A DNA stretch of 63,385 bases, the filler included, from Octopus bimaculoides (Eukaryota): assembly GCF_001194135.2 (NCBI RefSeq). It is 4 parts of 4 records of this genome, joined end to end, with 100 filler letters (N's around TTAATTAATTAA, not from the genome) between each part and the next. Parts side by side here need not be neighbours in the genome. Positions count along the whole stretch, not along the records: positions 21,345 to 46,326 come from NC_069003.1; 3 more parts are not named here. One strand, written 5' to 3'. The number at the start of each line of letters is the position of its first letter. Position 1 is the stretch's first letter. Under the pieces are notes generated by a model. The model was not told the DNA's origin, did no database searches, and was given only the letters and a program-made list of their open reading frames with translations. Below, piece by piece: positions 1 through 63,385 of the stretch. Made by a program: the position numbers and the translations under genes.

Positions 1-26120: not shown

Positions 26121-26319
26121 AAATATCTTCATCCATTCAGCTATGCACAGTTTGGTCCCCTTGATGGGATTTTCTGGGATCTTTCATGATATTACATGTG
26201 GAGTTCCTTCATCTTTCAGCCACCATACATGGCTGGCTAAGGACAAAGTGTATATCCTCTCCGGGATCCTGAAAGAAGGTCTGTGGTTGGAGAAGCACTG
26301 CTTGAACATGTTCCCAGAG

Positions 26320-26780
26320 CATCTAATGTATTTTTGTGTGCAGGTGTTGCTGATGCTGTTTCTGTTGATGTTGATGCAGCCGTTATCACTGTTGCTGGTG
26401 TTGGTGTTGGTGTTGTTGGTGTTGGTGTTGTTAAAGCAGGCATCGGTGTTGGTGCTGGTGCCAGTGCAGTTAATGCTGGCATAGGGAACATCATCAGTGG
26501 TTGTGCTGTTGGTGGTATTATAGCTGGAGCTGTTATTGGCACTATCATAGTGGCGGATGTTGTCCCTGCAGTTATTGTTAACATTGGTGATGCTGATGCT
26601 GCTGCTATTTCTGTTTGGAACGCTGCCGTTATTGTTGATGTTATTGTTATCACTGGCAATAGTGCTGCTGCTACTTCAGTTTGGGTTGCTGCCGTCGCTG
26701 TTAGTTCTGCCATTCCTGCTACTGTAGCAGTCACTAGGAAAGCAGTTGCTGCTGCTACTAGGGTCAGCTACCACCTCAGC
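26320..26780. repeat. Degenerate GCT/GTT trinucleotide low-complexity tract
   Basis: Open on both strands, giving A/V/T-rich translations without domain signal. Confidence 0.7.
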
Positions 26781-26982
26781 TTCACGTTGTAGTCCTTACA
26801 TGAGCATCCCGCCTCTGCTCATGGCCAAGGGGAGTAAGCAAGAAGGCAAATAGATGCAGATTCTTTTGTTCTTTTATTTTAAAAGTTATTTTCTTTTTTT
26901 GTTTTAATCCTCTCCTTCAAACACACATGCATCGAAATTGAAGGAGCAACCATCATATATAATATGATGGCGTGCATATATA

Positions 26983-27018
<36 letters not shown>

Positions 27019-27019
27019 C

Positions 27020-27425
27020 GTATGTATTCTTTTATTCTTTTACTTGTTCCAGTCATTTGAATGCGGCCATGCTGGAGCACCACCTTTCGTCGAGCAAATC
27101 AACACCAGGACTTATTCTTTGTAAACCTAGTACTTATTCCATCGGTCCCTTTTGCCGAACCGCTGGTTTACGGGAACGTAAACACACCAACATCGGTTGT
27201 CGAGCATTGGTGAGGAGAAAACACAGACACGTTTCTCTCCTTTCAGGTGAAGAGCGTAGGCTCGAAACGTCAAAGACTTTCTCTATTCCCGAGCGTTAAA
27301 CTAATACATCCATTTGGTCGGCGCAAGGTTATAATAGTAAACACTTGCCCAAGATGCAATACAATGGGACTGAACGCGGAACCGTGTGGTTGGTAAGCAA
27401 GCTACTTACCACATCGCAACTCCCA
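27020..27425 (-). mobile_element. SINE family A with an inserted ~90-bp repeat (27225-27305)
   Basis: Tail at 27035-27225, head at 27340-27425. Confidence 0.75.
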
Positions 27426-27670
27426 TGTATGTGTGTGTGTGCGTGTGTGTACATATATATATGCGTACATACATATCTGTATACATATATATATATATGT
27501 ATATAGATATGTATGTATACATACATGCATACATATATATATATATATATATACATATACACATACATATGTATATATATATATATATATGTAAATGTAT
27601 ATGCATATATATATGTATATACATATATATATATATACATACATATATATATGTACACACACACACACAC

Positions 27671-27701
<31 letters not shown>

Positions 27702-28149
27702 CTTCCGGCTTCGTTGAAGAAAGACGTGTTTTTTCGTTGTCCTGAAACAACCCAAAAGAGATTGCATAAATCGACGATAAAATCTGCTAAAACCGATAAG
27801 AACGTAGACCTGTTATATAAGAACAGTCTACTGTAATATACTAATTAAAAAAAACGTAATATATTACTCTAAAAGTTTAATATAGTACATTAAAGTCAGT
27901 GAAACAAGCTAAAGGTATCGTTGATAACCGCGTGGTTACAAGTCGTAATTTTATTTGCAGTCGAATGTAAGAAGCAAAACAAGAATTGTTTTTGAAAGAA
28001 AACTTCGTACAAGAACAAGGATTTAGAATTTTACCTCTTACGAATAAGTATTCTTTTCGTTTGTTTATTTTTTTTAGCTTAGGTAACATTTGAGTTACGA
28101 CTTAAACTTTGTTTACTTTCTGAGAATTCTCACTATAATTTTCATTTAA

Positions 28150-30148
28150 CTTTTATTACAGCGACCACTAGTGGGTTAATATAGGCTAGATGATTGAGTT
28201 CACACAAGTCACAACGTTTCTCACAAAACACAAAGTCAGAAAATTTTGCAAATAAGCATCAAAAAACGAGAAAATTTTAAAATGAAAATTTAGTGTTTTC
28301 CAGTTGTTTTTCACAATTTTACATACATTTCATATTTGCGACAAGCAAATTTCATTTTGAAATCTAGTGGATTAATATAGGCTAGATAATTGATGATAAG
28401 ATTATATTTATCATATAATGTTTTCATCAACCATCTACTCTATATTAACCCACTAGACTTTANNNNNNNNNNNNNNNNNNNNNNNNNNNNNNNNNNNNNN
28501 NNNNNNNNNNNNNNNNNNNNNNNNNNNNNNNNNNNNNNNNNNNNNNNNNNNNNNNNNNNNNNAGTGTCAACAAACGACTGGAAAACACGAAATTCGCATT
28601 TCCAGATTTTGTTGCTTTTTCATGCTTATTTTCAAAATTTCGTGATTTTGAGTCGTGTGAAAAAGGTTGTCACTTCGGTGAACTCATTGATAAATATAAT
28701 GTTTTCATCAACCATCTAGCCTATATTAACCCACTAGACTTCAAAATGAAAATTGCTTTTCGCTGAAATGTAAACTATCTAAAAGCGTGAAAGAACGACT
28801 GGAAAACACGAAATTCGCATTTCCAGATTTTGTTGCTTTTTCATGCTTATTTTCAAAATTTCGTGATTTTGAGTCGTGTGAAAAAGGTTGTCACTNNNNN
28901 NNNNNNNNNNNNNNNNNNNNNNNNNNNNNNNNNNNNNNNNNNNNNNNNNNNNNNNNNNNNNNNNNNNNNNNNNNNNNNNNNNNNNNNNNNNNNNNNNNNN
29001 NNNNNNNNNNNNNNNNNNNNNNNNNNNNNNNNNNNNNNNNNNNNNNNNNNNNNNNNNNNNNNNNNNNNNNNNNNNNNNNNNNNNNNNNNNNNNNNNNNNN
29101 NNNNNNNNNNNNNNNNNNNNNNNNNNNNNNNNNNNNNNNNNNNNNNNNNNNNNNNNNNNNNNNNNNNNNNNNNNNNNNNNNNNNNNNNNNNNNNNNNNNN
29201 NNNNNNNNNNNNNNNNNNNNNNNNNNNNNNNNNNNNNNNNNNNNNNNNNNNNNNNNNNNNNNNNNNNNNNNNNNNNNNNNNNNNNNNNNNNNNNNNNNNN
29301 NNNNNNNNNNNNNNNNNNNNNNNNNNNNNNNNNNNNNNNNNNNNNNNNNNNNNNNNNNNNNNNNNNNNNNNNNNNNNNNNNNNNNNNNNNNNNNNNNNNN
29401 NNNNNNNNNNNNNNNNNNNNNNNNNNNNNNNNNNNNNNNNNCGTGTGAAAAAGGTTGTCACTTCGGTGAACTCATTGATAAATATAATGTTTTCATCAAC
29501 CATCTAGCCTATATTAACCCACTAGACTTCAAAATGAAAATTGCTTTTCGCTGAAATGTAAACTATCTAAAAGCGTGAAAGAACGACTGGAAAACACGAA
29601 ATTCTCATTTTTTAATTTTGTCGTTTTTTTTTATTACATCTATTAGATTTGAAAACGGAAAGTGTTTCTTGGAAAAATGAAAAGCATCGTAATGTGTTAA
29701 AAAAACACTAAATTTTCATTTTCAAAAGTTTCCTTGTTTTTCATGCTTGTTTGCAATATTTTGTGACTTTCTGTTTTGCCACAAATTTTGTGATTACAGT
29801 GAACTCTTTGATAAATATATCATCTCCTGAATCATCTAACTAATATTAACCCATTAGATTTCATAACGAAGCGTGTTTCTTGCAAAAATGAAAAGTATCT
29901 TAATGTGTGAAAAAACACGAAAAAGGCACTTAATTTTCATTTTCAAAAGTTTCCTGTTTTTCATGCTTATTTGCAATATTTTGTGACTTTCTCTTTTGCC
30001 ACAAATTTTTTGATTTTAGTGAACTCTTTGATAAATATAATCTTCTCATCAATCATCTAACTTAGATTTCAAAACGAAAAGTGTTTCGTGCAAAAATGAA
30101 AAGTATCGTAATGTGTGAAAACACGAAAAATACTCGAAATTTTCATTT
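28150..30148. repeat. ~221-bp tandem satellite with an inverted left arm and diverged right-hand units
   Basis: cgtgtgaaaaagg recurs at 28654 and 28875 (221-bp period); diverged units at 29600-30148; orientation flips at about 28410. Confidence 0.88.
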
Positions 30149-30879
30149 CATTTCTTCTCCATACTTGACGTTATGAACATCACTCCTGTTCCTGAAATTA
30201 TCAAACCAGCCATGTCTGGCCTTAAATGCATCTGTTGATGTCTCCTGATGTTCCAGGGTTCTACTTCAGGAGATCCCCATACAATACTCGTTCTTTCTCT
30301 GTAATCATACCCCCTACAAGTTGCTTCTCTTTGATCGACAGGAGGAGCAATTTTTCCATCCTTTCGTGGACAGATGTGCATTGCTTAGAGAGTCTGGGGA
30401 CACTCTTTGTTGTTGTAACGGCCTTGATATCTTCCTTTTTCTTCAGGATGGTGCAGCTCGTCGACGTGCTTTGGTCGTATTGACATGCTATGTCCCCTAC
30501 ACGCATTCCTCTCTCATATTTATCAATGATTTCCTTCTTCAATTCTATTGTAATCAGCTTTTCTTCTCAGCACTGTCCTTTGCACTAACCTTCTTAAGAC
30601 TCATGGCTAACAAATAATTATTATCAAATAATAGCAAAAAAGTCTCAAAACTAAACAAAAGCACAGGAATGCTGCCACAACGAGATAAACACGTGAACTG
30701 AGTGGAGATCGTTTACCGGGAGAGCGAGCGCAAGCTCAGCATTGACTAGCGGTCGCTTGTACGAAACTCGCTCATACTATGGATTTCCGCTCGTAATTCA
30801 AGGCAAAAATTCGCACGAGCCTTGGCTCATATAGCAAATTACTCGTACAATGGTGCACTTCTACTGCGTAGTTCTACTG
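30149..30879 (-). mobile_element. Tigger-like transposon, 5' part
   Basis: TA|CAGTAGAAC terminus at 30879; relic KEIIDKYERGMRVGDIACQY (psq-HTH) and MEKLLLLSIKEKQ..FKASHGWFDNFR (CENP-B HTH). Confidence 0.88.
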
Positions 30880-31072
30880 TATATTGTAGAAATTTTATTT
30901 GTGCAATTGTAAATAATGAAAGTAAATTAGCTAGATTTTACAATTTTTATGTGTAAAATTTGTAGTGACCCCTGGCAGTCAAGCAAGAAAGCAAAAGGTA
31001 AAAGGGATCTAACGAGAGTAATCTCCCTCAACCTTCTCGAAAATTCTCAGATACTCTAGAAATTTTCAATTA

Positions 31073-31123
31073 ACTTCCGGATGACGTGGAAGTCAGGGAC
31101 TTCGGGTTCATCCCTTATATAAA
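31073..31123 (+). promoter_or_regulatory. LTR promoter: ETS-CRE-ETS cluster and TATA box
   Basis: ACTTCCGG-A-TGACGT-GGAAGT at 31073-31093; TATATAAA at 31116-31123; AATAAA at about 31307. Confidence 0.6.
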
Positions 31124-33115
31124 GCGAACGCAATTCTAATTTTGCTCTCCTTTTGCCTGTCGGTTCCTAGGCGTACGCATTGAGCCACGCCAGTCCCCCC
31201 CCCCACGCGCGCATATTCGCCTCATTTGCTTTGAGACATGTGGCTGCAAAGTATGTTACAAGCTTCTTTCAAACCATTCTTATATGTTAACGCATTACAT
31301 CCAGTAATAAATATGTTATGACTTATGAACGTCTCGCAAGTCCTTATTTTTCTTGTCGTTTTACGCACAAGATGGTGACCCCTCTTTCTCGCATGCAATT
31401 GTAAAATTATTGGTTGTCACATCACTACGAAATGGTAACTCCGACGTTAGAATACGATAGCCGCTACAAAATAGTGAACCTGACATTTGGATACACTAGC
31501 CACTATAAAATGTTGACTCCGAGTTAAGGGTTTGCTGCTTTGCTTTCACATGCAATGTTGTTACTACATAATGGCGAACTTGACGCAACCCACAGTACAA
31601 GGTAAACCGACGCCATACTACACTCTTCAAGGTAATTTCTACATTACTCTACCAGAACCTTTGATATTCTAGTTCTAAAATAATTTCGTGTCTTCCACGT
31701 TAAAGAAGAAAGTCCACTGATCACGCCTGTTCTTTGTCATAAACGATTGTGTCTCTGTTCAACTGAACAAGCATACCCGTGAACATCCTGAGCTCCGATG
31801 GAAAAGCGTGTCATAATCATGAGAAACACTTCCATACCAGCTTATTCTGGCAATGCTAAGCTTTCGTTTGCACAGTTTGATTCTTACTTCACAACACATG
31901 GTATACAAGCCGCTAAACAAAAGCTACACGTGCTTATTAGTGGCATTCCCGCCATTTTAGCAGACACCGTTAAAGATATCATCACAGATCGTCCACAAAG
32001 CATGACCTACGATTCTGTGCGAACAGAAGAACTACACAGAAATTCTAAATCATCAGAAAGCCGATTCTGTGCATTACAAGAGGAGAACCTGGGTGACAGA
32101 ACTCCTTCGGAATTTCTTAGGCGGATCCGAGAACTCAGTGATGATACACCTGAGAACAGCTTCTTCATTAAAAAATATTTTTTTCCCCGCTTACCAACTA
32201 TGTACAGACAATATTGGCGAATATGGTTGACACCAGTTCTATAGACCAAATCGCTTCATCTGCAGATAGAATAATGAAATTTTCTCACAGACCCACCGCG
32301 GCTGATTTAGTTATTGCTTCAACGTCTTCTCAACAAAAGCATGATACTAAAAATGGATACGCCATGTTGAAGGCTATCGATGGTTTAACGTGCCAAATAG
32401 CTAAATTCTGTTGTATTAGATGGCGTTCGCGAAGCCGGTCTTTCTCTTCTCAACGACGCAACAGTTTTTCAGTCAACAATTCTTCGGTATGTTGGTACGA
32501 CAAGGCACGTCATTGTAACAAGCCTTGTGCTTTTGAAGTGTCGGAAAACTGAACCTAGAGAGCCTGGGCACGTCAGACCTCTCTCACAACTTTTCAGCTA
32601 ATTGTGCTTTTTTCATTAGGGACCTAGTACAAACAGGTTGTTCATGGTCGATACAGGATCAAGTTGCAGTATTTTGTCATTTCGGTTCAGCTCTAACAAG
32701 CCACAGTTATCCAGTATTTCCTTATACGCGGTGAACCATTCTCCCATCAAAACCTATGGTCAGATATCTTAAACTCTAGCCCTTGCCTCGCGTTGAGATT
32801 TTAAATGGATTTTTGTCATCGCCGACCTGCCTCATCCTACTCTCGGGGCGGACTTCTTACACCACTTTTCACTCCTGGTAGATGTCAGAAAACAGAGACT
32901 TGTGGATATTACCACATCTTTATCTATGCCTGCACGCGAATCTACCGCTACTAGCCTCAGCCCATCGTTTTTGGAGCTGCTNNNNNNNNNNNNNNNNNNN
33001 NNNNNNNNNNNNNNNNNNNNNNNNNNNNNNNNNNNNNNNNNNNNNNNNNNNNNNNNNNNNNNNNNNNNNNNNNNNNNNNNNNNNNNNNNNNNNNNNNNNN
33101 NNNNNNNNNNNNNNN

Positions 33116-33212
33116 CCATACTCTTCTTGCCTCGTTTCCAATTTGAACTTGCTGCCTCTTGAAGTGACATCTTTTCCCTTTACTTCGAGTCCCTCATTCT
33201 TCCTCATTTAAG
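33116..33212 (-). mobile_element. Fragment of a second-family LTR nested inside the CsRn1-like element
   Basis: Reverse complement ..aggaagaatgagggact..gatgtcacttcaagaggcagcaagttcaaa matches the LTR at 36750-36825. Confidence 0.75.
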
Positions 33213-34068
33213 CCTACCCAGACAGTCCACTCGACTCAACATTTTATTACAACAACTGGTCCACGTAAACTAGCGCCAGACAGGCTCAAGAAAGCCCGCG
33301 CTGAATTCGAGCACATGCTCCAGCTCGGTCTTATACGTCCTTCTACAAGCCCTTGGGCATCTCCGCTACATTTAGCTCGAAAGGGTGAAGCAGATTTTAG
33401 ACCCGTTGGTGATTACAGGAGACTTAATGCTATCACCACGCCCGATCATTATCCTCTACCCAACTTAACGGATTTCTCTTATGTTCTCCATGGTTGCTTT
33501 ATATTTTCCAAAGTGGATCTGATACGTGCGTACCACCAAATCCCGATGAACCCGGAAGATATACCCAAAATTGCCGTAACTACCCCGTTTGGTTCATTCG
33601 AATTCCTGTCTATGTCTTTTGGCCTGAGAAATGCTGCCAGTACATTCCAGCGCTCCATCGACGAAGTCGTACGCATTCAATTTTGTTTTTGCTTTCCTGC
33701 TTGACCGCCAGGGGCCACTACAAATTCACAAATAGTAAATAATAAAAATAAATTAACTATACTGTAGAATTTTTTTCTGTACAATTCATAAATTGTAATT
33801 AATGTAAACACTAACTATACTGTAGAATTTGTATGTATACGTAGTTAAAATATAAATAATGGAAATGTGTATTCTACCCTAGAATTCTTTTCCGAAAACA
33901 GATTAGCTATATTGCAGAAGCTTTTTCTGTACAATACTTAAATTCTAAATAATGAAAACAAATGAACTATATGGGAGGATTTTTATCTGTAGATTTCACA
34001 AGTTGTAAATTATGAAAAGAAATTAAGTATAAGGTAGAATTTTTATCCTTACGTATTGAAATTGCGAA

Positions 34069-37000
34069 TTATTATGGAGGAAGGGGACAGGAAGAATGAG
34101 GAACCCAAAACGAGGGGAAATGTCATCACTTCAGGTTCAAAATAAACTCTTTCTTGCAAGTGTGTTGTGAGTAACAGACGTGTGTTGGGAACAATCTAAG
34201 GGTAGTAGTTCTTTCTGTCCAGATCTTAGGCACATGGATACTACAGTTACGTTTTGCTGATTCCTATTAGCGGATGCTTAGAGGGACCGTTGCCTATTGC
34301 ATCTTGAGGTAAGAGCAACCTTTATTTTGCATTACAACTACAAGCTATTTTGGCATGCAGTTTACCAGTTGTGAAGATTTTTAAAATGTTTTTTCACTTT
34401 TTGCTCCTGCCATTCCAACCGCCGACACTTGCAATGGCTACAAAAATCAGAATCAGTAGCGATGTATTGAGATCGTTTGCTGGGGAAGGTGAAGTGGTGG
34501 CCCGGATAAAAAATTTGAAACTCGTGGTGAAGCTGCAGAGTATTAAAGATGTGGCTAGCCGCATGCCACTTTACCTAGAAGGTGGTGTACTAAATCTGTA
34601 CTCAAAAATGGATGAAGCAGAGCAGGTGAAAGTGGAGAAAATTAAAGAGCATCTGAATGATGCGCACATGGAAGGGATATTCAAAGCCTACAGCAAGCTT
34701 GGGAGAGTGAGATGGATGTGCAAGCAAGTAGACAAAGCGGTAGGCAGTAGCCAGCGATAGCTAGCAAGTGGCACCAGTGATAAGACAAATGGCTAAGGGA
34801 TCATGCTAAGGGTGTTGGGGTTCACACATGGATGCATGGAACTGAAATCTGTGCTGGTGTCTTACTGATGTTTCTAACCTGGGCAAATTAATGTAAACAG
34901 GCAAATGAAGAGAGAAGAATTACTGTGCCACTAGTTCCCTCCATGGTGGGGGCAAGGGAAGCACAAGCCCTTGTGGATACAGTTGCACAGCAACCCTGGT
35001 GACTGCAAGAATGGTCGAGAGATGGAGAGGAAGCTCCAGCCTCAGTGTGGTAAATGGTAAGTAGGTCATGTGCAAGAGTATCAGTGAAGTGGAACTAGAG
35101 GTACAGAGGCTGGTGTTAATGCTGCAGGTGATTGTAGTTGATGAGGAGGTGGACGGTGTCAACATTGTAGTCGGTATGGATGTGATTGTATGTTTGGGTG
35201 GTGTGAAATTTAGTGACTGGTGCACCATGTCCTGTGAGAGTGGAGCAGAGGACGAAGGCTATAGGAGCGACAGGTTACCATCAGTGAGAGAGGATGCCAT
35301 AGGTGCAATTGAAGATAAAGATTTCTGTGCTGAATTTGACAGCAAAAGATGGACAGTGAATTACTTCTGGAAAGAACCCCCAACCCATACTGAGAAAGAG
35401 GGTGAGTTGCTATGAACATAGCTTGAAAGGAGAAAAGAGGATTGAGTTTAGGAGACATGTGGACAGATGGATACAAGAGGACATTTTGATACTATGGCGT
35501 GAGGAAGTGATGAGCAGTATGCTGTTGATGATGGCTGTAGTTCAGCCAACAAAGAATAAAGCTTGACTGGTGCTGGACTTTTGAGAGTTGAATGGACATG
35601 TGCTTCGTTAGTATGGTTAGAACATTTGCCTTATTCTTTTCTGACGACACGAAGACCAAGTGCAGCTTCAGACTAAACTGTGCAGCTAGGTCCCTTAGAA
35701 TTCCCAGGTGATACTTAATCACTGTTTTCATGGCACTTTGTGCGGATCCTCATCTGGTTGGTGATCACCGATGCCACACACTCCAGCACCATGGCAGAAT
35801 TGGTCTGAATCTCAACAACTTCTGGTCCCCATCTCAGAGCTAGGCTCACATCCTTTAACACAGCATCCAGTTCAACTACATTGATTTGGTTGTAGTCATC
35901 CTTCTTCCTGAGCTACACTGCATCTTCCACTTCAATACTCCTATTTCCAGATCGATATACTCTCAATGCTATACTACTCATGTCACACCATATGATCCCT
36001 TTTTTGTATCAGCCATATACCAGATGCCCTTCACCAGATCTTCTACTCACATTCTCTCCAAGACATCTTGCATCATTGAAATCATCTTTTTTTTCACTTT
36101 ATAATTTCAATTCAGTCCTTTTGCTCACGTTTTGATGTAGCTACAGGCCATTTGGAGCCATCTTGGGACCACTAGCTTCCTACACATCAAGAACAGCCCT
36201 CTCCTATTCATATCTCTGTGAAACACAAGCCTACCCACTTTATTTCTTTTGAACCTGAGCTCCAGCATCATGCCTCCTTATATGGCTTCTGGTGGTTTTG
36301 TTGTTAATCCAAAGGTTGTTAATCCAAACCTTTGAAGATGATTCACAATTTCCTCTGCCAATACCATACTCTCATCCACCAGGTTGTCATCAATATATGA
36401 GTTAGTAACCTGCTCCACTTTGGTCTATTTTCCAAAAACCACCTTGAGAATCTTTGCCATGATTTTCAGTGCTGAACACAGGCCAAAACCCAGTTGAGTT
36501 AGACAAAACGTTCTGCCTTTATATCTCACTAGCTGGTACCTCCACAACTTCTCAGATACATGGAGTGCAAATAGGCCGACTTGAGGTTGACGACTGTAGA
36601 TGCTCTCATCATTTGCCTCCACTCCCACAGGGTTTCCCCTCATACATCCTTGTAACCCTGCAAAAATTTCAAAGGGAATGTCTTCACCCCCTCCCCTGAT
36701 GGCTGAACGTTTTCAAAATAGAATAGAAGAGCAAGGTGTATCATGTGAAAGAAATGAGCAGGAAGAACGAGGGACTGGAAAAAAAAGGGAAAGGACGTCA
36801 CTTCAAGAGGCAGCAAATTCAAAACAGCCTCTTTCTCACAAGTGTGTTGGGAATGATCTGAGAGTAGTGGAGCTTGGGTGTAGGACACATGTGCATACTA
36901 CTGTTAAGTTTTGCTAGTTCCCATGACCTTACACTTGACAGGACTGTTGCCTATTGCATCTTGAGGTAAGAGCAACCTTTATTTGTGCCTTACAATTACA
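34069..37000 (+). mobile_element. Second Gypsy-like LTR retroelement with an internal inversion and no integrase
   Basis: LTRs at about 34069-34342 and 36737-37000; purine tract at 36720-36736; plus strand gag, protease LVDT, RT start AVVQPTKNK..VLDF; minus strand 35610-36680 RT (LKSAY, TQLGFG, SYIDD) and RNase H (SEKNKANVLT). Confidence 0.8.
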
Positions 37001-37079
37001 ATAATGTAAATGAAATAATATTGCAGAATTTTTATCTATACAATTCATGCCTTTTAAATGATGAAAACTATATTAACTA

Positions 37080-38479
37080 CTAGCAGAAATACCCGGCTTT
37101 GCCAGGGTTAAAGAGAATAATGAAATCTAAAAACGCCGTCTAGACTACGCAACCCTCAACTGTTAGTAGCTACGATACCATATTTCTACATTAATAACTC
37201 TCCAATCCATGCCAGCATGGAACATAGACATTAAGTGGAATGCCAGTCTCTCATCTAGGAGGGCCTTGAAATCAATGTTACCAACTGGGGACTATGTGTG
37301 TCGTAGTGATAATAAAAAGACCAAAAGGAGGTCTGCAACGAAATAATTTTACTCAACACTTTGCAAGTGAATCAGTGGAGGCAAAGATGCGTCTCATTTA
37401 CTTGACAATTTATGCACCACATTGCAGAAATCACAATGAAAGTATATCTGAANNNNNNNNNNNNNNNNNNNNNNNNNNNNNNNNNNNNNNNNNNNNNNNN
37501 NNNNNNNNNNNNNNNNNNNNNNNNNNNNNNNNNNNNNNNNNNNNNNNNNNNNNNNNNNNNNNNNNNNNNNNNNNNNNNNNNNNNNNNNNNNNNNNNNNNN
37601 NNNNNNNNNNNNNNNNNNNNNNNNNNNNNNNNNNNNNNNNNNNNNNNNNNNNNNNNNNNNNNNNNNNNNNNNNNNNNNNNNNNNNNNNNNNNNNNNNNNN
37701 NNNNNNNNNNNNNNNNNNNNNNNNNNNNNNNNNNNNNNNNNNNNNNNNNNNNNNNNNNNNNNNNNNNNNNNNNNNNNNNNNNNNNNNNNNNNNNNNNNNN
37801 NNNNNNNNNNNNNNNNNNNNNNNNNNNNNNNNNNNNNNNNNNNNNNNNNNNNNNNNNNNNNNNNNNNNNNNNNNNNNNNNNNNNNNNNNNNNNNNNNNNN
37901 NNNNNNNNNNNNNNNNNNNNNNNNNNNNNNNNNNNNNNNNNNNNNNNNNNNNNNNNNNNNNNNNNNNNNNNNNNNNNNNNNNNNNNNNNNNNNNNNNNNN
38001 NNNNNNNNNNNNNNNNNNNNNNNNNNNNNNNNNNNNNNNNNNNNNNNNNNNNNNNNNNNNNNNNNNNNNNNNNNNNNNNNNNNNNNNNNNNNNNNNNNNN
38101 NNNNNNNNNNNNNNNNATCTATATGTATACATATACATCTCTCTCTCTCTTTCCCTCTTTCTCTCTCTCTGAAAGTATCAGTCATTACAGTATCGAAATG
38201 TGATTGTTTCACTTAGTAGAATAGTTTCATTTTTAAAGTGAAAGTATTTGACATGAGTGTTTTTGTTTCACTTTTGACACGTAATACTTAAATAGTGGAG
38301 GAGATATTATGTTGCTGTGGGCTCGAACTCTGCAAGAAGTTAACATTTTTTGACTAAAACACAACTGGAACCCGAAGTAAGGCATCTGTAAAATTTGAAT
38401 GAAATTGGTTGCGTAGTTCTCGAGTTTTAGGGATTCACACAGACAGACAGACACACATTCTCATTTTTATATATATAGA
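37080..38479 (-). mobile_element. Non-autonomous Helitron (both ends; centre in a gap)
   Basis: 5' A|TCTATATATATAAAAATGAG at 38479; 3' hairpin CCCTGGC-AAA-GCCGGG followed by CTAG|T at 37080; removing it restores a satellite unit. Confidence 0.85.
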
Positions 38480-38797
38480 TATCGAAGAATATTTACCTGT
38501 AAATAGATAAAAATTGTAACAAAAACAAATATACTAAATTGTAGAGATTTAGTTGCTTTGTTTTTATTATGCTGTTCTTAAATTCTAAATAATTAAAACA
38601 AATTAACTATATTGTGGAATTTTATCTGTACTTAGTTAAATTGTAAATGATGAAAACAAATTGACTATACTGTAGAATTTATTTCCTGTACATAAAGAAG
38701 AGATTAACTATATTGTAGAATTCTTATCTATACCTAGTATATTGTAGAATTTTTATGTGTACAGTTCATAGATTATAAAATACATTACCTATACTCT

Positions 38798-39014
38798 TTT
38801 ACTCTCTCTTTTACTTGTTTCAGTTATTTGACTGCGGCCATGCTGAAGCACCGCCTTTAGTCGAGCAAATCGACCCCAGGACTTATTCTTTGTAAGCCTA
38901 GTTCTTATTCTATCGGTCTCCTTTGCCGAACTGCTAAGTTACGGGTACGTAAACACACCAGCATTGGCTGTCAAGTGATGTTGGGAGGACAAACACAGAC
39001 ACACAAACAAACAA

Positions 39015-39045
<31 letters not shown>

Positions 39046-39219
39046 CATATACATGACGGGCTTCTTTCAGTTTCCGTCTACTAAATCCACTCACAAGGCT
39101 TTTGGTCGGCCCGAGGCTATAGTAGAAGACATTTGCCCAAGGTGCCACGCAGTGGGACTGAACCCGGAACCATGTGGTTGGTAAGCAAGCTACTTACCAT
39201 ACAGCCACTCCTGCGCCTG
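38798..39219 (-). mobile_element. SINE family A, near-intact
   Basis: Reverse complement of the 17858 copy. Confidence 0.9.
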
Positions 39220-39504
39220 TAGAATATCTCTGTAAATTAAGTTAAGAATTAAACTTGTAACCTTTAGTATCAAACAAATTCTCATATTAAAAAAAGTAAA
39301 GAAGAAAGCTATAAAGCATAAGATAAATAAAACGTGATCACAGATAATAACAAATGACAGAGATTTAAGACAGCTTTTATTATTATTTAAAATATATATT
39401 GATATATATGTATACATAAACGTTTAAATGTATAAAAAAATAATGAAATAAAGAAGTTATTATTATTATCATCGTCACTGCTACCATCATAATGATGATG
39501 ATAG

Positions 39505-40040
39505 TTTTCTTTATTGACCACAAAGGCCAAACACAAAACAAATACGGACAATACAACACAAGGGACAAATAGTGTTTGAAACCATACCGTGGATAAAATA
39601 AATAACAACAATTAAAATTCTTCAAAAGGGGAAAGTTCTTCTCAGGGATAACCAAGGAACACCACACATATTGGTTACTTCGACCTCCAGGGGCACCTCT
39701 CTCCTTCTCAACCTTTTCGGTTTACAAGGTAAAGTTCAGAGTAGGCACATTCTTACAGACCATCCTCACCACGTTCACCCACCTTTCAGTAAAAGTACTT
39801 CCCTCTCCATCTCCAGTTTCCTTTTCAAATGGAACTTGAAAAAGGTGATGTGGGCATGGTCAAAGTGGAAGGTATCTGTTTTCAATCCTTTCAATCTCAT
39901 CTACTACACTACTTCCTTTGCCAAAGCCATCAGACAGAGGAAAACTACCTTTCCTTCCCAGTCAAAAGAAAGTGACAGGATAATCTTCATGATGGACTTG
40001 GCTGAAAACTGGATCTGTCCTACATGCATCAACAGCTGTT
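39505..40040 (-). mobile_element. Tx1/L1-clade LINE 3' fragment
   Basis: VGQIQFSAKSIM..GKVVFLCLMALAKEVV..RLKGLKT..FFKFHLKRKL resembles the ORF2 end at 56650-56980; AATAAA and A-rich end at about 39505. Confidence 0.75.
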
Positions 40041-40044
40041 CAAC

Positions 40045-40360
40045 ACTTTGCCTTCTAGCAAATTTGTTGAAAAGTGGGTGAATGTGCCAAGAATGGTCAG
40101 AATGAATGGGTCCATTCACTCTGACCATTCTTGTGTATACAACTTTAGTTTAAGAGAAGAGGATGAGGTCAGGACAATTGTAGTTGTGTTGGGTTTACAC
40201 AAGTAACCTTTGGAAATCTCCTCTTTGAAGAATATTTTTTCTTATGTGAATTTTTTTGTTTGCTTGTTTTTGTTATTTTACTGTTTACATGCTTTCATAC
40301 CTTATTGTATTGTCCTGTACAGTCCTGGGTCTTTGTGTGATCCCTTAGTGGTGAATAAAT
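40045..40360 (+). mobile_element. Second Tx1-like LINE 3' end, fused head-to-head with the previous copy
   Basis: SSKFVEKWVNVPRMVRMNG followed by a T-rich UTR and gaataaa at about 40352. Confidence 0.6.
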
Positions 40361-41281
40361 CATTATCATCATCATTGTTATTATTATTAAATCATTCTGG
40401 ATGTCATGTATTGGTGGTAAAGTTTAGGTTCGTTGGTGAACCTTGGTTCTTGTTGGGAGAATTTTACATGGAATAAGTTGTGATGCATCATGGTTAATCT
40501 TTAAAATCTTATAATAATTCTGCTTGTCATTGCGTTACTTAGCCCGTCGGTAACACTTTCATGTGATTAAAGAAAAAGGCGAGAGAACATTATATTTATT
40601 ATGTGGTTGAAAAAGTTAGTTGAAGGTAGTGATATAGAGATAGTAAGAGATATAATTTTAGTAGAGGGGTGATGTTCTGATGGTGAGGTTAAAGAAAAGT
40701 AGNNNNNNNNNNNNNNNNNNNNNNNNNNNNNNNNNNNNNNNNNNNNNNNNNNNNNNNNNNNNNNNNNNNNNNNNNNNNNNNNNNNNNNNNNNNNNNNNNN
40801 NNNNNNNNNNNNNNNNNNNNNNNNNNNNNNNNNNNNNNNNNNNNNNNNNNNNNNNNNAGAGAGAGAGAGAGGGAAGGGGAGAGAGAGAGAGATGAACTAA
40901 GTCTTTAATATCAACTATCACTTAACACATGCACATAAGTGCAAATCGCGAAATATGCATATTTAGGTGGCAGACACATGAAATTTAACTAAAGGTTGTA
41001 TCATTTGTATGGGATATTTTTTTTTGTTTATGGAAAAAATGGAAAAATAAGAGTGAATATTTATTTTATGAGTGCTGTGTATTAAGTCTATAAAATTGTG
41101 CATCAATCATCATATTCCAATTTCTTTTACTTTTCAATGAGCAGCCGATGAGTGACACAACACAGGCTACGCTTTCAGCTTTTTTGGATAAAGTTTTCAG
41201 AAATAACCATTAATTTCGTGAAATATTCATGGGTCCCACTAGTTATTAATATTTTATAATGCATTACTTATAAACACAGAC

Positions 41282-41661
41282 TGCTATGCCTTGTGGGTAA
41301 TCATATAGAATTTTAGGAAAAAATATCTAGATGCTGTTCTCAAGAATTCTACAGGAAATGAATTACAATGTTTTGTGGGTAATCAATGCGAATATTATTT
41401 TGAAACAGAGAGCCTCTACTGGAAATAGGTTGCAATGCATTGTGGGTTATCATTGGGGTTAATAACAATAGGATGTAAACAGTTCCTTCTACAGGAAATA
41501 GACTGCAGAAAAATCCACTGTTATAATCCTTAATGTCGAATTGTTATAACACCCACTTTAATATAGCAGTATAGTTTTTAGACCAGTGCGTATTATTGAG
41601 AATACTAATATTTTTACAGAGAGAGCTCCAACAGGAGACAGGTTGCAATGCATTGTGGTTA
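41282..41661 (-). promoter_or_regulatory. Cluster of ZNF143/Staf-type motifs in a degenerate repeat
   Basis: Reverse-complement TACCCACAATGCATTGCA-like 18-mers at 41282-41299, 41364-41381, 41431-41448 and 41644-41661. Confidence 0.55.
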
Positions 41662-43339
41662 ATCATTTGTGAGGGCTTAACATTCATTTCTTATTGATGT
41701 GGTACAATCTGCTTTATAATTTTAGGTAATAGAATGGGATGGATTTGAGCATGTGATGTTGGTGTGTACATGCCCTTTCCCCACAGGAATAGAACTGGCT
41801 TATTGGGCTATAATCTGTTTGGAACTTCCCTCAAGCTCTACAAAACGTATGTTTAACTTATCAACAATGTAACATCTCCCTTGCCTTCCCCACACTATAA
41901 ACTACTCAGAGAACTCTCTACCTTGTCTTATATTCATCCCAACTGTGTCTTACACTACTTGGCTCCACACAACACCTACACGAATTCTTACCAAACCCCA
42001 CATAGGCTTGCACCATTGTCAACAATACTCTGACAATGTAATTCTTTTTATAAACAAGTTTCCCTACCTTTCCAAACCAATACTGATGTTGCACAGTTAT
42101 CATCATCATCATTGGGAACATCAACTATTATCTGGTTGTAGGAAAATAGTTTAGAAAAAATATCCTCCTCTTCCTGCTCCTCCTCTCCCCCATCATCATC
42201 ATCATTATTATCATACTAATCATTGTCCTATCATCCTCATATGCTTGCCATGGGAGACATACCTGTTGAAACCATAATTTATGTGAAGCTGCACAGTAAA
42301 TCTCACAGCTGTGGGAATATTGGGTTGGGGTTTTGGTGCTGGCTCACCTCATTCTGGGTCCAGCATAAGCCAATAAGAAGCAAATATCATCATCATCATC
42401 ATTAGTCATTCATTAACTTTATATTATAAATATTGAAGCCTAGAATTAGAAAATACTTTTCTTCTAAGAAAGTACAATTACCAATTTTTAGTGTATCTTT
42501 TGATATAAAAACATTTTGAATTGGTGAACCAAATATTTTGCCCACACCAAAAATGTTTAGATTAGGTTATCTTTACATCATGAAAAGAAAAAAAAAAAAA
42601 AAAAAAAAGCAGCACAATAGCTTATTTCAGGCAAGCTTCTGTTAAATCCAATCCAAATTAACTTATCTCAAATCAAATCAGGCTAGGTAGTGCAGGTCAA
42701 TTAAATTTCTTTTTATATCTGACTCTTAATTTTAGATGTCATGTAGAATAATGTGGTATCTGCATTGAGAGGTCCTCTCATATAGATGTTATGATATATG
42801 TCTGTGCTTTTATAAACTATATGTCTATATGGGAGGATCTATTAAGGCAAATGCTATTAAGGCAAATGATATAGAGATTGCTTTTTAAATATATTAACAC
42901 AATTAGATAATCAAAAGTTTGAAACCATTCCTCTAGAAATACCAGCAATTACTACACATTAAGAATACATTGTATATGTGAGTATGTGCAAGAATACTTT
43001 TGTCAAAGAAGAAAAAAAACACAGATTAGTTATTCATCAAAAATTACCTCTCATTCTTACATTATATTAATCAAGGCTTGCTATTGGAAACATAAATAAA
43101 TATATATAAACAGGTTAATTGAGGTGGGGCAGTGGCTGTGATGTGGTAGTTACTGTGAGAATCTTGGGATGAGGAGCCCCAACAAGGTGCCATCATTGTC
43201 GTTGTTATCATCATCATCATCACAGAGTTACTTTGGATATTTGTTTTTGATATTTGCATTGTTGGTGTTACGATTGTTGTTAATATTTATTTTTTCTTAT
43301 TTTTGTTTTAAATCAGATTTGTTTTTGCGTTGCCTTCTT

Positions 43340-43512
43340 TCAGTTTGCTATTGCAGCTTTTGTTGCTTTTGGTGGTGCAGTATTTCGACTTGATGCCATA
43401 CTTTGCACGACTTCGTTTAGCACATTCATAAAAATGTCCACATGATGGCGCTGTGCAAGCAACGTTGGACGGAGTCGTAAAGTGCTTTCTCCGGATCCTC
43501 CGACATTGACAC
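43340..43512 (-). CDS. ABAT: Terminal coding exon of 4-aminobutyrate aminotransferase (GABA transaminase)
   Basis: Strong minus-strand acceptor (ttttatttttattattttttcag|GT at 43512). The phase-1 exon translates (G)VNVGGSGESTLRLRPTLLAQRHHVDIFMNVLNEVVQSMASSRNTAPPKATKAAIAN* with TGA at 43340-43342. This matches the recalled vertebrate ABAT C-terminus [32 protein letters not shown]. Candidate minus-strand AATAAA at 43286-43291. Upstream exons were not found in the window. Confidence 0.88.
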
Positions 43513-43562
43513 CTGAAAAAATAATAAAAATAAAACACAGGGAAAATTATTAAATATACATA

Positions 43563-43820
43563 TAGGCACAGATGTAGCTGTATGGTACAAAGATTGCTTC
43601 CCAGCCCCACATGATTCCAGGCTCAGTCCTGCAACATGGTACCTTGGGCAAACCTTGTGAGTAGATTTGGAGTATAGAAACTGAAAGAAGCCTGTTGTGT
43701 GTCAGTGTGCCTTTGTTCTGTGTTTGTCCTACACTACCATCTGACATTAACTTAGTGGTTCAGCAAAATGTACTGATAGGATATGTTTTAGGCTTTAAAA
43801 GAAGTACTAGGGTCAATTCA
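43563..43820 (+). mobile_element. SINE family A, degenerate, about 50 bp from the ABAT acceptor
   Basis: Recognisable head, core and tail with deletions. Confidence 0.7.
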
Positions 43821-43849
43821 CACACACATAAATCCATATACATATACAT

Positions 43850-43880
<31 letters not shown>

Positions 43881-43913
43881 TAAAAACGTAAAATTAAAAC
43901 AGAACACAAAGGA

Positions 43914-44019
43914 TTCCGCAGTACACGTGTTTCAAGCTTTATACACAAACAGTCGTTGCATCATTATATGGGTATATAATTGATAGACAGGATGGTATAA
44001 AGCTATCTTCAGCCACAAA
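43914..44019 (-). ncRNA. Hammerhead ribozyme-like motif (Penelope type I), sense to ABAT
   Basis: CTGAAGA (44012-44006), 8-bp stem II agctttat/ataaagct, GAAAC, palindromic ACGT loop, GTA cleavage triplet (43924-43922). Confidence 0.7.
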
Positions 44020-44385
44020 TATATTCTTTCTCAAGAAAAAAGAAAAAGAGAGAGAAACAGGCGAGAGAAAAAGGGGGAGTCCATTTGGTATTATCCATTG
44101 TAATATCCATTGTAATATGTTTATCCTTTAGGTTGATACATTTACATAAAAGTTCATTGGTATTCCGAAATCGGTCCATATTGTGCCACAATTCAGGGTT
44201 GTGGCACAATATGGGCCGATTTCGGAATACCGATGAACTTTTATGTAAATGCATCAACTTAAAGGATAAACATATTACAATGGATATTACAATGGACAAT
44301 ACCAAGTGGACTTCCCCTCTTTCTTTCTCTTTTTCTTTTTTCTTGGTGATTTCTTCTTTGTGATATTATCTTGGGAAAGAATATA

Positions 44386-44491
44386 TTTGCAGCTGAAGAT
44401 AGCTTTATACCATCCTGTCTATCAATTATAAACCCATATAATGATGCAACGACTGTTTGTGCATAAAGCTTGAAACACGTGTACCACGGAA
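44386..44491 (+). ncRNA. Hammerhead ribozyme-like motif (Penelope type I)
   Basis: CTGAAGA 44393-44399, stem II agctttat/ataaagct, GAAAC 44472-44476, ACGT loop, GTA 44481-44483, stem I ccacgg. Confidence 0.7.
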
Positions 44492-44605
44492 TCCTTTGTG
44501 TTCTGTTTTAATTTTACGTTTTTAATTTATTCTTTCACTTCGGCCATTATCTGGCATATACAGGTGCTTACAATTATCAAGTATTACCTCTAACATTTGC
44601 TATAT

Positions 44606-44655
<50 letters not shown>

Positions 44656-44699
44656 TATAGAATTACATAAATACGGAGGAGAAGCACACTCTGAGATGT

Positions 44700-45300
44700 A
44701 GAGCAGTTAATATTATAATGGGAGAAGTCGGTTTATGGGGTTACCCTGGGTAATAAGGGGTTTAGCCTTATGGTGTATCTTGAGACCTCAAACACTGCTG
44801 GCCTAAGACCTCTTCAAAATATGGAATGGGAAATGCCTTGCTATAAAGGTAAACACTAGGTGATTATCTCCCTTCGTCATTAGCCATTGAGCGGTCACGA
44901 AAGGACCACGAAAGTAAACGATTGTCTCACTTCGGCCTTGGCTACTGGTTTCCATCTGTAGCATTGTCTTGTGGATTCCAAAAGGCCAGCAGGAATCTTA
45001 TAAAATACAAGCATGGCCTGAAAATCTCCATCCTGGAGTTCAGGGTGCTCCCTGGTATGAGCGAGTCTTCTAGGTTTCTTGTGTATTTTGCAATGCATAA
45101 CTTGCAATATTTTGTCCCATTGATGTAGGGACCTGGGTTCTCTAGTATTTTTCATGCGATCGAGTATTGTATCCCGTTGTCTCTTAGTTGGCAGATATGG
45201 TTGGCCAGCAATGTCACATATCTCCTTTCCGGGACTCTGAAGGACAAATGATTGGAAAGACGCTGTTTGAGAGAATTCCCACTGCATCCCAAGTTTTTCT
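44700..45300 (-). mobile_element. Penelope-like element, GIY-YIG endonuclease C-terminus and 3' region
   Basis: A frame not shown in the ORF track reads LGCSGNSLKQRLSNHLSFR..LANHICQLRDNGIQYSIA*KILENPGPYINGTKYCKLC..LNSRMEIFRPC. Confidence 0.8.
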
Positions 45301-45595
45301 GTGAGCACGTGATGTCGGTGCACTGTTGCTGTTGTAAGTGCTGCTGTTGTTGCTGCCATTGCTACTGATGCCGCCAGTGGTGTTGTCGCTGATAGAGTTG
45401 GGACTGTTGGTGTCGATGGAGATGGTGGTGTCCGTAATATTTTCGTCCCTGCGTGTGTTGCCTGTGATGCAGTCATTGTTGCTGCTGCTGCTGGCATTGT
45501 TGTTGTTGTTGTTATCGCTGTTGCCGCCAGTGTTGTTATTGTTGTTGATGGAGTTGGGGTTGCTGGGGTTGTTGGTGCTAGCAATGGTGAAGTAG
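45300..45595. repeat. Degenerate GTT/GCT low-complexity tract
   Basis: Source of the L-rich and T/A-rich ORFs. Confidence 0.7.
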
Positions 45596-45616
45596 GAAAA
45601 TAAACTTACCCTCTAG

Positions 45617-46139
45617 TGTAGGATATTACGTATTATATTGTATTACATTACATATATTATATGTTGTATATTGTATTATATGATGTATTATACATAATAT
45701 TGCCCTCTGGTAACCCCTGCCTGTTTAGTCTGATTTCATCTATAAGAATTGGATGAGATATGACGGCTCGGCCATCTCTCCCCAGTTCTTATATTAATCA
45801 TTAAAATCCAGAAATACAACACGAGGGATAACGGTAACAACAGATCAATAATTTATTCTAGGTTGGTGTAGAGCCTTTTCGTTCCTGGGTGAACAGGCAT
45901 GCCGCTAGAATACCAAGGAAGCTTCGACCACATGTCGGTATCGAGTTGAGAGAGCACTGGAAAAACGTGTTGTCGCGACAGCTGCTAGATAGAGAAGAGA
46001 GGTCGAACGCTATTGCTCTCTCTCAACCTGTTGCATTGCGCATGCGTGCTCGGGTACTTCCGCTGACGGCAAGTCCCTTGCACATGCGCAATTGCACTTC
46101 CCAAGATGGCGGCCAATGGCGGCCACACGCACCACTACA
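45617..46139 (-). mobile_element. 3' LTR of a third LTR retroelement
   Basis: Minus strand TGTAG...CTACA termini; polypurine tract ggtggggggacat immediately upstream (46140-46152); minus-strand AATAAA at 45852-45857. Confidence 0.75.
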
Positions 46140-46370
46140 ATGTCCCCCCCACCGAGTGCATAGCACGAAACAAAGAAAGATTGTAGAGGGCGCGGAAACA
46201 AGATGCCCGCCGAACCCAGAAAACATGGCTAAAATTATACAATGAAAAAACAAAAATTGTTTTGTTAAAACAAAGAATGACAAGCTCAATAAATTTGCAA
46301 AGCAATGCTGTGTCGGATTCAATAATNNNNNNNNNNNNNNNNNNNNNNNNNNNNNNNNNNNNNNNNNNNN

Positions 46371-46382
46371 TTAATTAATTAA
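46371..46382. other. Artificial scaffold-join linker
   Basis: N44-TTAATTAATTAA-N44. Confidence 0.95.
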
Positions 46383-46479
46383 NNNNNNNNNNNNNNNNNN
46401 NNNNNNNNNNNNNNNNNNNNNNNNNNCTTTGTAATTTGTCCATTTTCTGTATTTAGCCCTGTGTGGCTATAATAAAAAG

Positions 46480-46480
46480 A

Positions 46481-46533
<53 letters not shown>

Positions 46534-46536
46534 GTG

Positions 46537-46599
<63 letters not shown>

Positions 46600-46600
46600 T
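46480..46600. repeat. (TCTA)n microsatellite
   Basis: Direct inspection. Confidence 0.95.
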
Positions 46601-46730
46601 TATCCCTAGAAGAGGAGCTTGTTTCCTTGCATTGGACACACACACACACACACACATATATATATGTATACACACGTATATATATACACATATATAAATA
46701 TACATACATGCCTACATACACACACACGCA

Positions 46731-46779
<49 letters not shown>

Positions 46780-48139
46780 GAAAGAATGTATGGTGAATAA
46801 ACAAACGGCATAACGTATACTGAGTCTACAACCGGACGGGAGACACGCAGAATGTCCCTAATTCTTCATCGGTTATCAACCGATTTAGAAATACTCAGTT
46901 TCGCACCGTTAATGATAAGACTGAGAACTTCCTATATTGGTGGTGTCCGCAAAACTTTTTTGCGGAGAATTTAGGGCCGAGAGGAAACAAAACAATACAC
47001 AATGGACATACGGAAGTGAATAAGGTGAATAAATGTGATTTAGGACGATGGACAAAAACGAAATACATAAAATAAAGGACGAACAAAATTAGCCTTGGGG
47101 CCCAAAAGACAAGAATAGTGGGTAACACTTAGAAGACATCCTAAAGGATAATGAACAGTGAGACAGAGAATTTGCGACTGGTCACCTACGGAACCAGTGA
47201 GCGAAAGGGAATATATATACATATATACACACACATACCTAAATGAATAAAGTAGCTGTGGCTTGGTCACTGAAGCGATTGCATTGAAGAGCAGCTAATG
47301 TCCCAAGAGTTATCTTTCCTGTTTGTTTTTTATTTTTATCTTTTATATTAATTCGTTTAAATATAAGACTATTTTAATTAATTTGCTAGAATCTTCTTCG
47401 TTTGTCATCTTTACTGTGTCTTACTTACAAAACTCCTCTGTAAAACGAATATTTTTTTAATACCTTAATTCGGTAGTGTTTTGTATGTGAATGACCTTGG
47501 ATTTGTGGGTCTGTCGTTACCTCTACATTCAATTACTCTTCGTTCTCCATTTCTTCTTATTTACTACTTGTCTTAAATAAAACAACAAATTGGAAGGGCG
47601 ACGTAGGAGAAAGATAGAATGAGGTAAAGAACTACTGAATTGCACAAGGGCCTTACATTTCAGGTAAGTTTGAGTATTGACGAAGTCAAGTATCAACGCG
47701 AACTAATTAATGAACCCTGCGCTATATATTGAGTACATTTTCCTTGCTCAAACAAATGTGTGGGTTTGTGCGTATGTATCGTGTATGTAATGCATGCACG
47801 CATGTGTTTGTGTGTAGGTTAGCGTCAGTTTCAGTTTAACTGTGAACAAAATTTCAGTAACTTGCATTCTATCATGGGAGTGTTTTAAATCGGCAGTAAT
47901 ACTTCAGAGGTTATAACAGATATACATCATATTTTAAGTTGAAATATTAATGAAGATATAGCTCTACTTCTTTGCTGTCTTACGGAAGAGTCACGACTTT
48001 AATATCAGAAAATAGTTGTCAACATGTCAACTTCCTCAGTCATTAATTTGATTTATATTCTTTGAAAAGTCTTTTCCATTCCTCTAGTCTGAGATTTACA
48101 GAAGCTCAATAATTGTAAATCGTTTCACATAAAAGTTTA

Positions 48140-48330
48140 CATTTAAATTGTATAGCCGTAGGGTTATGAATTTTGCTTCGCAAGTGCATGGTTTCGGGTT
48201 CAGTCCCACTACGCGGCACCCCACCTATATGCCGCATACAGTCCTGCAGTGCGGCACTGTATCCCCAGGTCGGATAATGTTCTGTAAATGAATATGGTAG
48301 ACGGAAAATGTGAGAAGCCCATCGCATATG
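48140..48330 (-). mobile_element. SINE family A-related rearranged fragment
   Basis: gggttcagtcccactacgcggcacc head segment and a gaagcccatcg segment. Confidence 0.45.
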
Positions 48331-48994
48331 TGATATATGTGTGTGCGCGCACGCACGAGTGTGTTTCTGTGTGTTTGTTTATGTAAGTATGTATGTATGT
48401 ATTATATATTATTGTATATATTATTTGTTATAAATTATTCTTTAATTCTCACTGTGCTTTAAATAAAGCGTCACAATGAGCATCACTTAAATAACACCTT
48501 CAAATCTGTCCACCCCATGTCTTGTTGAATCAGCCAACACATAAACACAGTAATCTCAAGTAATCATAAAGCTTTATTTTCCTGGTACCCAGTGTGAAAC
48601 AATAGTAGCGTAGCTGGGGGTCGAATTCTAGGGAGAAGTCCGCCCCGGGCAACGCTTTTATGAAGGCGGTACTTCTGGATCTATATTGGGGCACGGTAAC
48701 CGGAAAGGCTGCCGCGAGTATCACACACTAGCTAAGCTACTGCAATGTATTGCTGAAATTTCAGAGAAATTTCTTAAAGCTAAATAAATGCAATGAATTA
48801 ACAGATTTTCTGACATACAACATCTGTGACATTTTTCCCATTTACTTTTATTTATGCTTTCTATATACTTTTAGTACATTCTTGAAAGATTATTTAAAAG
48901 AACACCTTAAAATAAAAAAAATAATCTGGAAAATTCTTAGAATGGTTTTAATAAACTCATATGCAGAAGGAAATTGTACAAAATATGAAAATAG

Positions 48995-49000
48995 TTATTA

Positions 49001-49068
<68 letters not shown>
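48995..49068. repeat. (ATT)n microsatellite
   Basis: Direct inspection. Confidence 0.95.
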
Positions 49069-49069
<1 letters not shown>

Positions 49070-49399
49070 GAAACAACAACTAGAGTGATAGCAAACACTA
49101 TATGAGAGCAATCAGATACTTTAAAAATGCTATGTCACTACACTTCACATGTTCTTAGGCTTGGTTTTCCTTAACAAAATACTTCCAATTTGAGCGGTTG
49201 TTGGCTCTATACAAGAGACCGGTGGGGGCTCACTATTCACATGTGTACGATGATGAAGATGGTGTTATATACACTAACATACTTAGCTTGCATCTATAAA
49301 TACAAATTACGTTGCATCTGTAAATAGACCATCATGTTGGGTGGTAATGATGCATTCACCAGCAAGCTATGACCACTTGTACACCGAATGTGCTGAATC

Positions 49400-49600
49400 A
49401 TATTCGAAATCAGCAAGCTGTGCGTTAGCCGACGCACTAGAATCTTCTTCGTTCGTCATCTTTACTGTGTCTTACTTACAAAACTCCACCGTAAAACCTT
49501 CGCCAAATCTTTTATCCTTAGAACGGCAACCATCTGGAACTCATGATCGCGCACATTTTCTCTGCAGGTATCAATCTTTAGAAGATTTTTTTGATCAGCG
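49400..49600 (+). mobile_element. CR1/L2-type LINE 3' ORF2 relic
   Basis: VRHLYCVLLTKLHRKTFAKSFILRTATIWNS (SFFPRTxxxWNSLP-like); a shorter copy lies at about 47388-47440. Confidence 0.6.
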
Positions 49601-50295
49601 GTTGATGTTCAAGAGCAATGAGCTCTACTCGTTCTCGTCATAATGAAAATAGAAGATTATTTAACCAATTCTGCCTTCTAAACTTCGCTACGTAACAACG
49701 CAGAGCCTGTATGTGGTCACTTCCCCTGCTTGAAATAGCAACCAAATTCCCCTCAACTCGTGGCCTACCATATTTAAAAGAATACATCTTGGAGCTAAAC
49801 AACAATAAAAATATTTTGCTGTTTCCATATTACGTTATATATCCGCAATCAATATTTTCTCATAGAAAACTTTTGTTATACATTAGTGTTCGTTAAACAA
49901 ATTAGAGAATTATTATCACCAAATATTAAATTAATTATAACTTAATGAACAATTTTTTTCTGTAGTGTCCAATGACTTTGCCTGTTATCCACAAAATATG
50001 TCTCCCTCTGGGTTTTTCTTGTGTTTTTATAATCGCTAGAGCAATTATAATATGCACATTTATACATTTTTCCTGCTTGTGTAAGCCTTCTGTAGGGAAA
50101 AGCTCATAATACCTTCATTTGACAGAATATTACGCAGTGAAATTTACCCAGCATGTATCATCATAAGAAAAAATATATATAACTGTTTATTATATTTTGT
50201 TTCAGATCGTTTCTCTGCTATCAAATAGTTTAATTAAGTGAAACTAGTCTGTAAGTGAATCCTCAGTAGTAATATAAATGAACATACACACATGC

Positions 50296-50326
<31 letters not shown>

Positions 50327-51516
50327 TGTATGTATGTATATATATATAATATATATATATATATGTATGTGTATATATATANNNNNNNNNNNNNNNNNNN
50401 NNNNNNNNNNNNNNNNNNNNNNNNNNNNNNNNNNNNNNNNNNNNNNNNNNNNNNNNNNNNNNNNNNNNNNNNNNNNNNNNNNNNNNNNNNNNNNNNNNNN
50501 NNNNNNNNNNNNNNNNNNNNNNNNNNNNNNNNNNNNNNNNNNNNNNNNNNNNNNNNNNNNNNNNNNNNNNNNNNNNNNNNNNNNNNNNNNNNNNNNNNNN
50601 NNNNNNNNNNNNNNNNNNNNNTTATATATATATATATATACACATACATATATATATATATTTATATATTTATATATATATATATATATATACATACATA
50701 CAAACATACATACATACATACATACATACATACATACATACATACATGCAGCTATAAGTCTATAAGCTGGCTTGTTTACATTTTCTGACATCTTGTAATG
50801 TATCAACTCATTGCAAAATCTCTTGAAATTTAATCTAACATAACAGGGTTTCTTGAGAAGGATGCAACAGTGATAGGCAACACTGTATTATGGCTAAAAA
50901 GTAGCTTTTGTTGCTACGTGATTTAAAGTTCAATCTAACAGAGCAGCACATTGCATAAGCGTCTTCTACCATAGACTTAGACAAACCAAAACCTTTTGAA
51001 TAAAACTGATGGATAGAAACTGAGAAAACCAGCTAGTGTAGCTCTTTCTGCATTTTGGCGGTGGATTTAGTCCGTCATCTGGTCTAAAACCAACGTTAGA
51101 CACTTGTTATAAACGTCTGGGTTGAAATCCAGTTTTAGCATAATTTTTCGCCTCTTGCTCCCAGTTGTATGCTCTGAAAAAGCGCTATGGGTGATTCCCT
51201 TCCTCCTTTCACTAAATGATAAGGATGTTTTGAAATCTATGGCAGGATAAGAGTCAAAAGCCATATTTCTTTTCAAAATTGACAATACTTAGAGAAACAC
51301 AGCTCCGATAACAGACAGAGTCAACATCCACTGACAAGGTTGAAAATTTTTGGAATACACAAAAAAATAAATAAAATGAGTGGAAATTGAACCGGTGAGT
51401 GTGTTAGATATTAAAGCAGTATGACTTTCCCCAGACATATCAAAATACTTAGAGGAGTTTCACCTTATTTCTCTCCTAACTTCCTGTCTCTTTGTTTTCA
51501 ATATACAAATTTGACG

Positions 51517-51650
51517 GTGAAAGCATGTGGCCTAGTGGCTAGGATGTTGCATTCACGACTGCAAAATCGTTGTTTCAATCCTCGGGTCGGGCAATGCGTT
51601 GTGTTTTTGAGCAAACTACTTCATTTCACCTTGCTCCAGTTCGCTCAGCT
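51517..51650 (+). mobile_element. SINE family C, 5' fragment
   Basis: gcatgtggcctagtggctagg head; ttgagcaaactacttcatttcaccttgctccag core. Confidence 0.65.
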
Positions 51651-54241
51651 GCGATGGTCTGGCGTCCTGTTCAGGAGGAATGTTGCGATTTCTGCCCCTT
51701 ATGCTCCATGGAAAGCGGGTATCCAGCTGTATGAGTTCTAGAACTCGAAATTCTACTTACTTTTACTTGTTTGAAAAAAAAACTTCCATGGGTATTCGTA
51801 TCTGTTTTTGTGTTTTGAGTTTATCATGATGCGAATTCTATACACAACGCCTACATGATTTCAAATAACAACCAAATTCCCCTCAAACTACAAGTTAGCA
51901 TTCTCCCGCCAAAATAAAAATTAGGAAGGCATATGATAATTAAGTAATGTAATAGTGGATTCATTGTCTGAAAATCAAATGTGGTGACCATATCTGGAAA
52001 GCATTGTTCCTACATCAGCTAGCTCGTGGATGACCTGTGGTTGAAGAACGTCAATATTCCTTTAAATTTATTATTAAAAAGTCATTTCTACTAATTGCTC
52101 AACGACATTGCTTTTGTCTGAATAAAAAAACCTACCCTTTCATACGTTTTAATTCGAATATCATTTATTTGTAAAGAACATTGGTTTGCACCGGAACCTC
52201 TAATTCACTGACATATTTGTACGTTGATGTTAGAGAAGAACTATATAATTATTCTTGATGCTTGTGTAAGAAATAATTATTTAATTCACCTTAAAATGTT
52301 CTAAAATAAAAGTGTTAAAATGTCGATTAGTGCATGCCATCGATGTAACCATGAGTTGAAAAGCCGATTTTAATCACTTTAATGAGAAAAATGATATATG
52401 TAGAAAATTAATTGAATTATAAATGAATTAAAACTAGTTTCACCAAGTGTAGTTTACACTGAAAGTCACCATCAAGTAGATGCACTTCAAGTCATCCTCA
52501 GTTCTATAAACATTTAGCTTCACTCGTTGTTGCACCAATGTAGTCGAAACAAGATTTGACGTGAGGCAGCTTACACACCTTTTGTAGACAGTGCACAGAG
52601 AGTAAAGTTGATTAATTAGAACTTTAGTAGCGTGGTGAAAATCCCTCACCCCAAACCCCTTCTCCCCTTCACCATAATTTCCAAAAGACACCCATACATT
52701 CATAGACGCACACAAATACATACGCACTCACATTCGCACGATCTCATATAGACAATGAGATTTGGGATGCTGGTAAAACCTGATTCAAGACAAAATTTTT
52801 AACGTGAAAGGTTTAAAGGCGCAAAAGAAATTTCAATTTTAACAGTAATTTTGATGGAAAATCTTTGTTCTGACTATAAGCTCAGTACCAACAGAAACAG
52901 TTTACTGACTAAAGACACATTTTCATTATCTGTTTATTTAGGTTCGTATTTTACGAACAGCTACTGACTCGCAAAATCATGGCATAGATATTTATGTTTA
53001 TGTATCTATATTTGTATTATTATACCTCACTATCAGTGTTCAAACTTACTATACGAAGTCAAATATGGCATTTGAGTCGACGTACTTTTTTCATGCATAA
53101 AAAGTCGTCAAGCTATTGGATTCAATATATACACTCANNNNNNNNNNNNNNNNNNNNNNNNNNNNNNNNNNNNNNNNNNNNNNNNNNNNNNNNNNNNNNN
53201 NNNNNNNNNNNNNNNNNNNNNNNNNNNNNNNNNNNNNNNNNNNNNNNNNNNNNNNNNNNNNNNNNNNNNNNNNNNNNNNNNNNNNNNNNNNNNNNNNNNN
53301 NNNNNNNNNNNNNNNNNNNNNNNNNNNNNNNNNNNNNNNNNNNNNNNNNNNNNNNNNNNNNNNNNNNNNNNNNNNNNNNCTCTCTCTCTCTCTCTCTCCC
53401 TCTCTCACATTCTGTGATCCCTACCTCTCATTATTTGGTCCCTCTGATTTCTTTCCCCTCTCTCGTATCCCTTAGTCCTTCTGCCCTCTTCAACTCTTCC
53501 CCTCCTCTTCCACGTGATCACTGTCCAGTTTAGGCATTTTCGTATTTTTTTCGGCTGACCGCCTTTCAAGTCATTCGCATCTATTCTGTTCTGTCTCACC
53601 ACCCGGTCAGTTAAGATTTTCCCATTTCCTTTTTCATTACGCTGTCTGATAGTCAAAAGACCCAGTTTGTTTTGTTTTATTTTTGCTGCAATTGTATAAT
53701 TATTTTCCTTTTGTTGTATATCCGAAAGACTTTTGTCTACTGTATTTGTATAATTCTATTTCTTATGTTACGTTCGTCTGATAATCGAAAGACCCTTTCA
53801 GTTTGTTATTTCCTTGTGTTAGTATATGTACATTCGTTTGCCTTGCTCAGGGGCTTAATGCCTTCAGCTTAAACCCTTGGCTCAACTAGTTTCGAGTAGT
53901 ATCGGAGAGGATTGGGCGAAACTACGTGGACATTAAAGAAGTAATTGGCTGCGAATGATCCGTATATCTTGTTTTGTCCCGTTTGCCGTTGTTTTCCTAT
54001 CATCCTTTTCTTGCTTGTTATGTTTTGAAGATTTCTGTTTGTGGTGTTTTTTTTTTACCTCTGAAACACACACACACACACACANNNNNNNNNNNNNNNN
54101 NNNNNNNNNNNNNNNNNNNNNNNNNNNNNNNNNNNNNNNNNNNNNNNNNNNNNNNNNNNNNNNNNNNNNNNATATATAATATTAAGCATGATGTAGAAAG
54201 TATGGGCTATTTACGGAGTGCTCGTAGGGAGCCAATGCGAA

Positions 54242-54817
54242 ATAACACAAAGTAGAAGAAAATGAAGACGCAAATCCTATGCAGTCATCCAAATTCCCGA
54301 ACACATAAATGAAGATATTCAATCAATGTAATTGAATCTTATTTATTTATACACATCAACATAAACCATGCATGTATAGGCGTAAAGATTCTCCAAGGGC
54401 ATAAAGAATAAAACCAAACATACATAAAAATGTAGGAGAGATATAAGAGCATATAAAAATATATAAAAATACATATAAAATCACACATAAATAAGGATTA
54501 CAAGTAAAGTCATTCGCTTTGTGCTCACTATATTTATCACGCATAACTTTTTATATGTAATCCTTTATTTATATGTGATTTTATATTTATTTTAATATAT
54601 TTTTATATGCTTTTATATCTCTCCTATATTTTTATGTATGTTTGGTTTTATTCTTTATGCCCTTGGAGAATCTTTATGCCTATACATGCATGGTCTATGT
54701 TGATGTGTATAAATATATATGATTCAATTGCATTGATTGAATATCTTCATTTATGCGTTCGGGAATTTGGTTGAATGCCTAGGATTTGCGTTTTCATTTT
54801 CCTCTACTTTGCATTAT
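54242..54817. repeat. ~575-bp palindrome
   Basis: Arms of about 260 bp (54242-54502 and 54556-54817) with a ~53-nt loop. Confidence 0.9.
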
Positions 54818-55049
54818 ATATATATACATACATACACACACACAGGCACACACATTCATATTCACATGCATGTATACTTGGGTGTGAGCGACTAGGGACG
54901 TACACGTGCGTGAGTGTGTCTGTTTCTTTGACTTGATAGTCGTAAATGAGCAGCAACGTCATTACACACTGCGTTATTTGTTCCCATTATCCGTGAAACA
55001 TTTGGCTATGTAAAAATATTAATTCGTTTCTACTCTAGGCACATGGCCA

Positions 55050-55451
55050 GAAATTTTTTGGGAGGGGGTCAGTCGATTAGATCGACCCCAGTACGCAACT
55101 GGTACTTAATTTATCGACCCCGAAAGGATGAAAGGCAAAGTCGACCTCGGTGGAATTTGAACTCAGAACGTAACGACAGACGAAATACCGCTAAGCATTT
55201 TGACCAGCGTGCTATCGTTTCTTATTTCTTTACTGCCCACAAGGGGCTAAACATAGAGGGGACCAACAAGGACAGACAAAGGGATTAAGTCGATTACATC
55301 GACCCCAGTGCGTAACTGGTACTTAATTTATCGACCTTGAAAGGATGAAGGCAAAGTCGATCTCAGCGGAATTTGAACTCAGAACGTAACGGCAGACGAA
55401 ATACCGCTAAGCATTTCGCCTGGCGTGCTAACGTTTCGGCTAGCTCGCCGC
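55050..55451 (-). mobile_element. Tandem pair of SINE family B copies
   Basis: A complete copy at 55218-55451 plus a partial copy at 55050-55212; CpG-rich. Confidence 0.88.
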
Positions 55452-55679
55452 TTTTGAAATATTAATCCGATTATGCAATGAAAGAATGAGTGATATTGTC
55501 GGTGAAGGATGTAAACAACAGCGAAATAATCCAAAAAGTCAGTAATCTTCGAAAGCAAATGTATTTTGCTATATATTTATTTTGAGCTTGCATTCTCGTT
55601 GACTGAAATGTAATAGAATCTGCCATTTGGTAACTTGTAACTAACGGCACTATTATTAAGCAACAGTAATCCGGTTTCA

Positions 55680-56000
55680 GTCATAGTGTTTAGTCGGAGA
55701 AATCGACCCCATAACTTACTTTTGAAACCATGATACTTATTGTATCGTTCTTTAGTTGTCGAACCACTAGATTACAGAGATATAAACAAACTAGTACCGG
55801 TGTTCAAGCGATGGTACGGCTACACAAAGACACACAGACTAAATACACATGCGCGATGGGCTTCCACACAGTTTTCGTCTTTCAAACTCGGCCTGGAACT
55901 ATAGCAGAAACCACTTGCTCAAGGTGCTGTGCAGTGGAACTGAACCTAAAACCACATGGTTGCAAAGCGAGCTTCTTAACCACACAGCTATGCCTGCACC
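55680..56000 (-). mobile_element. SINE family A, degenerate
   Basis: Head at about 55940-56000 and tail at about 55680-55800. Confidence 0.7.
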
Positions 56001-56070
56001 TATTAAACCAAATAAGTATGAAATTTAATATATAATTAAATAAGTCTTTATTATTACATCCTTATTTGAA

Positions 56071-56290
56071 GGCGACGAGCTGGCAGAACCATTTGCACTC
56101 CGGGCGAAATGCTTAACAGTATTTCATCTGCCTCTACATTCTGGGTTCAAATTCCGCCGATGTCGACTTTGTCTTTTATCCCTTTCGGGGTTGATTAAGT
56201 AAGTACCAATTACGCACTGGGGTATTTGTGATCGACTTACCCTCCTCTTCGCAAATTTTAGGCTTTGTGTCGATAATAGAAAAGATTATT
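56071..56290 (+). mobile_element. SINE family B
   Basis: ggcgacgagctggcagaacc head and gggttcaaattcc B-box. Confidence 0.85.
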
Positions 56291-56299
56291 ACTTTATTT

Positions 56300-56432
56300 G
56301 CGTTACTACCTCCGCCTTGGTGTTTGTTTGTCTGTGGACAAGATATCTCAAGAAACGCTGGATGATTCGGATGAAACTTTCAGGGATGTTTGACCTTGTG
56401 ACTGGCATGAAATGATTAGATTTTGGGATCGG
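56300..56432 (+). mobile_element. Probable Helentron-type non-autonomous element end, cut by the LINE
   Basis: ttactacctccgcc..gtttgtctgtggacaagatatctc..gatgaaactttcaggg..gattagattttgggatc; family recognised from memory only. Confidence 0.4.
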
Positions 56433-59400
56433 TTTTTTTTACTAACCATGCGGACCAACATAGATGGGACAACACAACATGATCAGAGTCATTTACAAAC
56501 AGATGATATAATAAAATTTTACGTGTATAATGAAATCGAATGATAAACAGTAAATTACAAACAATAAATTACAAGATGTGGTGTTCAAAATAGGTATGCT
56601 CCGACCCCACGAGCCCTGTCTTTAACACCAACTTACTGTTAGTCTCACAAGCGTGCTCACGCAGGGCCTTTCACTCCCAACATGCGTGCTACACGCGTCC
56701 ATTGTTTTTAAAACTCACTCTCTGACAAACACCTCTTTTCCAGGCCCACCTTTCTTTTCAAGTGAAAAGTGAACATTTTCACGAGGGCGAGGCCGGAGAC
56801 GCTGGTGTTTGTCCCGATACTTTTCATTCACGACTTCCATATCACCTCTCTCGCAATTGCTACTACTACAAGAAAACAATTCTTACCTTTTTCCGTCAGG
56901 AAATCCAGCGGGTTAATTTTTACAATTGACTGAGCCGATAGCTGTACTCTTCTCCCATCTGACAAAAAATGTTCCGCATAAACCNNNNNNNNNNNNNNNN
57001 NNNNNNNNNNNNNNNNNNNNNNNNNNNNNNNNNNNNNNNNNNNNNNNNNNNNNNNNNNNNNNNNNNNNNNNNNNNNNNNNNNNNNNNNNNNNNNNNNNNN
57101 NNNNNNNNNNNNNNNNNNNNNNNNNNNNNNNNNNNNNNNNNNNNNNNNNNNNNNNNNNNNNNNNNNNNNNNNNNNNNNNNNNNNNNNNNNNNNNNNNNNN
57201 NNNNNNNNNNNNNNNNNNNNNNNNNNNNNNNNNNNNNNNNNNNNNNNNNNNNNNNNNNNNNNNNNNNNNNNNNNNNNNNNNNNNNNNNNNNNNNNNNNNN
57301 NNNNNNNNNNNNNNNNNNNNNNNNNNNNNNNNNNNNNNNNNNNNNNNNNNNNNNNNNNNNNNNNNNNNNNNNNNNNNNNNNNNNNNNNNNNNNNNNNNNN
57401 NNNNNNNNNNNNNNNNNNNNNNNNNNNNNNNNNNNNNNNNNNNNNNNNNNNNNNNNNNNNNNNNNNNNNNNNNNNNNNNNNNNNNNNNNNNNNNNNNNNN
57501 NNNNNNNNNNNNNNNNNNNNNNNNNNNNNNNNNNNNNNNNNNNNNNNNNNNNNNNNNNNNNNNNNNNNNNNNNNNNNNNNNNNNNNNNNNNNNNNNNNNN
57601 NNNNNNNNNNNNNNNNNNCCGCCAAGACCAGGTCCTGACTATGCGGGTCACCTTGTTCGAAACCTCAGACCAGTTCTTTTCTATCTGGAGATCTGGGCCA
57701 ACCAAGATTGCTAGCAACTTAATCGGGCCCTCCTTCCAGCGTCCTTCGACGTTATTCGAAGGCATCGACTTACTCCTCCAGGTGCCGAGTTGCAATCCGA
57801 CAGACTTTTCCCGGTTAAATTTTGCTCCTGCTACCGTCTCATAAACCTTAATGGTTTCATCTACTTGCTGTAGGTGTTCCATCTAGGTTACGATGATAGT
57901 GATGTCGTCCGCGTATGCTGTAACCGATCCTCCACCTCCTGGATTCGACGGGATGCCGCTCAGCTTTTTCAGTAATAGCTCAAGGACCATCACGTACAAA
58001 AGCTGAGAGAGCGGACACCGTTGGCGAACCGACCGTTTGATGCAGAACGACTTCGAGAAAAAGCCGTTCGCCCGAACGTTCGAGTCGATGTTATCGTACA
58101 ACTGTAGAGAACCAAAACCCAGTCCGAACCGTGCGAGAACAGAAACCAGGTACCGATGGTCCACCCTATCGAATACTTTAGCTTGGTCTTAATGGACCAG
58201 TGCCCCGCCCTTGTCAGACTTTTCACCATACCCTTCTACAGTGTAGCGTATAAGATGAAGATTATCCTGGATGGTTCTGCCGAGGACTGGACAGGTTTGG
58301 ACCCCTCCGATCAGGCCATCTACGACACGCGTCAATCTTTTTGCTAACAATTTGGCCAAAATCTTCATCTCTGCGTTCAGCAGAGTGATGGACCTGAAAT
58401 TATCTATATTATCCCCCTTGTCCGAGTCCTTCCTGACCAGCGTCACAACTCCCCGGCGTACAGATCTGGGGATAAACCCATTCTGCTGCCAGTTCGCGTA
58501 AACGCTACCCAGTATGTTCCCAAACAAGTCTGGCATACTTTTTTTTATATAGCTCATGGGGAAGACATCGAGACCCGGCGCGTTACCACCGCCGCAGTCC
58601 GCTATGGCCTCAATAACTTCCTCAGGTGTGATCGACCCTTCACAGCTCTCTGCATCCTGGCCCAAGAGACGCGGCAGGCCGGCGAGGAAGTCCATCGTGC
58701 ANNNNNNNNNNNNNNNNNNNNNNNNNNNNNNNNNNNNNNNNNNNNNNNNNNNNNNNNNNNNNNNNNNNNNNNNNNNNNNNNNNNNNNNNNNNNNNNNNNN
58801 NNNNNNNNNNNNNNNNNNNNNNNNNNNNNNNNNNNNNNNNNNNNNNNNNNNNNNNNNNNNNNNNNNNNNNNNNNNNNNNNNNNNNNNNNNNNNNNNNNNN
58901 NNNNNNNNNNNNNNNNNNNNNNNNNNNNNNNNNNNNNNNNNNNNNNNNNNNNNNNNNNNNNNNNNNNNNNNNNNNNNNNNNNNNNNNNNNNNNGTTCGTT
59001 TATAAAATCACCTTGCGCATTCACTACAGATCGAATTATGGAATCATTTCCACGTTGAGCTTCTACAACCCGTACCCATCCAGCGGCCTTGATTCCCTCG
59101 CTCCCCATTGCACGAAATCTAGCTCTGACGATACACCCCATGTGTTTGGCTTCGAGGTGCTGGTTTAATTCCAGTCTCTTCACTTTCACCTGGGATGCAT
59201 CGCCAGATGTCATGGCTTCCTCTAGGGCCTTAACTAATTCATTTTCTTCCCTACGCCCTCTAGCCACTAATCCTATGCTATATCTAATAGATTCGAATTT
59301 AATGACTTTTTTGAGGGCGTACCATCATTTCTTGTTGATAATGGAACCGGTTAACGCCGTCTGTATTAGTAACTTAATCCGGCTCCTGTAATCCTCAATC

Positions 59401-60050
59401 GCCAAAAGGGACTTATTGAGTTTCCAGTAGCCGGAACCCTTACTACATATCTTATCTAGGTACAGTTTCCAAGTTACCATCTTGTGGTCACTGTAACTGA
59501 CCAAGTGGAATTGTGAACGCGTAGCTATTTCTTTATCAAATTTTCTAATAAATATCCTATCTATGTAAGATCTAGAAGACCCGTCGCTATTTGACTATGT
59601 CCACAATGGAGCGTTCGGGAATTCTAGTCCGTAGGGATCTACTAGCTGAAAGTGACTTAGTAGATCCCAGAAGTCTATGTTCGGTTTTCTATTAGGATTC
59701 GAGTCAACACTCCACGCGCGCATCGAGAATAGTGCTGAAGTCTCCTAACACAACTAGTGACGTGCCCAAAAACTTCTCCAAATCTCGGTTATAATCAGTC
59801 TGACTTGAATTAGGAGCATAAACTGCAACCAGCCTGATTTCCTTACCACAGCTGAACCTCAGATCTAAAACGACCAGCCTACCTTCTGGATCAGAAAAAA
59901 AATCAACTTTTTCTCTGAAACTCAGTTTCTTTTAAGTAGGACCAACACCCCACACCGCCACCCGCGGGCCTGGAGAAGCGAACCTCTCGTAGCCATTCAG
60001 GAGCCGGAGCAGATCTCTTGGCCCTTTTAGTTTAATAGCATCGTTGAGGT
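56433..60050 (-). mobile_element. Tx1/L1-clade LINE, ORF2 (APE endonuclease + RT), decayed
   Basis: EN: LVAVYAPNS, VLGDFS; RT: PGLD, NFRSITLLNAEMKILAKLLAKRL, GRTIQDNL, SVRQRCPLSQLLY, AYADDI (about 57910); C-terminal AIAREVIWKSR; A8 tail at 56433-56440. Confidence 0.93.
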
Positions 60051-60208
60051 AAGTATTGATTCTATCTTTACTAATATTGTTCAATGGTTTTCTATCATTG
60101 TTTGAAAAAATATGTATTTTTATATTAATTCAATTGATTTTTAATGATAATTTTAGCCGATACCNNNNNNNNNNNNNNNNNNNNNNNNNNNNNNNNNNNN
60201 NNNNNNNN

Positions 60209-60220
60209 TTAATTAATTAA
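60209..60220. other. Artificial scaffold-join linker
   Basis: N44-TTAATTAATTAA-N44. Confidence 0.95.
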
Positions 60221-60834
60221 NNNNNNNNNNNNNNNNNNNNNNNNNNNNNNNNNNNNNNNNNNNNCATACATGACAGATATCTCTTCCCCACTACTGGTGT
60301 AGTCAAAAGAAAGTAATGATTAGTACGAATTAGCACCAGAAAATAACTAAATATTTTTTTAAGCATTATAATATAAAATGTAACAGTTAAATGAGAAATT
60401 GGTCAATGATTTTGTATTTTACTCAGTATAATGCGATTTTTTCATTGTAATTACTAGTTTTGCTCCATTAATGTTTTATAGAAAAGTGTTCAAAATCCGC
60501 CGACGCTTTTTGTATACATATACGGAAGATGGGTACTTGGAAACTATTCTCACAACAGTAAACAGGTTTTCACAGAACTAGATAGTATTGACCGCTCTCC
60601 GCACCCTACATTAAATACATTTCGTGCTATTATAGAAGAAATATTTTAAAATTACTCACACTGTTCAAAAGAACATTCCCTTATTGTCTTTATTATTGTC
60701 GCTGTCACCGTCGCCATTTTTGTTGTTTAATTACAGGTGAAACTACACTGTATATTAGTAAAAGGAACTATTTTTCTCTGTTTTTCTTCCCACCTCTCTT
60801 TAGTTCTTTCTCTCTCTCTCTCTCTCTATCTTTC

Positions 60835-60867
<33 letters not shown>

Positions 60868-61574
60868 ATACCTACCTACCTATCTATCACACTCAGCCTC
60901 TCTCTCTGTTAGTATTTCCCACACAGATACTCAGTATATTTTACTATTTCACCCACACTCAAACCACACTCACTCCATGTTCCACTTCATATTAGATACA
61001 GGAAGTGTGTTATTTCAGCCACACTATTTATCAATGTTATTGTACTGTATTTTAGGGTTCAAACAACGGAAGTGATTGTGCGTGCGTATGACTTTAATTA
61101 CAGAAAGATATATACTCTCTCTTATTCTTTCACTAACAATCTATTTCATATATGCGCTCTCTTCCTCTGTCGCAGTCATAGTACTAAGTTCCTCCTCCTT
61201 TTCTCGGTGCACCTTTGGTTATTTCTGTTCGATTACACTATTGTACATAGCATCCGTGGATATTAAAAGAGAAAACTTGAAAATTTTGGTATTTTTTATT
61301 CCATGTTACATATGGTTTTGTTAAATAGGTGTACATGTATGAAACGTATTAAAAATCTCCTATTAGCGAATCATCTGACAGAGAATTAAAATAACATAGG
61401 CTTACACTGGATTTAGCCACACACACACACACACACACACACACCTCCTGATTTTCATCTATGTTTGTTACCGTAAGGTTTCCACTTTACACGCCAGCTT
61501 AACTTGTCCTTTTAGTCGAAAGACACCTGTTGTTTTTTTTTGTTCGTATTTGTAATCATCTAACATTTTCTCCG

Positions 61575-61623
<49 letters not shown>

Positions 61624-62011
61624 TCCGTGTTGTCGCACATATTTGCCCACTTTCTTCCAAAAATTTAATGCCCATAGCTTTGATTTTTGGGGCCTACCAA
61701 TTTTGAACCGTCTCAAGTGAAGTGTAACAGGCCGAAACTCTAGAGATAATTGGAAGCTTGACTGATGAATAGAAAGTGACGAATGTTCCTGTCCGTCTTT
61801 GTATCGTCCAACTGTCCGTATGCTTTTATTGTCGTCCGTTACGACACAAAAAATATAGCATCAGTACATATGTACTTACTGCACCATAGCTACTAGCTTT
61901 CGGATATGCAGCCTCATATTGTATGGTTATTCAAGCGGTATACCTTATATTTCAAATTATTCATAACATAGAACAGGATACTATTAATACATACACACAC
62001 ATATGCACATG

Positions 62012-62072
<61 letters not shown>

Positions 62073-62169
62073 ACAACACATTACTTTCGTTTATTCCTCT
62101 ATGTGTTGCAGCCCAAAGGCTGTGGCCATGCTAGGATACCACCAGTATCATTACCCTCTCAATGGTCAT

Positions 62170-62620
62170 TCCCATTGATTGGCTTTTCATGAATGAGAGA
62201 AATTAATATTGTTGCCTTCATTTGATTGTCCTTCCGTGATGTAGATTCGTCTGGGATCTGGGACAGCAGAACGACAAAGTGCTTTTTAAAAACATTTACC
62301 TCCCACTCTATGTAGATCACTCAGGTTCTTAGGCAAGATATTAAACAGATGTGGGTCCTTCATATCCAAGCCATTTTCGCACTTGGTCCTTACTCTAGAC
62401 GAGATAACTGAAATATTGGCAGAATGCAGAGACTTCATGCTCAGGTTTTGGTATAAAATTTAACGTCAGCCCTTTCAGGATCTTCCATATGTATATCAGT
62501 GCGTATGTCTCCCGTCCTCCCTCTAGGGAGTAGAGTCATAACTCTCCCAGTAGCTCAACAATCTCAAAACACAGTTGCATTGCTTCGAATTCCACTACAG
62601 ATTTAACATTGTGGATGGAC
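62170..62620 (-). mobile_element. CR1-type LINE 3' fragment
   Basis: LYSLEGR..TYALIYIWKILKG and GYEGPHLFNILPKNL..LLSQIPDE. Confidence 0.75.
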
Positions 62621-62928
62621 CGCAATTAGGAGCAGACGGTTGAGGGCATAGGTGTTCCTGCGACCAGCATAATTTCCTGGTCCATTGTTCTGAAAGTTCT
62701 CAAAACTCATCAGACCGAGACTATAGTAAAAAACATTACCCTAAGGTGCCATGCAGTCAGGCCAAAACCGCAACCATATAGTTCGGATATAAACTTATAA
62801 AAATTCCTCTGACGAGAATCTGTAAAGTGTCCAGCAACTTACTTTCATTGACAACATTCGCAGTAGGATCGAACATGGAGGCGAAGTGGTGTCTTTAAGA
62901 GTGTACACGCACATGAAATGTTTCCTGA

Positions 62929-63003
<75 letters not shown>
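62929..63003. repeat. (TAC)n microsatellite
   Basis: Direct inspection. Confidence 0.95.
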
Positions 63004-63385
63004 CTGTATGTGTATGATGTACACTTGATATCTGTCATCGTCAGACTAACAACATCGGCGCGCCACACGGTTTGTGGAAAATTATGTAGAGATTAGTGAC
63101 AGAAGGGGTGGGATACTTGGTATGTTAGTGCCCCGCCCCGTTTCCTTTGTTGGGAGTTAATACTAAGAGATGATGATATTTATTGCTATAATCACCAGCT
63201 GGTGCTACTGGTCATGACCATATCATATTTTATATAACACGGCTAATAAACCATTTTGTCACTGTAAGTTTACACCTTGGTAACTAATCACACATGCACA
63301 CACACACACACGCAGACACACTTATGTTTTGTGTGCGTGTGTCTGTATCTATGCATCTATCTATCTATATATACATACATATATA

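What the first reader, a model, noticed from the sequence alone, without database searches (positions are those of the whole stretch)
31364..31620. Tandem array of LTR-end + tRNA-Trp primer-binding-site units in a Gypsy leader
Seen: instead of one PBS there are about six degenerate repeats of (c)actacaaaa-TGGTGACCCCGACGT, starting at about 31364, 31423, 31462, 31501, 31562 and 31596, separated by partly unique spacers (two units are exactly 39 bp). CACTACA is the inverted complement of the LTR start TGTAGTG. Known: TGGTGACCCCGACGTGATTTGAACACGCAACC is complementary to the 3' end of eukaryotic tRNA-Trp, and CsRn1-clade elements prime on tRNA-Trp. Units 2, 3 and 5 resemble this beyond the usual 18 nt (ttggatacac, gacgcaacc). 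Inference: a repeat-spacer array built by repeated capture of the LTR end plus read-through tRNA copy. It could provide back-up priming or integration ends, act as a sponge for 3' tRNA fragments, or record replication cycles. I cannot verify whether this has been described.
Basis: partly seen in the sequence, partly recalled or inferred. Interest (0 to 1): 0.8.

Follow-up and report, generated by a model that had tools for sequence, protein, structure and literature searches.

The report
Tandem tRNA-Trp primer-site array in retrotransposon
A decayed octopus-type Gypsy retrotransposon carries, where a single tRNA primer-binding site is expected, a row of five or six repeats of "LTR end plus tRNA-Trp copy"; the same layout occurs in sister copies and, in fresh form, in unrelated elements, so it looks like a recurring and apparently undescribed scar of faulty reverse transcription.

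Summary
Window 31363-31625 holds six degenerate units. Four match the 25-nt consensus (LTR end + tRNA-Trp PBS) within 7 mismatches, against 0.001 expected (0/2000 shuffles).

It is not a local duplication. Three other copies of the family (Octopus bimaculoides x2, O. vulgaris x1) carry the same array with fewer units.

The O. vulgaris copy has a 3' LTR end. It places the LTR end at CACTAYA (window 31429). Unit 1 therefore lies inside U5, unit 2 (31433) is the real PBS, and units 3-6 are leader copies.

Units 1-5 align to the tRNA-Trp complement better than shuffles. Units 2 and 3 do so past the usual 18 nt.

A metagenome scan found young arrays of the same design, with exact 18-35-nt tRNA-Trp copies each followed by a short LTR-end tag. 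At least two of these families are CsRn1-like.

Best reading: scars of aberrant plus-strand transfer, that is tRNA over-extension past A58 plus template switching, later changed by unit-register recombination. The proposed functions (back-up priming, tRF sponge) remain untested.

I found no published description. The nearest concepts are the primer over-extension sequence, the multipartite PBSs of Ty1/Ty3/Gypsy, and the Culex cqgypsy_1 tRNA dimer.

The parts
30957..30960 (+). Left target-site duplication AATT
   Evidence: AATT also follows the right end at 33723-33726. The two flanks are contiguous in register within a 60-bp satellite unit.
30961..31429 (+). 5' LTR (469 bp), TGTAGTG...CACTACG. 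TATA box at 31116, AATAAA at 31306.
   Evidence: The start aligns with the 3' LTR start of L001 (after PPT gaggagggag) and with the 5' LTR of L009. The end is fixed by the L009 3' LTR, which stops at ...ATCACTATA and is then followed by flank. The related element L007 ends ...CCGCTATAA|at|TGGTGACCCCGA.
31363..31422 (+). Unit 1, inside U5 of the LTR: LTR-end-like ACGCACAAGA + TGGTGACCCC (31373-31382) + a 40-nt tail
   Evidence: Present in both LTRs of L009. In L009 it reads GTACAAAATGGTGACCCC. The 10-nt match to tRNA-Trp is reached by 8/2000 shuffles. Predicted duplex with the tRNA-Trp 3' half is -29.4 kcal/mol.
31423..31461 (+). Unit 2 (39 nt): LTR end CACTACG, spacer AAA (31430-31432), true PBS TGGTAACTCCGACGT (31433-31447), T-arm-like extension TAGAATACGATAGC
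   Evidence: First unit after the LTR end. 13/15 identical to tRNA-Trp here and 14/15 in L001, L002 and L009. The alignment reaches tRNA-complement position 27 (1/2000 shuffles). It has the strongest predicted duplex, -35.6 kcal/mol.
31462..31500 (+). Unit 3 (39 nt): CGCTACAAAA + TAGTGAACCTGACAT + TTGGATACACTAGC
   Evidence: Orthologous unit in L009, L001 and L002. In L009 it aligns to tRNA-complement positions 3-32 with 23 identities (0/2000 shuffles).
31501..31561 (+). Unit 4 (61 nt): CACTATAAAA + TGTTGACTCCGAGTT + a tail that resembles the tail of unit 1
   Evidence: Absent from L009, L001 and L002. The tail CTTTCACATGCAATGTTGT resembles unit-1 CTTTCTCGCATGCAATTGT. 19/2000 shuffles reach its score.
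31562..31590 (+). Unit 5 (29 nt): TACTACATAA + TGGCGAAC + TTGACGCAACC
   Evidence: The end ACGCAACC is an exact 8-mer of the tRNA-Trp T-stem/variable-loop complement, running to tRNA position 45. The L009 unit 3 looks like the head of window unit 3 joined to the tail of unit 5.
31591..31625 (+). Unit 6: CACAGTACAA + GGTAAACCGACGC, with no T-arm extension. Probably the oldest, original PBS.
   Evidence: Conserved in all four copies. L003 and L005 carry PBS-like sites at the aligned position. Not significant against tRNA-Trp on its own.
31626..31797 (+). Rest of the 5' leader
   Evidence: 88-90% identical to L001, L002 and L009, which is better conserved than the array.
31798..32549 (+). gag, frameshifted near 32230. 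Remnant of the CHCC knuckle at 32490-32528.
   Evidence: Pfam DUF7041, E=6e-10. 81% identical to O. bimaculoides P0001, whose knuckle is CWYHAHFHDKARHCNTPC = CX2HX9CX3C.
32638..32981 (+). Protease region (..MVDTGSS.., ..LGADFLHHF..), with stop codons, running into an N gap at 32982-33115
   Evidence: Frame translation.
33315..33671 (+). N-terminal part of reverse transcriptase, cut off
   Evidence: Pfam RVT_1, E=2e-11.
33681..33722 (-). Inverted copy of the first 42 nt of the LTR. It forms the right terminus ...CACTACA.
   Evidence: The reverse complement aligns with 30961-31002 and with the L001 3' LTR start. It is followed by AATT.

Best explanation
The region is the U5/PBS/leader junction of an old, broken CsRn1-clade Gypsy retrotransposon of an octopod.

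Its primer-binding module has been multiplied in tandem. The module consists of the last ~10 nt of the LTR, a 3-nt spacer, and a ~30-nt complement of the 3' part of tRNA-Trp (acceptor strand plus T arm).

Shown:
- The array belongs to the family, not to this locus.
- Unit number differs between copies (5 units after the LTR here, about 3.5 and 3 elsewhere).
- The LTR ends at unit 2's CACTAYA. Unit 2 was therefore the priming site in the last replication cycles, and unit 1 is a module now carried inside U5.
- Young arrays of the same design exist in other tRNA-Trp-primed elements, with exact tRNA copies running past position 58 to positions 53, 45 or 42.

Inferred mechanism:
1. During plus-strand strong-stop synthesis, reverse transcriptase sometimes reads past m1A58 into the T arm of the primer tRNA.
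2. Such an over-extended end is then joined to a minus strand that has run a few nucleotides into U5, through a mis-registered or end-to-end template switch.
3. This places a fresh [PBS + over-extension] unit next to the LTR and pushes the older PBS, now tagged with an LTR end, downstream.
4. Repetition of this event, together with unit-register template switching or unequal recombination, gives arrays of variable length that decay with distance from the LTR.
5. Priming from a downstream unit moves the LTR boundary and swallows upstream units into U5. Unit 1 would be such a case.

The extra units are most likely tolerated by-products. The best ones still have a predicted affinity for tRNA-Trp and could act as alternative priming sites.
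For: Family trait:
- L001 and L002 (O. bimaculoides) and L009 (O. vulgaris) share U1, U2, U3 and U6 in the same order. Unit number in between varies.

LTR end:
- The L009 3' LTR contains U1 and stops at CACTATA.
- L007 has an LTR pair ending CCGCTA(T/A)AA, followed by its PBS.

tRNA origin:
- U1-U5 beat shuffles, and U2 and U3 reach tRNA-complement positions 25-32 in every copy.
- Every unit keeps the complement of the post-transcriptional CCA, or a one-base variant of it.

Young arrays:
- L022/L049: 3 x (24-nt exact copy + 3 nt + 12-nt LTR end).
- L017/L055: an exact 32-nt copy.
- L041: a 34-nt copy.
- L074: copies of 35 and 30 nt.
- L026 and L032: 4 and 3 units of 27 nt.
- L017/L055 and L047 have a DUF7041-type gag just downstream, and L017/L055 also have RT.

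Polarity:
- In L017, L019, L041 and L036 the unit farthest from the LTR has no over-extension. In L019, L041 and L036 it continues into a leader conserved between those families, while the LTR-proximal units carry the long tRNA copies.
- Window U6 likewise lacks the extension and is the unit shared with the L003 and L005 families.

Background knowledge:
- Over-extension past m1A58 to positions 55, 54 or 37 and a 'primer over-extension sequence' downstream of the PBS are established for retroviruses (PMC13191261).

Other:
- The array RNA is not unusually structured (z = 0 to +1.3).
- Predicted duplexes with the tRNA-Trp 3' half are -19 to -36 kcal/mol for the window units, against a background mean of -11.9 and minimum of -21.2 (for folding, for duplexes).
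Against: - The generating mechanism is inferred from end products only. No replication intermediates were seen.
- A tandem array has no defined phase, so the unit boundaries (tRNA position ~45 | LTR end) are informative only at the array edges and in the young arrays.
- Some units carry material the simple model does not predict. The tail of window U4 resembles U5 sequence from U1, and unit 2 of L019/L041 includes about 25 nt of leader. Extra template switches or unequal recombination are needed to explain these.
- In L017 the LTR-proximal unit is more decayed than the second unit.
- Only one copy of the octopus family has a usable 3' LTR end.
- The metagenome hits were found with a pattern that requires two units, so their frequency among tRNA-Trp elements is unknown. 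About 48 of the 62 hits are expected by chance, and many are bacterial coding repeats.
- All family copies have TGGTAAC, with A at PBS position 5, where other octopus families have TGGTGAC. This is odd if the PBS is refreshed from a canonical tRNA-Trp.
Confidence: 0.6

Rival explanations
1. Plain host-side tandem duplication. Replication slippage or unequal crossing-over duplicated a ~40-bp stretch that happens to include the PBS, in the master copy or after insertion. Reverse transcription played no role and the array has no consequence.
For: - Unit number varies in unit register between copies. The L009 unit 3 looks like the head of window U3 joined to the tail of U5.
- The array is the least conserved part of the leader: 74-82% identity against 88-90%.
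- Tandem repeats in Gypsy 5' UTRs are common (PMC3286476).
Against: - The same design recurs at exactly the LTR/PBS junction in DNA-unrelated families: L011 minus strand, L003 and more than ten metagenome families.
- Young units carry exact tRNA copies of different lengths (18, 24, 32, 34, 35 nt) ending in short fill-ins and LTR-end tags. This needs fresh copying of the tRNA, not duplication of genomic sequence.
- Orthologous units sit at different loci and in different species, so most duplications predate insertion.
Confidence: 0.2
2. A selected, working multi-site primer platform. Several tRNA-Trp docking sites, each with its own LTR-end (integrase) motif, would raise priming efficiency or give back-up initiation and integration ends. 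The T-arm complement would act as a primer over-extension or extended-PBS element, as in Ty1, Ty3 or lentiviruses.
For: - Three to four units per copy keep predicted duplexes with the tRNA-Trp 3' half at or beyond the background minimum of -21.2 (-22.6 to -41 kcal/mol).
- A T-arm-like box follows the PBS even in single-PBS relatives. Examples: L010 GAACACTCAA, L007 TTCTGAATTACGAAAC, L008.
- Every unit has an att-like CACTAYA in front of it.
- The array RNA is unstructured and so accessible.
- Unit 1 inside U5 shows that the priming site has not always been the first module.
Against: - Downstream units carry changes at the positions that pair with the tRNA's CCA end (TAG, TGT), shared by all copies. 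This argues that they were not used and refreshed.
- Unit number is not conserved.
- Close relatives do well with one PBS. L010 has 98.2% identical LTRs.
- There are no functional data.
Confidence: 0.13
3. A decoy (sponge) for 3' tRNA-Trp fragments that would otherwise block the real PBS or trigger silencing.
For: Several sites are complementary to the 18-nt 3' fragment, with predicted duplexes of -15 to -22 kcal/mol for U1-U4. Targeting of PBSs by 3' tRFs is known (cited through PMC12471100, ref. 42).
Against: - No small-RNA data are available.
- The units are mismatched in the part of the site facing the tRF's 3' end.
- The decayed state and variable number argue against selection.
- A decoy placed in cis would also attract silencing to the same transcript.
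Confidence: 0.03
4. Protein-binding or structural leader repeats (insulator- or enhancer-like as in Drosophila gypsy, or a packaging or dimerisation structure) that resemble the PBS only by descent.
For: Tandem repeats in the gypsy 5' UTR act as an insulator (PMC3286476).
Against: - No Rfam match.
- Folding energies are no better than shuffles.
- What is conserved in the units is the tRNA complement and the LTR end, not a separate motif.
Confidence: 0.03

Closest known systems
CsRn1 clade of Ty3/Gypsy LTR retrotransposons (CsRn1, PwRn1, AgCR; PMC2582038)
   Same: tRNA-Trp PBS, CHCC gag knuckle CX2HX9CX3C, 4-bp target duplication, and LTR ends of the TGT...A(A/T/C)A type. The nearest RT relatives include flatworm elements.
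   Different: The described members have a single PBS of about 12 nt. No tandem PBS modules are reported in that paper.
Primer over-extension sequence of lentiviruses and spumaviruses (PMC13191261)
   Same: Sequence directly downstream of the PBS that matches the primer tRNA beyond position 58. It is explained by plus-strand strong-stop DNA reading past m1A58.
   Different: In those viruses it spans a few nucleotides (to positions 55/54) and is present once. Here it spans up to 14-17 nt (to positions 45-42) and is repeated together with the PBS and an LTR-end tag.
Multipartite or bipartite PBSs of Ty1, Ty3 and Drosophila Gypsy, and the U5-TpsiC contact of avian retroviruses (PMC1635307; PMC13191261)
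   Same: Genomic RNA pairs with parts of the primer tRNA other than its 3' 18 nt, including the T arm.
   Different: Those extra sites lie apart from the PBS (in U5, further into the leader, or at the 3' end of the genome) and each occurs once. Here the complement is contiguous with the PBS and the whole module is reiterated. Binding was not tested.
Culex cqgypsy_1 atypical PBS (PMC3286476)
   Same: Reverse-transcribed mature tRNA sequence (with CCA) sits at the LTR/PBS junction, flanked by a direct duplication of the LTR end (26 nt).
   Different: That case is one event with two whole tRNAs (Lys, Glu) head to head in an Osvaldo-lineage element, interpreted as a SINE-like insertion. Here the copies are partial, come from the priming tRNA itself, and form arrays.
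Tandem repeats in Gypsy 5' UTRs (for example the gypsy insulator, and Mag-like cqgypsy_24/25/66)
   Same: A tandem array located in the leader just downstream of the PBS.
   Different: Those repeats are not PBS or tRNA derived, and they do not span the LTR boundary.

Membership tests
CsRn1 clade (Ty3/Gypsy) | PBS complementary to the 3' end of tRNA-Trp | tested here: met
   The first site after the LTR is TGGTAACTCCGACGT, 13/15 identical. In L001, L002 and L009 it is 14/15.
CsRn1 clade (Ty3/Gypsy) | Gag with a CHCC knuckle, CX2HX9CX3C, instead of CCHC | tested here: met
   The sister copy P0001 (81% identical gag) has CWYHAHFHDKARHCNTPC. The window copy keeps a deleted remnant, CWYDKARHCNKPC, at 32490-32528.
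CsRn1 clade (Ty3/Gypsy) | 4-bp target-site duplication | tested here: met
   AATT on both sides in the window. AGCT in L007. GACG/GACA in L009.
CsRn1 clade (Ty3/Gypsy) | RT groups with CsRn1-like elements in a phylogeny | tested here: inconclusive
   The best RT hits (46-61% identity) include Sparganum, Spirometra, Schistosoma and Trichobilharzia elements. No tree with reference clades was built.
Primer over-extension sequence | Sequence immediately 3' of the 18-nt PBS that is complementary to the primer tRNA 5' of position 58 | tested here: met
   Exact in L017 (32 nt), L022 (24 nt), L041 (34 nt) and L074 (35 nt). Degenerate but above shuffles in the octopus units U2 and U3. As a free search in the window alone it is not significant.
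Multipartite PBS (Ty1/Ty3/Gypsy type) | Demonstrated annealing of the primer tRNA to additional, separate genomic sites that affects cDNA synthesis | not testable with these tools
   Only predicted duplex energies are available.
Gypsy-type leader insulator repeats | Reiterated protein-binding motif unrelated to the PBS | tested here: not met
   The conserved parts of the units are the LTR end and the tRNA complement. No separate motif was seen.
Known structured RNA families | Match to an Rfam model, or folding better than shuffles | tested here: not met
   No Rfam match up to E=10. Folding z-scores are 0 to +1.3, and -0.5 for L003.

The most novel reading that the evidence does not exclude
PBS-module arrays would be growth rings of reverse-transcription errors. 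Each unit records one cycle in which RT read through m1A58 of tRNA-Trp and then switched templates, with new units added on the LTR side. Priming from a downstream unit would then feed old PBS modules into U5, so that LTR ends of tRNA-Trp-primed Gypsy elements grow by swallowing former primer sites. If so, the arrays are a natural in-vivo readout of primer-tRNA modification state and of strand-transfer fidelity across animal lineages.
Probability: 0.35. Interest if true: 0.75.

Novelty: new variant of a known kind. Interest (0 to 1): 0.6.

Why it matters
LTR elements are described in textbooks and by annotation software (LTRharvest/LTRdigest-type tools) as having one PBS directly after the 5' LTR. 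Tandem PBS modules that straddle the LTR boundary have several consequences:

- They would mislead LTR-end calling.
- They give genomic evidence that plus-strand strong-stop DNA can copy a primer tRNA far beyond position 58 in invertebrates.
- They suggest a simple way in which U5 and the leader evolve.
- They offer natural material for studying second-strand-transfer errors and alternative priming.

The window copy itself is dead and has no consequence for its host.

Tried and rejected
- TRF does not report the array.
- A stringent local-alignment test with a low score threshold was uninformative. It was replaced by Hamming and per-unit tests.
- PBS-like hits at 39662 and 45708 in the piece show no element features.
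- No tRNA gene lies in the piece or in the first six loci, L001-L006. The octopus tRNA-Trp could therefore not be compared.
- An LTR end before unit 1 (..CGCACAaga|TGGTGACCCC) was my first reading. It was rejected on the L009 3' LTR.
- The 3' LTR of L001 is truncated after about 150 nt, and L002 is 5'-truncated.
- The L005/L006 upstream region gave no clear LTR boundary.
- The pol protein search returned no further octopus copies.
- The identity of the L011 minus-strand element could not be confirmed because of a nested insertion and an N gap.
- Most metagenome hits are chance matches or bacterial Gly-Asp-Pro-Asp-type coding repeats.
- Several array-bearing contigs have no recognisable gag or pol downstream.
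- Literature searches for multiple, tandem or duplicated PBSs found no description of such arrays.
Full report
**What is in the window**

The piece is cephalopod DNA. The gag ORF at 31798-32241 is 81% identical to an Octopus bimaculoides protein with Pfam DUF7041.

The element spans 30961-33722 and consists of:
- a 469-bp LTR, TGTAGTG...CACTACG, with TATA at 31116 and AATAAA at 31306;
- the array;
- a leader;
- a frameshifted gag with a damaged CHCC knuckle;
- a protease region with stop codons that runs into an N gap;
- the first ~120 codons of RT.

It sits in a 60-bp satellite with a 4-bp duplication, AATT. Its right terminus is an inverted copy of the first 42 nt of the LTR.

**Observation check**

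Six units can be read: U1 31363, U2 31423, U3 31462, U4 31501, U5 31562, U6 31591. U2 and U3 are exactly 39 nt.

Against the 25-nt consensus (CACTACAAAA + 15 nt of the tRNA-Trp complement), U2-U5 have 3-7 mismatches and U1 has 9. Nothing else in the 25-kb piece comes within 8 mismatches.

In 2000 dinucleotide shuffles of the region, no shuffle reached the observed counts for the 25-mer, the 15-mer PBS or the 10-mer LTR end.

The tRNA-Trp complement was checked against a published human tRNA-Trp template. U1-U5 each align to it better than their own shuffles. U6 does not.

**Is it a family feature?**

Protein look-ups gave three further copies of the same family:
- L001 and L002 from O. bimaculoides;
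- L009 from O. vulgaris.

These are 77-90% identical to the window copy over the aligned stretches (74.5% over the array stretch in L002).

All three carry U1, U2, U3 and U6 in the same order. The middle of the array differs:
- the window has U3-U4-U5;
- L009 has one hybrid unit (head of window U3 plus tail of U5);
- L001 and L002 have a 14-nt partial unit plus one full unit.

Unit number changes in unit register.

**Where the LTR ends**

L009 keeps the end of its 3' LTR. That LTR contains U1 (TGGTGACCCCTCTTTC...) and stops at ...GACAATCACTATA, followed by flank. The duplication is GACG/GACA.

A related element with an intact LTR pair (L007, TSD AGCT) ends ...CCGCTA(T/A)AA. Two bases later comes TGGTGACCCCGA.

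By homology:
- the window LTR ends at 31429;
- AAA is the spacer;
- U2 (31433) is the true PBS;
- U1 is a module lying inside U5;
- U3-U6 lie in the leader.

The PwRn1 paper gives the CsRn1-clade traits as a tRNA-Trp PBS, CX2HX9CX3C, a 4-bp TSD and TGT...AAA/ATA ends. These fit.

**The copy beyond 18 nt**

In the window alone, a free search for the T-arm complement is not significant (316/1000 shuffles). Taken unit by unit, however, U2 and U3 align to tRNA-complement positions 1-27 and 3-26. In L009, L001 and L002 the alignments reach positions 25-32 with 17-26 identities, and 0-3 of 2000 shuffles reach those scores.

Single-PBS relatives also have a T-arm-like box a few bases after the PBS:
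- L010 GAACACTCAA;
- L007 TTCTGAATTACGAAAC;
- L008.

This corresponds to the 'primer over-extension sequence' known from lentiviruses and spumaviruses. There, plus-strand strong-stop DNA sometimes passes m1A58 (PMC13191261).

**The same design elsewhere**

Two further cephalopod-side cases were found:
- On the minus strand of L011 (O. bimaculoides) there is a DNA-unrelated array of four PBS-like 12-mers spaced 42, 22 and 41 nt. Each is preceded by an LTR-end-like (C)ATTACA(T)T (0/1000 shuffles).
- A more distant gag relative from a Logan assembly (L003) has at least two modules.

A metagenome scan for two PBS-like sites 20-45 nt apart returned 62 loci, about the number expected by chance. Many are bacterial coding repeats.

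About fifteen, however, are clear young arrays directly after an LTR-like end:
- L022/L049: three units of 38-39 nt, each a 24-nt exact tRNA-Trp copy, 3 nt, and 12 nt of LTR end.
- L017/L055: an exact 32-nt copy, then CCCCAGATATAT and a second PBS.
- L041: a 34-nt copy.
- L074: copies of 35 and 30 nt.
- L026 and L032: 4 and 3 units of 27 nt.
- L030, L036, L054 and L057: similar arrays.

L017/L055 have a DUF7041-type gag just downstream of the array, followed by RT and integrase, and L017 has an LTR pair whose 3' member ends exactly before the first unit (L055 shows no LTR pair). L047 has the same kind of gag.

The source organisms of these contigs are not known to me.

**Mechanism**

A unit has the same make-up as the 3' end of an over-extended plus-strand strong-stop DNA: U5 end, spacer, PBS, then further tRNA copy.

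In L017, L019, L041 and L036 the unit farthest from the LTR lacks the over-extension. In L019, L041 and L036 it runs into a leader shared between those families. The units next to the LTR carry the long, fresh tRNA copies. Window U6 behaves in the same way.

This polarity, the differing lengths of the tRNA copies, the short fill-ins at the junctions and the LTR-end tags all fit repeated aberrant second-strand transfers that add units on the LTR side. Later gain and loss would occur by unit-register switching.

Because U5 is copied from whatever lies upstream of the site actually used for priming, use of a downstream unit moves the LTR end. This gives a direct explanation for U1 sitting in both LTRs of L009.

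All of this is inference from end products. Some units contain U5 or leader material that needs further events to explain.

**Function**

The array RNA folds no better than shuffles and matches no Rfam family.

Predicted duplexes with the tRNA-Trp 3' half, in kcal/mol:

| Unit | Duplex |
|---|---|
| U1 | -29.4 |
| U2 | -35.6 |
| U3 | -29.3 |
| U4 | -22.6 |
| U5 | -18.8 |
| U6 | -18.6 |
| Background | mean -11.9, minimum -21.2 |

Three or four sites could therefore still bind the tRNA. Against a selected role:
- the downstream units carry shared changes opposite the tRNA's CCA end;
- unit number is not conserved;
- the array is the least conserved part of the leader.

I rate 'tolerated by-product with possible alternative priming' above a selected function. 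The tRF-sponge idea is unsupported.

**Novelty**

Searches of the held literature found none of the following described: tandem, multiple or duplicated PBSs in LTR retrotransposons or octopus elements.

The nearest published items are:
- the primer over-extension sequence;
- the multipartite PBSs of Ty1, Ty3 and Gypsy;
- the Culex cqgypsy_1 element, which has reverse-transcribed tRNAs at the PBS flanked by a 26-nt LTR-end duplication.

I therefore class the array as a new variant of a known kind. The window copy is an old, degenerate example of it.

Noticed in passing
window 33681-33726 with 30957-31002: The element is a truncated copy whose right terminus is the reverse complement of the LTR's first 42 nt (about 37/42). 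It is flanked on both sides by AATT, and the satellite flanks are in register. This indicates one integration of an aberrant cDNA. It could arise if the growing plus strand switched onto the 5' end of another plus-strand DNA and ran off. The inverted U3 start would then mimic a U5 end for integrase.
   Followed up: partly
L011 14917-15022, minus strand (O. bimaculoides CM046624.1): A second array, unrelated at the DNA level, of four PBS-like 12-mers spaced 42, 22 and 41 nt. Each is preceded by an LTR-end-like motif, and the array lies downstream of an AATAAA-bearing LTR-like stretch. It is cut by a nested young element (LTRs 9143-9425 and 14456-14738, 98.6% identical). The host element could not be identified because of an N gap.
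   Followed up: partly
L071 (whole contig), L075 1-290; also L021 and L031: Metagenome contigs with long satellites built from the tRNA-Trp PBS motif. L071/L075 have a 16/32-nt unit TGGTGACYCCGRTATW in about 48 copies. L021 has 21-nt units. L031 has six 27-nt units of 13 nt + TGGTGACCCCGACG. Whether these derive from retroelement PBS modules or are coincidental is unknown.
   Followed up: no
window 31433-31439; L001 5799, L002 7337, L009 9367, L003 58: All copies of the family, and L003, read TGGTAAC (A at PBS position 5). Other octopus CsRn1-like families read TGGTGAC (L010, L012, L011 plus strand, L013). This suggests either a tRNA-Trp isodecoder with U72 or a PBS that is not refreshed from the primer.
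   Followed up: no
window 30880-30960, 33727-34080, 38560-38790: A 60-bp AT-rich satellite (consensus GAAAACAAATTAACTATATGGCAGAATTTTTATCTGTACAATACACAAATTCTAAATAAT). It is the insertion target of the element.
   Followed up: partly
window 27036-27423 and 38807-39211; 34235-34327 and 36892-36984; 28564-30148: Two pairs of direct repeats: one 84% identical and 11.77 kb apart, the other 82% identical and 2.66 kb apart. There is also a ~220-bp tandem repeat upstream of the element. These may be LTRs or other repeats of further elements and were not examined.
   Followed up: no
L017 last ~40 nt of both LTRs; L019 just upstream of its first unit: The U5 ends of the insect-type elements (..CCAACACAACCCTGCAGTACCTCCATA..) resemble the tail of an array unit, that is the end of the T-arm complement plus the LTR-end tag. 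L019 has a decayed ..GACGTGATATTAACATGCAACCTTCAGTACCTCCACTTATAAT in front of its first PBS. This hints that U5 ends contain swallowed PBS modules.
   Followed up: no
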